Counted from the first letter of the stretch, positions 1 through 64,000 are shown. The stretch: 64,000 nt of DNA from Hyphomicrobiales bacterium (GCA_027066315.1 JAMONZ010000094.1:2342-66341); one strand, 5' to 3'. Numbers and translations are program-made. Notes: generated from the sequence alone by a model not told the origin.

Positions 1-282
1 ATCAATCTTTGCGATGAATACAGCCTGACCATCTTTAGCTTTTTGAAGATCGCTAACAATATCAGCCCTTGAAGCATATCCAAGCAGACCTTTTGTTGAA
101 CCTGTAATTAGCGGCCAAGAAGGCATAGCAATCATATATCCAACTGCCCAAACTATACAGGCGTAAAAAATCCACAACCACCAACGTGGCATTGGAGTGT
201 CTAGTTCTTTAATACCGTCCCATTCATGACCTGTGGTCTTAGTTCCAGTAATTTCGTCAATTTCTTGTTTGTTTTTACTCAT
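1..282 (-). CDS. ccoP: cbb3-type cytochrome c oxidase subunit III (CcoP), N-terminal part; gene continues beyond the window start
   Basis: Not in the ORF track. Reverse translation from the ATG at 282 gives MSKNKQEIDEITGTKTTGHEWDGIKELDTPMPRWWLWIFYACIVWAVGYM..., the conserved CcoP N-terminal anchor. Lies directly downstream of ccoN-ccoO-ccoQ. Confidence 0.85.
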   Translation of the reverse strand, partial: MSKNKQEIDEITGTKTTGHEWDGIKELDTPMPRWWLWIFYACIVWAVGYMIAMPSWPLITGSTKGLLGYASRADIVSDLQKAKDGQAVFIAKID

Positions 283-296
283 TTGAAATTCCTTTC

Positions 297-449
297 TCAG
301 CTCTCATCTTTAAATGGGATGTTGGCTGCTTCTTTTGCTGCCGTGCTTGCGCCAGGGCGCATTACAAAAGCAATAACCCCAACAAAAACAACAAACAAGT
401 AAATCAGACCCCATGTTCCAGCGAAATTGCTTACGATTTCATAAGTCAT
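297..449 (-). CDS. ccoQ: cbb3-type cytochrome c oxidase subunit IV (CcoQ), 50 aa
   Basis: Below the ORF-track size cutoff. Hand translation gives MTYEIVSNFAGTWGLIYLFVVFVGVIAFVMRPGASTAAKEAANIPFKDES*, a single-TM peptide in the canonical position between ccoO and ccoP. Confidence 0.8.
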   Translation of the reverse strand: MTYEIVSNFAGTWGLIYLFVVFVGVIAFVMRPGASTAAKEAANIPFKDES

Positions 450-460
450 ATTCAACCCCC

Positions 461-1207
461 CTAGCGGTAGTTAGCTTCAGGTACATAAGTAGAGAAATCT
501 ACCAATGTTCCAAGCATTTGAAGATATGCGACTAATGCGTCCATCTCGGTGATTTTATCAGGATTACCGTCAAAATCTCCAATAGGAACACTAAATCTAT
601 CGTCATAAGTATAACGAGCCTCAAGGCCATCTATATCAGCATCGGTAGTTGCTTGCGCAATCACGTCAGCTTTTGCATTTATCAATTGCTCGGAAGTGTA
701 TGGAACACCAACCAATTGATTTGCTCTTAGATGCTTATCCATATCCTCAAACTTAAGAGGAGTTTTGGTTAGGAAGCCATATTTAGGCATAATCGATTCA
801 GGCACTAATGAGCGTGGATCGGTTAAATGCTGAACATGCCAATCATTTGAGTAACGTCCACCCACACGAGCTAAATCAGGCCCAGTACGCTTTGATCCCC
901 ATTGGAATGGATGGTCATACATAGATTCTGCTGCCAGTGAATATTGACCATAACGCTCAACTTCATCACGGAAAGGTCTAATCATTTGTGAGTGACACAA
1001 ATAACACCCCTCACGAATATAAATGTTACGACCTGCCAACTCGAGAGGGGTGTAGGGACGCATGCCCTCCACCTTCTCAATTGTATTTTGGAAGTAGAAT
1101 AATGGTGCAATTTCAACAAGACCACCAACAGATACTACCAAGAGTGAGCCAACCAACAATAGGGTGGGGCTTTTTTCAATTATTTTGTGTTTATTAAATA
1201 AAGACAT
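461..1207 (-). CDS. ccoO: cbb3-type cytochrome c oxidase subunit II (CcoO), monohaem
   Basis: 248-aa ORF with an N-terminal TM segment and a CYLCH haem-c motif. Sits in ccoNOQP order. Confidence 0.95.
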
Positions 1208-1218
1208 GATATCGCCTC

Positions 1219-2832
1219 CTATTCTGCTGGTTGAGCGTTAGATGTTACAGCAACCATCGGTTTTTCATCACGAACATCGCCTTTGATTGTTTTATAGACA
1301 TTCCATGCCATCACTAAACCACCAGTAAGATATAATGACCCTCCAATAAAGCGCAGGATATAATATGGCTTAAGTGCTGCTACAGATTCTGCGAATGAAT
1401 AAACAAGGAAACCTTGTGGATCATATTCTTTCCACATTAGGCCCTGTGTAATCCCAGCAACCCACAACACGGCGGCATAAGTAACAATGCCAAGCGTTGC
1501 AAACCAGAAATGCCAGTTGACCATACGCATGGAGTAGAGTTGCTTACGACCCCAAAGTTTTGGTGTGAGGTAGTAAATAGCACCAAAGGTAATCATGCCA
1601 ACCCAGCCAAGTGCGCCAGAGTGAACGTGACCAATAGTCCAATCAGTATAGTGACTAAGAGCGTTCACAGCTTTAATAGACATAACCGGACCTTCAAATG
1701 TAGACATGCCATAAAAAGCAATCGCCATAACCATCATACGAATGATTGGGTCAGTTCGGATTTTATCCCATGCGCCAGAAAGTGTCATCAAGCCATTTAT
1801 CATTCCACCCCATGAAGGCATCCAAAGCATTATTGAGAAAGCCATACCAAGTGTCTGCGTCCAATCAGGAAGCGCAGTATAGTGAAGGTGGTGAGGGCCT
1901 GCCCAGATATATAGGAAGATTAATGACCAAAAGTGAACGATTGACAAACGATAAGAGAATACAGGTCGTTCAGCTTGTTTTGGCATGAAATAATACATCA
2001 TACCTAAGAAACCAGCAGTTAAGAAGAAGCCAACTGCATTATGACCATACCACCATTGTGTCATAGCGTCTTGAACGCCTGAGAATAGTGAATAGCTTTT
2101 TACGCCAAGGAAAGAAACAGGAACTGCCAAATTGTTGACCACGTGCAACATAGCAATGGTAACAATAAACGCTAGATAGAACCAGTTAGCCACATAGATG
2201 TGCGGCTCTTTACGTTTGAATAATGTGCCAAGGAATAGCACTAAATAAGCAACCCAGACAATTGTTAGCCAAATATCGACATACCATTCTGGCTCAGCAT
2301 ATTCACGGCTTTGAGTAATGCCTAGTAAATAGCCAGTGGCTGCCATTAGGATAAATATTTGATAGCCCCAAAATACAAACCATGCAAGACCATTGCCGCC
2401 CCAAAGACGAGCTTGGCATGTGCGCTGAACTACATAGAATGAAGTAGTCATAAGTGCTGTTCCGCCAAATGCAAAAATCACCGCTGAAGTATGCAGTGGG
2501 CGCATGCGACCAAAGTTAAACCATGGCTCAAGATTAAATTCAGGCCATGCTAATGCAGTGGCGATTAAAACACCTTGAGTGAAGCCAATGACTCCCCAAA
2601 AAACAGTTAAAATGACACCAATACGAATTGGCCCGTCCATATAACCTGATTTATCTTCTTCCTTAAATCCACCAGTTGCTACTTTACGCGCTACATATAT
2701 GGTCGCTGGACCAAGATGAACGGCAAGTATTATTGCGTGAATTCGAAAAAGATCGTCGTGAGCGAAGGCTGCTGCAAATACTGCAAGCAAAGTGCCAAGC
2801 GCAAGAACGATTGTTCCGCTATAATTTTTCAT
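1219..2832 (-). CDS. ccoN: cbb3-type cytochrome c oxidase subunit I (CcoN)
   Basis: 537-aa polytopic ORF with haem-copper oxidase His ligands ([24 protein letters not shown]). First gene of the cco operon. Confidence 0.95.
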
Positions 2833-3000
2833 GTATCCCCCGTGGCGTACTATCCCAACGCCTTAGTTTAATTATTTATTGAACGAAAAATCCTCAAAAT
2901 TTGAAGAAGTTTCGCTAAGCTACTAAAATATCAAATATTGCGCAGGTCAAACAAGACTTCACACAATAGTGATAGTTAACAATATATCTATTGCACAAGA

Positions 3001-3014
3001 TTGACATAGATCAA
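3001..3014. promoter_or_regulatory. FNR/FnrL-type box TTGACATAGATCAA between ccoN and the hemerythrin-like gene
   Basis: 13 of 14 match to the TTGAT-N4-ATCAA consensus. Located in the divergent ccoN/hemerythrin-like intergenic region. ccoN is a classic FnrL target. Confidence 0.6.
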
Positions 3015-3112
3015 AGCATGAAGAGAAAAAATATGGAGATTTAGAAGAAAACTGGTCTTTTTTGGCTTTTGCGACACAAAAAATGGCAGGCTTGTGATCT
3101 GGGTTCATTAAA

Positions 3113-3586
3113 ATGGGTGATAAAATGATTGCTCCAGTAAGAAATAGAGAATCACTTGATAACAAGAAAATGTATCTAAGTCTGCGTGATGAGCAACTCT
3201 CACTTTGTATTGTTTTGGAAGAAATAGCTGATAGCTTGCCAGAGCGAGTTGATGCAGCGGTTTGCAAACATGTTGCAAAAACCCTGCCCTTAATAATTGA
3301 AGGGGCGCATCGATATGAAGAAGATGTTATTTTTCCACTTTTAGAAAAATCAAAAATAAGTTCTGTTGATTTAAAAACTACTATTAAGAGGTTAAAAATT
3401 GAGCATTTGGGTGACAAGTGTTTTGCGGAGGAATTGTCCGAGGTGTTGGCCTCTTATGGCAAGGGGATGCCAAATTTAGCGGCTGAGGCAACAGGGTATA
3501 TGTTACGTGGGTTTTTTGAGGCTTTACGTCGACATATTGCATTTGAAGCAGAGTTATTTGCAAATGTTTTTGATTTTGAATTTTAG
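3113..3586 (+). CDS. hemerythrin-like (HHE cation-binding) domain protein
   Basis: 157-aa ORF with spaced H/E motifs (GAHRYEEDVIFPLLE, LRRHIAFEAELF). Divergent from ccoN, and its 3' end overlaps the fnrL stop by 4 nt. Family call is from motifs only. Confidence 0.5.
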   Translation: MGDKMIAPVRNRESLDNKKMYLSLRDEQLSLCIVLEEIADSLPERVDAAVCKHVAKTLPLIIEGAHRYEEDVIFPLLEKSKISSVDLKTTIKRLKIEHLGDKCFAEELSEVLASYGKGMPNLAAEATGYMLRGFFEALRRHIAFEAELFANVFDFEF

Positions 3587-4320
3587 CCGCAGGCTTGTTT
3601 TAATTTATCTAAATTTGGAATTAGAACATGTCTTCTAGCAGTGATTTCAATTAATTTTTCAGTTCGTAATTTGGTAAATTGCCGAGAAACTGTTTCGACA
3701 GTAAGCCCTAAAAAGTCAGCAATGTCAGCACGAGTTAGAGGCAGATCAAATATAATATTGACTTGCTTTTTTTCTTGTTCACTAAAATAAGCTGGGTCAA
3801 AGTGAGTAGCAATTAAATAAAGGAAACAGGCAACTTTTTCTAAGGCTGATTTACGCCCTAAGGTTACCATCCACTCACGCGCTTCGTCTAATTCTTTTAA
3901 AGTCTGCTCTAATAAGCTATGCTCAAGCTCTGGGTTGGCTTTAATTAAATTTTCTATCGCTTTTTTTGGCATTTGGCATATTTGAACATCAGAGGCCGCC
4001 TCTGCTCTATAATTATTTGTTTGTGAAAAAAGTCGTCCAATGAAATCTGGTGAAAACTGCAAGCCCACTACTTGCTGGCGGCCGTCCTCAAGAATTTTTG
4101 AAAGTTTAACAACTCCGTGCATAATTGTTGCATATGAGGTAATTGGTTCGCCATCAGAAATAAGTTCAACGCCAGCCTCATGGGTGATTTGGCGGGTGTG
4201 TTTTGAAATTTCAAGTAATTCTGTGGCAGTTAGTGTGCCGCATATTCCCTTATGTCGCACTTCGCAGGAGCGGCATAATTTTGGAATATTTGAATTGTGA
4301 ATATCCAGACGCTCTTCCAC
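3583..4320 (-). CDS. fnrL: Crp/Fnr-family oxygen-responsive regulator FnrL (start re-assigned to the GTG at 4320)
   Basis: N-terminal Cys cluster CRSCEVRHKGIC, a cNMP-like domain and a C-terminal HTH (ETVSRQFTKLR). The GTG at 4320 is preceded by AAGGAAAG and gives a 246-aa protein of typical FnrL length. The 299-aa track ORF adds an implausible N-terminal extension. Confidence 0.85.
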   Translation of the reverse strand: MEERLDIHNSNIPKLCRSCEVRHKGICGTLTATELLEISKHTRQITHEAGVELISDGEPITSYATIMHGVVKLSKILEDGRQQVVGLQFSPDFIGRLFSQTNNYRAEAASDVQICQMPKKAIENLIKANPELEHSLLEQTLKELDEAREWMVTLGRKSALEKVACFLYLIATHFDPAYFSEQEKKQVNIIFDLPLTRADIADFLGLTVETVSRQFTKLRTEKLIEITARRHVLIPNLDKLKQACG

Positions 4321-4362
4321 AGGCTTTCCTTGAGTTATCAGATAATATAGGCAAAAAATAAT

Positions 4363-4376
4363 TTGAGCTTTATCAT
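4363..4376. promoter_or_regulatory. imperfect FNR-like box TTGAGCTTTATCAT
   Basis: 12 of 14 match to TTGAT-N4-ATCAA, lying 60 bp from the perfect box in the fnrL/usp intergenic region. Confidence 0.3.
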
Positions 4377-4422
4377 ATCCCATTATTAGTAGATTAGCGA
4401 GAGTATTTTGATTATCTCCTAA

Positions 4423-4436
4423 TTGATACATATCAA
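4423..4436. promoter_or_regulatory. perfect FNR/FnrL box TTGATACATATCAA
   Basis: Exact TTGAT-N4-ATCAA palindrome between the divergent fnrL (start 4320) and usp (start 4517) genes. Confidence 0.7.
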
Positions 4437-4516
4437 GGTAAATGAAGTAATTAATATGCTTAAATACGCTCAAGCATTTCATTTTTTATATGAAAAACTT
4501 TCATAAAAGGAGCAAA

Positions 4517-5353
4517 ATGATGATTAAAGATTTGTTGGTTCATCTGGAGGGTAATTCAGAAGATAAAGTTCGTCTAGCATATGCTGAATTGATTGCTGGT
4601 GAACATCGGGCTTTTTTAACAGGGATTTATTGTAATATTGTACCTGATAATGTTTATGTTTCTGGTGGTGTTATGTCCTCAACTGGTGCTATTGCACTTA
4701 TGAATGAGGCAGCTAGTGAAGAGGGTGATAAAGTTGAGAAATTGCTCAAAAAGCAACTTGATAAATTAGATATAAATAGTGAGCTTAGAAGGCTAGACCT
4801 TACCTTAGCTCAAGCGGGGCAGGCACTTGCAGCTGAGGTTAGAACTTGTGATTTAATGATTGCAACTCGTCCCTATAATCATCATTCTGCATCACCTGAG
4901 TTGCTAGAGGCTGTGTTGTTTAACTCAGGGCGTGGTTGTTTATTTGTACCGCCTGCAATTGAGCCAGCTGGAGCGGTTGATAATATCTTATTAGCATGGC
5001 GTAATAGGCGAGAAACGGCTCGTGCAGTATCGCAAGCTATGCCTTTAATGCGGGCTGCTGGCAAGGTAACTATTGCTATGATTGCTGAAGATGATGGCTC
5101 AAAAGAAATGACAGAAATGCCAGGGGCTGATATTGCCAGACATCTTGACCGGCATGGAGTTAATGTAGAAATTAGGCATATTAAAAAATGGTCAAAAATT
5201 GGTGATGCATTGTTAAATGAGGTAGAAAAAACTAATTCAAAAATGTTGGTTATGGGTGGTTATGGACATTCTCGTTTTCGTGAATGGGTGTTGGGCGGTG
5301 CAACACGTGATATTTTGAGTAATTCGCAAGTTCCCGTTTTGATTTCTCATTAA
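4517..5353 (+). CDS. universal stress protein, tandem UspA domains
   Basis: Two USP-like halves; the C-terminal half ends in MLVMGGYGHSRFREWVLGGATRDIL. The ATG at 4517 follows AAGGAG, whereas the track start at 4490 lies upstream of that RBS. Confidence 0.8.
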   Translation: MMIKDLLVHLEGNSEDKVRLAYAELIAGEHRAFLTGIYCNIVPDNVYVSGGVMSSTGAIALMNEAASEEGDKVEKLLKKQLDKLDINSELRRLDLTLAQAGQALAAEVRTCDLMIATRPYNHHSASPELLEAVLFNSGRGCLFVPPAIEPAGAVDNILLAWRNRRETARAVSQAMPLMRAAGKVTIAMIAEDDGSKEMTEMPGADIARHLDRHGVNVEIRHIKKWSKIGDALLNEVEKTNSKMLVMGGYGHSRFREWVLGGATRDILSNSQVPVLISH

Positions 5354-5403
5354 GTTCAATCAAAATTTGCCATTATCATAGATTAGTTTTAGGAATTATT
5401 ATT

Positions 5404-5787
5404 ATGCATGATTTACCAAAGTCTTTTGTTCATATTAGGTTGGAATTAGCCCGTGAGATAGGTCATCCGATTGGTGATACGGAGCATGGGTATGATATTT
5501 TAGCACCTTTATTGCCTGATGGTTTTATAGATGGTGATTTAGCGACAAAAAATAAGGATAAGTGCCGAGTTCGACGTTTTCGTCCAGATGAAGAAGATGC
5601 GATTGGCAAATTGTTGCGTGGGCCTGGTGGGCGTTGGATTATCGATTATGATGATGCTAAAAGTGATGATGATGAAGCGGGTTTTCGCTTTGGCCAAGAA
5701 AAATTTGTGCTTGGAGAATATGTATCAATAAAAGAAGATGATGGTGAGATGCACACATTTGTAGTAATAAGTGTTGATCAGTTGTAA
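5404..5787 (+). CDS. hypothetical acidic cytoplasmic protein (127 aa)
   Basis: Clean ORF with no overlapping alternative. No recognisable motif. Confidence 0.5.
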   Translation: MHDLPKSFVHIRLELAREIGHPIGDTEHGYDILAPLLPDGFIDGDLATKNKDKCRVRRFRPDEEDAIGKLLRGPGGRWIIDYDDAKSDDDEAGFRFGQEKFVLGEYVSIKEDDGEMHTFVVISVDQL

Positions 5788-5812
5788 TTATTACACTTTT
5801 GTGGGTTTTATT

Positions 5813-6913
5813 ATGAGGCGTTTTGCTTTTACTTTTATTTCGCTAGGCATGATGCTCTTGATTAGTGGTTGTGCTGATTTGATGGGTAATGGCTCGAAAT
5901 TTGAGGATCAATCCATTACGCCTGAAATATATAATATTCTTGTAGCTTCAAGCAGAAAAAGAGAAGATGATGGCAGTTTTGGTACTTCTCGCTCGTTAAC
6001 ATTAAGCTATGGGGCTTATCAAATATCAGTGCCAAAAATGGTTAGGGCTGGATATTTTACTTATCCTCAAATTAGCACCAATCCAAAGAGAGCTTATAAT
6101 ATCCTTTCTAGCAAAAATATTGCTAATGCAGAAAAATTTAATAAAGCGGTTGTGAGTGAAACATTTACTGCTCGAAAAACTGATGAAGTAACTATTTTTG
6201 TGCATGGATTTAACTCAAATTTTGAAAAAACAGTTTTTAGAGTTGCAAAAATAGATGCAGATTTTGAAACAAAAGCTACTACATTGCTTTATGCTTGGCC
6301 ATCAGCAATTGAACTTGGTCTTTATTTGCATGATATGGACAGTGCCGCTTTTGCCCGTGATGGTTTAGAGGAATTATTGTCTGGTTTGGCAAATAGTAAA
6401 GTTAAAAAAATTACTTTAGTTGGGCATTCAATGGGTGCTTCTATTATAGTTGAAACATTGCGTCAGATTAGTTTTAAGGGCGACAAAAGAATTTTAAATA
6501 AAATTGAAGGTGTTGCTTTGCTCTCGGCTGATATGGCGGTTGATTTATTTGTTGAGTATATAAATGATATTAAAGATTTACCCCAGCCATTTGTTATTTA
6601 CTCATCTAACAAAGACAATGTCTTGCGTGACTTTGCTAATTTTTTTCATGATGGTAAAGAGCGTTTAGGTAATATTACAGATTTTTCACCCCTTGCTGGC
6701 CTTGAAGTAATTGTCATTGATAGCTCTAACATCCATGACACAATGGATAGCTATCATATGGCTGCTGCTTCTTCGCCAAGAATGATAGGATTGATAAATT
6801 CAACTCCAAAAGTAGGTTTTGCTAGTTTTGGTCAATATGCAAAACTAGGTAAGGTTGAGGGTAAAAAAATAATCGATGATGGATCTTTGGTTGTTTTTTC
6901 GCTTGGTGATTAG
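5813..6913 (+). CDS. alpha/beta-hydrolase lipoprotein (DUF900-like esterase)
   Basis: The start at MRRFAFTFISLGMMLLISGC gives a lipobox. Contains the nucleophile-elbow motif GHSMG. Confidence 0.7.
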   Translation: MRRFAFTFISLGMMLLISGCADLMGNGSKFEDQSITPEIYNILVASSRKREDDGSFGTSRSLTLSYGAYQISVPKMVRAGYFTYPQISTNPKRAYNILSSKNIANAEKFNKAVVSETFTARKTDEVTIFVHGFNSNFEKTVFRVAKIDADFETKATTLLYAWPSAIELGLYLHDMDSAAFARDGLEELLSGLANSKVKKITLVGHSMGASIIVETLRQISFKGDKRILNKIEGVALLSADMAVDLFVEYINDIKDLPQPFVIYSSNKDNVLRDFANFFHDGKERLGNITDFSPLAGLEVIVIDSSNIHDTMDSYHMAAASSPRMIGLINSTPKVGFASFGQYAKLGKVEGKKIIDDGSLVVFSLGD

Positions 6914-6923
6914 TTACTAGTTT

Positions 6924-8291
6924 TTACTCTTTTGTCAGTGTTAAAACCTCATCATTAGCAGACGTTTGAGATGTTTGTTTTGGTAAAGCTCTGTTATCCA
7001 ACAAAGTGATATTGCTGGGCGGTACTTTCCACTCAAAAACATCAAACTCACCATCAATTGGTGAAATTGCTTGCCAGTTATCCGAGGTTATACCATTTGC
7101 AACCCAAGTAGGATCGCTTGGAGCATTAAGGGCATCGGAAAGCCATTGGCGAGCCTTGCCTTGATTGTCAGATTGCCCCTCTTCTATTTGCGCCATTAAA
7201 ATACAGATAGATTTTGAGGGGGAGTTTGAGATAAAATTTGCTAAAACTTTACGTGCAACAGACCATTCAAAAGCATCAATAGCAGTTTGCGCTAGAACAA
7301 TTGCACTATTTTGATCTTTGGGCATTTCCCCCATTAAATCAGTTGCTCGTTTTAGCTTTTCAACTGCAGAAATCCCTGATTGAGCATTTATATATAGAGT
7401 TGCAATATCGGGGTGTTTGTTAGCATTCCATACTCTTTTTAAAATAGAAGAGCTTTTTTTCACTAAACTACGGTTTGATAAAATGCGAGCGGTAATTAGT
7501 ACGGCGGGTGTAAAATTTGCAAGTAATTTTAGGGCAGCTTGGGCATGAAAAAGAGCATTGTCAGGGTTTTTTATTTCGTCTTGGGTTGCAATGCCAGTAT
7601 GAAGAGCAGCTTTTTTACGATTTATTTCCTGCTTGCTTAGGCCATTGATTGCGTTTTTTGTTGAAAGCATGTTTAGGGCTTCTTCAAAATGCGAATTTTT
7701 GGTTAAATCATCAAAAACAGCAGAACTAGCCCAACTACTTGCTGGGGCAAGTTGAAAAGCCTTGTTAGCAAAAGTTATTGCTATATCATTTCTATCTTGC
7801 GCTTTTGCTTGTTTATAGAGGCCAGCAAGGGCGGCAAGGGAAGTTTTTTCATCTGAAATTAATGCCTTATAATGTTCACGAGCATTCCCTAAATCACCAA
7901 GGGCTAAATCAGCACTTGCTTCAAGTAATAAGGCCGCTGAATTTTGGGGAAGGCGAGCTTTTGCTTCCTTTGCAAGTTTTTGTGCTTTTGTTGCGTCCCC
8001 TGCTTGAAGGGCAATAAAACCTTCGCTTAGGGCTTGCACGCCGATATTTTTTTTATGTTGTTTGTTTAGTTTGGCAATCTTTCTTGGGGCTTCAATTATA
8101 CGTCTGATTATTGCCCAAATGATTATTGAAATAATTATTAAAACTATCAAAGCCAAGGCCGTAGCTCCAAGGCTTGGCTGCATGCGATAGCCGTTGAAAT
8201 CAATTGTGATTGTGCCTTGCAAAGAGATGAGCCAAGCTGCCCCCGCGCTGATAGCTAAAGAAAGCGCAATATAAAATATAAGCCGTGTCAT
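6924..8291 (-). CDS. HemY-like membrane protein (HemY_N domain plus TPR-like repeats)
   Basis: Two N-terminal TM segments followed by an Ala-rich helical repeat region. Overlaps the upstream Mic60-like gene by 4 nt, the arrangement typical of alphaproteobacteria. Confidence 0.75.
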   Translation of the reverse strand: MTRLIFYIALSLAISAGAAWLISLQGTITIDFNGYRMQPSLGATALALIVLIIISIIIWAIIRRIIEAPRKIAKLNKQHKKNIGVQALSEGFIALQAGDATKAQKLAKEAKARLPQNSAALLLEASADLALGDLGNAREHYKALISDEKTSLAALAGLYKQAKAQDRNDIAITFANKAFQLAPASSWASSAVFDDLTKNSHFEEALNMLSTKNAINGLSKQEINRKKAALHTGIATQDEIKNPDNALFHAQAALKLLANFTPAVLITARILSNRSLVKKSSSILKRVWNANKHPDIATLYINAQSGISAVEKLKRATDLMGEMPKDQNSAIVLAQTAIDAFEWSVARKVLANFISNSPSKSICILMAQIEEGQSDNQGKARQWLSDALNAPSDPTWVANGITSDNWQAISPIDGEFDVFEWKVPPSNITLLDNRALPKQTSQTSANDEVLTLTKE

Positions 8292-9670
8292 TGATTAGAG
8301 CCTTTTTCATCACTAGTTTTAAGTGCTTCATTTTGTATGTCTTGTTGAATGCCTTGAACAAATTTCTGCACCAAGGCAAAATCTGCAATTTTTTTACCCA
8401 CAGCTCCAGTAGCTTTTTGCATTGGCTCTGGCAGTGAGTTTATTAAGTCATTACTTTTGCGAAAATCACGAGCCTGAAGGGCAGTTTCTATGCGAGCTAT
8501 CAATTGAGCTGGGCCCTCACCCTCAACTTCCCCAGTTGGCCTAATTGCAAGGAGGGAAGATCCCTTATTAAGTAATTTTTGTTGCCAGTTACTATCTTCA
8601 TTGAGCGGTTTTACGCTTAAAATTGCAGGAATAACTGCGTTGAATTCAGAAATAATATTTTTTGGGTCATCAAGACGTTTAAGAGCAATTTTGTTAATTT
8701 CATCAGGAATAAGAAGGTCTGGTAAAATCATCTTTAATTCAGATAATGATGGAGTGAAATCTTGGCCATTATATATTGCACTTTCAAATGTAGAGAGTGC
8801 TAATGGGATTTTTGATGAAAGAGTTTTCTTATCTTTAGCTGCTTGATTAGTTGCTAGTTGAGCTTGTTTTATTTCGTTTTGCTGAGCAATCTGTGAAATG
8901 ATAGTATCAAGGTTATTCTCAAGTGTAATAATTTGCGTATTATGAAGATCAATATTGCTTAAGGCAGTTGTTAAAGAATTTAATAGCTTATCATTATTTT
9001 CTCTTATCTTGGCAATTGAGAGGGCAAATTCTTGCGATTGCTCATTTGTTGCCCCTGCTGCAAGTGCATTTATACGCTCATCAATATTTATTATATTCTC
9101 TTTAATATTTTGCAAATCAGTTGAGTCAGACTGGTTGGTTTGTGCTTTTATTTGTTCATCAAGAGCAGTAATGCGCTGGTTTATTTGTAAAAGTATTTTA
9201 GCTTGGTTTTGGTTATCATCACTTGCAGTATTTGTTATTGTAGCTAAATTTTTATCAAAATTATTTTGCTGATCTGAAAGAATTAAAATGCTCTTTTCGT
9301 TTGTTAAAGCTGAATTTTCATATTTATTGATCTGCTCTTGAAGCTCTTGGATAATCGCTGCATTTTGATTTGGAAGCTCACTTATTGGTGCGCTGGGAGC
9401 AGTATTTTGTGGCCACAGGCCAAAAATTGCCAGCAAAAGACTGGTTGCAACACCTAGGATTGCTCCGCCTGCAATGCCGATAATGAGGGATAAAAACCCA
9501 AAGCTGGTTTTTTTATCAATGGAGGCTGGATCTACTTTGCTTTTGACATTAGAGCTTTTTTTGGCTTTATCAGCGGTTTGTTGGCTTTTTTGTGTTTGTT
9601 TATTGCTGGTTTTATTGGCCTCTAAATCAATGACTGGAGGTTTTAGTGGGCCAGATTTTTTAGCAACCAT
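8288..9670 (-). CDS. alphaproteobacterial Mic60/mitofilin homologue (membrane-anchored coiled-coil protein)
   Basis: Basic N-terminus, one TM segment (FGFLSLIIGIAGGAILGVATSLLLAIFGLW), a long Q/N/E-rich coiled coil, and a C-terminal mitofilin-like signature LLAIRPTGEVEGEGPAQLIARIETALQARDFRKSNDLINSLPEP. Located upstream of hemY-like. Confidence 0.75.
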   Translation of the reverse strand: MVAKKSGPLKPPVIDLEANKTSNKQTQKSQQTADKAKKSSNVKSKVDPASIDKKTSFGFLSLIIGIAGGAILGVATSLLLAIFGLWPQNTAPSAPISELPNQNAAIIQELQEQINKYENSALTNEKSILILSDQQNNFDKNLATITNTASDDNQNQAKILLQINQRITALDEQIKAQTNQSDSTDLQNIKENIINIDERINALAAGATNEQSQEFALSIAKIRENNDKLLNSLTTALSNIDLHNTQIITLENNLDTIISQIAQQNEIKQAQLATNQAAKDKKTLSSKIPLALSTFESAIYNGQDFTPSLSELKMILPDLLIPDEINKIALKRLDDPKNIISEFNAVIPAILSVKPLNEDSNWQQKLLNKGSSLLAIRPTGEVEGEGPAQLIARIETALQARDFRKSNDLINSLPEPMQKATGAVGKKIADFALVQKFVQGIQQDIQNEALKTSDEKGSNQ

Positions 9671-9799
9671 TGATAAAATCCTTTATATAAAAATAGATTT
9701 GCAATTAAAAAATGCAATAAGTTTTGCTTATCGCTAATTAGTATATTGGTAAAGGGGTTTGATTGCAAAATAAGCTCTCTTTGATTAGAAAAGTAAAGA

Positions 9800-10888
9800 A
9801 TGAAACAAATAGATTGTCCTGTGATGACTAAAAAAACCTACTCTTTAATTTTGGGCATTGAAACAAGTTGTGATGAAACTGCTGCAAGTATTGTTGCAAG
9901 GCAAAGTAATGGCAGTGCTAAGATTTTATCAAATATTGTGCGCTCGCAGATAGAGGAGCATGCTCCTTATGGAGGGGTTGTGCCAGAATTGGCGGCACGG
10001 GCGCATGTTGTGCATATTAGCGATATAATTAAAAGGGCATTAAAAGAAGCAAACGTTGAATTTGCTGAAATTGATGCAATTGGGGCAACGGCAGGCCCAG
10101 GTTTAATTGGCGGGGTGTTAGTTGGGATAACAGTTGCTAAAGCACTTTGTGCTTCACTTGATAAACCACTTATAGCTATAAATCATTTAGAGGGTCATGC
10201 CCTTAGCGCACGTTTAAGCGATGGAGTGCAATTTCCTTATTTAATGCTATTGGTGTCTGGCGGGCATACACAATTTATTGAGGTGAAAAAACTTGGCGAG
10301 TATAACTTGCTTGGCACGACTATTGATGATGCTTTAGGTGAAGCATTTGACAAAACAGCAAAAATGCTAGGGCTTGGTTATCCCGGAGGGCCAGAGGTTG
10401 AAAAAATGGCAAAAAACGGTGATGCAACTCGGTTTAAATTCCCAAAGCCGCTTTTGCATGAAAAACGTTTGGACTTTTCTTTCTCAGGGCTAAAAACTGC
10501 AACTCGCTTGGCGGCAGAAAAAATTGCCCCTTTAAGCGAACAGGATAGAAGTGATATTTGTGCCTCATTTCAAAAAACAGTGGTTGATATTCTTTGTGCA
10601 AGAACAAAAGATGCGCTTGAAATGTTTAAGCAAAACCACCCAAATGAAGAATTACGCTTTGTGGTTGCTGGTGGGGTTGCGGCAAATAGGGCAATTGCTT
10701 TGGGGTTAGAAAAAACTATAAAAGAGAAAGGTGCAGTTTTATTTGTTCCGCCTATTTCTCTTTGTACGGATAACGGGGCAATGATTGCTTGGGCGGCTGC
10801 TGAGAGATATGCACATGGTGTTAGCGATGAGCTTGATTTTTCTGCTCGACCACGTTGGCCGCTTGATGATGAAAGTATGAAAATATGA
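9800..10888 (+). CDS. tsaD: tRNA N6-adenosine threonylcarbamoyltransferase TsaD
   Basis: [16 protein letters not shown] and GGVAAN motifs. The start could instead be the ATG at 9824. Confidence 0.95.
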
Positions 10889-11880
10889 TGCAAAAAATAG
10901 CTATTATTGGAGCTGGAGCATGGGGGAGTGCTTTGGCGCAGGCTTGTGCCTTGGCTGGGCGTGATGTTGTACTTATCACTCGTGAGCAAAATGTAGCAGA
11001 TGAGATAAACCAAAATCATAAAAACTCTGAGTTTTTGGGTGAGCAGATTTTAGATAAAAAAATTGTCGCATATACCGATTTTTTGCCAGTTAAAAATGCA
11101 GATATTATTCTAATGGTTGTGCCTGCTCAGGCTTCGGCAGAGGTATTGTTGGCGATAAATAATGACCGGCTAAAAGATAAGCCAGTAGTGATGTGTGCCA
11201 AGGGTTTGCAACAAGAGACTCTTTTTCGCCAAACAGAAATTTTGGCTAAAACCAGCCCCTTGGCTAAGCCCATGGTGCTTAGCGGGCCAAGTTTTGCAAT
11301 TGATGTTGCTAAAGGACTGCCAACCGCAGTAACACTTGCGGGCAGTGATGAAGCTCTAACTAAACAAGTTGCAAATGCTATTGCGGGGGCAAGTTTTCGC
11401 CCCTATGTGCGTTTTGATATGATTGGAGTTGAATTAGCTGGTAGTTTGAAAAATGTCTATGCGCTTGCGTGTGGAGCAGTCGATGGAGCGGGGCTTGGGC
11501 TTTCTGCTCGCTCGGCGTTAATTGCGCGCTCTTATGCAGAAATGGAGCGGTTGGTAATTAAAATAGGTGGTAAAAAAGAAACTATGAGCGGTCTTGCAGG
11601 CTTGGGAGATCTTACGCTTAGTTGCACATCTACCCAATCTCGCAATTATTGGTTTGGCCAACAATTAGGCATAGGTTGGAGTGTACAAGAGATTAAAAAA
11701 TCTGGAGCAAAATTAGCAGAAGGGGTTATTACTGCTCCTGTTGCACAAAATTTAGCCAAAAAATACAATATTGAAGTTCCGCTTGTTGATGCGGTGAATG
11801 AACTGCTTAAGGGTAATATTGGCATAGATCAATTGGTGATTGATTTAATGAAAAGGCCATTAAAAGAAGAGGGTAAATAA
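10885..11880 (+). CDS. gpsA: NAD(P)H-dependent glycerol-3-phosphate dehydrogenase
   Basis: [14 protein letters not shown] Rossmann motif and typical length. Overlaps the tsaD stop. Confidence 0.95.
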
Positions 11881-12173
11881 TGTTATTTGTAATTGAGGGG
11901 CGTGATAGAATTGGGCAGCTTGAAACACGGCTTAAAGCTCGTCCAAAACATTTGGAATATATAAAAAACCTTGGTAAAAAAATTATTTTAGCAGGGCCAT
12001 TTTTAGATGAAAATGAAAAGCCATGCGGATCGCTTATTATTATAGAGGCAAGCAGCCTTAAAGAAGCAAAAGAAATTGCTGTGGCTGATCCCTATAATGA
12101 TGTTGATCTATTTGAAAGCGTTGAGGTTAGGGCATGGCTTTGGGCGGTGAATAAACCAGATAATTTAGAGTAA
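11880..12173 (+). CDS. YciI-family protein
   Basis: 97 aa with RLKARPKHLEYI...GPFLDE...DPY, typical of YciI-like proteins. Conserved position after gpsA. Confidence 0.75.
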   Translation: MLFVIEGRDRIGQLETRLKARPKHLEYIKNLGKKIILAGPFLDENEKPCGSLIIIEASSLKEAKEIAVADPYNDVDLFESVEVRAWLWAVNKPDNLE

Positions 12174-12240
12174 TTTTGCCATACTAACGTCATAAATGTT
12201 GGGTTTAATATAGAGAGTATTATCTTTGGGAGTAAAGAAA

Positions 12241-12978
12241 ATGGGCTTTTTTAAATCACTTACATTGTTAGTTGGGGCAGTTATCTTATCGGCAGGAGTT
12301 GCTGCTTCGGGCTGGTTTGTTGCGGACGGCTTAATTACTTCTCGTGAACCAGTTAGGATTGTTACCGTTAAGGGGCTTAGCGAGCGGGCAGTGAAAGCTG
12401 ATCTTGGTTTTTGGCCAATTCAATTTACTAGTGCGGGGGCAAATCTTGAACAAGCTCGAATTAGGCTTGAAGAAAGTGAAAAATCGGTTTTGGTATTTTT
12501 GCAAAAACATGGGTTTAAGGCAGATGAGGTTTCTGTGCAAAATATTATGGTTAGAGATAAAGCGGCAGGTTATAGCAATAATAATATTGAGGGTGAATTT
12601 CGCTTTATTTTGACCCAAGATATGCTGATTACTTCAAGTGATGTTGATAAAATGTCAATTGCTGCCCGCTCAATTTCAGAGCTTTTACGGGTTGGTGTGG
12701 TGTTTTCAGCAGATGCTTATTCTGCTGGACCCTCTTATGTCTTTACTGGTATTTCTGACCTTAAGGGCGAGATGCTGAGTGAGGCAACAGGGCGAGCCAG
12801 AGAGGCGGCGCAAAAGTTTGCAATTGAATCTCAATCAAATGTTGGGAATATAAAATCTGCTAATCAAGGCGTGTTTCAAATATTACCAGCGGTAAATATT
12901 CCCAATGAGCGAAGTGATAAGCAGATTGATAAAAAGGTAAGGGTTGTATCTAGCATTACTTATTTCTTGATTGATTAA
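12241..12978 (+). CDS. SIMPL (DUF541) domain protein with N-terminal membrane anchor
   Basis: The ATG at 12241 gives MGFFKSLTLLVGAVILSAGVAASGWF; the track start is a TTG 15 nt upstream. SIMPL-like C-terminus QGVFQILP...VRVVSSITYFL. Confidence 0.7.
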   Translation: MGFFKSLTLLVGAVILSAGVAASGWFVADGLITSREPVRIVTVKGLSERAVKADLGFWPIQFTSAGANLEQARIRLEESEKSVLVFLQKHGFKADEVSVQNIMVRDKAAGYSNNNIEGEFRFILTQDMLITSSDVDKMSIAARSISELLRVGVVFSADAYSAGPSYVFTGISDLKGEMLSEATGRAREAAQKFAIESQSNVGNIKSANQGVFQILPAVNIPNERSDKQIDKKVRVVSSITYFLID

Positions 12979-13034
12979 AATATAATTTTATTTCCATTTG
13001 ACTAGTTTTTATCACCATGTCATGTTTGTTTTTT

Positions 13035-13230
13035 GGTTGGTGCTTCGAATCGTAAGTGAGATGAGGCTTAATAGGGAATATGGTGAGGTTTACTCAAAAG
13101 AGAGCTTAATCCATAACTGCCCCCGCAACTGTAAGTGATGAGTTTTTTATGTTTGCCACTGGCCGTTTGTTTGGCTGGGAAGGTTTAAAAAACGCCTAAA
13201 ACATCATGAGTCAGGAGACCTGCCCACCAG
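13035..13230 (+). promoter_or_regulatory. cobalamin (AdoCbl) riboswitch
   Basis: Canonical core elements are present: AATAGGGAA...GGTGAGG (13070-13087), CTGCCCCCGCAACTGTAAG (13117-13135), GCCACTG (13155-13161), GGGAAGG (13177-13183) and the B12 box AGTCAGGAGACCTGCC (13209-13224). Lies upstream of the cbiM-like/cobW/cobN unit. Confidence 0.92.
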
Positions 13231-13368
13231 TGAATTTAACTTTATCGTCGGAGGGACGAGGGAAAGGATAGAGCATGGCAAAGCCAGATATTTAGCTATC
13301 ATTTTTATAGTATTTCTCTCCTTATTAATGCGATTAATCTCGCTAAACAAACAATTTTGGATTTTAAA

Positions 13369-14037
13369 ATGCATATTGAACTTGGCTTAATTGCCGCCAC
13401 AAAACTCGCCTTTGCAAATGCTGGGGCTATAGCAACTCTTTCTGGTAACGCTGTTTCTTTAATAAAGAAACCAAATTTAATTGTGAAAACTGTATTGGCT
13501 GGGATGTTTTTTACCGCTTTTATGCAAGCATTTCACATGCCAGTTGGCGCATCTGAATTGCATTTTATTGGTACTTCGATAATTTATTTATTTTTTGGGT
13601 TTTTGCCGACCTTGTTTGGTTTTGCGCTTGGACTTTTGCTGCAAGCGATAATTTTTGAGCCTGCTGATATGATGCATTTAGGGGTTAATATCCTCTCGCT
13701 TTCATTGCCGCTAATAGGAGCTCATATGCTTTATGGCAAAAAGTTTTTTAATCAAAAAAACCCTAAAAAAGTAAGCTGGTCTTCGATTGTTCGTTTTGAT
13801 GCAATTTATTATGCAGGGGTTATTACCATGGTTGGCTTTTGGCTTTCTATCGGTAATGAACCTACGCCTTTTTATAATTGGGCAATTTTTGCAATAGCTT
13901 ATTTGCCATTAGTTCTAATTGAGCCAATTCTTACTTATGGGGCTTTGAAACTTAGCAATTCTTCACTTGGGAACTCTGCGTGGGGTAAGAGGTTTCTTTC
14001 TCGCTTTAGTGTGACAAATCAGCTTAAAATTTCTTAG
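13369..14037 (+). CDS. CbiM-family membrane protein (putative cobalt-uptake component), solitary
   Basis: The ATG at 13369 gives an MHIELGL N-terminus like the Met-His N-terminus of CbiM/NikM. Contains the motif HMPVGASELHFIGT and is polytopic. First gene after the B12 riboswitch. The track start at 13357 is a TTG. Confidence 0.55.
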   Translation: MHIELGLIAATKLAFANAGAIATLSGNAVSLIKKPNLIVKTVLAGMFFTAFMQAFHMPVGASELHFIGTSIIYLFFGFLPTLFGFALGLLLQAIIFEPADMMHLGVNILSLSLPLIGAHMLYGKKFFNQKNPKKVSWSSIVRFDAIYYAGVITMVGFWLSIGNEPTPFYNWAIFAIAYLPLVLIEPILTYGALKLSNSSLGNSAWGKRFLSRFSVTNQLKIS

Positions 14038-14045
14038 AGGCTTTT

Positions 14046-15095
14046 ATGTCTGAAAAAATTCCAGTTACTATTATTACCGGCTTTTTAGGGGTCGGTAAAA
14101 CAACATTAGTGCGCCATGTTTTAGAAAATGCTGGTGGTAAGCGAATTGCTTTAATCATCAATGAATTTGGTGATGTTGGGGTTGATGGTGATTTGCTTAA
14201 AGGTTGTTCTGATGAGAGTTGTAGCGATGATGATATTGTTGAGCTAGCTAATGGCTGTATTTGTTGCACTGTTGCGGACGAATTTATTCCAACAATGCAA
14301 AAGCTGCTTGAGCGAGAAAATCGCCCCGATCATATTATAATTGAAACCTCTGGCTTGGCTTTGCCACAGCCATTGGTGCAGGCGTTTAATTGGCCTGAAA
14401 TAAAGAGCGAAGTTAGCATTGATGGTGTTGTAACAATTGTTGATGGTGCTGCTTTGAGTGAGGGTCGATTTGCCTCAAATGAGGGGGCGGTGAATGAGTT
14501 ACGAGAACAAGACGAAATGCTTAATCACGAAACCCCGCTTGGTGAATTATTTGAAGATCAATTAATTTGTGCAGATTTAATAATTATCAATAAAACCGAT
14601 CTGATTTCTAGCGATGACTTGTTAAGAGTTGAGGTTGAATTAAACCGCCATAAACGCAAGGGTGTTTCTTTAGTCCGAGCAAAAAATGGCAAGGTTGATG
14701 TTGTGGCACTTTTAGGCATGGGTCTTGAAGCTGAAAATGACTATGAGGGACGGCAAAGCCACCATGAAAAACACCATGGGCATGAGGCGCACGATCATGA
14801 TGATTTTGTTAGCTTCTCGATAAACCTGCCCCCAAGCACAAATAAAAATACGCTTTTAGATAGAATTGAAAATATAATTGTTAAGCATGATGTTTTGCGG
14901 CTTAAAGGATTTGTTGCAATAGAGGGAGGTTCTGCTCGCTTGGTGGTTCAGGCGGTTGGCTTGAGGGTGAACTCTTGGTTTGATCGGGCTTGGCAGAGAG
15001 GTGAGAAAGTTGAAACATCACTGGTGGTGATTGGGCAAAAAGGCTTGGACAGGGAAGCGATCGAGCGTGAGTTATTGGCTCTTGAGTTAGGTTGA
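14046..15095 (+). CDS. cobW: cobalamin biosynthesis GTPase CobW
   Basis: P-loop GFLGVGKTT, a CICCT motif and a His-rich stretch HHEKHHGHEAHDHDD. Located upstream of cobN. Confidence 0.9.
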   Translation: MSEKIPVTIITGFLGVGKTTLVRHVLENAGGKRIALIINEFGDVGVDGDLLKGCSDESCSDDDIVELANGCICCTVADEFIPTMQKLLERENRPDHIIIETSGLALPQPLVQAFNWPEIKSEVSIDGVVTIVDGAALSEGRFASNEGAVNELREQDEMLNHETPLGELFEDQLICADLIIINKTDLISSDDLLRVEVELNRHKRKGVSLVRAKNGKVDVVALLGMGLEAENDYEGRQSHHEKHHGHEAHDHDDFVSFSINLPPSTNKNTLLDRIENIIVKHDVLRLKGFVAIEGGSARLVVQAVGLRVNSWFDRAWQRGEKVETSLVVIGQKGLDREAIERELLALELG

Positions 15096-15109
15096 TGGGA
15101 GTTGTAATT

Positions 15110-15168
15110 GTTATCCTGAGTGTAACGAGGGTCTAAGATTTTTCAACTTTGCTTTAAAATAACAAAAG
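15110..15168. repeat. REP/MITE-like imperfect palindrome, copy A (cobW-cobN intergenic)
   Basis: GTTATCCTGAGTGTAACGAGGGTCT / AAGATTTTTCAACTTTGCTTTAAAATAACAAAAG. The right arm aligns with copies at 27025-27088 and 33835-33866. Confidence 0.55.
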
Positions 15169-15178
15169 GAAATATTAG

Positions 15179-18100
15179 ATGCACCTGTTAGCTGCACAAT
15201 CGGGGGAAATTCAGCAAGAAGGTGAGGCAATTGATCTTGCGCAAAGTCCTGCAAAAATTATTTTTGCTTCATCAGCCGATAGTGAATTAGCGGCAATTGC
15301 TGGGGCTATTGATCGGGCAGGAATAAATGATGTTCGTATAGCAAATATTATGACTTTAGGTCATAATCTTTCAATTGATATGTGGCTTGAACAAACCCTT
15401 ATTCATGCCGATTTAATTGTCATTCGCTTGCTTGGTGGGGCTAGTTATTGGCAATATGGAGTTGATGAAATATCTGCTTTGGCCTTAAGAAAAAATATCA
15501 AACTGGCCTTTTTATCAGGTGATGCTAATTTTGATCCTATTTTATTTAAAAACTCAAATATTTCTCTAAAAGAATGGCAATATTTACATGAGCTTTTTAG
15601 CACTGCTGGCTCTAATAACATGGATATTGCAATAAGTGGGTTTTTAACCTTGGCAAAGGGTGAGCCGTTAGCTAGAAATTTAATTACAAAATTTCCTCAT
15701 TTTGGGCTTTGGTTGCCAAAAGTGGGGGTGGTTGATGAGGGGGAATTTGCGACTCTTGAGCGAACAAAAACACGCCTCAATATCCCAATTATATTTTATC
15801 GAGCATTGCTTGAGGGTGCAGGCAGTTCTGTCGTTGAGCGATTGATTGAGGAAATAAAAAAATCTGGCATGCAGCCCGTGCCTATATTTATTTCGTCATT
15901 AAAAGATGATGAGAATATTAAGTTTGTTAAAAATATTTTTAAAATATTTCCCCCCCAAGTAATTTTAAATCTCACAGGTTTTGCGCTTGGGCTTGATGGA
16001 ATAAAAGAAAAACAAAACCCATTTGCAACAACCGATGCGCCAATTATTCAGCTTATTATGGGGGGGCGGCCAAGGGAGATATGGCAAAATGATAGCCAAG
16101 GATTATCAGCTAAAGATTTAGCTATGCAGATAGTTTTGCCAGAACTTGATGGGAGGGTTGGCTGTTTAATTGTTGGGCATAAAGAAAAATCTGTTTGGCA
16201 TAAAGCAAGCCAGTGTCAATTGGCGGTTTTTGCACCCGATGAAAGTGGAATTGCGCAGACGCAAGAGCTGGTAAAAAACTGGGTGAGTTTACGCCAAATC
16301 AAAAGGGTTGAGCGGCGGGTTTGTTTGGTATTGGCAAATTACCCTATTCGTGATGGGCGAATTGCTAATGGGGTTGGTTATGATGCGCCACAATCTAGTG
16401 TTGAGATTTTAAAGGCTTTGGATAAGGCTGGTTATGATTTGTCTTTGTTAAATAATGGTGCTTTTGATGAGGGTTTGGATCAAAAATACAGCTTTGCTAA
16501 AACTGGTAGTCAGTTGATTGAGCTTTTGCAAAAAGGGCCAACAAATGCAGAACCAAAACGAGGTAAAAGTGGGGCGGTGATGCCTCTTGTAGATTATCAA
16601 TCATTGTTTAAAAACTTATCGCAAAAAATCCAAGATGAAGTGAATGAGCGTTGGGGATTACCTAAAGATGATCCATTTTGCCGTGGTGATGCATTTCATC
16701 TGCCAGTGGTTATTTTTGGTAATGTCGCCATTATGCTCCAGCCATCTCGTGGCTATCATTTAGACATGGAGGCAAATTATCATGATCCTGATCTTGTGCC
16801 ACCGCATGGATATTTTGCTGCTTATTTATGGGTAAAATATATTTTTAAAACTCATGCATTAATTCATAATGGCAAACATGGAAATCTTGAATGGCTACCC
16901 GGTAAAGCCACGGCTTTAGATTGCTCTTCTTATTCGTTGGCTTTATGGGGTGGTTTGCCGCATTTTTATCCGTTTATTGTGAATGATCCTGGTGAGGGAA
17001 CACAGGCAAAAAGGCGCACGGGAGCGGTTATTATAGATCATCTTGTTCCACCACTTACTCGGGCAGAAACCTATGGCCCATTAAAAGATTTAGAAAGTCT
17101 TTTAGACGAATATTATGCGGCATCTGGCATGGATAGGCGGCGGTTGGATCTCCTTAAAAAACGTATTTTAAACTTTTCTCGTGATGCAGCACTTGATAAA
17201 GATATTGGCCTTTCAAAAGATGAGGACGAAGCACTTGGTGAGATTGATAATTATTTATGTGAGTTAAAAGAAGCGCAAATTCGTGATGGGTTGCATATTT
17301 TTGGACAAAGCCCGACAGGTGAATTAGAGCGGGATTTAATTGTTGCTTTGGCTCGTGTTCCCCGTGGTGAGAGTTTGGCTGATGCCTCGCTTATTAGGGC
17401 GATAAGCGATGATTTAAAATTGGGTTTTGAGCCATTAAATGCAAAATTGGGTGAGCAATGGTGCGGGCCAAAACCAAAAATATTGAAAGAAATATCTAAC
17501 GATATTTGGCGTAGTAATGGCGATTGCATCGAGCGGCTTGAATTATTGGCGGCAAAATTTGTCTCAGGCTTTGAGCTACCAAAAGGCTTTATAGCAACAA
17601 AAGCGGTGATGAAAACAATTGATGATATTATTCGCCCACGTTTGGCTGCTTGCGGAAGAAATGAAATTAAATCGTTAATTGATGGATTAGATGGCAAATA
17701 TATTGCTTCTGGCAGCTCGGGTGCGCCAAGCCGTGGGCGGATTGATGTATTACCAACAGGGCGCAATTTTTACTCAGTTGATAATCGCTCTGTGCCAACG
17801 CAAACGGCATGGGAATTGGGGCAAAAGTCAGCAGAAAATCTGCTTAAAAGGCATTTTCAAGATGAGGGTGTTTGGCTAAAATCAATTGCCTTAAGCGTTT
17901 GGGGTACGTCAAATATGCGCACAGGTGGTGATGATATTGCGCAGGCTTTGGCGTTAGTTGGAGTAAAACCAAAATGGGATTTCTCTTCACTTAGAGTGTC
18001 GGGTTTTGAAATTATCCCACTAGCAAAATTGGGCAGGCCACGTTGTGATGTTACGCTTAGAATATCAGGATTTTTTCGAGATGCCTTCCCCCAACTTATC

Positions 18101-18931
18101 ACTTTATTTGATAATGCTATTCGCTCAGTTGGCGCACTTGATGAGCCAGCAGATCAAAACCCAATTGCTCAAATTATGCGAAAAGATGCGCTTGAGTTAA
18201 TGGCAAATGGGGCAGATGAGCGGGAGGCGGCTTTAAGCGCAGGGTTTAGAATTTTTGGCTCAAAGCCAAATAGTTATGGGGCTGGATTACAAGGATTGAT
18301 GGATAGTGGTGATTGGAAAAATAGGAGTGATTTTTCTGAGGCTTTTTTAAACTGGGGGCAGTATGCTTATGGCAACAAAGCCAAGGGAGTTGCTCAAAGA
18401 GAGCGATTTATGGCACGTTTAAGTGGTGTTGAAGCGGTTGTTCATAATCAAGATAATCGTGAACATGATTTGCTTGATAGCGATGATTATTATCAATTTG
18501 AGGGTGGGTTGATTGCTAGCATTGAAACACTTAAAGGAGCAAAACCATTTGCCTATAATATGGATCATTCACGGCCTGAAAACCCAAAGGCTAGAACACT
18601 AGAGGAAGAAATTTCTTATGTTATGCGCTCACGAGTTATAAATCCAAAATGGATTGATGGAGTTAAGCGGCATGGCTATAAAGGGGCGTTTGAAATTATT
18701 GCCTCGCTGGATTATATGTTTGCATTTGCTGCAACAACTGGGGCAGTGAAAAGCCATCATTTTGACTTGGCGTTTGAGGCGTTTCTTGGAGATAAAAATA
18801 CCCGTGATTTTATTAAAGAAAATAATAAGCATGGGTTTGAAGAATTAAAAGTAAAATTTAATGAAGCGATTGAGCGTGGCCTTTGGCGACCAAAGTCCAA
18901 TGCTGTTTATAAGGAGTTAGAAAATGGATAA
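15179..18931 (+). CDS. cobN: cobaltochelatase large subunit CobN
   Basis: 1250-aa ORF of CobN/Mg-chelatase H-family length and layout, sitting in cobW-cobN-cobO context. Confidence 0.92.
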   Translation: MHLLAAQSGEIQQEGEAIDLAQSPAKIIFASSADSELAAIAGAIDRAGINDVRIANIMTLGHNLSIDMWLEQTLIHADLIVIRLLGGASYWQYGVDEISALALRKNIKLAFLSGDANFDPILFKNSNISLKEWQYLHELFSTAGSNNMDIAISGFLTLAKGEPLARNLITKFPHFGLWLPKVGVVDEGEFATLERTKTRLNIPIIFYRALLEGAGSSVVERLIEEIKKSGMQPVPIFISSLKDDENIKFVKNIFKIFPPQVILNLTGFALGLDGIKEKQNPFATTDAPIIQLIMGGRPREIWQNDSQGLSAKDLAMQIVLPELDGRVGCLIVGHKEKSVWHKASQCQLAVFAPDESGIAQTQELVKNWVSLRQIKRVERRVCLVLANYPIRDGRIANGVGYDAPQSSVEILKALDKAGYDLSLLNNGAFDEGLDQKYSFAKTGSQLIELLQKGPTNAEPKRGKSGAVMPLVDYQSLFKNLSQKIQDEVNERWGLPKDDPFCRGDAFHLPVVIFGNVAIMLQPSRGYHLDMEANYHDPDLVPPHGYFAAYLWVKYIFKTHALIHNGKHGNLEWLPGKATALDCSSYSLALWGGLPHFYPFIVNDPGEGTQAKRRTGAVIIDHLVPPLTRAETYGPLKDLESLLDEYYAASGMDRRRLDLLKKRILNFSRDAALDKDIGLSKDEDEALGEIDNYLCELKEAQIRDGLHIFGQSPTGELERDLIVALARVPRGESLADASLIRAISDDLKLGFEPLNAKLGEQWCGPKPKILKEISNDIWRSNGDCIERLELLAAKFVSGFELPKGFIATKAVMKTIDDIIRPRLAACGRNEIKSLIDGLDGKYIASGSSGAPSRGRIDVLPTGRNFYSVDNRSVPTQTAWELGQKSAENLLKRHFQDEGVWLKSIALSVWGTSNMRTGGDDIAQALALVGVKPKWDFSSLRVSGFEIIPLAKLGRPRCDVTLRISGFFRDAFPQLITLFDNAIRSVGALDEPADQNPIAQIMRKDALELMANGADEREAALSAGFRIFGSKPNSYGAGLQGLMDSGDWKNRSDFSEAFLNWGQYAYGNKAKGVAQRERFMARLSGVEAVVHNQDNREHDLLDSDDYYQFEGGLIASIETLKGAKPFAYNMDHSRPENPKARTLEEEISYVMRSRVINPKWIDGVKRHGYKGAFEIIASLDYMFAFAATTGAVKSHHFDLAFEAFLGDKNTRDFIKENNKHGFEELKVKFNEAIERGLWRPKSNAVYKELENG

Positions 18932-19562
18932 ACGAGTTAAAAAAACCGACCTGATGAATGAGCAGGAGTTAAACGATTATCACGCTAAAAAAATGGCCAA
19001 AAAAAAGGCCGCTCGTGAAAAAATGCTGGCTACAAAAACAAAAGAAAAAGGCCTAATCATTGTGCATACTGGCAAGGGCAAGGGGAAATCAACCGCTGCT
19101 TTTGGTATGGTTTTTCGTGCGCTTGGGCATGGGTTTAAAATTGGTATTGTGCAGTTTGTAAAAGGAAAATGGGGAACGGGGGAGCGTGATATTTTAGAAA
19201 AATTTCCTCAGCAGGTAGTTATAAAAGCAATGGGTGAGGGGTTTACTTGGGATACGCAAGATCGCCAACGTGATATTGATGCTGCAAAATTGGCATGGGA
19301 TGCGGCAAAAATTATGATTATGGATACCAATTATAATATGGTTTTGCTTGATGAGTTAAATATTTGCCTTCGCTATGATTATCTCGATATAAACGAAGTG
19401 GTTGAATTTTTAAAAAACAAACCCATTGATACGCATGTGATTATTACTGGGCGAAATGCCAAAGATGAGTTGATTGAATTGGCGGATTTAGTGACCGAAA
19501 TGAGCCAGATAAAACACCCCTTTAGAGATGGGGTAAAGGCGCAGGCTGGGATTGAATTTTAG
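18924..19562 (+). CDS. cobO: cob(I)yrinic acid a,c-diamide adenosyltransferase
   Basis: HTGKGKGKSTAAFG P-loop and CobO length. Overlaps the cobN stop by 8 nt. Confidence 0.9.
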   Translation: MDKRVKKTDLMNEQELNDYHAKKMAKKKAAREKMLATKTKEKGLIIVHTGKGKGKSTAAFGMVFRALGHGFKIGIVQFVKGKWGTGERDILEKFPQQVVIKAMGEGFTWDTQDRQRDIDAAKLAWDAAKIMIMDTNYNMVLLDELNICLRYDYLDINEVVEFLKNKPIDTHVIITGRNAKDELIELADLVTEMSQIKHPFRDGVKAQAGIEF

Positions 19563-19569
19563 GCAAGGC

Positions 19570-20064
19570 TTATTTTCTTAGCCAATTAACATTCTCATCA
19601 TTTGATCTTAAAATGGGGGTTAATTGGCTTGAAATTATTTTGGCATCATAGGCAGATTTATAACGCTTGTCTTTTTTCTCAATCAACTCAATTGTCATTG
19701 TACCTTGAGTGTGTTTTACAGTTTCCATTTGTGGTGCTGAGTAAATTGGCTCAACAATACCCCCAATTTCTCTTGTGCCGATTTGAGTTGGAGAATAGGT
19801 AAAAATTTCGCTTTCTTGCTTAATATTATCCGCAATTATGACAAAGCGTTTTTTGCCTTTTTCAATGGTAATTTCAGCGGCTCTTAATAGCGCAAAATCT
19901 CTTACTCTTTGGTGAGCAGTTGCACGTGTGCCAATTAACTCAATGCGATAAATATTGGTTGAGAGCTGCATTTGTGTATAATAGCCTTGTGGGGAGGAAA
20001 AACTACAAGCAGAAATAATTAAAATCATAATGAGAGAAATTAGAGTTTTTTGAAATTTAATCAT
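19570..20064 (-). CDS. small lipoprotein (resembles the CC0125/CC1285-type alphaproteobacterial lipoprotein family)
   Basis: Lipobox LIISAC and the motif RVRDFALLRAAEITIEKGKKRFVI. Family assignment is from memory only. Confidence 0.5.
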   Translation of the reverse strand: MIKFQKTLISLIMILIISACSFSSPQGYYTQMQLSTNIYRIELIGTRATAHQRVRDFALLRAAEITIEKGKKRFVIIADNIKQESEIFTYSPTQIGTREIGGIVEPIYSAPQMETVKHTQGTMTIELIEKKDKRYKSAYDAKIISSQLTPILRSNDENVNWLRK

Positions 20065-20171
20065 TTTTTTGTCTTTTTTTGATGGCCAAGGCTTTACTAT
20101 AGGTTTAATTTTATAAAATGCAAAATATACGTTTGAAAATATACATTTGAAGATGAACCTAAGATGAAAAG

Positions 20172-21215
20172 TTGGAGATAAAATTGATAAAATCTAGCAA
20201 GCAACTTGTGAAAGAAGCTAATAGTGAAATTAAGAGCATTAACATTAAGGAGGCAAAAAAATTACAACTCCAAGATGATGTAGTTTTTGTTGATTTAAGA
20301 GATATTCGTGAGCTTGAGTTTGAGGGGAAAATTTCAGGAGCAATTCATGCGCCACGGGGCATGTTAGAATTTTGGATAGATCCAGCTTCTCCCTATCATC
20401 GTAAAATTTTTGCTAGTAGTAAGCAATTTGTGTTTTTTTGTGCGGCGGGGTGGAGGTCTGCTTTGTCTACCAAGAAAGTGCAAGATATGGGATTAGAGAA
20501 TGTCTGCCATATTGATGGGGGATTTTCAGCTTGGAAGAAAGAGGGTGGTAAGATTGAAAAAAGTAATAATGATCCAAGCGATAAAGATTATGCAAAAATG
20601 GCAAAAGACGCATTAATTGACATTGGGCAAAAAAGACGGCTTGGTGAGCAGATAGCCTTTATTATGGAGATTGATAAGTTAAAAGAAATTTGGCGGCAAA
20701 CTCCGCTTTTAGATAATTCACGTAAAGAAAATGATGCCGAACATAGCTGGCAATTGGCCATGATGACTTTGATACTGGCCGATCATGCGCCAAAGGGAGC
20801 TGATATTTTGCGGGTGTTAAAAATGGTGCTTATTCATGATATTGTAGAAATTGATGCGGGGGATAATCCAGCTTATTCGAATGTGAGTAAAAGTGAGCAG
20901 CATGCAGATGAAGTAAAAGCGGCGGAGCGTTTGTTTGGCTTATTGCCTGATGATTTAGCAAAAGAGTTTCGCCTTTTATGGGACGAATTTGAGCAGATGA
21001 AAACGCCTGATGCTTTATTTGCTCGTGCTATGGATCGTTTGCAGCCGTTTTTACATAATTATTTTACTGATGGGCAGATGTGGTTGCGCCATGATATTTC
21101 TGCCAAACAAGTGATAAAGCGTATGGAAATAGTAAAACAGGGTGCGCCACTTTTATATGTTTTAATAAATGAGATGACAAAAGACGCTATAGATAAGGGG
21201 TATTTACTCCCCTAA
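20172..21215 (+). CDS. rhodanese domain / HD-domain (YfbR-like) fusion protein
   Basis: The N-terminal ~125 aa are a single rhodanese domain with the active-site loop CAAGWRS. The C-terminal ~200 aa carry HD motifs (NDAEHSWQLA, LIHDIVEIDAGD). No in-frame ATG near the N-terminus; a TTG start is used. Confidence 0.7.
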   Translation: MEIKLIKSSKQLVKEANSEIKSINIKEAKKLQLQDDVVFVDLRDIRELEFEGKISGAIHAPRGMLEFWIDPASPYHRKIFASSKQFVFFCAAGWRSALSTKKVQDMGLENVCHIDGGFSAWKKEGGKIEKSNNDPSDKDYAKMAKDALIDIGQKRRLGEQIAFIMEIDKLKEIWRQTPLLDNSRKENDAEHSWQLAMMTLILADHAPKGADILRVLKMVLIHDIVEIDAGDNPAYSNVSKSEQHADEVKAAERLFGLLPDDLAKEFRLLWDEFEQMKTPDALFARAMDRLQPFLHNYFTDGQMWLRHDISAKQVIKRMEIVKQGAPLLYVLINEMTKDAIDKGYLLP

Positions 21216-21393
21216 TAAGATTTATCTTTGTTGACCAAATTATCATTATTGCCTACAAAGAGGTTTATGCAACGTTCCGTTTAGGAGCTGAAAATAGTCT
21301 GGTGCAGTTGACCCAAATCGGGGACTAAGTCCAGAGTTGTTTGTCGGTTTATAGGAATTGTTGCCTTTTTATTTAAACTTAAAAGAGGTAAAC

Positions 21394-21594
21394 ATGAAAA
21401 ATCTAATCACTATTATTATAAGTTCAATTTTTGCAATCCTGCCAATAGCGTCTTTCGCTCATGTTGGACATGTTGAGCCAATGGCGGGTCATGCTCATAA
21501 TTTATCTGAGCTTGTTTTGCTTTCAAGTATTCCTGCAATTGCAATTGTTGCAATTGTTGCATTGTTAATTGTGCGCTCTAAAAACAATGGTTAA
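21394..21594 (+). CDS. small His-rich bitopic membrane protein (66 aa), possible metal-handling partner of CbiX
   Basis: The ATG at 21394 follows AGAGG. Has a signal/TM segment, then HVGHVEPMAGHAHN, then a second TM segment. Its stop (21592-21594) overlaps the cbiX ATG at 21587. Confidence 0.55.
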   Translation: MKNLITIIISSIFAILPIASFAHVGHVEPMAGHAHNLSELVLLSSIPAIAIVAIVALLIVRSKNNG

Positions 21595-22687
21595 AAAAAT
21601 TACCCTGCCTCCTAATACTGGAGTGATGTTGTGTGGGCATGGCTCACGCAATAAATTAGCCGTTGATGAATTTGCAAATCTTGCTAAACGATTGCAAAAT
21701 CTTTTGCCAAATGTGCCTGTTGAATATGGCTATTTGGAATTTGCAAACCCTGTAATTCATCTTGGCTTAGATAAATTGCGCCAACAGGGGGTGAAAAATG
21801 TGCTGGCAATTCCAGGTATGTTATTTGCAGCTGGGCATGCAAAAAATGACATTCCGTCGGTGTTAAATACATATGCTGCTAAACATGATGATTTTAGCAT
21901 TACCTATGGGCGTGAGCTTGGTATTGATTTAAAAATGATGCGGGCGGCTGGAGATAGGATAAAATCAGCGCATGATGAAGCAAATGAAAAATTGGCTAAA
22001 AAAATATCGGCTCATGATAGCATGCTTATGCTTGTTGGGCGTGGCTCTTCTGATGTTGATGCTAACTCTAATGTCACTAAAGTAATGCGTAACCTTTGGG
22101 AGGGTCTGGGGTTTGGCTGGGGTGAAACAGCTTATTCTGGTGTGACTTTTCCGCTGGTTTCTCCTGCGCTTGATAGGGCAGTTAGGCTTGGCTTTAAGCG
22201 AATTATCATCTTTCCTTATTTTCTTTTCACCGGAGTTTTAGTGAAGCGAATTTATGCTGCAGTTGATGAGGCGGCTAAAAAATATCCTGAAATTGAATTT
22301 GTAAAAGCCCCCTATTTAAGTGACCATGATTTGGTGCTTGAAACATTTATTGAGCGGATTGATGAAATACTGCACGGACAGAATTTGATGAATTGCTCAC
22401 TTTGTAAATATCGTGAGCAGGTCTTGGGTTTTGAAGATGAGGTGGGGGCAAAACAAGAAAGTCACCATCATCATGTTGAGGGAATTGGTGGTGGATTGGA
22501 AAATTGTCCATGTAAAGGTGATTGCGATGCATCTTGCCGTGATGAAGAATTTTGTAAAAAACATAATTTACCTTTCACGCCATTGCACTCTCATGACCAC
22601 GGCCATGAGCATTCGCACGATCACCACCACCCAATTTATCCGCATGCAGACCACCCCTTAGGGCCTGTTACGTTGAAAAAGAAATAG
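21587..22687 (+). CDS. cbiX: sirohydrochlorin cobaltochelatase, long form (CbiX-L) with Cys/His-rich C-terminus
   Basis: Duplicated CbiX halves (LCGHGSR, LVGRGSSD), an MNCSLC Fe-S-like motif, and a tail CPCKGDCDASC...HSHDHGHEHSHDHHHP. Confidence 0.8.
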   Translation: MVKKITLPPNTGVMLCGHGSRNKLAVDEFANLAKRLQNLLPNVPVEYGYLEFANPVIHLGLDKLRQQGVKNVLAIPGMLFAAGHAKNDIPSVLNTYAAKHDDFSITYGRELGIDLKMMRAAGDRIKSAHDEANEKLAKKISAHDSMLMLVGRGSSDVDANSNVTKVMRNLWEGLGFGWGETAYSGVTFPLVSPALDRAVRLGFKRIIIFPYFLFTGVLVKRIYAAVDEAAKKYPEIEFVKAPYLSDHDLVLETFIERIDEILHGQNLMNCSLCKYREQVLGFEDEVGAKQESHHHHVEGIGGGLENCPCKGDCDASCRDEEFCKKHNLPFTPLHSHDHGHEHSHDHHHPIYPHADHPLGPVTLKKK

Positions 22688-22691
22688 GTGT

Positions 22692-23318
22692 ATGGATTAT
22701 CTAAAAGATCCAAAGGCGATATATGAAAAAAGTTTTGCAAGCATAAATAGCGAAGCAGATTTATCTCGTTTTTCATTCGATGAGCGTGAGATTGTTATTC
22801 GGCTTATTCATAGTTGCGGCATGGTGGATATTGTTGATGATTTGGTTTTTTCAAGCGGGGCGGCCAAAATTGGCAAAAATGCACTTAAGAATGGTGCGCC
22901 AATAATTGTGGATGTGAACATGGTTGCTAAGGGCATTATTGCTCGTAAATTACCTGCTGATAATGAGGTGATTTGTGGGCTTGATGAAAAGGCTGCTTAT
23001 ACATTTGCAAAGGAAAATTCTTGCACTAGAACTGCTGGAGGGATTGAGGCAGTTCGTCATAGATTAGGTGGGGCGGTTGTGGCAATTGGTAATGCCCCAA
23101 CGGCGGTTTTTCACTTGCTTGAGATGATTGAAAAAGGTCTTGTAATGCCTGCTCTTATTTTGGGTTTTCCTGTTGGTTTTGTTGGGGCAGTAGAGAGCAA
23201 ACAAGCCTTGATTGATAACAGGCTTGATATTGCTTTCATCACTTTAAAAGGGCGGCGAGGGGGGTCGGCTTTTGCGGCTTCTGCCCTTAACGCTCTGGCG
23301 GCTGGGCTAGAAACATGA
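22692..23318 (+). CDS. cobH: precorrin-8X methylmutase (CobH/CbiC)
   Basis: 208 aa with IRLIHSCGM...IIVDVNMVAKGI, typical of CobH. Confidence 0.9.
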   Translation: MDYLKDPKAIYEKSFASINSEADLSRFSFDEREIVIRLIHSCGMVDIVDDLVFSSGAAKIGKNALKNGAPIIVDVNMVAKGIIARKLPADNEVICGLDEKAAYTFAKENSCTRTAGGIEAVRHRLGGAVVAIGNAPTAVFHLLEMIEKGLVMPALILGFPVGFVGAVESKQALIDNRLDIAFITLKGRRGGSAFAASALNALAAGLET

Positions 23319-24535
23319 GTAAGGTTTGGCTGCATATTATTGGTATGAGTGAGGGTGGTTTTGATGATATTTCAAGCACATCGCAAGTTCTAATAAAAAG
23401 TGCAAAAATTATAATTGGCTCAAAGCGGTTATTGCAAGAATTACCAAATAAAAATGCTCAAAATTTGATGGAATGGAAAACCCCATTTAAAGCTATGATT
23501 GAGCAGATTTTAGCACTTAGAGGAAGCGAGGTAGTTATTTTAGCAAGCGGTGATGGCAATTGGTTTGGCATTGGAGCTAGCATGTTAAATTATTTAGATG
23601 AGGGCGAATTTATCTCTATCCCTGCGGTTTCTAGTCTTCAATTAGCGGCAAGTAAAATGCACTGGCCGATACAAGGTGTTGATTGTATTTCTTTGCATGG
23701 TAGAGCAGTTGAAAACCTTTCCCTTTATCTCTCTCCAAATAATAAAATTCTAGCACTTACCACTAATGCAAATACTCTTGATGAAGTGGCCCTGTTGCTT
23801 GACAAAAATAACTATTCAAATAGTAAAATAACGGTGCTTGAAAACCTTGGGTCAGACGATGAGCAAGTGTTTAGTTTTGAAGCAAATAATTCTTTTAAGC
23901 AGAAAATTGGTGATTTTTTTACTTTAGCAATTGAATGTGTATCCGATTTAAATACACCGCTTTTAACTCGTACATCTGGCTTGCCAGATGAGGCGTTTAT
24001 ATCGGACGGTCAGCTTACAAAGTGTGAAGTGCGTGCGATAACGCTAGCAAAATTAATGCCGTATAAAAATGCGCTTTTATGGGATATTGGAGCGGGGAGC
24101 GGCTCAATTGGAATTGAGTGGATGCGTGCAGCACAGGGTGCAAAAGCTATTTGCTTTGAGCGAAATAAAAATCGAATTGAAATGATTAAACAAAATAGTT
24201 TTTTACTTGGCACGCCAGCTCTAAAAACCATTGTTGGAGAGGCGATTGCGCAGATAAAAACCCAGCCTATTCCGGATGCAATTTTTATTGGAGCAGATGT
24301 TGCAAATGATGAAACATTTGAGGCGTGTTTTAAAGCGTTAAAAATTGGTGGGAGAATGGTTATAAATGCGGTAACGCTTGAGGGTGAAAAATCATTATTT
24401 GAGCGGCATGAAAAATTGGGCGGTGAATTATCCAAAATAGATATTTCAAGGGTAAAGCAGGTTGGTCGATATAGAGTTTTTGAGCCTAAAAAACCAGTGA
24501 CGCAATGGCTGATAATTAAGGAAGAAAAACAATGA
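23315..24535 (+). CDS. cobL: precorrin-6Y C5,15-methyltransferase (decarboxylating), CbiE/CbiT fusion
   Basis: N-terminal tetrapyrrole-methylase half plus a C-terminal SAM-MTase half (LWDIGAGSGSIGIEW). Confidence 0.9.
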   Translation: MSKVWLHIIGMSEGGFDDISSTSQVLIKSAKIIIGSKRLLQELPNKNAQNLMEWKTPFKAMIEQILALRGSEVVILASGDGNWFGIGASMLNYLDEGEFISIPAVSSLQLAASKMHWPIQGVDCISLHGRAVENLSLYLSPNNKILALTTNANTLDEVALLLDKNNYSNSKITVLENLGSDDEQVFSFEANNSFKQKIGDFFTLAIECVSDLNTPLLTRTSGLPDEAFISDGQLTKCEVRAITLAKLMPYKNALLWDIGAGSGSIGIEWMRAAQGAKAICFERNKNRIEMIKQNSFLLGTPALKTIVGEAIAQIKTQPIPDAIFIGADVANDETFEACFKALKIGGRMVINAVTLEGEKSLFERHEKLGGELSKIDISRVKQVGRYRVFEPKKPVTQWLIIKEEKQ

Positions 24536-25230
24536 GTGGTGGTTTATATCTCATTGGGGTTGGGCCGGGTGATCCTGAATTATTGACCTTAAAAGCTGTG
24601 CGTGTTTTGGGTGAAATAGAGAATGTTTTTTATATTAAAAAACCAAAAGGCAATGCATTTGCCTATGGAATTGCAAAAAATCATATCAATGAAAATGCTT
24701 GCCTTATGGCTTTTGATATGGAGATGGAAAATGAGCGTTTTAGGGCTAATAAAACTTATGATGAAATTGCGAGAGAGATTTTACTTCATTTAGAAAAGGG
24801 GCAAAATGTTGCTTATATTTGCGAGGGTGATGGGCTTTTTTATGGCTCTGCTAATTACCTCATAAAGCGCATGCCGCAACATATAAAGGTTGAAATAATT
24901 GCTGGAATTACTTCACCACAAGCTGCTTCTGCTGCTCTTAAACGCCCGCTTATTATGGGGAATGAGGTTTTTAAAACCCTGCCTGCAATACTTGATGATG
25001 AGGCTTTGTTAAGTGAATTACAAAGTGCAAAAAGCGTGGCTATTTTAAAGGTTGGGCGGCATATTCAAAGAATTAAAAACTTGCTTGAAAAAACTAATTA
25101 TTTAGAGAATGCAAAAATTGTTGAATATGCTTCAAGTGAGAAAGAGCGTGTTTCTGATTTAAGAGATTTTGAAGGTGATAGTTTGCCCTATTTTGCAATT
25201 ATTCTAAGTCGACGGAGTAAGAAAAAGTGA
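24532..25230 (+). CDS. cobI: precorrin-2 C20-methyltransferase
   Basis: LYLIGVGPGDPELLTLKA N-terminus and 232 aa. Lies between cobL and cobJ. Confidence 0.88.
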   Translation: MSGGLYLIGVGPGDPELLTLKAVRVLGEIENVFYIKKPKGNAFAYGIAKNHINENACLMAFDMEMENERFRANKTYDEIAREILLHLEKGQNVAYICEGDGLFYGSANYLIKRMPQHIKVEIIAGITSPQAASAALKRPLIMGNEVFKTLPAILDDEALLSELQSAKSVAILKVGRHIQRIKNLLEKTNYLENAKIVEYASSEKERVSDLRDFEGDSLPYFAIILSRRSKKK

Positions 25231-26993
25231 AGTTTGCAATAGTTTATTTTAATAAAGCAGCAGAAAAAATAGCTAAAAAAATAGCTAAAAAGATGGAAGG
25301 TGAAATATATTTTTCACCCTCTAAAGAAACCATGCAAAAATTATTCAAACAAGGCACGGCAATTATTGGAATTTGTGCAAGTGGGATTTTAATTAGGTTT
25401 TTAGCGACATTTTTAAATGATAAACAAAATGAGCCGCCCGTTATTGCAGTTTCAAATGATGGGGCGCATGTTGTGCCGCTTTTGGGCGGGCATCATGGGG
25501 CAAATGATTTGGCGCAAGAAATTGCAGATTTGTTTGCTGGGCAAGCAGCGATTACTACTGCTTCTAATGCGCAATTTTCATGTGCATTAGATGAGCCACC
25601 AATGGGTTATGTTATGGCTGATGTTGCCTTGGCTAAAAAGGCAATGGTGGCTGTGCTTAATGGTGAGGGGATTTTGCTTGATGGCAAAGCTGATTGGTTT
25701 AAAAATGCTGGCTACGAAGTTCTAGAGAATGCTTCTGAACTTGTTGATAGAAAAGGGGTTGTGAAAATTGCAATTAGTGAAAAAACTTCTGATAAAAACA
25801 CCCTAACCTATCACCCAAAAACTTTAATCATTGGTGTTGGGTGTGAGAGGTATTTGCCTGCAAATGAGTTGATTGAACTAGTTGAAAAAGTAATTAAAGA
25901 GAATAAATTTGCTCCGCATTCAATTGCGGCAATTGCTAGCATTGATGTGAAAGCAGATGAAAAAGCAGTGAATGAGTTAGCTGCATATTATGGCGTGCCG
26001 TTACGTTTATTTTCTGCTGCGAAATTAGCAAATGAAAATACCCCAAACCCTTCAGAAATTGTGCGCCAAGAAGTTGGCACGCCAAGCGTGGCCGAAGCAT
26101 GCGCAATAAAAGCAGGTGAGTTAATTGTTGAAAAGCAAAAATCAAAGCGGGCAACTTGCGCTATTGGCAGGGCAGTTAAGCCAATTGATGTTGAAAAGTT
26201 TGGCATGGCTAGGGGGCAATTGCATATTGTTGGGATAGGGCCGGGGGAAGAAGAGCAGCGCACAATATCAGTAATTAAAGCCTTAAAAAATTCTAGTGAT
26301 TGGGTTGGCTATGGTTTTTATCTTGACTTGGTTGCAAACTTAAAACTTGAACAGATTGAGCATCGTTTTCCTCTTGGAGATGAAGAAAAACGAGTAAGGC
26401 ATGCGCTAGAATTGGCAGCAAGTGGCAAAAATGTTTCGCTAATCTGCTCAGGTGATGGGCAAATTTATGCAATGGCGGCTTTGGTTTTTGAGTTATTAGA
26501 CGCAAGAGGAAAGCGGGCACTAAGTGAAAATGCAAAAAGAGTAGAGGTGGTATCGCATAGTGGAATTTCGGCTTTGCAAATGGCTTCAAGTAGAGTTGGG
26601 GCAATTTTGGGGCATGATTTTTGCGCAATATCTTTAAGCGACTTACTAACCCCAAAAGAGGCAATAATCTCTAGGCTTGAAGCGGCGGCAATGGGTGACT
26701 TTGTAACAGCTTTTTATAATCCTCGCTCAAAAACTCGCACTGATTTATTAGATAAAGCAAAAGAAATATTTTTAAAATTTCGCTCCCCTAACACACCAAT
26801 AATCATTGCTCGCTCGCTTGGTCGGAAAGATGAGAAAGTTAGGATTATTACCCTTGGTGAGTTTGATACAAGCGAGGTTGATATGATGTGCATTGTGTTG
26901 TTCGGCTCATCAAATTCAAAAAGTTTTAAACGTGGTGATGGCAAGCAAGTCGTGTTTACGCCACGTGGGTATGATAAGAAAGTTAGTCAATGA
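25227..26993 (+). CDS. cobJ: bifunctional CbiG (cobalt-precorrin-5A hydrolase) / CobJ-CbiH (precorrin-3B C17-methyltransferase)
   Basis: The N-terminal ~330 aa are CbiG-like (VVPLLGGHHGAN; IASIDVKADE). The C-terminal ~250 aa form a methylase domain (LHIVGIGPGEEEQRT). GTG start overlaps the cobI stop. Confidence 0.85.
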   Translation: MKFAIVYFNKAAEKIAKKIAKKMEGEIYFSPSKETMQKLFKQGTAIIGICASGILIRFLATFLNDKQNEPPVIAVSNDGAHVVPLLGGHHGANDLAQEIADLFAGQAAITTASNAQFSCALDEPPMGYVMADVALAKKAMVAVLNGEGILLDGKADWFKNAGYEVLENASELVDRKGVVKIAISEKTSDKNTLTYHPKTLIIGVGCERYLPANELIELVEKVIKENKFAPHSIAAIASIDVKADEKAVNELAAYYGVPLRLFSAAKLANENTPNPSEIVRQEVGTPSVAEACAIKAGELIVEKQKSKRATCAIGRAVKPIDVEKFGMARGQLHIVGIGPGEEEQRTISVIKALKNSSDWVGYGFYLDLVANLKLEQIEHRFPLGDEEKRVRHALELAASGKNVSLICSGDGQIYAMAALVFELLDARGKRALSENAKRVEVVSHSGISALQMASSRVGAILGHDFCAISLSDLLTPKEAIISRLEAAAMGDFVTAFYNPRSKTRTDLLDKAKEIFLKFRSPNTPIIIARSLGRKDEKVRIITLGEFDTSEVDMMCIVLFGSSNSKSFKRGDGKQVVFTPRGYDKKVSQ

Positions 26994-27024
26994 TGTATAT
27001 TAGTCGCTATGGGCAGGTTTTTTT

Positions 27025-27088
27025 GAAGCGAGGTAAAAGATTCTTTTGCTCAGTGCTTGAGATTCTTCACTTCGTTCAGGATGACAGG
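27025..27088. repeat. REP/MITE-like element, copy B (cobJ-cobM intergenic), with an internal AGATTCTT duplication
   Basis: GAAGCGAGGTAAAAGATTCTTTTGCTCAGTGCTTGAGATTCTTCACTTCGTTCAGGATGACAGG. The 3' half aligns with copies A and C. Confidence 0.55.
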
Positions 27089-27096
27089 TGGGTAAT

Positions 27097-27870
27097 ATGA
27101 AGGTTTACTTTATTGGGGCAGGGCCGGGAGCGGCGGATTTAATCACGGTTCGTGGACAGAGATTGATAAAAAATTGCCCCGTTTGTCTTTATGCTGGCTC
27201 GCTTGTGCCGAGCGAATTAGTTGAGATTGCTCCTAAAGATGCAACTGTAATTGATAGTGCGCCGTTGAACTTAGATGAGATAATTGAGGTAATGAAAACC
27301 GCCAATAATCAAGGGCAAGATGTTGCAAGAGTTCACTCGGGTGATCCATCAATTTATGGTGCGGTTGGCGAACAAATGCGCCGCTTAAAAGAGCTAGATA
27401 TTGAATATGAGATTGTCCCAGGTGTGCCAGCTTTTGCAGGAGCGGCGGCGGCTATTGGCACCGAATTGACCTTGCCAAACATAACTCAAACCATAATAAT
27501 AACTCGCACATCTGGCAAGGCCTCTTCTATGCCAGATGAGGAAAATCTTGAAAAACTAGGGGCAATAAAGGCGACTTTGGCCATTCATCTCTCGATAAGG
27601 AATTTAACTTATGTTCAGGAAAGTTTAAGCCCCTATTATGGTGAAAACTGCCCAGTGGTTGTCATTTATCGAGCTACATGGAGGGATCAAAAAATCATTC
27701 GAACTAATCTAGCAAATATGAAGGCTGATGTTAGGGCAGCAAAAATTACTCGAACGGCAATGATTTTTGTAGGTGAGGTTTTTGGCCAAAAAGATTTTGC
27801 AAATTCGTCTCTTTATGCGGCGGATTTTGCCCATGTTTTGCGCAATAAGGGTAAGAAGAAAAGCCGTTAG
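27097..27870 (+). CDS. cobM: precorrin-4 C11-methyltransferase
   Basis: MKVYFIGAGPGAADLITVRG N-terminus. The ATG at 27097 is preferred over the upstream GTG, which lies inside the repeat. Confidence 0.9.
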   Translation: MKVYFIGAGPGAADLITVRGQRLIKNCPVCLYAGSLVPSELVEIAPKDATVIDSAPLNLDEIIEVMKTANNQGQDVARVHSGDPSIYGAVGEQMRRLKELDIEYEIVPGVPAFAGAAAAIGTELTLPNITQTIIITRTSGKASSMPDEENLEKLGAIKATLAIHLSIRNLTYVQESLSPYYGENCPVVVIYRATWRDQKIIRTNLANMKADVRAAKITRTAMIFVGEVFGQKDFANSSLYAADFAHVLRNKGKKKSR

Positions 27871-28586
27871 ATTTGTGCCATAAGAGCCTTGATTGAGAAA
27901 AATTCTGTGGCGGGTTTTAATTTTGGTCTTGTTATCATAAAAACCTTTATTCCAAGTTCTGCACTGGCAATGATTTTTGCTTTTGTCTGATCTGAGCCAG
28001 AATTTTTTGATATTAGGTGAGTGATTTCATGTTTTTTAAATAATGCTTTTTCGCTTTGAACGTCATAAGGAGGAGTAGAGATTATTTGTTTGGTATTTTT
28101 AGATAAGGCAATTTTTGCTGGCTCAATTAGACGAATAAAAAAATCAACATCATGTCTGTTTTTTATTATATTTAATTCTTTATGACCGGTGCTTAAAAAT
28201 ACCTTTGCCATAGGGGGAAGGTTGTTAATTGCCTCTAATAAAGAAGATGTTTCATACCAAATTGTATCTTTTGGTTTTTGCCAAATTGGGCGGTTAAAAC
28301 GTAGCAGTTTTTTATCTGCTAATTTTGCTGCCTCAACCAGTTGGTTTGAAATATTTTGCGCATAGGGGTGGGTGGCATCAATTATATAGTCAAAATTATT
28401 TTCTACAAAAAAAGTAAAAAGATTGTCTATGCCGCCAAATCCACCAATGTGAATTTTGCCATATTCAGGGAGTTTGGGTTTGGTAGTTCTTCCTGCAAGT
28501 GATGTGGTGATATTATGCCCGCCCTCTCCAAGAATATTAGCAATTTTGCGCCCCTCCATAGTGCCACCAAAAATAAGAATTTTCAT
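27867..28586 (-). CDS. cobK: precorrin-6A reductase (CobK/CbiJ)
   Basis: MKILIFGGTMEGR N-terminus and 239 aa. Convergent with cobM, overlapping it by 4 nt. Confidence 0.88.
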   Translation of the reverse strand: MKILIFGGTMEGRKIANILGEGGHNITTSLAGRTTKPKLPEYGKIHIGGFGGIDNLFTFFVENNFDYIIDATHPYAQNISNQLVEAAKLADKKLLRFNRPIWQKPKDTIWYETSSLLEAINNLPPMAKVFLSTGHKELNIIKNRHDVDFFIRLIEPAKIALSKNTKQIISTPPYDVQSEKALFKKHEITHLISKNSGSDQTKAKIIASAELGIKVFMITRPKLKPATEFFSIKALMAQI

Positions 28587-28601
28587 AAAATTTCACCCAA
28601 T

Positions 28602-29705
28602 TTAATCTGTGCCAGCAATAATATTACCAGAGCGATTGATAATAATAATATCAAACTGAATATCATCGTTTTTAAGAATTTTTTTGCTCTTTTGTTTGGC
28701 TTGTATGGCTATTATATCTGCCAGTGGAAGTTTGTTTTTTGTAGCTATTTCAAGCACCTCATTTGCTGTATTTGCAGTTTTGGTTTGCTCAATTATATCT
28801 TGCCCTGCTCCAAGTTTTTTAAGCTCATTTGCTAGCATTAAAAAATCAACTTTTGAGCGAGCAGAATGAAGGTCAGATGCGCCTTGGGATAATTTTGTAA
28901 TTTTTGCAAACCCGCCGCTAATGGTAATTTTTTTTAGTGGTTTTTTGTTGGCATATTTTAGCAATCCGCCAACAAAATCTCCCATATCGATATAGGCTAA
29001 ATCATCAAGTCCAAGATATTTTTTTACTGCTTGTTCTGATTTATCTCCCGTTGATCCAATGATATGATTTTGGCCATTTGCAATTGCTATATCAATGCCT
29101 GAGTGAATTGAGTTGATCCAAGCCGAGCAGGAATAGGGAATAACAATTCCGCTAGTGCCAAGAATAGAAATCCCGCCAATTATCCCAAGCCTAGGATTCC
29201 ATGTTTTTTTGGCAATTTTTTTACCGTTTAAAACAGAGATTTTGATAGAAAAATCAGGTGCAATGTTAGCTTGTTTGCTTAATTCATTGACTATTTTTGT
29301 CATCATTTGGCGTGGGGCGGGGTTAATTGCAGGTTCGCCAATACCAAGCGCAAGCCCTGCTTTTGTAATTATACCAACGCCTTTGCCTGCACAAAAAACA
29401 ACACCCTTGTCTTTTTCCCCGTGGCTAATTTTAACAATGATTGTTGCGCCATGGGTTACATCTGGGTCGTCCCCTGCGTCTTTTATTATGGCCGCTTTTG
29501 CCCAGCCAGTTCCAGTTTTTTTACTTTGTAAAGGAAAGCTAGGTTTTTGACCTTTTGGCAAAGTTATTTGAACAGGATTAAGAAAATCACCAAAAAGCAA
29601 AGCATTTAGTGCCGACTTGGTAGCCGCCGTGGCGCAAGCCCCAGTTGTAAAGCCTCTCCTAAGGGTTTTTTTATGTGCAGTGCTTTTTTTGGCTTTGTCA
29701 TTCAT
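28602..29705 (-). CDS. cbiD: cobalt-precorrin-5B (C1)-methyltransferase CbiD
   Basis: LRRGFTTGACATAA motif and 367 aa. Confidence 0.9.
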   Translation of the reverse strand: MNDKAKKSTAHKKTLRRGFTTGACATAATKSALNALLFGDFLNPVQITLPKGQKPSFPLQSKKTGTGWAKAAIIKDAGDDPDVTHGATIIVKISHGEKDKGVVFCAGKGVGIITKAGLALGIGEPAINPAPRQMMTKIVNELSKQANIAPDFSIKISVLNGKKIAKKTWNPRLGIIGGISILGTSGIVIPYSCSAWINSIHSGIDIAIANGQNHIIGSTGDKSEQAVKKYLGLDDLAYIDMGDFVGGLLKYANKKPLKKITISGGFAKITKLSQGASDLHSARSKVDFLMLANELKKLGAGQDIIEQTKTANTANEVLEIATKNKLPLADIIAIQAKQKSKKILKNDDIQFDIIIINRSGNIIAGTD

Positions 29706-29753
29706 GGCATTATTTATATAGTTAAATGCATTAAAAACAAAAAGGTAATTTAA

Positions 29754-31133
29754 TTGAGCAAGGGTTTAATCATTTCAGCACCCTCTTCTGGTTCAGGTAA
29801 GACCATTGTCACGCTTGGGATTATGCGTGCGCTAAAAAATAGGGGAGTAGATATTAGGCCTGCAAAAACAGGACCTGACTATATTGATAGTTCATATTTG
29901 GCTAAAGCTGCTGGGCGAAAAACTCTAAACCTTGATAGTTTTGCGATGGGAAAAAACCAACTCTTGGGTTTGGCTTCTACTTATGAGGGGGCTGGAAATA
30001 AATCTGATGAATTGCTAATTGTTGAGGGGGTGATGGGTTTGTTTGATGGGGCGGCAGTTAGCAGGGTAACAAATGTAGATCATTTTCCTGTTGGGCAAGG
30101 TTCGAGTGCTGATTTGGCAATAAAAATGGGGTTGCCGGTAATAATAGTAGTTAATTGCTCATCGATGGCGCAATCTATTGGTGCAATTATTTATGGATTT
30201 GCAAATTTTTCTAAAGACATAAATATTACAGGGGTAATTTTAAATTTAGTTGGCTCAAAAAAACATGAAATGATGTTGCGTGATGCATTGTTGCCACTTG
30301 GAATAGAGGTGTTGGGTGCGATTTATCGTGATGATGGTTTGAATATTAAAAGCCGCCACCTTGGTTTGATTTTACCTAATGAAATTGATGATGCAGAAGG
30401 CCTGATTATTAAAGCTGCAAAAATTGTTGAAAAATCGCTTAATCTAGACAGATTGATAGAATTATCAAGCTCAATAAAAAAGGCAAAACCTACCTCTTAT
30501 CTTGCGCCTTTGGGGCAGCATATTGCAATTGCCAAGGATAAGGCATTTGCTTTTATCTATGAGCATTTTTTACTTGGTTGGAAAGAGGCAGGAGCGCAGG
30601 TTAGTTTTTTTTCTCCGCTAGCTAACCAAGCCCCAGATGAAACTGCTGATGCAGTTTTTTTATTGGGAGGCTATCCTGAGTTATTTGGGCAGGAATTAGC
30701 AAATGCTGATATTTTCATGGCTGGTTTAATAAAAGCAAAAGAGAGAGATGCATTAATTTATGGCGAGTGCGGGGGCTTTATGGTTCTGGGTGAGGCACTT
30801 GTTGATGCTAAAGGGGTGGCGCATAAGATGTCTGGCCTGTTGCCAATTACCAGCACAATAAACAAGCCAAAACGGGTGTTAGGGTATAGATATTTAAGTC
30901 ATAAAAGCCCATTGCCTTGGGCAGAAAATTTGGTTGGGCATGAGTTTCACTATTCGTCTTGCTCAAGCAATAATTTATCCCCTCTCTTTGAAGCAACAGA
31001 TGCTAAAGGTGATAAACTACCAGCAATGGGAGCGGTAAATAAAAATGTTATGGGATCGTATGCCCATGTGATTTCTGCCCAACAGATCAAATCTGCCCAA
31101 CTTGCCTATGGGGAAGAAAAAAATGAGTGCTAA
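29754..31133 (+). CDS. cobB: cobyrinic acid a,c-diamide synthase (CobB/CbiA)
   Basis: APSSGSGKTIVTLG P-loop and a C-terminal GATase with YGECGGFM. TTG start. Confidence 0.9.
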   Translation: MSKGLIISAPSSGSGKTIVTLGIMRALKNRGVDIRPAKTGPDYIDSSYLAKAAGRKTLNLDSFAMGKNQLLGLASTYEGAGNKSDELLIVEGVMGLFDGAAVSRVTNVDHFPVGQGSSADLAIKMGLPVIIVVNCSSMAQSIGAIIYGFANFSKDINITGVILNLVGSKKHEMMLRDALLPLGIEVLGAIYRDDGLNIKSRHLGLILPNEIDDAEGLIIKAAKIVEKSLNLDRLIELSSSIKKAKPTSYLAPLGQHIAIAKDKAFAFIYEHFLLGWKEAGAQVSFFSPLANQAPDETADAVFLLGGYPELFGQELANADIFMAGLIKAKERDALIYGECGGFMVLGEALVDAKGVAHKMSGLLPITSTINKPKRVLGYRYLSHKSPLPWAENLVGHEFHYSSCSSNNLSPLFEATDAKGDKLPAMGAVNKNVMGSYAHVISAQQIKSAQLAYGEEKNEC

Positions 31134-32583
31134 ATCTTTAATGTTCATGGGGACAGGCTCAGACGTTGGCAAGTCTTTAATTGTAGCTGGGCTTTGTCGG
31201 GCATTTAAAAACCGTGGGATAAAAGTTGCTCCGTTTAAGCCACAAAATATGTCTAATAATGCTGCGGTGTGTGAGGAAGGCGGGGAAATTGGCAGAGCGC
31301 AAGCCTTGCAGGCTCAGGCCGCAGGATTAAAGCCAGTTACCGCTATGAACCCAATTTTATTAAAACCAGAACATGAAGCTGGGGCGCAAATAATTGTGCG
31401 AGGTGAGCGAGTTAGTTCAATGAGTGCAAAAGAATATTTTGCTACTCGAGAAAAATATATGCCTGATGTGTTGATGGCGTTTGAGGAGTTAAAAAATAAG
31501 TATGATCTGATTTTAGTTGAGGGGGCTGGCTCGGCCTCTGAGGTTAATTTACGGAAAAATGATTTGGCAAATTTTGGCTTTGCACAAGCGGCAAAAGTTC
31601 CAGTGGTTTTAATTGGTGATATTGCTAGGGGTGGGGTAATTGCCTCTGTTATTGGTACGTTTGATGTTGTTGCTAAAAATGATGCTGATATAATTGTGGC
31701 TTCAATTATCAACAAATTCTTGGGTGATAAAAAACTGTTTGAGGCGGGCGCAGATTTTATTTCTGAGCGGGTAAAAAAGCCTGTCTTTGGGCCAATACCA
31801 TTTTTTGTTGATGCTCATAAATTACCTGCAGAAGATGTGTTGGCTTTAGAGCAAAGCGGGGTTGAGCAGAAAGGTGATTTTATTATTTATGTACTACGCC
31901 TTTCTAGAATTTCAAATTTTGATGATTTTGATCCCTTGATTGCAGAGCAAGGGGTTAGGCTAGAATTTATTGAGGCTGGTAGACCTATTCCAAGAGATGC
32001 TGATTTAATAATTATTCCTGGTACAAAAGCGACAATTGCAGACATGAAATATATTTATGAGCAGGGCTGGGATATTGATATTTTAGCGCATGTTCGTTTA
32101 GGTGGTTTTGTGCTTGGAATTTGTGGCGGGTATCAGATTTTGGGGGGAAAAATATCTGACCCATTAGGGATTGAGGGGGAAGTAAAAACCATAAAAGGGC
32201 TAGGTCTGCTTGATATAAAAACTACGCTTAGCGAGAAAAAACGCTTGGATAAAGAGCGAGCAATTGAAATGATTTCTGGTGAGCTAATTGATGGTTTTCA
32301 TATGCATATGGGGATTAGTGAGGGTAAGGATTGCAAACAACCATTTGCTAAAATTGATAAAAAAAATGAGGGTGCGACTAGTGCTAATGGACGGGTGAGC
32401 GGCACTTATTTACATGGGCTTTTTGTTAATGATAAATTTCGCCAGTCCTTTTTGAGGCGGCTTGGTGCAGTGGTTAGTGAGGAATTTAACTATCAAGCAG
32501 ATGTTGAGCGGGTGCTAAACGATTTGGCTAAACATTTAGAAAAACATCTTGATCTTGATGCCTTGTTGGAAATGGCGAAATAA
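31123..32583 (+). CDS. cobQ: cobyric acid synthase
   Basis: MFMGTGSDVGKS...APFKPQNMSNNA and GICGGYQ motifs. The ATG at 31123 overlaps the cobB 3' end. Confidence 0.92.
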   Translation: MSAKSLMFMGTGSDVGKSLIVAGLCRAFKNRGIKVAPFKPQNMSNNAAVCEEGGEIGRAQALQAQAAGLKPVTAMNPILLKPEHEAGAQIIVRGERVSSMSAKEYFATREKYMPDVLMAFEELKNKYDLILVEGAGSASEVNLRKNDLANFGFAQAAKVPVVLIGDIARGGVIASVIGTFDVVAKNDADIIVASIINKFLGDKKLFEAGADFISERVKKPVFGPIPFFVDAHKLPAEDVLALEQSGVEQKGDFIIYVLRLSRISNFDDFDPLIAEQGVRLEFIEAGRPIPRDADLIIIPGTKATIADMKYIYEQGWDIDILAHVRLGGFVLGICGGYQILGGKISDPLGIEGEVKTIKGLGLLDIKTTLSEKKRLDKERAIEMISGELIDGFHMHMGISEGKDCKQPFAKIDKKNEGATSANGRVSGTYLHGLFVNDKFRQSFLRRLGAVVSEEFNYQADVERVLNDLAKHLEKHLDLDALLEMAK

Positions 32584-33545
32584 TGAGCATTTATATTGCT
32601 ATTGTTGCATTAAGTTTTGAGCGGGTTTTTGCCTATCCTATGGTTTTGCAAATGCTCTATCGTCACCCTGTTGAATGGATGGGGAGTTTTATTGCTTGGT
32701 TTGAAGCCCATTATAATCAAGGGTTAGCTATAGAGCGCAAAAGAGCGGGTATGATAATGCTGTTTTTTTTAGTTTTTTTTAGTTTGCTTATTTCTGTTCT
32801 GCTTGTTTATCTAACTAATTTACTGCCCTTTGGGTGGTTTTTTCAAGGGCTTATTGCCTTTACTTTGCTTAGCCAAAATCAATTGGGCAAAGCTGTTAAA
32901 GCTGTGGCAGATGGGCTTGAAATTTCATTGCAAAATGGGCGTGAGGCGGTGAGACATATTGTTGGGCGTGATGTAAAAAACCTTGATGCGGCGGAGGTAT
33001 CTCGTGCAGGCATTGAAACATTGGCTGAAAATGCATCTGATGGATTTATTGCACCATTATTTTATTTGCTTATTTTTGGTTTACCTGGAATTGTTATCTA
33101 TAAGGCCATAAATACCGCTGATTCAATGGTTGGACATAAGAGTGAAAAATATAAAGATTTTGGTTATGCCAGTGCAGTAATTGATGATGTTGTGAATTAT
33201 ATTCCTGCAAGAATTTGTGCGTTGTTATTTGTGCTTGCTGCAATGATTTATAGGCCTGCAAGTTGGCAAGGGGCTATTAGGTCGGTGAAGCAGGATGCAA
33301 AAAAACATGCCTCCCCCAATGCTGGCTGGCCTGAAAGTGCATTTGCTGGTGCGCTTGGTTTTGGGCTTGGGGGGAAACGTAGCTACAAAGGGGAAATGCT
33401 CGATCTGGCGCAAATGGGTGATGGGCGACGAGATTTGGGAGTGAAGGATATAAATTCTTCGCTTGGTTTTTATAATCTAATGAGTGGATTTGTTTTATAT
33501 TTGGTTTTTATTGCTGGTTTTATATTTATGATATTGCAATATTAG
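32583..33545 (+). CDS. cobD: adenosylcobinamide-phosphate synthase (CobD/CbiB)
   Basis: 320-aa membrane protein containing ADSMVGHK and HASPNAGWPE motifs. Confidence 0.9.
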   Translation: MSIYIAIVALSFERVFAYPMVLQMLYRHPVEWMGSFIAWFEAHYNQGLAIERKRAGMIMLFFLVFFSLLISVLLVYLTNLLPFGWFFQGLIAFTLLSQNQLGKAVKAVADGLEISLQNGREAVRHIVGRDVKNLDAAEVSRAGIETLAENASDGFIAPLFYLLIFGLPGIVIYKAINTADSMVGHKSEKYKDFGYASAVIDDVVNYIPARICALLFVLAAMIYRPASWQGAIRSVKQDAKKHASPNAGWPESAFAGALGFGLGGKRSYKGEMLDLAQMGDGRRDLGVKDINSSLGFYNLMSGFVLYLVFIAGFIFMILQY

Positions 33546-33592
33546 GAAAATCTAATATAAAGAAGAAAGATTTACTAACTTAAGAGAAAAAT

Positions 33593-33817
33593 ATGCTAGA
33601 ATTTATTGATGCTACCCCAATATCGATGTTTGTAATTGTTGCACTTGCCCTTGGTCTTGCGCCATTTGTACCCGAGCCGCATTTGTTTGAAAAAACCCGC
33701 ATGTTATTTGCTGGCACGCTTATTAAGCCAATAGATATTTTTGATTTAATTATGCATTTAACGCCAGTTTTAGCACTGATTTTTAAGCTGGCTAGAGTTT
33801 ATATTTTTAAGGCTTAG
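33593..33817 (+). CDS. small hydrophobic protein (74 aa), unknown function
   Basis: Two hydrophobic segments. Only ORF in this gap. No recognisable motif. Confidence 0.4.
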   Translation: MLEFIDATPISMFVIVALALGLAPFVPEPHLFEKTRMLFAGTLIKPIDIFDLIMHLTPVLALIFKLARVYIFKA

Positions 33818-33834
33818 GGTTTGCCATTACTATC

Positions 33835-33866
33835 AAGATTCTTTGCTTTGTTCAAAATGACAAAAG
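33835..33866. repeat. REP/MITE-like element, copy C (half element, upstream of the cobU 3' end)
   Basis: AAGATTCTTTGCTTTGTTCAAAATGACAAAAG aligns with the right arms of copies A and B. Confidence 0.5.
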
Positions 33867-33875
33867 AGACTTAGG

Positions 33876-34406
33876 TTATTTGAGTTTTAGCGGCAGGCCA
33901 GCGGTGATGAAATAAACTTCATTACAAATTTGTGCTAGCTCTTGATGCAAAATCCCTGCTTGGTCAATAAATTTCCTTGCCAAAATATTGGTTGGGGTTA
34001 TGCCAAGTCCAACTTCGTTTGACACTAAAATGACTTTGGCATTGCCTATTTTATTTAATGTGGTTTTTAAATCTTCTATGGCCTTATTCATTTCAATCTT
34101 ATTTAACTCATAAAGGTTTGATAGCCATAAAGTTAGGCAATCAACCAATATAACATCATGAGTTTTTGCACATTTTTGAATTATTTCTCCAAGTGCAACT
34201 TCTTCTTCATAGGTGATAAATTCATCACCTCGACGCTTAATGTGGCTACTTATTCTCTCGCTCATTTCTTTATCAGAAGTTTTTTTTGCGGTGGCGATAT
34301 AGGCAATTTTTTTGTCTTTTTGTAAATTGCTAAGCGCAAGATTTTCAGCAAATTTGCTTTTACCAGAGCGTGCTCCGCCAAGAATAAGAATATGAATATT
34401 TTGCAA
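33876..34406 (-). CDS. cobU: adenosylcobinamide kinase / adenosylcobinamide-phosphate guanylyltransferase
   Basis: ILILGGARSGKSKFAE P-loop and 176 aa. Confidence 0.9.
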   Translation of the reverse strand: MQNIHILILGGARSGKSKFAENLALSNLQKDKKIAYIATAKKTSDKEMSERISSHIKRRGDEFITYEEEVALGEIIQKCAKTHDVILVDCLTLWLSNLYELNKIEMNKAIEDLKTTLNKIGNAKVILVSNEVGLGITPTNILARKFIDQAGILHQELAQICNEVYFITAGLPLKLK

Positions 34407-34526
34407 AATGGCTGATCCTAGATAAAAATAGATAGATAATTATATCTGATTTTTTTAAAAAGACTAATCAAAAAATGAACACAATTGAAAGTTTAATGAG
34501 GTGTTTTTAATTGGGAGTTATTTTTA

Positions 34527-35114
34527 TTGAAAGCCCTTAAGTCTTGTTTTAAGTTATCTAGTTTGTTTTTTTTCATTCTAACTTTGGCGGCTTGTTCTGC
34601 TCTTTCTTTAGGAACTGCATATAAATTACAAAAAATCGACTGGTTAAATGATGATGTAGCAAAAATGACTTTTGCGCTTGATTTGCCTATCTCTTTAAAA
34701 CCCATGAAAAATGAAATTGCTTTAGTGATAAACGCAACTACATCAAAATTTGGTGAACGTAATATTGAAGCAATATTAGAAGAAACAGCAGATTTATCAA
34801 AAGTTGCTAATTTACCCCAACTAGCAAAAGGGCGGGTTTATTATCTATTTTCTATAGCTAAAAATGGTCAGGAAGAAATTGAAGAATTTCAGCAATGGGC
34901 AAAAGGTTTAAAAAAACAGCATGGAGATATTGGTGGTGAACTTGGAATTGGTATAAAGGCAGAATTTTGCCGCACTCAAGATTTTGAAGTGAAGAAAGAA
35001 AAATTTTCTATGTTTATTAGTTTGCCCAGTAAAGTAGAACTTAGCCCATTGATTTCTGGCATGAAAATATCTGACGCAACTAAAGGACAGGCAACAGATA
35101 TTCCTGTTTGTTAA
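34527..35114 (+). CDS. lipoprotein, unknown function (195 aa)
   Basis: Lipobox LTLAACS. TTG start. No recognisable domain. Confidence 0.5.
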   Translation: MKALKSCFKLSSLFFFILTLAACSALSLGTAYKLQKIDWLNDDVAKMTFALDLPISLKPMKNEIALVINATTSKFGERNIEAILEETADLSKVANLPQLAKGRVYYLFSIAKNGQEEIEEFQQWAKGLKKQHGDIGGELGIGIKAEFCRTQDFEVKKEKFSMFISLPSKVELSPLISGMKISDATKGQATDIPVC

Positions 35115-35119
35115 TTTTT

Positions 35120-36610
35120 TTAAAACCCGCCGCCAGTTTTGAAACCACCACTTTTTCTTGAGCCTCTTGAGCTTGAGCGTGGGCGAGGGCTTGAGCGAGA
35201 ACTTGATTTAGGGCGTGAAAACCCTGAACGTGAAGATTGAGCCCAAGGAGAAGAGCTACCTCTTGAGCTTTTAGGCCTGCGGGCAGAGCGGGGTAGGCCA
35301 ATGTTTAAGCCCCAATCAGAAGAGCCAGATCGCCAGCTTTGGCTGCCTTGGAATTGGTTCCAATATACTGCTGCTGAAATTGCACCTGCTAAAAATTCAG
35401 TTAAAAGAGAGCCAGTTAAATTATCTTTTTTAAAGGTAGAGCGGGGGTCATCAAAGCGGGCTTTTTTAAACTCCCATTCAATATCCTCAAGCTCACGCCG
35501 CCTTGTTAAAAGAATTTCTAAGCGATCGTGATGTTGTTTATTTTTAGGCTCTTCTTCTAGAATACGGCTTGTTATATCTTCAATCTTTTCAACCAAAATA
35601 TTATCTTCGTTAGTTGAGGTGATTTGCGCCATTCTCATCATAGATAAAATATTCTGCCCATTAAGGCTTTTGACCAACATGTCTTTAGCTTTTTCAAAAG
35701 CAGGCTCTTGTCCAAGTGCAAGTAGGCGATAGGCTTCTGCTTGCTCATCACGCTGATTTTCTAGATCAAGCAATATTTTATCAATTTTGCTCAAACTGGC
35801 TTGAGCCTTTGTTATTGCTTGGCGAAATGGTGCGCCACCAGCTTTATCTATTGCTTTTCCTTCTAGTTCATCAATTTTATCAATTGCATTTTGTAATAAT
35901 AAATCTTGATGTATGGCATGCTCGTTTAGCCGAAGCGGTATTTCATTTAACATCGCAAAATTTGGTCTGGCCTGATTATAGCCAACTAATTTAGCGACCT
36001 TTTTATCAAGCCATAAAATTAGGTTAGAGCCTTTATAGCTTTTTGTGCCAAATTTTTTATCCCATAAATAGATGAATAATGGATCAGAGCGATAAGGTTT
36101 GCCTTTTTCTTCTTTGTCACTTTTTGCAAGCTCGGTCTTAGCTTTTGCATGCTTTGCTACTTCTTCTAGCGAGCGAATTTCTTTTTTAAGTTGAGAATAA
36201 TTTGGGTCGTCAGAAATTTCTTTGGCAATTTTTTTTGAAAGTGCTTTTAATTCAAGCTGTGCTTTGTCAATTTCGTTTAATTGTTTTCGTCTTAAAGAGA
36301 CATTTTGTGAAATTTTTAAATCAAGATTTTTTAATAATCTCTCAGCTTTATTAAGGCTTATATCATGATTTTCTAACACTTTATGCGCTCTGTTTTGAGC
36401 GGTGAATAACTGATCGCTTAACTCTTTGCGGGCGGTTTCATCAAGCCTTATTGTTGCTAATTGCCTAATAAGGGCGGCTTTTGTTTCGCTTAATTTTGCC
36501 GTTACTTCGGTGCTTCTTGCCAAAAATTTGGCAATCCTAATTTCTTCTTGGCGAATATCAGCAATTGCGTTGTCGAGTGATTTTAATGCCTCAGGTCCAC
36601 TTAATGCCAT
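35120..36610 (-). CDS. coiled-coil protein with Ser/Arg/Gly-rich C-terminal tail (third gene of the triad)
   Basis: 496 aa of long heptad-rich helices. Contains the core motif PYRSDPLFIYLWDKKFGTKSYKG, a hydrophobic segment LLTEFLAGAISAAVYW, and a tail ...SSRSGFSRPKSSSRSSPRPRSSSRGSRKSGGFKTGGGF. Its start lies 1 nt after the upstream stop. Confidence 0.75.
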   Translation of the reverse strand: MALSGPEALKSLDNAIADIRQEEIRIAKFLARSTEVTAKLSETKAALIRQLATIRLDETARKELSDQLFTAQNRAHKVLENHDISLNKAERLLKNLDLKISQNVSLRRKQLNEIDKAQLELKALSKKIAKEISDDPNYSQLKKEIRSLEEVAKHAKAKTELAKSDKEEKGKPYRSDPLFIYLWDKKFGTKSYKGSNLILWLDKKVAKLVGYNQARPNFAMLNEIPLRLNEHAIHQDLLLQNAIDKIDELEGKAIDKAGGAPFRQAITKAQASLSKIDKILLDLENQRDEQAEAYRLLALGQEPAFEKAKDMLVKSLNGQNILSMMRMAQITSTNEDNILVEKIEDITSRILEEEPKNKQHHDRLEILLTRRRELEDIEWEFKKARFDDPRSTFKKDNLTGSLLTEFLAGAISAAVYWNQFQGSQSWRSGSSDWGLNIGLPRSARRPKSSRGSSSPWAQSSRSGFSRPKSSSRSSPRPRSSSRGSRKSGGFKTGGGF

Positions 36611-36611
36611 G

Positions 36612-37550
36612 TTACCACCTCGTCACTGCGCCATCTAAAACAGGCACTGAATATGTGACTTTTAGATAACCATAGGATTTATTGCCAATAATATTTCGCT
36701 GAATAATACCATCGTCAAGTTTGTCTGCCCCGACGCTTTCATAAATATCTTTTGATACTCTAATGCCCCAAATATTTACGTTTTCAATCTGTCCAGTTTC
36801 CTCATTTAAGATAGGTAGAGTAATTGGCCGGTTTTCGCTATCAAGTGCTTCAACTACTAAATAATAATTTGTTGCATCGGTGTTTACTTCTGGAAAAGTC
36901 CAAAATCCAGATTTCTCACCCTCTTTGTTTACAATTCTTAGCTGGTATTCAAGCCTTAAGAGGTCACGCAAATCTGTTAGGGATTTTAGCGCAGATTTAG
37001 CTCTTGCTAGGTTTTCTTCTTTTGAAGCAATAAGGCCTTTTTGCAAGATTTCATCGGCTTGAGTTAGTGCAATTTGTACTTTTGTTTCAGAAAAAATACT
37101 ATCGTAAACTGCCTGCATTTGATTGGGCAGGGTTTGAGATATTTCAATTTTAGCATTTTCTAAATTGGCTTGCTGATTTGGCAAATGGCTAAATTGATAA
37201 TAAGAAGTACCAAGGACTAACGCCAAAATTGAGCCAATTAACCATTTGCCCCATTTTGAACGGCTAATATATATTTTTGCTAAACTAGTAGCAAAACTCT
37301 TAGCTGGAGGGGTATAGATAAAACGATCTTTTGAAAGTGCATCAACCCCCTCTGCTAAAATATAATCTGGCACGTCTATACCCTGAGCGGAGTAAATATC
37401 TCGCAATCTGTCAATTAACAGATCTTTTTTGGCCTCGCCATTTAACTCACGCTCAACCAAATCAGATTGATGGCGTAAAGTATCAACGACATCCATCGCT
37501 AACATTACCTCATCAAGTGGAAGTGGTTGCTTTTTTGATGGTGAGTTCAT
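36612..37550 (-). CDS. single-pass membrane protein (second gene of the triad)
   Basis: 312 aa with the N-terminal motif LDEVMLAMDVVDTLRH, a TM segment WLIGSILALVLGTSYY, a coiled coil, and a beta-rich C-terminal domain. Confidence 0.75.
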   Translation of the reverse strand: MNSPSKKQPLPLDEVMLAMDVVDTLRHQSDLVERELNGEAKKDLLIDRLRDIYSAQGIDVPDYILAEGVDALSKDRFIYTPPAKSFATSLAKIYISRSKWGKWLIGSILALVLGTSYYQFSHLPNQQANLENAKIEISQTLPNQMQAVYDSIFSETKVQIALTQADEILQKGLIASKEENLARAKSALKSLTDLRDLLRLEYQLRIVNKEGEKSGFWTFPEVNTDATNYYLVVEALDSENRPITLPILNEETGQIENVNIWGIRVSKDIYESVGADKLDDGIIQRNIIGNKSYGYLKVTYSVPVLDGAVTRW

Positions 37551-37553
37551 TGT

Positions 37554-38762
37554 TTATTCTTTGGTCTGTTTTTCTTCAACTAACAAGACATTACCCTCGG
37601 CCGCTAATAGAGCCAAACGTTTTTTGCCATCTTCTACGGCATCACGTATTTCGGCTGAATTTTGGGTAGAAAGAGTGCGCATTTCAGTAATAATTGTGCG
37701 AGATTTTTCTTGAAAGCTGATAACTGAATCGAGCAGTTTTTTAACGGCATCGGCACGAATTGTTGGGCCGTAACCTGCCTTAATTGCTTCGGTTTGTACC
37801 TTGTCACCAATTTCTGAAAGTGTTTCTAGCGATTTAGACATTCCCTCTTTCATTGCGTTTAGTGTTTTTGTGCTTTCGTGCAGGCCAAACATACCCGTAA
37901 ACGAAGCAGAAAGTGCAGTTAAAACGGTTTCATTAGTTGAAAAAAACGAAATAGATTGCTGATAAACTCGCTCTTTAGCGTTGGTTGTTTGCATAAGGCG
38001 AGCCATCACAACTTCAGAGGTATGATAAGAAATGGTGAGATTATCTGAAAGATCTTTTGCAATTTGATAACGTCGCTCTTCGCTTTGTAATTCACGTAGC
38101 CGCTCATCTCGTGCCATTTCAAGTCTAGCACGATCTGCCGGAGTTCCCTGTGAGAAACTGCTAAGTTCTTTTGATATTTTACTAAGTGTTTCTTTACGCT
38201 CGTTAAGTTTGTTTTCTGCTGTTTGCAAAACTTCGAGTGCCATTATTTCACTCTGTTTTAACGCACCTCGAAAATCACGATATGCTTCTAAAATTGTAAA
38301 TTCTCTTTGGATTTGATCTTTTGTGTCTTTTGAAACATCAATATAAACATCTCGGATTTTATCAAAGCGAGTAGCAATATCACCACGAGAAACCTTCATC
38401 CATACGTTTGAAGCCCTCTCTAAAATATCAAGTTTGCCATCATCTAATTGGTCAACAAGGCCTTTGGCATCTGAGCGAATAGAATCAAAACCCTTGGTTA
38501 TGTCTTCATATCGCTCACCAACATTCATTGCGGCAATTTGTTCTCGCACAACTTCGTTGAAAATTGAGGCTTGTGACAAGGTGCGCCCAATGAGCAGGAC
38601 TTTATCCTCGTCTAACTGGGTTATTTCTTGTAATAGACCTGTAATTGGCTGTTCTTCAGTTTGCTCTGGCCAAAGCCCAAGGTCACGAACAGCACTCATT
38701 GCTTTATCAAGATATTGTAAAGGCTGGTTTAAAAGATCTTTTGCCATTAAATTATTCCCCAC
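37554..38762 (-). CDS. TelA-like (toxic anion resistance family-like) helical protein (first gene of the triad)
   Basis: 402-aa soluble, all-helical protein whose length and architecture resemble TelA/KlaB. Family membership is not verified by a profile search. Confidence 0.45.
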   Translation of the reverse strand: MGNNLMAKDLLNQPLQYLDKAMSAVRDLGLWPEQTEEQPITGLLQEITQLDEDKVLLIGRTLSQASIFNEVVREQIAAMNVGERYEDITKGFDSIRSDAKGLVDQLDDGKLDILERASNVWMKVSRGDIATRFDKIRDVYIDVSKDTKDQIQREFTILEAYRDFRGALKQSEIMALEVLQTAENKLNERKETLSKISKELSSFSQGTPADRARLEMARDERLRELQSEERRYQIAKDLSDNLTISYHTSEVVMARLMQTTNAKERVYQQSISFFSTNETVLTALSASFTGMFGLHESTKTLNAMKEGMSKSLETLSEIGDKVQTEAIKAGYGPTIRADAVKKLLDSVISFQEKSRTIITEMRTLSTQNSAEIRDAVEDGKKRLALLAAEGNVLLVEEKQTKE

Positions 38763-38880
38763 TAAATTATTTTTATTTAAATCACTATTTCAAGTTTTAT
38801 ATATAGGTGCAATTGTAACTCATTCAATAAATGACTATTTTTTTATTTGATGCCAAAAAGTCGCAATATTTGGAGAAAAG

Positions 38881-39360
38881 ATGAAATTTAGTGGAAAATA
38901 TATAATTAACGCACCTCGCCAGCAGGTTTGGGAGGCGTTAAATGACGAGAAAATTTTAAAAGAAACAATTTTTGGTTGTCAAAAAATAGCTTGGGTTAGT
39001 GATAATAAGCTGGAAATAGAGATTTTGGTCAATTTAGGAGTTATGAAAAAGAGCTTTATTGGTGATCTTGAGCTTGCCAATGTGAAAAAGGCAAAAAAAT
39101 ATACGCTTAAGGGCAGTGGTCGAGGGGGCATTTTGGGAAAAGTGCATGCTAGTGCTGATATTGAACTTAAAGATTATGAGCAAGAGAATGGGATAAGAGG
39201 TACATATCTTGAGTTTACAGCAATTGGAGGTGGCTCAAGCGCGATTATGAGTTTGGGGAAAACTATTATTGGCTCAAGCGCACAAAGAATAATTGATCGA
39301 TTTTTTGAACGTTTTGCACAAGCAATGGGGGTTGAAATAACTAGTTTAAAAAAAGAATGA
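38881..39360 (+). CDS. SRPBCC-fold CoxG-family protein
   Basis: MKFSGKYIINAPRQQVWEALND N-terminus and a C-terminal IDRFFERFAQ, typical of CoxG-like proteins. Confidence 0.7.
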   Translation: MKFSGKYIINAPRQQVWEALNDEKILKETIFGCQKIAWVSDNKLEIEILVNLGVMKKSFIGDLELANVKKAKKYTLKGSGRGGILGKVHASADIELKDYEQENGIRGTYLEFTAIGGGSSAIMSLGKTIIGSSAQRIIDRFFERFAQAMGVEITSLKKE

Positions 39361-39433
39361 GTTAAACACTTTTTGTTGAGTTGCTTTTATTTGCGTAACT
39401 TTGCATTTAGATATTCATGCTTTTTAGATATTA

Positions 39434-40687
39434 ATGAATGGACTTTTCATGCGTTTTTCTTTTACCAAAAATATTTTAATTACTTGTTTTGCTTTTTTAC
39501 CAATTAGTGGTTTCGCTCAATCAGACATAAGTCAAATGCCAGATCCAAAAAATTGGGATATGGTGCTTAATGAGGCAAAAGGGCAGAGTGTATATTTTAA
39601 TGCTTGGGGCGGTGCGCCAAATATTAATTCCTATATTGCATGGGTTAGTGATGAAGTTTTTGCTCAATATGGAATAAGGCTTGAACATGTAAAACTCTCT
39701 AATACTGCCGATGCAGTTAATCGTGTTTTAGCTGAAAAAAAGGCTAAACGAAATCAAGGAGGAGCGATTGATTTAGTTTGGATAAATGGTGAGAATTTTG
39801 CCTCGATGAAAAATCAAAATCTTTTGCTTGAAAAAGGCTGGTCTTATGATTTGCCCAATTATTCTTTGGCTGATATTGAGGGTAAAAAGGTTTTGTCTTA
39901 TGATTTTAGTGAACCTGTTGACGGACTTGAAAGCCCATGGGGAACGGCGCAATTCTCATTTTATTATGATAGTGCAGAATTGAGTGAAGTGCCAACAAAT
40001 CTTGATGGTTTGGCAAAATGGATTAAAGAAAACCCCTCTCGCTTTACCTATGCTGATGCTTCTAATTTTATTGGAAATACTTTTTTAAAGCAATTAGCAC
40101 TTGGCTTGATTGATGATAAATCGGTTTTTAGCAAGCCTGTTGAAGAGGCTAATTTTGATAAACTAACAGCTCCACTTTGGGCATGGCTTGATGATATTCA
40201 CCCATATTTATGGCGCAAGGGAAAGATTTTTGCAAGAGATACAACTCATCTAAAAACATTGTTAAGTGACAATGAAATTTCAATTGCCATGACTTTTAAT
40301 CTTGGTGAGGCTTCTTCAGCAATAAAAGAGGGTATTTTACCTAAAACTACCCGCTCATTTGTGTTAGATTATGGCTCAATTGGCAATGCGCATTTTGTTA
40401 CTATTCCATTTAATGCAAATGCAAAAGCTGGTGCGATGGTAGTTGCAAATTTTATGCTTTCGCCAATTGCGCAGGCAAAAAAACTTGATGAAAATATTTG
40501 GGGCGACCCAAGTGTTTTGGCTTATGAAAAACTAAGCGAAAGTGATAAGGTTTTGTTTGACGATTTAACTCAAGGGGCGGCAACTTTGGGAGCAGAAGAA
40601 TTAGGGAAATTAATTAACGAGCCAGATGCGAGTTGGAGCGAGGCGTTTAAAAAAGAATGGTTAAAACGTTATGGTGCGGGTGGATAA
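39434..40687 (+). CDS. ABC transporter periplasmic substrate-binding protein (YnjB-like)
   Basis: Signal peptide, VYFNAWGG...DLVWINGENF motif region, and position upstream of a fused double permease and an ATPase. Confidence 0.65.
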   Translation: MNGLFMRFSFTKNILITCFAFLPISGFAQSDISQMPDPKNWDMVLNEAKGQSVYFNAWGGAPNINSYIAWVSDEVFAQYGIRLEHVKLSNTADAVNRVLAEKKAKRNQGGAIDLVWINGENFASMKNQNLLLEKGWSYDLPNYSLADIEGKKVLSYDFSEPVDGLESPWGTAQFSFYYDSAELSEVPTNLDGLAKWIKENPSRFTYADASNFIGNTFLKQLALGLIDDKSVFSKPVEEANFDKLTAPLWAWLDDIHPYLWRKGKIFARDTTHLKTLLSDNEISIAMTFNLGEASSAIKEGILPKTTRSFVLDYGSIGNAHFVTIPFNANAKAGAMVVANFMLSPIAQAKKLDENIWGDPSVLAYEKLSESDKVLFDDLTQGAATLGAEELGKLINEPDASWSEAFKKEWLKRYGAGG

Positions 40688-40717
40688 ATATTTTAACTTA
40701 GTTTGGAAAAATAACTA

Positions 40718-42394
40718 ATGCTTCGCATTGCACCGATATTTATGATTGCCATACTTATAGGGCCGGTGCTGGCGGGGCTTTTTCATATTATTGTGCCAGC
40801 TTTTGGACATGATCCTGAATTGGGGCAGATTGGGTTTTCTTTGCAGGCTTTTTATGCTTTGAAAATGATGCCTGCAATTATGAAGTCTATTTGGCTAAGT
40901 TATTGGCTTGGTCTGATGACGGCGTTTATATCACTTATGTTGGTGGCGTTTTTTATTGCATCATATCGCAATAGTTATTGGTTTTTAGTGATAAAAACTA
41001 TGTTTAAACCTGTGTTAGCTATGCCCCATGCGGCGGCGGCTTTTGGCTTGGCTTTTTTAATTATGCCATCTGGGTTTATTATTAGGCTTATTTCGCCTGA
41101 ATTAACAGGTTTTATCCGTCCGCCAGATTGGCTGATAATAAATGATCCAGCTGGTTTTGCACTGCTTTTGGGCTTGGTGATTAAAGAAATTCCGTTTTTA
41201 TTATTGGTAATTCTTGCCAGCTTACCTCAAGTTGAGGGGCAATATTCTCGAGTGGCAAGAATTAGCGGTTATGGGAAAAATTATGCGTGGCTAATATCGG
41301 TTTTTCCATTGATATATAAAAAAATCCGTCTGCCAATTTATGCTTTGATTGCCTTTGCAACATCAGTTGTTGATGTTGCACTTATTTTAGGACCTGCTAC
41401 TCCACCTCCTCTTTCAATTCAGATATTACGTTTAATGTCTGATCCTGATTTAACGCAAAGATCAATTGCGGCGGCGGCGGCAATTGTGCAGTTTGGCGTT
41501 ACAATTTTAGCATTAATAACTTGGTGGATTGGTGAAAAAATATTTATCCATTTTGGCAAGAAAATTATAATGAGCGGCTTTCGATTTCAGGGTGATAAAA
41601 TACTAGGTTTTATTGGTTTTGTTGGAGTTGGAGGAGCAATTTTTATGACTTTTGTTGGATTGTTTTTACTTGCACTTTGGTCAGTTTCAGGAATATGGAA
41701 ATTTCCGCAAGTTTTTCCAGCAGAGTTAAGTTTTTCTACTTGGCATAATGAAGCCTCGCAATTGTTAAAGGTTTCGTGGCGAGCTATCATCATTGCATTT
41801 TTTGCTTCATTCATTGCAATAATTTTGGCTTTAAGTAGCCTTGAAAATGAATATCAAAGACAGATAAAATTATCAAAATGGGCTAAATTTATTTTGTTTT
41901 TACCGCTTTTAGTGCCGCAAGTTTCGTTCCTTTTTGGGCTTTTTATTATTTTTTTATGGCATGGGCTTGATGGTAATTATTTCTCACTTATTTTTGCGCA
42001 TCTAATTTTTACTCTTCCTTATGTTTATTTATTGCTTAGCGATAGTTGGAATGGTTTTGATATTCGCTATTTAACTAGTGCAAGATTAATGGGTAAAAGC
42101 CAAATGAATGTGTTTTTTAGCATTCGCTTGCCAATGTTATTGCGCCCAATTTTAATGGCTTTTGCGCTTGGGTTTGCAATTTCCATTGCTCAATATTTAC
42201 CTACATTATTGATTGGGGCGGGGCGTTTTCCAACCATTACAACCGAGGCAGTGGCATTAGCAAGTGGGGGTAATAGACGTTTAATTGGCACTTATTCACT
42301 AGTGCAAACCCTACTCCCGTTTGTAGTTTTCGCAATTGCTGCGCTAATCCCTGCATTGTTATTTCACAACAGAAAAGGGCTTAATAATGAGTGA
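40718..42394 (+). CDS. ABC transporter permease, duplicated (YnjC-like)
   Basis: 558-aa polytopic protein with two permease halves. Confidence 0.75.
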   Translation: MLRIAPIFMIAILIGPVLAGLFHIIVPAFGHDPELGQIGFSLQAFYALKMMPAIMKSIWLSYWLGLMTAFISLMLVAFFIASYRNSYWFLVIKTMFKPVLAMPHAAAAFGLAFLIMPSGFIIRLISPELTGFIRPPDWLIINDPAGFALLLGLVIKEIPFLLLVILASLPQVEGQYSRVARISGYGKNYAWLISVFPLIYKKIRLPIYALIAFATSVVDVALILGPATPPPLSIQILRLMSDPDLTQRSIAAAAAIVQFGVTILALITWWIGEKIFIHFGKKIIMSGFRFQGDKILGFIGFVGVGGAIFMTFVGLFLLALWSVSGIWKFPQVFPAELSFSTWHNEASQLLKVSWRAIIIAFFASFIAIILALSSLENEYQRQIKLSKWAKFILFLPLLVPQVSFLFGLFIIFLWHGLDGNYFSLIFAHLIFTLPYVYLLLSDSWNGFDIRYLTSARLMGKSQMNVFFSIRLPMLLRPILMAFALGFAISIAQYLPTLLIGAGRFPTITTEAVALASGGNRRLIGTYSLVQTLLPFVVFAIAALIPALLFHNRKGLNNE

Positions 42395-43019
42395 AGCTGG
42401 CTTGAATTTAAACAATGTTAGAATCAAAATCAATGGCGTTTCACTGCTTAATATTGATGAAAAAATTGCAGATGGAGAAATTTTAACCCTAATGGGGCCC
42501 TCGGGTTGTGGAAAATCTACTCTTATCAATGCTATTTGTGGGTTTTTACCTAAGGGTTTTTCTTGCGAGGGTGAAATAAGTCTTGATGGGCAAAATATTA
42601 CTGATTTGCCTGCTGAAAAACGAAAATTGGGAGTTTTATTCCAAGATCCGCTTTTATTTCCACATTTTGATGTAAAAGAAAATATTATGTTTGCCTTGCC
42701 ATCTGGTGGCGCAAAAAGTGAGCGTTTAGAAAAAGCATATCAGTTGCTCAAAAATGTGAATATGCAAGATTATGCTAGGCGAGATGTAGCAACTTTGTCA
42801 GGTGGACAAAAGGCACGAATTGCATTGGCACGCACGCTGGCATCAAATCCAAAGGCGTTATTGCTTGATGAGCCTTTTTCAAAATTAGACGAAAAATTAC
42901 GAGAAAATGTGCGCCAAAGTGTATTTGAGGTGATTAGAGGGCAAAATCTGCCAACATTGTTAGTAACGCATGATAAGGCAGATGCAAAAGCTACAAATGG
43001 AAAAATAATTACGCTCTAG
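42387..43019 (+). CDS. ABC transporter ATP-binding protein (YnjD-like)
   Basis: Walker A GPSGCGKST, signature LSGGQKARIALAR and Walker B LLLDEPFS. Confidence 0.85.
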   Translation: MSEAGLNLNNVRIKINGVSLLNIDEKIADGEILTLMGPSGCGKSTLINAICGFLPKGFSCEGEISLDGQNITDLPAEKRKLGVLFQDPLLFPHFDVKENIMFALPSGGAKSERLEKAYQLLKNVNMQDYARRDVATLSGGQKARIALARTLASNPKALLLDEPFSKLDEKLRENVRQSVFEVIRGQNLPTLLVTHDKADAKATNGKIITL

Positions 43020-43165
43020 AATGCTGAGTCAAATGCTAATTGTTGCCCAAATCGTCAAAAATAGTAATTTTATACTTGCGCCAAAGACTTTTGCAAGGTT
43101 GAATTGACCTTATCGTAATAGGGCAATCTTAAATGCTCGAAACGAAAACAGGGAGATTATCTTAA

Positions 43166-44209
43166 ATGAATAACACTACAAAAATATTATTGGCTGGTGT
43201 AGCAATTGGCGCAGTGGCTATTGGGGCTTATTATTACCTAAATCAATCAAAAGATGGAGGTGCTGGAGACGTGGCGGCATCAACACCTGCGATTATTTAT
43301 GATCTTGGCGGTAAGTTTGATAAATCATTTAATGAAAGTGCTTATAATGGCGCAAATGGTTGGTCAGAAAAAACAGGTAATGCATTTCGTGAATTTGAAA
43401 TAGCAAATGATGCTCAGCGTGAGCAGTCTTTGCGTAAATTTGCATCATCTGGCTCAAATCCAGTTGTTGTTGCTGGTTTTTCATGGGCTGCGGCTTTAAC
43501 AAAAGTGGCTGCTGAATTCCCAGACACAAATTTTGCTATCATTGATATGGTTGTTGATGCGCCAAATGTGCGTTCAGTTGTATTTAATGAACATGAGGGA
43601 TCGTATTTGGTTGGCGCACTAGCGGCAATGAAATCTGAAACTGGCAAAATTGGCTTTGTTGGTGGCATGGACATTCCATTAATTCACAAATTCTATTGTG
43701 GCTACGCACAAGGTGCTGTTGCAGTGAATCCTGATATTGAATTGTTCGAAAACTATACAGGCACAACTCCTGCTGCTTGGAATGATCCAGTAACTGCTGG
43801 TGAATTGGCAAAGGCTTCATTTAATAAAGGTGCAGATATTATTTATGCTGCTGCTGGTGGCTCTGGCCTTGGTGTGCTTCAGGCCGCTGCTGATATGGGC
43901 AAACTTTCTATTGGTGTTGATAGTAACCAAAACTATTTGCAGCCTGGCTCAGTTTTAACCTCAATGCTTAAACAAGTTGATGTTGCTGTTGCGAATGCCT
44001 TTACTGATGGAACTACTGGTACTTGGACTTCAGGCTTTAATGTTATGGGTCTTGCTAATGGTGGTGTTGGCTGGTCTCTTGATGAGTATAATAAAGATCT
44101 TATCAGTGATGAAATGAAAGCTAAAGTTGAAGAACTTTCAGCTAAAATTATTTCTGGTGAAATTGTAGTTCATGACTACACATCAGATAGCACTTGCCCA
44201 GTTGGTTAA
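43166..44209 (+). CDS. BMP-family (PnrA/Med-like) nucleoside-binding protein of an ABC transporter
   Basis: An N-terminal anchor followed by a BMP-like domain (DKSFNESAYNG...GFVGGMDIPLI). Followed by the cognate ATPase and two permeases. Confidence 0.85.
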   Translation: MNNTTKILLAGVAIGAVAIGAYYYLNQSKDGGAGDVAASTPAIIYDLGGKFDKSFNESAYNGANGWSEKTGNAFREFEIANDAQREQSLRKFASSGSNPVVVAGFSWAAALTKVAAEFPDTNFAIIDMVVDAPNVRSVVFNEHEGSYLVGALAAMKSETGKIGFVGGMDIPLIHKFYCGYAQGAVAVNPDIELFENYTGTTPAAWNDPVTAGELAKASFNKGADIIYAAAGGSGLGVLQAAADMGKLSIGVDSNQNYLQPGSVLTSMLKQVDVAVANAFTDGTTGTWTSGFNVMGLANGGVGWSLDEYNKDLISDEMKAKVEELSAKIISGEIVVHDYTSDSTCPVG

Positions 44210-44227
44210 TCGGTAGGTATTGCTAGT

Positions 44228-45886
44228 ATGACTGAAAAAAGTCAAAAAAATAGACGGCGGTCGGATATTCCGGCCGCTGTTTCATCAAATAGCGATGAAT
44301 TAGCTATTGAGCTTATTAAAATCAACAAACATTTTGGCCCAGTTTATGCCAATAGGGATATTGATTTAAAGATTGCTAAAGGCTCGGTGCATGGAATTGT
44401 GGGGGAGAATGGTGCAGGTAAAACTACACTAATGTCTATCCTTTATGGATTTTACACTGCTGATAGCGGTAAAATAAAAGTTGGTGGCAAAGAGGTTAAA
44501 ATTAAAGATAGCTCGCATGCCCTGCAATTAGGCATTGGCATGGTGCATCAGCATTTTATGTTGGTCGATAATTTTAGTGTTTTAGAGAATGTTATTTTAG
44601 GTGCTGAGGATAGTGTACTGCTTGCGCCATCTAAGAAAAAAGCACGAATTGAGCTTGCCCGTTTGGCAGAAGAGTATGAATTAGAAGTTGATCCAGATGC
44701 TTTGATTGAGGATCTCTCGGTTGGGCAGCAACAAAGAGTTGAGATATTAAAGGCACTTTATCGAGGAGCTGAAATTTTAATTCTTGATGAGCCAACTGGC
44801 GTTTTAACACCGGCTGAGGCGGCGCATTTATTTAGAGTGTTTGATACCTTGAAAAAACAGGGAAAAACTATTGTTTTAATCACTCATAAATTGCGAGAAA
44901 TTATGGCAATAACTGATGAGGTTTCGGTTATGCGTCGTGGTGCTATGGTAAAAACTCTTATTACAAAAGAAACTGACCCATCTGAATTGGCGGAACTCAT
45001 GGTTGGTCGCTCGGTTCTTATGGAGGTTAAAAAAGGTATAGCAAACCCAGGTGATATAAAACTTGAGGTGCGTGATTTAGAGGTAAGCGACGACATTGGA
45101 GTTAAGCGTGTAAAAGGCGTTAGTCTTAATGTAAGAGCTGGTGAAATTGTCGGCATTGCGGGGGTTTCTGGTAATGGGCAATCTGAATTGCTTGAGGCAA
45201 TTGCGGGAATGCGAAAACCTGATAATGGTAAGGTAATTGTTAAGGGGCAGGAAATAGCCTTTAAGGGTGATGATAGTGCGGCAGAGCTACGTTTGGCAGG
45301 GCTAGCGCATGTGCCAGAAGATAGACATGAACATGGTTTGGTTATTTCATTTGAACAATGGGAAAATTCTATTTTAGGATATTCTGATGATGATAAATAT
45401 GGCAAGGGGCTTTATCTATCAGTTAAGGCTTGTAAAAATGAAGCAAAGAAGCAGATTGAAGAATTTGATATTCGTCCACCTAACCCGCTTCTAAAGACTG
45501 CAAATTTTTCTGGCGGCAATCAACAAAAAATTGTGCTTGCTCGAGAAATATCACGTGATCCTGATGTGTTTATTGTTGGTCAACCAACTCGAGGGGTTGA
45601 TATTGGTGCGATTGAATCAATTCATAATCATATAATTGCAATGCGTGATGCAGGTAAGGCAATTTTGCTTGTTTCGGTTGAGTTAGACGAAATTCGCTCA
45701 TTAAGTGATAGAATTATTGTGATGTTTGATGGGAATATTGTTGGAGAAGCTGATCCTGATAAGGTGAATGAGGGTGAGCTTGGTTTGTTGATGGCAGGCA
45801 TTAGCTCACAAGATAAGGATAAGCAAGAAGAGGCTTTTGTAAAAGATAAAATTGCTAATGATCTCGCAAATAAGGGGGCGGTTTAA
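44228..45886 (+). CDS. nucleoside/sugar-type ABC transporter ATP-binding protein, duplicated ATPase
   Basis: Two nucleotide-binding domains (GENGAGKTT; LSVGQQQRVEI; FSGGNQQK). Confidence 0.9.
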   Translation: MTEKSQKNRRRSDIPAAVSSNSDELAIELIKINKHFGPVYANRDIDLKIAKGSVHGIVGENGAGKTTLMSILYGFYTADSGKIKVGGKEVKIKDSSHALQLGIGMVHQHFMLVDNFSVLENVILGAEDSVLLAPSKKKARIELARLAEEYELEVDPDALIEDLSVGQQQRVEILKALYRGAEILILDEPTGVLTPAEAAHLFRVFDTLKKQGKTIVLITHKLREIMAITDEVSVMRRGAMVKTLITKETDPSELAELMVGRSVLMEVKKGIANPGDIKLEVRDLEVSDDIGVKRVKGVSLNVRAGEIVGIAGVSGNGQSELLEAIAGMRKPDNGKVIVKGQEIAFKGDDSAAELRLAGLAHVPEDRHEHGLVISFEQWENSILGYSDDDKYGKGLYLSVKACKNEAKKQIEEFDIRPPNPLLKTANFSGGNQQKIVLAREISRDPDVFIVGQPTRGVDIGAIESIHNHIIAMRDAGKAILLVSVELDEIRSLSDRIIVMFDGNIVGEADPDKVNEGELGLLMAGISSQDKDKQEEAFVKDKIANDLANKGAV

Positions 45887-47124
45887 TGAGCGCACGTAAA
45901 CCATTACCACGCTGGGCAGATGTTGCTTTGCTTCCCGTGCTTAACCTCACACTTGCGTTTTTCATATCTGGTCTTGTGGTTTTAATGGTTGGAGAAAACC
46001 CAATTGAGGCAATGAGCATTCTTGTTTATGGGGCATTTGGATATGGTGAGGGGCTTGGATATACGCTTCATTTTGCCACAAATTTTGTATTTGCAGGCTT
46101 GGCCTTTTCTATTGCCTCGCATGCTGGGCAGTTTAACATTGGGGCAGAAGGGCAGGCCTATATTGCTGGGCTTGGGGCTATTTTTGTAGGCCTTGCACTT
46201 GATGGCACACATTGGTTGCTAGTTTTGCCGCTTGCGATGTTGGGTGCTGGTGCATTTGGTGGATTATGGGGGTTTATTCCAGGGTATTTAGCTGCAAAAC
46301 GTGGCTCGCATGTGGTTATTACTACGATTATGTTTAATTTTATTGCCGCCTCGTTGATGGTCTATTTGCTAAATTATGTGCTTAAAGAGCCAAGTAATAT
46401 GGCACCTGAAAGCCGCTCAGTGGTTGGTGCTGGCAAGATGCCACAGCTTCGTGAATTTTGGGATTTTTTTGGTTATTCGCCCGTTAATGTGATGTTGTTT
46501 GTGGCTATTATAGCACTCTTTGGCATGTTCTTTTTATTTTGGCGAACTGAATTAGGTTATAAAATTCGCACATTGGGGCAGAATCCAAAAGCGGCTCATT
46601 ATGCGGGTATTTCAAATTCAAAAATTATTATGATTTCGATGACACTTGCAGGCGCAATGGCTGGCATGATTGCTATTAATGAAGTTTTAGGAGTGCAGAA
46701 CCGTTTGGTGATTGATTTTGTGTTTGGTTATGGTTTTGTTGGTATTGCAGTTGGTTTAATGGGGCGAAATCACCCAATTGGGATTGCTTTAGCGGCAATT
46801 TTATTTGGTGCGCTTTATCAAGGGGGGCAGGAATTGGCCTTTATGATGCCAGCAATTACTCGTGAGATGATTATTGTTATTCAAGCGTTAGTAATTTTAT
46901 TCACAGGGGCGATGGAGGGGTTGTTCCGCACACCATTAGAAATATTTTTTACTATGATAGATGTGAATAAAAATGGCGGGGGTGTCCCCGTGTCAAGCAC
47001 GGGGCAGGCTCTAGTCGGGAGCGAGAGCGACCAACGGCGACAGAAAAAAGAAAACGGCGGGGGTGTCGGGGTCGGAAGCGAGAGCGACCAACGGCGACAG
47101 AAAAAAGAAAAGCAGGAGGGATAA
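45886..47124 (+). CDS. ABC transporter permease with a ~50-aa repeat-encoded C-terminal extension
   Basis: Polytopic permease up to about ...LFRTPLEIFFTMI. The tail NGGGVPVSSTGQALVGSESDQRRQKKENGGGVGVGSESDQRRQKKEKQEG is encoded by the GC-rich tandem repeat. Confidence 0.85.
   Translation: MSARKPLPRWADVALLPVLNLTLAFFISGLVVLMVGENPIEAMSILVYGAFGYGEGLGYTLHFATNFVFAGLAFSIASHAGQFNIGAEGQAYIAGLGAIFVGLALDGTHWLLVLPLAMLGAGAFGGLWGFIPGYLAAKRGSHVVITTIMFNFIAASLMVYLLNYVLKEPSNMAPESRSVVGAGKMPQLREFWDFFGYSPVNVMLFVAIIALFGMFFLFWRTELGYKIRTLGQNPKAAHYAGISNSKIIMISMTLAGAMAGMIAINEVLGVQNRLVIDFVFGYGFVGIAVGLMGRNHPIGIALAAILFGALYQGGQELAFMMPAITREMIIVIQALVILFTGAMEGLFRTPLEIFFTMIDVNKNGGGVPVSSTGQALVGSESDQRRQKKENGGGVGVGSESDQRRQKKEKQEG
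46975..47111 (+). repeat. GC-rich tandem repeat (units of 80 and 57 nt) with an embedded 7-bp hairpin
   Basis: A perfect 34-nt repeat GCGAGAGCGACCAACGGCGACAGAAAAAAGAAAA occurs at 47021-47054 and 47078-47111. Both units begin GGCGGGGGTGTC. Unit 1 carries an extra 24 nt that include the hairpin CCCCGTG-TCAAG-CACGGGG (46986-47004). Confidence 0.9.
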
Positions 47125-48096
47125 ATGGAAATTTTTAACAATATTATCTTTTTGCTTGATTCAATGATTCGCCTAACAGTGCCGCTTTTACTTGCTGCGC
47201 TTGCTGGGCTTTATTCAGAGCGAAGCGGAGTTTTTGATATTGGCCTAGAGGGTAAAATGCTAGCTGGCGCATTTGGTGCGGCAGTGGTTGCTTATTTAAG
47301 CGGTAATATGTGGCTCGGTATGTTTGCGGGCATGGGTATTGGTATTGTCATGGCACTTATTCATGGAATTGCATCGATTACTTTTCGTGGCAATCAAATT
47401 ATTGCAGGGGTTGCGATAAATTTTCTGGCGGCTGGTTTAACCGTGTTTTTAGGGCAGTCTTGGTTTAAGCAAGGAGGGCGCACGCCAGCTTTGCCTGAGG
47501 GGGGGCGGTTTTTAGCAATTGATTTGCCTTTCGCTGATGCGCTTAAAGACGTGCCAATTGTTGGGGGCATATATTCTGAGCTAATTTCTGGGCATAATAT
47601 TATTGTCTATATTGCTTTTGCCATGGTGCCTTTTACTTATTGGCTTTTGTTTAAAACCAGATTTGGTTTAAGGCTTCGTGCAACGGGCGAAAACCCAAAA
47701 GCGGTTGATACTGCGGGGGTGAATGTTAATTTTATGCGTTATAAAGCGGTGCTTATTTGTGGTGCATTAACAGGGCTTGCTGGTAGCTACCTTTCAATTG
47801 CTCTTTCTGCTGGTTTTGGCTTGAATATGACTGCTGGAATGGGCTTTATTGCTTTGGCGGCGTTGATTTTTGCAAAGTGGCGGCCTTGGTATGTTTTATG
47901 GGCAACCTTGTTATTTGGGTTTTTAAATGCAGCGCAAATTCGCCTGCAGGGGGTTGAACTGCCCTATATTGGTGAAGTGCCAGTGCAGGCTATTCAAGCA
48001 TTGCCATATATTTTAACCGTTGTGCTTTTGGCAGGTTTTATTGGTAAGGCAGTTGGCCCAAAAGCTGGAGGTATCCCTTATGTTAAAGAACGTTAG
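47125..48096 (+). CDS. ABC transporter permease (second permease of the nucleoside system)
   Basis: 323-aa polytopic protein. AGGAGG lies 5 nt upstream of the ATG. Confidence 0.9.
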   Translation: MEIFNNIIFLLDSMIRLTVPLLLAALAGLYSERSGVFDIGLEGKMLAGAFGAAVVAYLSGNMWLGMFAGMGIGIVMALIHGIASITFRGNQIIAGVAINFLAAGLTVFLGQSWFKQGGRTPALPEGGRFLAIDLPFADALKDVPIVGGIYSELISGHNIIVYIAFAMVPFTYWLLFKTRFGLRLRATGENPKAVDTAGVNVNFMRYKAVLICGALTGLAGSYLSIALSAGFGLNMTAGMGFIALAALIFAKWRPWYVLWATLLFGFLNAAQIRLQGVELPYIGEVPVQAIQALPYILTVVLLAGFIGKAVGPKAGGIPYVKER

Positions 48097-48124
48097 ATTG
48101 CTTTAAAAAGCGTTAGGTCAAACT

Positions 48125-48541
48125 ATGAAAAAAGAAGATATTAATAAGGCATTATTCAATGCCGCAGAAAAAGTGCGAAAAAATGCCCATGTTCCCTATT
48201 CTAACTTTAAAGTTGGGGCGGCGATTTTAGCAGATGATGGCAATATTTATGCCGGCTGTAATGTAGAAAATGCAGCTTATCCTGAGGGTGTTTGTGCTGA
48301 AGCTGGGGCAATCTCTCAAATGGTGGCGGCTGGACAAAAGCAGATAAAGCGCATCTATATTACAGGGTCAGGGTTTGATCCCGTTATGCCATGTGGGGGG
48401 TGTCGCCAAAAAATACGTGAGTTTGCTTCCTTAGGTGTTATAATTATTTCACACGGAGTTGATGGTGAGCCACTTGAGAAAACCCTTGATGAATTATTGC
48501 CATTTTCTTTTGGCCCAGAATCTCTGGGAGTAAAAAAATGA
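48125..48541 (+). CDS. cdd: cytidine deaminase
   Basis: CAEAGAI and PCGGCRQ zinc-ligand motifs; 138 aa. Confidence 0.92.
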   Translation: MKKEDINKALFNAAEKVRKNAHVPYSNFKVGAAILADDGNIYAGCNVENAAYPEGVCAEAGAISQMVAAGQKQIKRIYITGSGFDPVMPCGGCRQKIREFASLGVIIISHGVDGEPLEKTLDELLPFSFGPESLGVKK

Positions 48542-49527
48542 ATTTAAAAATAGTTGGCTCTGATAGTGGTGTAGCTTTACACAAACGAAACCCTGGTTTT
48601 CCTTTAGATATGGATTGGCTTGATAGTGTGGTTATGAACCGTTCGGCTTTGGAGCGGAGAGCTGGCACAATTGGCGCAAGGCGTTCGGTTAAAAAAACCC
48701 ATCAAGCAGCTTGGTTGTTAAAAGCGATTAGTTTGATTGATTTAACCAGTTTAAATTCTGACGATACAGATGGCAGGGTGCGCCGACTTTGCGCTAAGGC
48801 AAAAAATCCTGTTCGGAGTGAGATATTACACGGGTTAGGTGCGTCTGAATTAGAGATAAAACCCGGAGCAGTTTGTGTTTATCATAATTTTGTTGCAACG
48901 GCCGTTGAGGCATTAGATGGAAGTGGAATTCCTGTAGCGGCGGTTTCAACTGGTTTTCCGCATGGTCTTTCTCCGCTTAAAACAAGGTTGTTGGAAATTA
49001 AAGCATCAGTAAAAGCGGGGGCTAAAGAAATTGATATTGTTATTGAGCGGGGGCAGGTTTTAAGTGGTGACTGGCTTGGGCTTTATAAACAGATGCAGGC
49101 TTTTAGAGAGGCTTGTGGTGAAGCGCATATGAAGACAATTCTTGGCACTGGTGAATTGGCAACTCAGAGCAATGTTGGCAAGGCCTCACTAGTTTGCATG
49201 TTAGCGGGGGCTGATTTTATTAAAACCTCAACGGGTAAAGAAAAGGTCAATGCAAATTTACAAACCTCTTTAACAATGCTTCGAATGATTAGATGGTTTT
49301 ATGAGGAAACAGGCATTGAAATTGGTTATAAACCAGCAGGTGGAATTTCTAGTGCAAAAGATGCTTTAACTTATATGGCGTTAGTGAAAGAAGAAATGGG
49401 GACAAAATGGCTTGCCCCGCATTTATTTCGCTTTGGCGCATCTTCCCTTTTAACCGATATTGAGCGGCAATTAGAGCATCAGGTTACAGGGCGTTATGCG
49501 GTCGACTATAATCAACCGTTAGTATAG
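48538..49527 (+). CDS. deoC: deoxyribose-phosphate aldolase, long form
   Basis: DFIKTSTGK Schiff-base lysine region. At 329 aa it has an N-terminal extension relative to the ~260-aa enterobacterial enzyme. Confidence 0.85.
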   Translation: MNLKIVGSDSGVALHKRNPGFPLDMDWLDSVVMNRSALERRAGTIGARRSVKKTHQAAWLLKAISLIDLTSLNSDDTDGRVRRLCAKAKNPVRSEILHGLGASELEIKPGAVCVYHNFVATAVEALDGSGIPVAAVSTGFPHGLSPLKTRLLEIKASVKAGAKEIDIVIERGQVLSGDWLGLYKQMQAFREACGEAHMKTILGTGELATQSNVGKASLVCMLAGADFIKTSTGKEKVNANLQTSLTMLRMIRWFYEETGIEIGYKPAGGISSAKDALTYMALVKEEMGTKWLAPHLFRFGASSLLTDIERQLEHQVTGRYAVDYNQPLV

Positions 49528-49545
49528 ATTTTTAAGAGAGAAAAA

Positions 49546-51918
49546 ATGAATATAACAGAAATATTTGAAAATCTAGATTATGGTAAAGCACCAGAAGATG
49601 CAAAGCTGGCTTATGCCTATTTAAAAGAGCAGGGTAGTTTTGGGCATTTCATTGATGGGAAGTTTACCAAGGCAAAAAATACATTTCCCTCCATCAATCC
49701 AGCTAATGGTGAAGAGCTTGCAAAAATAAGCGAAGGCACAAAGGGTGATGTTGATAAAGCGGTTAAGGCGGCTCGTAAGGCCTTTATTGGCTGGAGTGGA
49801 TTAAGCGGATTTGAGCGGGCAAAATATCTTTATGCTATTGCTCGTCAAATACAAAAAAATGCTCGTCTTTTTGCGGTGCTTGAAACTTTGGATAATGGCA
49901 AGCCAATTCGTGAAAGTCGTGATGCGGATATTCCGCTTGCAATTCGTCATTTTTATCATCATGCGGGTTGGGCGCAGCATATAAAAAGTCAATTTGCAGG
50001 CCATGAACCTTATGGAGTTTGTGGGCAGATTATACCGTGGAATTTTCCGCTGTTAATGCTTGCTTGGAAAATTGCACCAGCCTTGGCGGCAGGTAATTGT
50101 GTGGTGTTAAAACCTGCCGAGGCGACACCGCTCACTGCCATGCTATTTGCCAAAACTTGCCAAGATATTAACCTGCCCAACGGTGTTGTAAATATTGTTA
50201 CAGGGCATGGGGCAACTGGAGCGGCAATTGTTGAGCATGATGGCATCGATAAAATTGCCTTTACTGGCTCAACGCAAGTTGGCAAAATTATTCGTCAAAC
50301 AACTGCTGGTAATGGTAAAGGACTTTCGCTCGAATTGGGTGGAAAAAGCCCATATATTGTGTTTGAAGATGCCGATATTGATAGTGCTGTTGAGGGGCTT
50401 GTTGATGCGATTTGGTTTAATCAGGGTGAGGTATGTTGTGCTGGATCACGCCTTTTGGTGCAGGAAAGTATAGAGAAAAAATTCATTAAAAAATTAAAGG
50501 CTCGAATGAATAAATTACGGGTTGGCGATCCGCTTGATAAGTCAATTGATATTGGCGCAATGATAGATAAAAATGAAGTTGAGAGAGTTAGTAATATTAT
50601 TGCTGATGGTGTAAAAAACGGTGCTGAACTTTATCAACCAAAGGGTAATTTACCTAATCAGGGCTGCTATATAAAACCTACGCTTTTCACTAATGTATCA
50701 CCTTGTGATAATATTGTAGAGAAAGAAATTTTTGGTCCAGTTTTGGTTGCTATGTCTTTTCGTAACCCTGATGAGGCGGTGGCTTTGGCCAATAATTCTG
50801 CCTTTGGTTTGGCGGCCTCTGTTTGGAGTGAAAATCTTAATCTTGCACTTGATATTGTGCCACGTTTAAAGGCTGGTGTTGTGTGGGTAAATTGCGCCAC
50901 GCAATTTGATGCGGCGGTAGGTTTTGGTGGTTATAAAGAAAGCGGTTTTGGGCGTGAGGGCGGAGCTGAGGGCATGCAAGCCTATCTCAAACGCTCTTGG
51001 GAGAAAAAGCTAAAGCCGCATGAAAATAATCAAAATACACGCTCAAAAGCTGAGCCAGCTGCACTTGTTTCAAGCATTGATAAAACTGCCAAAAACTTTA
51101 TTGGCGGCAAGCAGGTGCGTGGGGATAGTGGATATTCTTATCCTGTTATTAGTAAGAGTGGGCAAGAGATTGCACAAGTTAGTGATGGTAATCGTAAGGA
51201 TATTCGCAACGCAGTTGAAGCGGCAAGGAAAGCACTTGTATGGGGTAATAAAACCGCTCATTTAAGGGCGCAAATTCTTTATTATCTTGGTGAAAATCTT
51301 GATTATCGTAAGGGTGAATTTGCAAAAAGACTGCGTCAATTGAATGGGTTAAGCATAGCAAAAGCAAATAAAGAAGTTGACCTTTCAATTGAGCGACTTT
51401 TTGCTTTTGCAGGCTTGGCAGATAAATATGATGGCAAAGTGCATAATCCGCCAATGCGAGCAATTGCTATGGCGATGAATGAGCCAATGGGAGTGATTGG
51501 AATTTGTACGCCAGAAAATAATTCGCTATTAGCACCCATCACAATGATGGCGGCGGCAATTTCTATGGGAAATCCTGTTGTACTTGTTCCATCAAAAAAT
51601 AACTCGCTTTTAATGAGTGATTTTTATCAGGTGATACAAACCTCAGATGTGCCAGCGGGAGTTATAAATATTGTTAGTGGAGAAGCTGATATTTTGGGCA
51701 AAGTTTTAAGCGAACATGATGGAGTTGATGCGCTTTGGTTTGCTGGAGCAGCTGATGATTGTGCAATTATGGAGGCGGCATCAGTTGGTAATCTTAAGCA
51801 GGTTTGGACAAGTGGTGGGCTTGATTATAACTGGGGCGATAATGAAAAAATGGCAGGGGAGTTTTTCTTAGAAAAGGCGACACAGGTTAAGAATGTTTGG
51901 GTTCCTTATGGGGTTTAA
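49546..51918 (+). CDS. aldehyde dehydrogenase with a second, degenerate ALDH-like domain (790 aa)
   Basis: Domain 1 has ELGGKSP and FNQGEVCCAGSR (catalytic Glu and Cys). The region from about aa 500 to 790 is ALDH-like but these motifs are not evident there. Confidence 0.85.
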   Translation: MNITEIFENLDYGKAPEDAKLAYAYLKEQGSFGHFIDGKFTKAKNTFPSINPANGEELAKISEGTKGDVDKAVKAARKAFIGWSGLSGFERAKYLYAIARQIQKNARLFAVLETLDNGKPIRESRDADIPLAIRHFYHHAGWAQHIKSQFAGHEPYGVCGQIIPWNFPLLMLAWKIAPALAAGNCVVLKPAEATPLTAMLFAKTCQDINLPNGVVNIVTGHGATGAAIVEHDGIDKIAFTGSTQVGKIIRQTTAGNGKGLSLELGGKSPYIVFEDADIDSAVEGLVDAIWFNQGEVCCAGSRLLVQESIEKKFIKKLKARMNKLRVGDPLDKSIDIGAMIDKNEVERVSNIIADGVKNGAELYQPKGNLPNQGCYIKPTLFTNVSPCDNIVEKEIFGPVLVAMSFRNPDEAVALANNSAFGLAASVWSENLNLALDIVPRLKAGVVWVNCATQFDAAVGFGGYKESGFGREGGAEGMQAYLKRSWEKKLKPHENNQNTRSKAEPAALVSSIDKTAKNFIGGKQVRGDSGYSYPVISKSGQEIAQVSDGNRKDIRNAVEAARKALVWGNKTAHLRAQILYYLGENLDYRKGEFAKRLRQLNGLSIAKANKEVDLSIERLFAFAGLADKYDGKVHNPPMRAIAMAMNEPMGVIGICTPENNSLLAPITMMAAAISMGNPVVLVPSKNNSLLMSDFYQVIQTSDVPAGVINIVSGEADILGKVLSEHDGVDALWFAGAADDCAIMEAASVGNLKQVWTSGGLDYNWGDNEKMAGEFFLEKATQVKNVWVPYGV

Positions 51919-51972
51919 AAATAGTTGTTTTATTTGATTGGTTAGGGTTGAGTCTATTTAAGAAAGAAAAAT

Positions 51973-53286
51973 ATGTTTTTACCGCAAGAAATAATAGCAA
52001 AAAAGCGTGATGGTGAAATTCTTAGCACTGATGAAATTGCTCGTTTTATTTCGGGCTTAAATCATGGCACTGTTAGCCATGCTCAGGCGGCGGCTTTTGC
52101 AATGGCGGTTTACTTTAACGATATGAATATTGATGAGCGAGTTGCATTAACTTTTGCAATGCGAGATAGCGGCAAAGTGCTTAATTGGTCGCATCTTGAT
52201 GGTGTAGTAGTAGATAAACATTCAACTGGTGGGGTTGGTGATAATGTTTCGCTTATGTTAGCCCCCATTTTAGCGGCATGCTCAGTTTTTGTGCCAATGA
52301 TTTCGGGGCGTGGGCTTGGTCATACGGGTGGCACACTTGATAAATTTGATGCAATTAAGGGCTATCAAACTAACCCTGATAATGAGCTTTTTATAAAAAC
52401 TGTTCAAGAGGTAGGTTGTGCAATAATTGGGCAGACGGAAGATCTCGCCCCTGCTGATAAAATTCTATATTCTATTCGTGATGTTACGGCGACGGTTGAA
52501 AATATTTCGCTTATCACTGCCTCAATTTTGTCTAAAAAACTATCTGCTGGATTAGATGCACTTATATTGGATGTAAAAATTGGCTCGGGAGCTTTCATGA
52601 AAACGCTTGAAGAGGCACATGGTTTAGCAGATAGTTTGGTCAATGTTGGCAATGGTGCGGGTATGAAAACGGGTGCGCTGATAACTGATATGAATGAGCC
52701 ATTGGCAAGTGCTGCGGGTAATGGACTTGAGGTTAGAAATGCTGTTGAATTTTTATCTGGAGCAAAACAAGATAAGAGGCTCAAAAAAGTAACGCTTGAT
52801 TTATGTGCGGCGGCTTTGGTGTTAGCGGGGGTGCAAAAAGATAAAAAAACAGCTTATAAAAAATGCGAAAAGGCACTTGATAGCGGAGCGGCTTTAGAAA
52901 AATTTAGCCTGATGGTTGCAGGACTTGGAGGGCCAATTGATTTTGTGAAAAATATGGATAACTATTTAATTTCCGCTCCAATTATAAAAGATGTTTTTGC
53001 CAATAAAAATGACATAATAAGCGCAATTAATACTAAGGCTGTTGGTATGGCGGTTGTTGTTTTGGGGGGTGGCAGAACTATGCCAAGTGATAAGATTGAC
53101 CATAGGGTTGGGTTTGATAATTTGGCGATTGTTGGGCAAAGGGTTGATAAAAAAACTCCAATTGCCCGTATTCATGCAAAAGATGAAACTAGTGCATTTG
53201 AGGCAAGTAAACGCCTTATTGAGGCTTATGAAGTTGGCGGAAGAGTAAAAAATAATCCGCTTGTTTATGATGAAGTGAACGTTTGA
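51973..53286 (+). CDS. deoA: thymidine phosphorylase
   Basis: MFLPQEIIAKKRDG N-terminus and DKHSTGGVGD and SGRGLGHTGGTLDK motifs. Confidence 0.92.
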   Translation: MFLPQEIIAKKRDGEILSTDEIARFISGLNHGTVSHAQAAAFAMAVYFNDMNIDERVALTFAMRDSGKVLNWSHLDGVVVDKHSTGGVGDNVSLMLAPILAACSVFVPMISGRGLGHTGGTLDKFDAIKGYQTNPDNELFIKTVQEVGCAIIGQTEDLAPADKILYSIRDVTATVENISLITASILSKKLSAGLDALILDVKIGSGAFMKTLEEAHGLADSLVNVGNGAGMKTGALITDMNEPLASAAGNGLEVRNAVEFLSGAKQDKRLKKVTLDLCAAALVLAGVQKDKKTAYKKCEKALDSGAALEKFSLMVAGLGGPIDFVKNMDNYLISAPIIKDVFANKNDIISAINTKAVGMAVVVLGGGRTMPSDKIDHRVGFDNLAIVGQRVDKKTPIARIHAKDETSAFEASKRLIEAYEVGGRVKNNPLVYDEVNV

Positions 53287-53296
53287 ATAGGGTTAT

Positions 53297-54517
53297 ATGA
53301 TGGCAAGAGTGATATTGTGCGTTTTAGATAGTTTTGGAATTGGTGGTGCGCCAGATGCTAAAGATTTTGGTGATGAGGGAAGTAATACATTCTTGCATAT
53401 TGCGAAGACTTGTGCGCAAGGAAAAGCGAATAAAGAGGGTGTTCGCTCTGGGGCATTAGATTTGCCAAACTTAGATGCGCTTGGACTTGGGGCAGCAGGG
53501 TTTTTATCATCGGGTGAACTTGCACCAAATTTTAACAAAGAAGCAAAAAATGGGTTTTGGGCGGTTGGGCGAGAGGTCTCGATTGGCAAAGATACTCCAT
53601 CTGGGCATTGGGAAATTGCTGGCGTTCCTGTGCCGTTTAACTGGGGATATTTTTCTAAAACTGATCCGTGTTTTCCCCCTGATTTGATTGAAAAAGTGAT
53701 AAAAAGAGCGGGCTTGCCCGGAATTTTGGGCAATATTCATGCCTCTGGCACTAAGATAATTGAAGATTTGGGAGAGGAGCATATAAAAACTGGTAAGCCG
53801 ATTTGTTATACTTCGGTTGATAGTGTGTTTCAAATTGCAGCCCATGAAGAATTTTTTGGCCTAGAGCGACTTTATGAGTTGTGTGAAATAGTTTTCAAAT
53901 ATACTGAGCCGATGAAAATAGGTCGGGTTATCGCTCGGCCTTTTGTTGGAGAAGATGCTAAGAGTTTTAAGCGTACAGGAAATCGCCGTGATTTTGCAAT
54001 GTCGCCGCCAGAGGATACATTGCTTGATCGATTAAAAAATACTGGCAGGCAAGTTTTTGCGATAGGGAAAATTTCAGATATTTATGCCACCCATGGAATA
54101 ACCCATAAAATTAAAGCACATGGAAATATGAACCTGTTTGATGCAAGCCTTGAGGCTATGGATATGGCACAAGATGGGGATTTGATTTTTGTTAATTTTG
54201 TTGATTTTGATAGTGAATATGGTCATCGCCGAGATGTGGTTGGTTATGCTAATGCTTTGGAGCAGTTCGATCAGCGTTTGCCAGAAATTTTTGCAAAATT
54301 AAGGCACGATGATTTATTGGTTTTAACGGCAGATCATGGCAATGATCCAACATGGGAGGGGAGCGATCATACAAGAGAGCAAATTCCTATTTTGTGTTAT
54401 TCTCCCTCGCTAAAGACAGGAAATGCAGGGTTGCGTTTAACTTTTGCAGATATTGGTGAGAGTATAGCCAAATGGCTTGGGATAAAAGCTGGCGAGCATG
54501 GAAAAAGTTTTTTATAA
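53297..54517 (+). CDS. deoB: phosphopentomutase
   Basis: [13 protein letters not shown] and TADHGNDPT motifs; 406 aa. Confidence 0.92.
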
Positions 54518-54529
54518 TTGGGGAAAAAA

Positions 54530-55174
54530 ATGAGTAAAAAATATCAAGAAAATGTAACGATTGTAGATCACCCATTGGTACAGCATAAATTGAGTTTAAT
54601 GCGTGATGAAAAAACCTCAACCGCTGGTTTTAGGCTGTTATTGCGAGAAATTGCACATTTGCTTTGTTATGAGGTTACGCGAGATCTTGAGCTTGAAAAT
54701 ATTGCTATAAATACCCCTATGGGGGCAATGGATGCACCAAAATTAAAGGGTAAAAAGCTAGTTTTTGCTTCTATTTTAAGGGCGGGTAATGGCTTGCTTG
54801 AGGGCATGCTTGACCTTGTTCCATCGGCTCGAGTAGCCCATATTGGGCTTTATCGAGATCATGACACTTTAATGCCTGTTGAATATTATTTCAAAGCACC
54901 ATCGGATATTGCAGACAGGCTTACAATTGTTGTTGATCCAATGTTGGCAACAGCCAATTCTGCAATTGCGGCAATTGAGCGATTAAAGGATCGTGGGGCT
55001 AATAATTTAATTTTTCTTTGTCTTTTGGCCGCTCCTGAAGGTATAGCGGCCTTTACTAAAGCTCATCCAGATGTTCCAGTTTTTACTGCTTCAATTGATG
55101 ACCACCTAAATGAAAAGGGATATATTGTCCCCGGATTAGGCGATGCGGGTGATCGCATGTATGGCACAAGATAG
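54530..55174 (+). CDS. upp: uracil phosphoribosyltransferase
   Basis: [14 protein letters not shown] and [11 protein letters not shown] motifs. The ATG at 54530 is preferred over the TTG track start at 54518. Confidence 0.92.
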
Positions 55175-55180
55175 GGCTAT

Positions 55181-55765
55181 TTAGTTTTGCGCCCATGCTG
55201 GGCAATCGTTATTTATTCCAATGCATCTTCCTTGTCGGGGAAGGTGGTAAAATTTTTGATAAAAGTTAATGTTATTTGGAAAAATATAATTTGTTAAAGG
55301 TCTGTAAGAAAGTGAGGCTTCTGAGATTATTACATAGTTATTTAGTGAGGCATTTCTTATATTCGCTGGTATATTTGTTGGGCTTTGTGCAACTCCACCA
55401 TTAGACCCTCTAGTCCAAACCAATCTAGCATTGCCATCAGCATCAATAAAAACATTGCTTACGACTTGTTGCACACCAAGATCATTATAGGGCGCAAGTA
55501 TTGTTTGAGATGCACTAAAATAATCATTTAGAGTATTTGCAGGTATATTGGTTCTGCTTTGAGCAACTAAATCGCCTAGTGCGGAAGCGATTGATGTAAT
55601 TCTGGAATGATATGAAATTGCTCGACTTGCTTCTGTTGCACCAAGATAGAGCAAAAGCAATATTGGAAGAATGAGAGCAAATTCAATTGCAGCCACACCT
55701 TGGCTGTCTTTTGTAAACCTAAAAGTTATTTTTTTTAATTTAGAAATCATCTTGGCATTCCTCAT
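55181..55765 (-). CDS. TadE/TadF-like pseudopilin-like protein
   Basis: TadE-like N-terminal motif GVAAIEFALILPILLLLYLG. Confidence 0.75.
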   Translation of the reverse strand: MRNAKMISKLKKITFRFTKDSQGVAAIEFALILPILLLLYLGATEASRAISYHSRITSIASALGDLVAQSRTNIPANTLNDYFSASQTILAPYNDLGVQQVVSNVFIDADGNARLVWTRGSNGGVAQSPTNIPANIRNASLNNYVIISEASLSYRPLTNYIFPNNINFYQKFYHLPRQGRCIGINNDCPAWAQN

Positions 55766-56323
55766 TTAAAACGGCTCGTTGCGCCATACTCGAGCAGAAC
55801 CAAGAAGTACTGTGCCATCTGGCCCAGCATTAATGTTTAGCCATCTAAAATTTATAACGGGGTCCCATTTATAATAAACTTCAGCTACTATTACTGAGCC
55901 TCCAACTCCATCGTTATATTGTTCTATAACATTCCAGTTTCCATTGACGGGGTTGGTTATAACGGGAACTGCATTAGCTGCATTAAATGTTGCAACTTCG
56001 CGAACTCGAATTCTCAGATCTTCACATGCCATCATACCCACTGTACCAGAGCAGACATCGGCTCTAAAACTAGTAATATTAAAATTAGCATTCTCTGCTT
56101 GGCCAGTTCTAATTAGCCGAACAGTATCGTTAACCGCATTATCTAAAATCATACCTGCAATGAAAATTATTGCAGTTTCTAGAATAACTAAAACAAGTGC
56201 TAAGAAAGGAATTGCAAGAAATCCAAATTCAATAGCCGTTACTCCTCTTTCATCACGTAAAAAAGAGCGTTTGGCATTGATATTCTTTTTAGAGATATGT
56301 CTCTTTTTAAAAATTTGCATCAT
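55766..56323 (-). CDS. TadE-like protein
   Basis: TadE-like motif GVTAIEFGFLAIPFLALVLVILE. Confidence 0.75.
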   Translation of the reverse strand: MMQIFKKRHISKKNINAKRSFLRDERGVTAIEFGFLAIPFLALVLVILETAIIFIAGMILDNAVNDTVRLIRTGQAENANFNITSFRADVCSGTVGMMACEDLRIRVREVATFNAANAVPVITNPVNGNWNVIEQYNDGVGGSVIVAEVYYKWDPVINFRWLNINAGPDGTVLLGSARVWRNEPF

Positions 56324-56435
56324 TTTTACTCATATATATTATTTGTTCTAAAAAGAGGTTATTAATATAAGAAAATGAAGCGCAAACTGTTTAGAGGGTG
56401 AAAACTTTGTTAATTTATTTATAGAAATTTTAGTA

Positions 56436-56936
56436 TTATTGAGCCGCTTGTTCAATAATTTGTGATGACGAAAGCGTATTTGAGGTGAAATCTGGATCAT
56501 CGCCAAGGGTTGCAGTTGGCTGACAAATAGGTTCGCATGCAAGAGTATTTCTCATCTGCCCAACATAAATTGTTACAACTGATGCCTTGGTTTGAATTAC
56601 TTCTATTAGCGTATCAGCTATTGGGTTTCCTGCAGCGTCAAGTACGATCAGGTTTGTTTGTCCGTAAGATTTGCCGGTTAGGATTAAGGTTTGCGCATCT
56701 TGGATTGTTACATCGGCAATACCGGGGTTTCCTATAATAACTGTGGCGGCTGGGGAGTTAACCCTTAAAACTCGAGCCATGTTTACATTTACAGTAACAG
56801 CACCTTGAACTGTTAGAGCAGGTTTTATTTGTGCTCCACTGACTTGTGACTGAGCTAGTGAGTAAGAAATGGGTGCAAAAATAGATGCAAAGCAAAATGT
56901 GCTAATCAATGTGAGAGAAGAAATTTTTTTAAACAT
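56436..56936 (-). CDS. pilus-assembly protein with a CpaC N-terminal-like (BON-type) domain only
   Basis: Signal peptide, then ARVLRVNSPAATVIIGNPGIADVTIQDAQTLILTGKSYGQTNLIVLD, resembling the N-terminal domain of CpaC/RcpA secretins. Confidence 0.65.
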   Translation of the reverse strand: MFKKISSLTLISTFCFASIFAPISYSLAQSQVSGAQIKPALTVQGAVTVNVNMARVLRVNSPAATVIIGNPGIADVTIQDAQTLILTGKSYGQTNLIVLDAAGNPIADTLIEVIQTKASVVTIYVGQMRNTLACEPICQPTATLGDDPDFTSNTLSSSQIIEQAAQ

Positions 56937-57261
56937 GAAGATCTTACCAAAAATATGAATAATAATTAATGTAACTATCGCTTGTAATGGTGAATAAATA
57001 GCAAACGAAATAGGAGTTAGGTATAAAAACTATAGAGAAACAAAAATAAACCGTTGAATCACTTGACTAAAAAACCTTGTTAACATGCTGATAACCATAG
57101 ATAACTTAAGTAGCTTTTAGATAAGTTTGCAACTTTAAAATTAAGATTTTTTCAATTGCTATTTGTTAGTCTGTTCTCATGTTCGGCGATTTAGTGTCGA
57201 ATTAGATATTAAATACCGAACTATACAGTCACTTTTGTGACGTGAAACTTAGGAGAATAAA

Positions 57262-57441
57262 ATGAATAAGATTGAAAAATTTATTAAAGACGAATCAGGT
57301 GCTACGGCTATTGAATATGGTCTAATTGCTGCACTTATCGCTGTTGCTATTATTGCTGGTGCATCTGCGCTTGGTGGCCAATTAGGTACAATGTTTACTA
57401 ATATTTCAACTAGACTTAGCCGTGTAAGAGTTCCACGCTAA
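57262..57441 (+). CDS. flp: Flp-family type IVb pilin (59 aa)
   Basis: Not in the ORF track. MNKIEKFIKDESGATAIEYGLIAALIAVAIIAG... contains the Flp G/ATAIEYGLI processing motif. AGGAG lies 7 nt upstream of the ATG. Confidence 0.9.
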   Translation: MNKIEKFIKDESGATAIEYGLIAALIAVAIIAGASALGGQLGTMFTNISTRLSRVRVPR

Positions 57442-57479
57442 TTTAGTTATTTGAAATAATATAGCTAATATGAATATTT

Positions 57480-57503
57480 GGGAGGCCTATGGCCTCCCTT
57501 TTT
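57480..57503 (+). terminator. rho-independent terminator after flp
   Basis: GGGAGGCC-TAT-GGCCTCCC hairpin followed by TTTTT. Confidence 0.7.
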
Positions 57504-57594
57504 GATTCTATAGTTTTTATAAGAATTTATATTTATATTAAAACAATCAAACTATCACAATGTTTGCTAATCACTTAAATAAGGTTTTTTAAAA

Positions 57595-58152
57595 ATGAGT
57601 TTGCTTGGATTATTTATCTTCCCCTTTTTTATGGCTTATGCCGCAAGCTCTGATCTTTTAACTATGCGTATCTCAAACAAGATTATTTTGGGCCTAATGG
57701 CAGGTTTTATTTTATTATCAATAATAATTGGCATGCCTTTAATGCAATTTGGCATTAATATTGGAATTGCCTTAATAGTACTTGTTATTACCTTTATTTT
57801 ATTTAATTTTGGCTGGATTGGCGGAGGTGATGCAAAATTAGCAGCAGCTACATCTTTATGGCTTGGCCCATCAATCACCTTAGAATATTTAGTTTATGGG
57901 TCATTCTTGGGTGGCCTTTTAACAATAATAATATTGATATTTCGCAAATTACCAATACCCTTTGGGCTAGAAAAACTAAGTTGGGTTGCAAAATTACATA
58001 AAGCTGGAACAGGAGTTCCTTACGGAATAGCCTTGGCTGCATCTGGGCTTTTAGTTTATCCTCAAACATTATTTTATACGCATCTTACAGGCCAAGAGCC
58101 GAATTCAGATGGCTTGTTTTTCCTTATAGAAAAACTACTAACTGGAAATTAA
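57595..58152 (+). CDS. cpaA: prepilin peptidase CpaA/TadV (A24 family)
   Basis: Polytopic protein with SDLLTMRISN and GGGDAKL aspartyl-protease motifs. Confidence 0.85.
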   Translation: MSLLGLFIFPFFMAYAASSDLLTMRISNKIILGLMAGFILLSIIIGMPLMQFGINIGIALIVLVITFILFNFGWIGGGDAKLAAATSLWLGPSITLEYLVYGSFLGGLLTIIILIFRKLPIPFGLEKLSWVAKLHKAGTGVPYGIALAASGLLVYPQTLFYTHLTGQEPNSDGLFFLIEKLLTGN

Positions 58153-58262
58153 CCAAACTTTCTAATGTCTGGTTAACCAAACTTTGACAATTGTAGGTGC
58201 AAACTAACGCTTAATTAGAAATGGGCGTTGTTGCGCTTATGAGTTTTTCGGAGTCGGGTTTA

Positions 58263-59315
58263 ATGAAACAGGCGCGTATTTTGCTTTTATCTGTTGCAGT
58301 TGTTGCAGGTGGAATAGCTGCTTTTTTGGCAACTAGTGGCGGTGGTCCGCAGGTTGTTCAGGGTAAAACTGAAATTAAACAAGAAACCAGAACAAGAATA
58401 ATGATTGCTTCAAAATCAATTGGCGTTGGTGAGAGGCTTAATTCTTCATTGATTCGTTGGGAGGATTGGCCAAGTGGGGCTGTTCGTCCTGAATATATCA
58501 CAAATGAGTTAACCCCTTCGGCGTTAGAGGATTTAACTGGAGCGGTTGCTAGATTTGAATTTTTTGAAGGTGAGCCAATCCGAGAGGCGAAATTGGTTCA
58601 TTCAGAGCATGGGTTTTTGTCGGCGGTTATTTCTCCTGGTATGAGAGCTGTTTCAATTGGTGTGAATGCTGAAAGTGGGGCTGGTGGCTTCATTGTCCCA
58701 AATGATCGTGTTGATGTTGTTTTAACTTCTGAGAGTGCGTTTGGTGAGAGATCAGATACTATTTTGTTAAATGTTAAAGTGTTGGTGATTGATCGTCGGC
58801 TTGGGCAAGTTGGAGAAACAGGCGGAGGAGAAGATTTAAATGATCCAGAGGGTAGGTCGTTTGAAAATGAAACTATTGCAGTTCTTGAATTAGATCCATC
58901 TCAATCTGAAATTATTATCAATGCCTCAGAAATTGGTGAATTGGCTTTAGTGCTACGCTCTGTAGCTGATTTTAATGAAAAAATTCCAAATGGTGTTGGA
59001 GTTCAAAACAACACTACAGTTCGTATGATCCGTTACGGTAAGGGGAAGGATATTTTACCAGCAGAAATAAAAATTGCTGCTCCTTCAAGCCCAAGGTCTG
59101 AATATGCACCTGTATCTTCTAACCCTTCAGCAGGTGATGCAGGCACTAGTAATGAAGTGCCAGATGGAATGATTTTTGATCCAAATATTGGTGAGATGGT
59201 TATAGATAACAGGATTGATACTGGTTCTATTGGCTCTGTGAATGACAGTCAAAATCAGGTGGGTGATGCTCCATCAGATAATACTCAAATACAAGAAAGT
59301 GCTTCAGCACAGTAA
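58263..59315 (+). CDS. cpaB: Flp pilus assembly protein CpaB with a long low-complexity C-terminal extension
   Basis: The start at MKQARILLLSVAVVAGGIAAFLA gives a membrane anchor, followed by SAF/CpaB-like domains. The last ~90 aa are Ser/Asn/Asp/Gly-rich. Confidence 0.8.
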   Translation: MKQARILLLSVAVVAGGIAAFLATSGGGPQVVQGKTEIKQETRTRIMIASKSIGVGERLNSSLIRWEDWPSGAVRPEYITNELTPSALEDLTGAVARFEFFEGEPIREAKLVHSEHGFLSAVISPGMRAVSIGVNAESGAGGFIVPNDRVDVVLTSESAFGERSDTILLNVKVLVIDRRLGQVGETGGGEDLNDPEGRSFENETIAVLELDPSQSEIIINASEIGELALVLRSVADFNEKIPNGVGVQNNTTVRMIRYGKGKDILPAEIKIAAPSSPRSEYAPVSSNPSAGDAGTSNEVPDGMIFDPNIGEMVIDNRIDTGSIGSVNDSQNQVGDAPSDNTQIQESASAQ

Positions 59316-59319
59316 AGTG

Positions 59320-60762
59320 ATGAGAAAAATTATGAATAAGATTTCAAGAGATCCAATGTTTAAAAATACAATTAAAAAAATGCTAAAAGTTACAAGTGTT
59401 GCTCTTTTGGGGTTTGGTTTGATTATGCCAATAATGCCAGTAAATGCGCAACAAATGTCACATTTGAAAATATCAAGATCAGAGGTTGGCTCAACTCAAG
59501 TTTTGCAAATAGGTAAAAATAAATCAGTTATTGTTGATTTGCCAGCAGAAGTTGGTGAAGTTATTGTATCTCAACCAAATGTTGCAGGGGTAATTTTACG
59601 CTCAAAACGACGTGCTATTATTCAAGGTGTTGATGTTGGCGGAACTAACATTTTCTTTTTAGGTGCAACTGGAGCAAAAATTGCTGTCCTTGAGATTTCG
59701 GTTACCTCTGATACTGCAGGTTTGGGAGCATCAATTGCTCGAATTATACCTGGATCAAATATTAAAGTAGAATCATTTGGTGAGAGGGTTGTTTTGTCTG
59801 GAAGTGTTCTTTCAGGCGATGATATGCAAAAAGCTGTTTCAATTGCAGCTCAGTTTGCAGGCGGTGAAGAGAATGTTGCAAATATTATTACAGTTTCTGG
59901 CGCACAACAAGTAATGTTAAAGGTTACTGTTGCAGAGGTATCTCGTGAAGCGGTGAAGCAACTTGGCATTAATTTAAGTGCTTCTTTTTCAACGGGTGCA
60001 TTGAGCACGGGTCTAGTTAATACTCCCTCGCTTGGTGGCGCATCAAATGTTACTCCTCCAAATAGTATTACTGCTGGTATTGGTTTGGGTAATCTAGCAA
60101 TTAGTGGCACTCTTAGAGCATTAGAGAGAACTGGGGCTATTCGCACTTTGGCTGAGCCAACTCTAACTGCTATGTCTGGTCAAGATGCAGAGTTTTTGGC
60201 TGGTGGTGAATTTCCTGTGCCAACAGGCATTGAAGATGGTCGGATAATTTTCGAATTTAAACGATTTGGGGTTGATTTAAAATTTACTCCAACAGTTAAA
60301 TCTAACGGAATTATTGCCCTTGAAATTGATACAAAAGTGTCTGAGCCAACAACTGAGGGGGGTTTTAATATTAATGATATTATTATCCCTGCAACTAGAG
60401 ATCGTCAGGCTAGGACTTCAGTTGAATTAAGGTCTGGTAGCACAATGGTAATTGCTGGTTTGATTGATGATAGGGTGCGTACACAAATAAATTCTCTTCC
60501 TGGAATTGGCAATTTGCCAATACTTGGAGCTTTATTTCGTTCACGTGATTTTATTCATTCACAAACAGAATTAATGATTTTAGTAACTCCTATTTTGGCA
60601 TCTGCTGGGACAACTGGGGCAATTGAATTACCAACTGATAGAATGGTTTTTTCTGGTGATGCAGAAGCGGTTTTCTTGGGGCATATTGAAAAGCTATATG
60701 GTGTTGGTAGCGGTGCTGGGGGCAATGAATATCAAGGCTCAATTGGGTTTGTCCTTGATTAA
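59320..60762 (+). CDS. cpaC: Flp pilus secretin CpaC/RcpA
   Basis: Secretin C-domain motifs (AEPTLTAMSGQDAEFLAGGEFP, VIAGLI, LPGIGNLPILGALFRS). The start is taken at the first ATG after the cpaB stop. Confidence 0.88.
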   Translation: MRKIMNKISRDPMFKNTIKKMLKVTSVALLGFGLIMPIMPVNAQQMSHLKISRSEVGSTQVLQIGKNKSVIVDLPAEVGEVIVSQPNVAGVILRSKRRAIIQGVDVGGTNIFFLGATGAKIAVLEISVTSDTAGLGASIARIIPGSNIKVESFGERVVLSGSVLSGDDMQKAVSIAAQFAGGEENVANIITVSGAQQVMLKVTVAEVSREAVKQLGINLSASFSTGALSTGLVNTPSLGGASNVTPPNSITAGIGLGNLAISGTLRALERTGAIRTLAEPTLTAMSGQDAEFLAGGEFPVPTGIEDGRIIFEFKRFGVDLKFTPTVKSNGIIALEIDTKVSEPTTEGGFNINDIIIPATRDRQARTSVELRSGSTMVIAGLIDDRVRTQINSLPGIGNLPILGALFRSRDFIHSQTELMILVTPILASAGTTGAIELPTDRMVFSGDAEAVFLGHIEKLYGVGSGAGGNEYQGSIGFVLD

Positions 60763-60823
60763 TAAATAGGTTGGCAATTTAAGGTGGTCTTGGGAAAACC
60801 CTTGATCGTAAGGAGTATTATTG

Positions 60824-62095
60824 ATGGATTTAAACGATCAAAGCACAGGTGGTAATGAGAATTATCAGGAGGGTAGTTCTGGGACTCGCCTAATTCCAAG
60901 AATTACTATTCAGGCATTTTGTGAAATATCTCAAACGGCTGAATTAGTAGAATCGTCCATGCAAGATAGGCGCATGTCACGTGTTGTCTTAACCACGCAT
61001 AATGGTGGGGTTGAGGGAGCAATTGGTGCTTATGGTGAAAATCCAACTCCAAATTTAATAATAGTTGAATCTAGCCAAACATCTGATGAGTTGATGAATT
61101 TGGTGCAGCGACTTGCAGAAGTATGTGATGCAGGCACTAATTTAATAGTTTTGGGTCATATAAATGATGTTATTCTTTATAGAGATTTGAAGAATTTGGG
61201 GGTTTCAGAATATTTAGTTTTGCCAACTTCCCCGAAAAATATTGTTAATGCCATTGCTGAGTTATTCATTTCAAGTGGGGCTACACCTATTGGTCATTCA
61301 ACTGCATTTATTGCTGCAAAAGGGGGTTCAGGCTCTTCGATAGTTGCGCACAATGTTGCGTGGGCTATAGCCAATGATATTATGCAAGATGTTTTGATTT
61401 TGGATATGGATTTAGGGTTTGGGACATCAGGTCTTAACTTTAATCAAGACCCACCTAATGGAATTGCTGATGCTTTATTTGCCTCAGATAATGTTGATTC
61501 AACTATGCTTGATCGTTTGATGTCTAAGGCTGCTAATCATCTTAATTTATTAGCCCCTCCTGCAATGTTAAATAAGACCTATGATTTTAAAGAAAAAGAT
61601 TTTGAGCAGACTATTGAATTAAGCCAACATGCAATTCCAGCAGTAATACTTGATATTCCTCATATGTGGACTAAATGGGTAAAATATACGCTTAGTATGG
61701 TAGATAGAGTGGTGATAGTTGCAGAGCCTGATTTGGCTAACCTAAGAAATGCTAAGAATATTGTTGATGAATTAAAAGTTATTCGGCCTGAAGAAAATAG
61801 CCCTATTTTGATTGTTAATAAGGTTGCCACTCCCAAAAGACCTGAAATTAGCCCGCAAGAATTTGCAGATTCACTTGATATTGAATTGTTTGGTGAAATT
61901 GCATTTGATGCTGCAACTTTTGGAACGGCCTCAAATAACGGGCAGATGATAGCCGAGATTTCAAAAAATCATAAAGCAAATGAGGTTTTCACTAATATTG
62001 CTTTTGAATTAATGGGCAGAACTAGCCACGAGGCTGCGGATAAATCTGGAGTAATGAGCATATCAGGTTTGATGAAGTTAATAAAACGAGCATAG
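60824..62095 (+). CDS. cpaE: pilus assembly protein CpaE/TadZ (receiver-like N-domain plus ParA/MinD-like ATPase fold)
   Basis: AAKGGSGSSIVAHNVA deviant P-loop. Positioned between cpaC and cpaF. Confidence 0.8.
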   Translation: MDLNDQSTGGNENYQEGSSGTRLIPRITIQAFCEISQTAELVESSMQDRRMSRVVLTTHNGGVEGAIGAYGENPTPNLIIVESSQTSDELMNLVQRLAEVCDAGTNLIVLGHINDVILYRDLKNLGVSEYLVLPTSPKNIVNAIAELFISSGATPIGHSTAFIAAKGGSGSSIVAHNVAWAIANDIMQDVLILDMDLGFGTSGLNFNQDPPNGIADALFASDNVDSTMLDRLMSKAANHLNLLAPPAMLNKTYDFKEKDFEQTIELSQHAIPAVILDIPHMWTKWVKYTLSMVDRVVIVAEPDLANLRNAKNIVDELKVIRPEENSPILIVNKVATPKRPEISPQEFADSLDIELFGEIAFDAATFGTASNNGQMIAEISKNHKANEVFTNIAFELMGRTSHEAADKSGVMSISGLMKLIKRA

Positions 62096-62125
62096 AAATA
62101 ATTATAGACAAAAGCAGGGCATTTG

Positions 62126-63625
62126 ATGTTTGGAAAACGAACAAAATTTGATGGGAGTGTGAATGTTTCGCCAAAATTAGGTGCGGATCTATCATCATCA
62201 AAAAAAGACCATATAAAACCTGATAATGAACCAAGCTCTAAAGATTTGGGGCTATCAGTTTCAAATGAAATAAAACAAAAATCAAATAATTTAAATAATG
62301 AAACTGAAGTTATCTCAAGCGGTAAAGGCAGTAAATATTTTGACACTAAAACAACAATTTTTAATGTGCTTATTGATTCTATCGATTTAAGTCATCTTTC
62401 GATGATGGATCAAGATGTTGCTCGTGAAGAAATTCGTGATATTGTTTCAGAAATTATTTCCTTAAAATCAATTGTTTTATCAATTTCTGAGCAAGAAGAT
62501 TTGCTTGATGATATTTGTAATGACGTGCTTGGATATGGGCCGCTTGAGCCATTGCTTGCTCGTGATGATATTGCTGATATTATGATAAATGGTGCGCAAA
62601 CCTGCTATATTGAGGTTGGCGGGAAGATTAAAAAAACCAATGTTCGTTTTCGTGATAATGCACATTTGATGAATATATGTCAGCGAATTGTTTCTCAAGT
62701 TGGCCGTAGGGTTGACGAAAGTTCGCCCATTTGTGATGCACGTCTTCCAGATGGCTCACGTGTTAACGTTATTGCGCCACCGCTATCTATTGATGGTGCT
62801 TGCCTTACTATTCGTAAATTTAAAAAAGATAAACTTACTCTAAAACAACTTGTTAGTTTTGGTTCAATCTCTGCTGATGGTTCAGAAATATTACGTATTA
62901 TCGGTAGATCACGAGCTAATGTGCTTATCTCTGGTGGTACTGGTTCTGGAAAAACTACTTTGCTAAACTGTATGACGGCTTTTATTGAAGCTGATGAGAG
63001 GGTTATTACTTGCGAAGATAGTGCGGAATTACAACTTCAGCAGCCCCATGTTGTAAGGTTAGAAACAAGACCACCAAACCTTGAGGGTGAGGGTGAAATT
63101 TCTATGCGTGATTTGGTGAAGAACTGCCTGCGCATGCGTCCAGAGCGGATTATTGTTGGTGAGGTGCGTGGCCCTGAGGCATTTGATTTGTTACAGGCCA
63201 TGAATACTGGTCATGATGGCTCTATGGGAACATTACACGCTAACTCTCCTCGTGAAGCACTTTCTCGGATTGAATCTATGATTACTATGGGCGGATATTC
63301 ACTTCCCTCACATACAATTCGAGAAATGATTGTTTCTTCAATTGATGTGGTTGTGCAAGCTGCAAGGCTTCGTGATGGCTCACGACGGATTACCCATATT
63401 ACTGAAATTATGGGTATGGAGGGCAATGTTATTGTTACTCAAGATGTATTTTTATACGATATTACTGGTGAAGATGCACAAGGTAATTTAACTGGTCGCC
63501 ATCGCTCAACTGGTATTACTAAGCCTAAATTTAACGAAAGAGCTCGTTATTTTAATGAGGAAGCGAACCTTGTTGCTGTGCTTGAACGTTCAAATTTAGA
63601 GCATAGAGAAATGATTGACAACTAA
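62126..63625 (+). CDS. cpaF: pilus assembly ATPase CpaF/TadA
   Basis: Walker [10 protein letters not shown], Walker B region RIIVGEVRG, and the His box [12 protein letters not shown]. Confidence 0.92.
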
Positions 63626-63635
63626 GGAATTATAG

Positions 63636-64000
63636 ATGACTGCGCTTATTTATTTTATTTTAACATTAATCACTGTTGGGGCATTGGGTGCTGCTTTTGT
63701 GCCTTCTGTTTTTGTTTCTGGTCGAGCTGATAAGCGCATGAAACAATATCATGCAGGCTCTAGAAATAAAAGTAGAAATCCTGATCGATCCAAAACTAGT
63801 CACCGCAAGTCAGTTCAGGATAGTTTAAAATCGCAGTCTTTGGGAAGTGGTAAGAAAAAACGCATACCTTTAAAGACAAAAATATTCCAAGCGGGTATGA
63901 GCATTAGTGCTGCAGGTTTTATAAGGAATACGCTTATTGCAATATTTGTTGTTTTTATTATTTTCTTCTTTATAGGGCAACCTGTCTGGCTGGCTACAAT
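63636..64000 (+). CDS. tadB: TadB-like pilus inner-membrane protein, N-terminal part (continues beyond the window)
   Basis: Hand translation gives MTALIYFILTLITVGALGAAFVPSVFVSGRADKRMKQY... Located immediately downstream of cpaF. Partial ORF only. Confidence 0.65.
   Translation, partial: MTALIYFILTLITVGALGAAFVPSVFVSGRADKRMKQYHAGSRNKSRNPDRSKTSHRKSVQDSLKSQSLGSGKKKRIPLKTKIFQAGMSISAAGFIRNTLIAIFVVFIIFFFIGQPVWLAT

Follow-up and report, generated by a model that had tools for sequence, protein, structure and literature searches.

What three adjoining genes of a Hyphomicrobiales bacterium do was asked here for a 64,000-nucleotide stretch of DNA (JAMONZ010000094.1:2342-66341; the window). Pfam, NCBIfam, PADLOC, PHROGs, and PDB sequences assigned no function to any of the three products. 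An earlier note on this DNA had described a coupled unit without assignable function. As it had stated, three minus-strand ORFs were found at 37554-38762 (ORF-A, GTG start, 402 aa), 36612-37550 (ORF-B, 312 aa), and 35120-36610 (ORF-C, 496 aa), separated by 3 nt (37551-37553) and 1 nt (36611), and the motifs that it quoted (LDEVMLAMDVVDTLRH, WLIGSILALVLGTSYY, PYRSDPLFIYLWDKKFGTKSYKGSNLILWLD, and LLTEFLAGAISAAVYW) were all present in the translations. One end required correction. The ATG at 38747 is the most likely start of ORF-A, giving 397 aa, with the GTG at 38762 as the alternative, while the end at 37554 was retained. The database protein identical to ORF-A (P0001) consists of 397 aa, and a GGGGA Shine-Dalgarno sequence was found upstream of the ATG. 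The GTG is disfavored because it would be overlapped by the best promoter-like site on the minus strand near ORF-A, the sigma70-like TTGAAA-16-AATAAT (38793-38766, 10/12 match). The upstream intergenic region proposed earlier is thus present, and it begins at 38748 instead of 38763 and ends at 38880 (Table 1). Of 82 loci, 38 had CAATTG 5′ of A (background, 4%) and 33 had TTTT[GC]GCA[CT]CA there (background, 0.4%); these conserved elements could serve either ORF-A or the CoxG-like gene. A search for a stress-type promoter (EcfG, sigma32) common to the upstream regions yielded none, which does not favor a stress-induced system.

Table 1. Positions of the three genes and their features in the window
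Feature	Residues	Coordinates	Strand	Description
ORF-A		37554..38747	-	397 aa; soluble, all-helical, predicted remote TelA-like fold; most conserved member of the triad
ORF-B		36612..37550	-	312 aa; DUF6384 (PF19911), predicted bitopic membrane protein
ORF-C		35120..36610	-	496 aa; new family without Pfam model; predicted long antiparallel coiled coil and low-complexity tail
Upstream intergenic region		38748..38880	-	Common to ORF-A and the divergent CoxG-like gene
Conserved element TTTTGGCATCA		38848-38858		Inside the upstream intergenic region
Conserved element CAATTG		38810-38815		Inside the upstream intergenic region
ORF-A conserved segment	~281-321	37785..37907	-	Residues 281-287 plus the greater part of the poorly predicted stretch 288-328, of which 281-287 is the start of the segment
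ORF-B N-terminal domain	~10-97	37260..37523	-	Putatively cytoplasmic; M.AMDVVDTLRH ... RLR.IY..QG ... ALKESRF.Y.PP
ORF-B transmembrane helix	~103-120	37191..37244	-	Predicted single span, WLIGSILALVLGTSYYQF
ORF-B C-terminal domain	~198-312	36615..36959	-	Conserved; extracytoplasmic according to the predicted topology
ORF-C conserved core	158-232	35915..36139	-	Invariant or nearly invariant columns
ORF-C hydrophobic/amphipathic segment	398-423	35342..35419	-	LTGSLLTEFLAGAISAAVYW
ORF-C tail	426-496	35123..35335	-	Disordered, Ser/Arg/Gly/Pro/Trp; pLDDT < 50
ORF-C C-terminal motif	490-496	35123-35143	-	F-K-T-G-G-G-F

The order A-B-C was kept in 74/74 informative loci (different species; loci long enough to judge) spanning many alphaproteobacterial families, with median gaps of 29 nt between A and B and 4 nt between B and C. 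B always lay directly 3′ of A in Alphaproteobacteria, and C was always 3′ of B. The co-occurrence and order of the genes exceed chance by far. No further flanking gene recurred beside the module (maximum, 7/35 loci), and its flanks in the window contained no defense or mobile genes. At least 574 alphaproteobacterial species were detected with one search pattern, and inheritance in this class was stable, vertical, and syntenic. The range proved wider than the Alphaproteobacteria considered in the earlier note: the three genes stay linked across hundreds of bacterial species, and likewise on large plasmids and in a single giant phage. Examples are a Candidatus Yonathbacteria (CPR) genome, an apparent gammaproteobacterial context, megaplasmids of Pseudomonas (including P. 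aeruginosa), Methylorubrum, and rhizobia, and jumbo phage phiR1-37 (g190-192). In CPR and other remote genomes, A was divergent to B-C, and the three-way linkage was nonetheless kept. Viral contigs rarely held the module (5 loci, 4 of them at contig ends). A, B, and C are one ancient, self-contained module whose genes are co-transcribed and probably translationally coupled. As noted earlier for catalytic signatures in general, Walker A/B, GxSxG, HExxH, and CxxC motifs were absent from all three proteins, and their families, like TelA, are almost devoid of cysteine.

ORF-A was modeled by AF2 as an all-helical protein (pLDDT 79, pTM 0.74), in agreement with the earlier description, with a long helical hairpin (H124-196/H203-293) and H332-396. 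Its family comprises 603 clusters at 50% identity. Identity was 65-91% across alphaproteobacterial families (65-70% between distant ones) and about 80% across genera within Devosiaceae, compared with 48-64% for neighboring genes. ORF-A had no match in Pfam, NCBIfam, or PDB sequences, and the TelA profile PF05816, which the earlier note had named as a check, detected neither ORF-A nor any of 83 diverse relatives; ORF-A therefore falls outside Pfam TelA in its present definition. In the Foldseek viral library, however, its model matched phage TelA-type proteins over the full length (E 7e-5 to 4e-4, TM up to 0.52) with about 10-15% identity in the structural alignments. Only four matches reached E <= 0.001, all full-length and ~365 aa, and three of these were named tellurite or toxic-anion resistance. 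The hhalign alignment of A with TelA was collinear over 336 columns, ranked first against 42 null comparisons, and brought RF(D) and (F/I)GR motifs into register, but its probability was only 2%, and the unrelated C-versus-A comparison scored equally high locally (27 over 42 columns). With the A-family HMM, 3 of 7 TelA proteins outscored every one of 328 shuffles, and the reverse HMM test gave no signal. Because of the PF05816 failure, the low hhalign probability, and the null reverse test, the TelA link depends mainly on comparing predicted folds with predicted folds. On the modeled structure, ORF-A is a remote TelA-fold protein, a very distant relative with a weak sequence signal, so that the resemblance suspected earlier holds at the level of the fold and not of family membership. 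ORF-A shares with the TelA/KlaB/YaaN/YceH family its size (~360-400 aa), solubility, helical make-up, scarcity of cysteine, lack of a catalytic motif, and a gene adjoining that of a membrane-protein partner. It differs in that DUF6384 and the C family take the place of XpaC, KlaA, or KlaC as partners, and in being far more conserved and vertically inherited in Alphaproteobacteria. TelA is reportedly tied to envelope stress in a paper on the sigmaW regulon.

The best conserved segment of ORF-A, residues ~281-321 (FFSTNETV.TALSASFTG.FGLHEST.TLNAMK.G..KSLE in the alignment), largely coincides with its worst-predicted one despite this conservation (288-328, pLDDT < 50), and the highest helical hydrophobic moment was found at residues 301-318 (muH 0.50). 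This segment is a candidate interaction or conformational-switch region. No segment of A was strongly hydrophobic (maximum mean H 0.43), A had no hydrophobic head or beta-tongue, and signal peptides were not visible in A or C.

ORF-B was a full-length member of DUF6384 (PF19911; residues 6-312, 1.5e-125), which was present in every one of 4271 ORF-B homologs. One member of the triad can thus be assigned, contrary to the earlier note, although to a family that has itself no assigned function: Pfam gives neither function nor genomic context for DUF6384, and no literature on it was found. The N-terminal domain carries most of the (nearly) invariant columns of B (D20, V21, L36, R50, G57, R97, and others), and its motif is retained as 'MSMMDVVD' in the CPR version. 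The putative transmembrane segment is the most hydrophobic 18-mer of B (mean H 0.61), and a hydrophobic segment occupied the equal position in 22/22 aligned orthologs. It is directly preceded by a Lys/Arg cluster (KIYISRSKWGKW), which, by the positive-inside rule, suggests an N-in topology. B would accordingly be a bitopic protein with a cytoplasmic N-domain, one transmembrane helix, and an external domain. An insertion within the predicted external helical region accounts for B lengths from 312 to 512 aa. The C-terminal domain (Y.L.IV ... YYLVVEA.D..G ... NEE.G ... WG.RV ... DK.DDGI ... terminal W) was kept from Alphaproteobacteria through CPR and phage versions.

ORF-C had no match in Pfam, NCBIfam, PADLOC, PHROGs, or PDB sequences, and C is a new family without a Pfam model. 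The AF2 model (pLDDT 86, pTM 0.79) makes C a long antiparallel coiled coil, with helix up to ~383 and disorder from residue 430 onward, and its sequence has a conserved core. Foldseek yielded only generic coiled coils, for example the arms of Rad50, MukB, and SMC proteins, dynein stalks, and chemoreceptors, and no match reached E <= 0.001. C evolves fastest in the triad (25-67% identity), with a nearly fixed length of 460-528 aa. Columns that were invariant or nearly so in both a 58-sequence and a 112-sequence alignment define the core: K158, K169, P172-Y173, D176, L178-F179, Y181-L182-W183, T189, Y192, D202, A206, R215, N217, E223-I224-P225, R227, and H231. Across alpha, gamma, CPR, plasmid, and phage versions, L182 was invariant, and F179, Y181, G188, D202, and A206 were nearly so. 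The hydrophobic stretch reported earlier exists, with G409 invariant within Alphaproteobacteria, and was modeled as two confident short helices (401-407 and 413-423). Its mean H was 0.57 in the window protein, whereas the 58 orthologs had a median of 0.38 and a median of 4.5 charged residues. Owing to this charge and lower hydrophobicity, it is probably not a transmembrane helix and more likely a peripheral membrane-binding, amphipathic, or packing element. The tail, given as about 70 aa in the earlier note, comprises 71 residues (23 Ser, 12 Arg, 11 Gly, and 6 Pro). Tails vary in length and sequence, and Arg richness is not conserved, distant orthologs having Gly/Ser/Asp tails, yet in Alphaproteobacteria the terminus F-[KR]-T-G-G-x-F hardly changes, and homologs from CPR, gamma, plasmid, and phage sources still show it as GG-aromatic-x-[TS]-x-x-[FL].

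Like the kilA operon of IncP plasmids (klaA-klaB/telA-klaC), the triad is a tight three-gene operon combining a TelA-fold protein with a membrane protein, and it occurs on large plasmids. Two of the three kilA proteins, however, are TelA paralogs (PF05816: KlaA 1.7e-10, KlaB 3e-86), compared with A alone here; the gene order is unlike A-B-C; and KlaC is related neither to B (probability 0.05%) nor to C (0.4%), which rules out the triad as a kilA operon. C was also unrelated to TelA, so that kinship is limited to the TelA-like member, as had been supposed. In PspA/Vipp1/LiaH (ESCRT-III-like) systems, small membrane anchors (PspB/C and LiaI) recruit an abundant soluble helical protein that protects membrane integrity. 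The likeness to the triad is one of analogy and not of homology: no PspA_IM30 sequence or fold match to the module was found (Pfam; Foldseek PDB for A).

The results are best explained, with a probability of roughly 0.5, by a membrane-anchored TelA-type envelope or membrane-integrity complex, and the earlier reading of a membrane-associated scaffold or stress module is a reasonable one. Membrane association is suggested by the DUF6384 transmembrane segment in all B orthologs and by the Arg/Trp/Gly tail and hydrophobic segment of C; we infer the topology of B and membrane binding by C from their sequences. A, B, and C would assemble at the cytoplasmic face of the inner membrane, with B anchoring the complex and linking it across the membrane. 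The cytoplasmic N-domain, where B is most conserved, would dock A and/or C, and the external domain of B would report on, or bind, an envelope component. C would be an elongated scaffold held at the membrane via its amphipathic segment and Arg/Trp/Gly-rich tail, and its conserved C-terminal peptide may plug into a partner. A would be the abundant working subunit that preserves or reorganizes the membrane under envelope stress, as proposed for TelA with XpaC/KlaC, possibly through a switch or oligomerization involving the conserved, poorly predicted residues ~288-328. Enzyme chemistry would have no part, given the lack of catalytic motifs and enzyme-family matches. That A is abundant and constrained is indicated by its identity relative to neighboring genes and by phage transcript levels: in phiR1-37, A transcripts were ~2x those of B and C, and all three were constitutively expressed at 5-10 times the level of neighboring genes (PMC4848604). 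TelA has been linked to envelope stress, always with a membrane partner and without an established mechanism (PMC6811118, PMC12791056), so that likeness to TelA transfers little.

A constitutive structural or morphogenetic role could account equally well for the conservation of A, which is very high and vertical. In Alphaproteobacteria, the triad would then organize cell shape, membrane domains, or the growth of the envelope, with A as a conserved membrane-proximal polymer or lattice, B as its tie to the cell wall or periplasm, and C as a spacer or ruler. Consistent with this are the housekeeping-like conservation of A, stable syntenic inheritance, upstream regions without a common stress-type promoter, the nearly fixed length of the C coiled coil, the conserved external domain of B, and high constitutive expression in the phage (PMC4848604). 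Megaplasmids, CPR bacteria, and a lytic jumbo phage would, however, be unexpected carriers of a lineage-specific morphogenetic apparatus; the species detected were at least 574 of many thousands in the Alphaproteobacteria (one pattern); and the only known relatives of A, TelA proteins, are accessory stress/resistance proteins. We regard this role as possible but unlikely.

Carriage by megaplasmids and a jumbo phage would also suit a mobile host-manipulation or conflict module (kil-like growth control, superinfection exclusion, abortive infection, or anti-phage activity), in which effector A damages or depolarizes the membrane after B senses a trigger. In RK2, the TelA paralogs KlaA and KlaB are encoded in the kilA 'host-killing' operon, and ClyA-family pore-forming toxins dominate the PDB fold neighbors of A, below significance. 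In E. faecium, the xpaC deletion phenotype needs intact telA, suggesting an effector restrained by its partner (PMC6811118). Against this, the phage transcripts are constitutively abundant without an evident role in lysis (PMC4848604), there was no PADLOC match, and the module is rare in viral contigs. The alphaproteobacterial copies are vertical, syntenic, and strongly purified by selection, unlike defense islands, the window flanks contain no defense or mobile genes, and A has no strongly hydrophobic segment, which makes such a module rather improbable.

That the triad is a secreted toxin of the tripartite, alpha-helical, pore-forming ClyA/AhlABC/Nhe type is very improbable. The three genes adjoin, as in some members of the ClyA family (ClyA, MakA, Hbl-B, NheA, AhlB/C, SmhB, and YaxB), ClyA itself has no signal peptide, and ORF-A resembles these toxins as an elongated helical bundle on a long hairpin, with ~30 of its top 50 PDB fold matches among them. 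These matches, however, never reached E <= 0.001 (best E 0.014, TM 0.2-0.4), A lacks the hydrophobic head or beta-tongue, and no evidence of secretion such as signal peptides in A or C was found. Each component of a tripartite toxin is a ClyA-fold paralog, whereas B is DUF6384 and C an unrelated coiled coil, and free-living Alphaproteobacteria of sea and soil, as well as CPR bacteria, conserve the genes like housekeeping ones, which is not expected of a toxin. The annotation 'cell surface protein' might suggest a secreted toxin.

A role of ORF-C in chromosome partition, as an SMC- or Rad50-like protein of an operon acting on DNA, is hardly tenable, despite homologs named 'chromosome segregation ATPase' and 'Chromosome partition protein Smc', best PDB fold matches to Rad50, MukB, and SMC coiled-coil arms, and an Arg-rich tail, because C lacks Walker A and B, Pfam detected neither SMC_N nor another ATPase domain, the matches are to generic arms (TM 0.1-0.2, none at E <= 0.001), C is encoded together with a membrane protein and one that resembles TelA, and the Arg richness is lost in distant orthologs.

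For the membrane-anchored TelA-type complex, the megaplasmid and jumbo-phage copies would presumably keep the host membrane competent. DUF6384 adjoined A-type and C-type genes in every context examined.

The three adjoining minus-strand genes that the earlier note had described as one coupled unit (ORF-A, ORF-B, and ORF-C, hereafter the triad) were recovered with identical boundaries, as were the gaps of 3 nt between ORF-A and ORF-B and of 1 nt between ORF-B and ORF-C, and every peptide motif quoted for their products was found in the proteins. The GTG at 38762 from which ORF-A had been read exists, but an ATG at 38747, giving a protein of 397 aa, is probably the start, because an identical database protein is 397 aa long, a GGGGA Shine-Dalgarno sequence lies ahead of this ATG, and the best sigma70-like site on the minus strand near ORF-A (38793-38766) would overlap the GTG. 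Walker, GxSxG, HExxH, and CxxC motifs were absent from all three proteins, in agreement with the claim that they carry no catalytic signature.

Features of the triad and its surroundings in the window
Feature	Position	Strand	Remarks
CobB/CbiA-type a,c-diamide synthase	29754-31133		
CobQ-type cobyric acid synthase	31102-32583		overlaps preceding gene by 32 nt
CobD/CbiB	32583-33545		
CobU	33876-34406	-	
195-aa ORF	34527-35114	+	lipoprotein-like N-terminus (…LTLAACSAL…), no Pfam match
ORF-C	35120-36610	-	496 aa
ORF-B	36612-37550	-	312 aa
ORF-A	37554-38762	-	GTG start, 402 aa
CAATTG element	38810-38815		intergenic 38748-38880; recurs upstream of A in related genomes
TTTTGGCATCA element	38848-38858		intergenic 38748-38880; recurs upstream of A in related genomes

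Downstream, ORF-C converges with a 195-aa ORF, the stop codons lying 5 nt apart. A weak homolog of this ORF (28–38% identity) occupies the same position in Maritalea and Cucumibacter, and flank clustering of 35 loci did not find it beside the triad outside Devosiaceae. A cobalamin-biosynthesis cluster (29754-34406) also adjoins the triad in the window and does not travel with it in other taxa. The GC content of the window is 34–44%, unusually low for Devosia/Maritalea relatives. GC skew is strongly positive almost throughout, with a steadily climbing cumulative skew, and falls to about zero only at 34–38 kb, the part in which the triad and CobU are encoded on the minus strand; by this pattern, the whole window seems to belong to a single replichore, with almost every gene pointing the same way and the triad among the few opposed.

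Upstream of A, two short elements were enriched: CAATTG was found in 38 of 82 loci against a background of 4%, for the most part between -63 and -88, and TTTT[GC]GCA[CT]CA in 33 of 82 against 0.4%. Both sit in a stretch common to A and a divergent CoxG-like gene, and may be an operator or promoter of either gene. No known regulator motif fitted either element, and no common EcfG, sigma32, sigma54, CtrA, or LexA promoter or site was found upstream of A.

The distribution of the triad was broad and its linkage strict. ORF-A gave more than 8000 word-index matches, its family formed 603 clusters at 50% identity in an exhaustive search, and relatives were present in at least 574 species in a scan with one genome per species. 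In the best 80 loci, examined by tblastn with all three proteins, the order A-B-C was kept wherever the contig was long enough, and after ORF extraction the full triad was present in 74 of 74 loci, with median A-B and B-C gaps of 29 and 4 nt, respectively. These loci span Devosiaceae, Mesorhizobium, Methylobacteriaceae, Beijerinckiaceae, Pleomorphomonas, Reyranella, Micropepsaceae, Pelagibius, and Rhodobiaceae. The sole seeming exception, Reyranella, possesses a C ortholog that tblastn had missed, and in one locus (L073) the C ortholog contains an in-frame stop under the coordinates used. No fourth conserved gene was detected; since no flanking family occurred in more than 7 of 35 non-Devosiaceae loci, the triad is autonomous and stands outside any larger cluster.

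Across the loci, identities to the window proteins were 65–91%, 37–76%, and 25–67% for A, B, and C, respectively. When the window was compared with Maritalea, Cucumibacter, Devosia, and Pelagibacterium, identity was 80–81% for A and 48–73% for its neighbours (CoxG, transporter components, and Bmp). Cysteine was scarce in the families of A (0.16%), B (0.06%), and C (0.03%) compared with the long ORFs of the window (0.74%), and genuine TelA proteins contained 0.15%; in the window, the 1,205 residues of A, B, and C (35120-38747) contain none. This depletion may stem from coiled-coil composition, or the proteins may have been selected to work under thiol-reactive or oxidative stress.

The linkage was also kept in remote lineages well outside Alphaproteobacteria, even where the genes had been rearranged. 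In relatives with 30–39% identity to A, one of them from Candidatus Yonathbacteria (CPR), A is divergent from a DUF6384 gene (406–512 aa), which is followed by a gene of 470–486 aa. A relative with 48% identity belongs to a collinear triad beside class-I adenylate cyclase and PcnB, a gammaproteobacterial context, and one with 29% identity to a collinear triad adjoining a Band_7 gene. This Band_7/SPFH (flotillin/stomatin-type) gene (L095:3839-4789) lies directly upstream of, and divergent from, the triad, in a single case; SPFH proteins too organise membrane domains. A was found by tblastn on 11 plasmids, namely those of Microvirga, Bradyrhizobium, and Rhizobium leguminosarum, the Methylorubrum extorquens AM1 megaplasmid, and seven Pseudomonas megaplasmids; on the P. 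aeruginosa PA83 megaplasmid (L098), A, DUF6384, and a hypothetical gene stand in a row. The third genes of the remote systems are true C homologs: they have the core LFMYL...FGT...LD..VA, and their tails finish with ...TGGGF or ...SGGF. In databases, the A homologs of Pseudomonas megaplasmids (L098 and the plasmid matches H34-H40) are annotated as 'merozoite surface protein 3b', alphaproteobacterial ones as 'cell surface protein', and some C homologs as 'chromosome segregation ATPase' or 'Smc'; no support was found for the merozoite, cell surface, or Smc-type names.

On viral contigs the triad was rare, with five loci comprising the Yersinia jumbo phage phiR1-37 and four at contig ends. In phiR1-37 (L097:4965-8796), g190 corresponds to A (39% identity), g191 to DUF6384 (5e-26), and g192 is C-like; none is listed as a virion protein in the annotation. 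In the supplementary RNA-seq data of a published study, whose main text is silent on these genes, g190 had, at each of three time points, approximately 33–42 thousand normalised reads; g191 had 14–16 thousand, g192 16–24 thousand, and the neighbouring genes approximately 3–7 thousand, and g190-g192 were given no temporal class (early or late) (PMC4848604). The triad was thus transcribed in this lytic phage at 5–10 times the level of its neighbours at every time point.

The earlier note had likened ORF-A to TelA/KlaB and left the matter to a profile search with PF05816. This search gave no match to ORF-A even at E ≤ 1 and none among 83 diverse relatives at E ≤ 0.01 (KlaB, the positive control, 3.2e-86), so the assignment to the Pfam family failed. 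Searches of ORF-A against Pfam, NCBIfam, PADLOC, PHROGs, and PDB sequences likewise gave no match, and nothing real came from the A profile among PDB sequences or from Pfam scans of each of the 83 relatives. The AF2 model built on the 83 relatives (pLDDT 79, pTM 0.74) was all-helical, with a predicted long hairpin (124-196/203-293) and a C-terminal helix (332-396), and its low-confidence stretch, residues 288-328, largely coincides with the best-conserved sequence of the protein. A Foldseek search of BFVD (predicted viral structures), in which one predicted model is compared with other predicted models, returned only four matches at E ≤ 0.001, all of about 365 aa and three of them named tellurite or toxic-anion resistance protein, with probability 1.00, 361–414 aligned columns, and TM up to 0.52. 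As to predicted fold, the suggested likeness to TelA is therefore borne out over the whole length.

Sequence comparisons gave mixed results. For these, a TelA profile was assembled from KlaB of pBS228 (PF05816, 3e-86) and six diverse plasmid TelA proteins. A single-sequence hhalign of A against KlaB was negative (probability 0.25%). The broad alignment of A relatives (A1) aligned with the seven-sequence profile over 336 end-to-end collinear columns (score 25.5, P 0.021, probability 2%), ranking first of 43 comparisons that included the reversed and 40 block-shuffled nulls (null maximum 24.5, at most 190 columns). An A-family HMM scored three of the seven TelA proteins at 14.5, 8.1, and 6.9 bits against a 328-shuffle maximum of 5.1; in the opposite direction, the TelA HMM, a thin one, gave a negative result. 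Since the unrelated comparison of C with A scored similarly (27, locally), the sequence evidence alone is not decisive for A and TelA. That score was limited to 42 columns, and C was rejected both as a relative of A and, with a TelA hhalign probability of 0.2%, as a second TelA-like paralog. Taking the predicted models into account, A is best described as a putative remote TelA-fold protein outside Pfam TelA as now defined.

Against PDB folds, A had no Foldseek match at E ≤ 0.001, and its top 50 matches were dominated by ClyA-family pore-forming toxins (best E 0.014, TM 0.2–0.4). A hydrophobic head or beta-tongue of the ClyA type was absent from A, whose best 18-mer had a mean H of 0.43 (Eisenberg) against 0.61 for the TM segment of B, and whose KD-19 maximum was 0.84.

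ORF-B proved to be a full-length member of DUF6384 (PF19911; E 1.5e-125, 418.9 bits at a cut-off of 25, residues 6-312 on profile positions 2-308 of 308). ORF-B can thus be placed in a family; the claim that the triad has no assignable function stood insofar as no curated resource gives it one, with DUF6384 the sole match in NCBIfam, PHROGs, PDB-sequence, and Pfam searches of all three proteins, and a literature search found no publications on DUF6384. In an alignment of 22 orthologs, CPR versions included, about 90 residues of B form an N-terminal domain that is strongly conserved (M.AMDVVDTLRH, RLR.IY..QG, and ALKESRF.Y.PP). After it come, in order, a cluster of Lys/Arg residues, a single hydrophobic helix, a helical stretch that varies in length, and a conserved C-terminal domain with an invariant Trp at its end. 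By the positive-inside rule, the N-terminus would be inside and the C-terminus outside. A adjoins this membrane-protein partner in every locus, and the TM segment is present in the orthologs of B.

ORF-C and its 58 orthologs matched no Pfam family. Its AF2 model was confident (pLDDT 86, pTM 0.79), with long helices to residue 383, short helices at 401-407 and 413-423, and a disordered tail, and Foldseek retrieved generic antiparallel coiled coils only. The alignments revealed a conserved central core (residues 158-232) and a TP..DD motif in which D336 is invariant across all lineages. The hydrophobic segment is probably not a TM helix, as it bears charges in most orthologs. The tail (in the window 71 residues, including 23 Ser, 12 Arg, 11 Gly, and 6 Pro) varies in length and composition, and its C-terminus is near-invariant, reading F-[KR]-T-G-G-x-F in alphaproteobacteria and, in the other lineages, GG-aromatic-x-[TS]-x-x-[FL]. 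An SMC/Rad50/MukB-like ATPase was rejected for ORF-C, which has no Walker A/B motif and no head domain, and no SMC_N or AAA Pfam domain occurred in it or its 58 orthologs.

The kilA operon had been offered as the only named analogy, with at most the TelA-like member in common, and this caution was justified. In kilA, two TelA paralogs, KlaA and KlaB, both match PF05816, whereas in the window triad A alone is TelA-like; hhalign rejected KlaC as a relative of B (0.05%) and of C (0.4%). Because, in addition, C is unrelated to TelA, the triad is no kilA operon but a separate partnership centred on a TelA-fold protein. KlaA of pBS228 (L083:1520-2293) was a TelA paralog of reduced length (PF05816, 1.7e-10) that also gave a faint match to SPFH/Band_7 (0.0044), and klaA-like genes also occurred at three other loci (L084, L085, and L099). 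On diverse plasmids, TelA genes were preceded by a klaA-like gene and followed by one of about 300–330 aa, so that the kilA layout is itself a conserved triad, distinct from A-B-C.

The system is thus a coupled operon with obligate three-way linkage, in which A has a TelA-like predicted fold, B spans the membrane once, C combines a coiled coil with a conserved terminal peptide, and enzyme motifs are lacking. We put at roughly one half the probability that the triad is a membrane-associated TelA-type envelope-integrity complex. In such a complex, B would anchor the system in the inner membrane and couple its external domain to a cytoplasmic docking domain; C would serve as a long tether, which its amphipathic segment and its aromatic/Arg/Gly tail would keep at the membrane and whose C-terminal peptide would bind a partner; and A would be the abundant, highly constrained working subunit acting on the membrane, possibly by oligomerisation or a conformational change in residues 288-328. 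TelA has been reported to be induced by, or to aid tolerance of, envelope-active agents and to be always paired with a membrane protein (PMC6811118; PMC12791056), and in E. faecium the xpaC deletion phenotype needs intact telA (PMC6811118). XpaC (PF10112) was not among the Pfam matches of the window triad. A literature search for TelA structure or mechanism found nothing.

The main rival, a constitutive structural or morphogenetic role, would fit the housekeeping-like conservation of A and the lack of a stress promoter common to the upstream regions, and we consider it rather unlikely. Less probable still is a role in mobile conflict or of the kil type: the copies on plasmids and in a phage speak for it, as do the ClyA-like fold neighbours of A, but conservation is vertical and syntenic, and PADLOC-DB 2.0 (2023) defence models gave only noise with the triad (E 0.002–0.55, 7–16 bits). 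A secreted tripartite toxin, which would lack the ClyA-type hydrophobic head in A, and an SMC-like reading of ORF-C, which has no ATPase head, are both essentially excluded.

A bolder reading, speculative and on balance improbable, is an ancient, undescribed membrane-maintenance or membrane-remodelling machine in which A switches between a soluble bundle and a membrane-engaged oligomer. A would then be a TelA-superfamily protein and a cytoplasmic structural cousin of ClyA-type pore formers; the switch would be controlled by a bitopic DUF6384 sensor and a coiled-coil tether docking by its C-terminal GGF peptide; and the carriers would be Alphaproteobacteria, CPR bacteria, some Gammaproteobacteria, megaplasmids, and a jumbo phage. 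Ever since kilA and tellurite were studied in the 1990s, the function of the TelA superfamily has, to our knowledge, stayed unclear, and this machine, if real, would provide the first mechanistic frame for the whole superfamily.

Conserved hypothetical operons are common, and the triad is not surprising in kind; it is a known pairing, a TelA-fold protein with a membrane partner, with two new partner families and an unusually broad and stable distribution. It gives DUF6384 a genomic context and adds, with A and C, two protein families without a Pfam model. The megaplasmid copies and the high phage expression suggest an effect on host physiology that mobile elements exploit. TelA-type proteins are widespread and recur in envelope-stress, bacteriocin, daptomycin, and tellurite studies. 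As a distinct, very well conserved branch of the TelA fold with two obligate partners, one of them crossing the membrane, the triad offers a defined three-component system to reconstitute, with testable elements in the N-terminal domain of B, the conserved but unpredicted segment of A, and the core and C-terminal GGF peptide of C. The triad thus gives well-defined and tractable access to the TelA superfamily, which has long gone unexplained.
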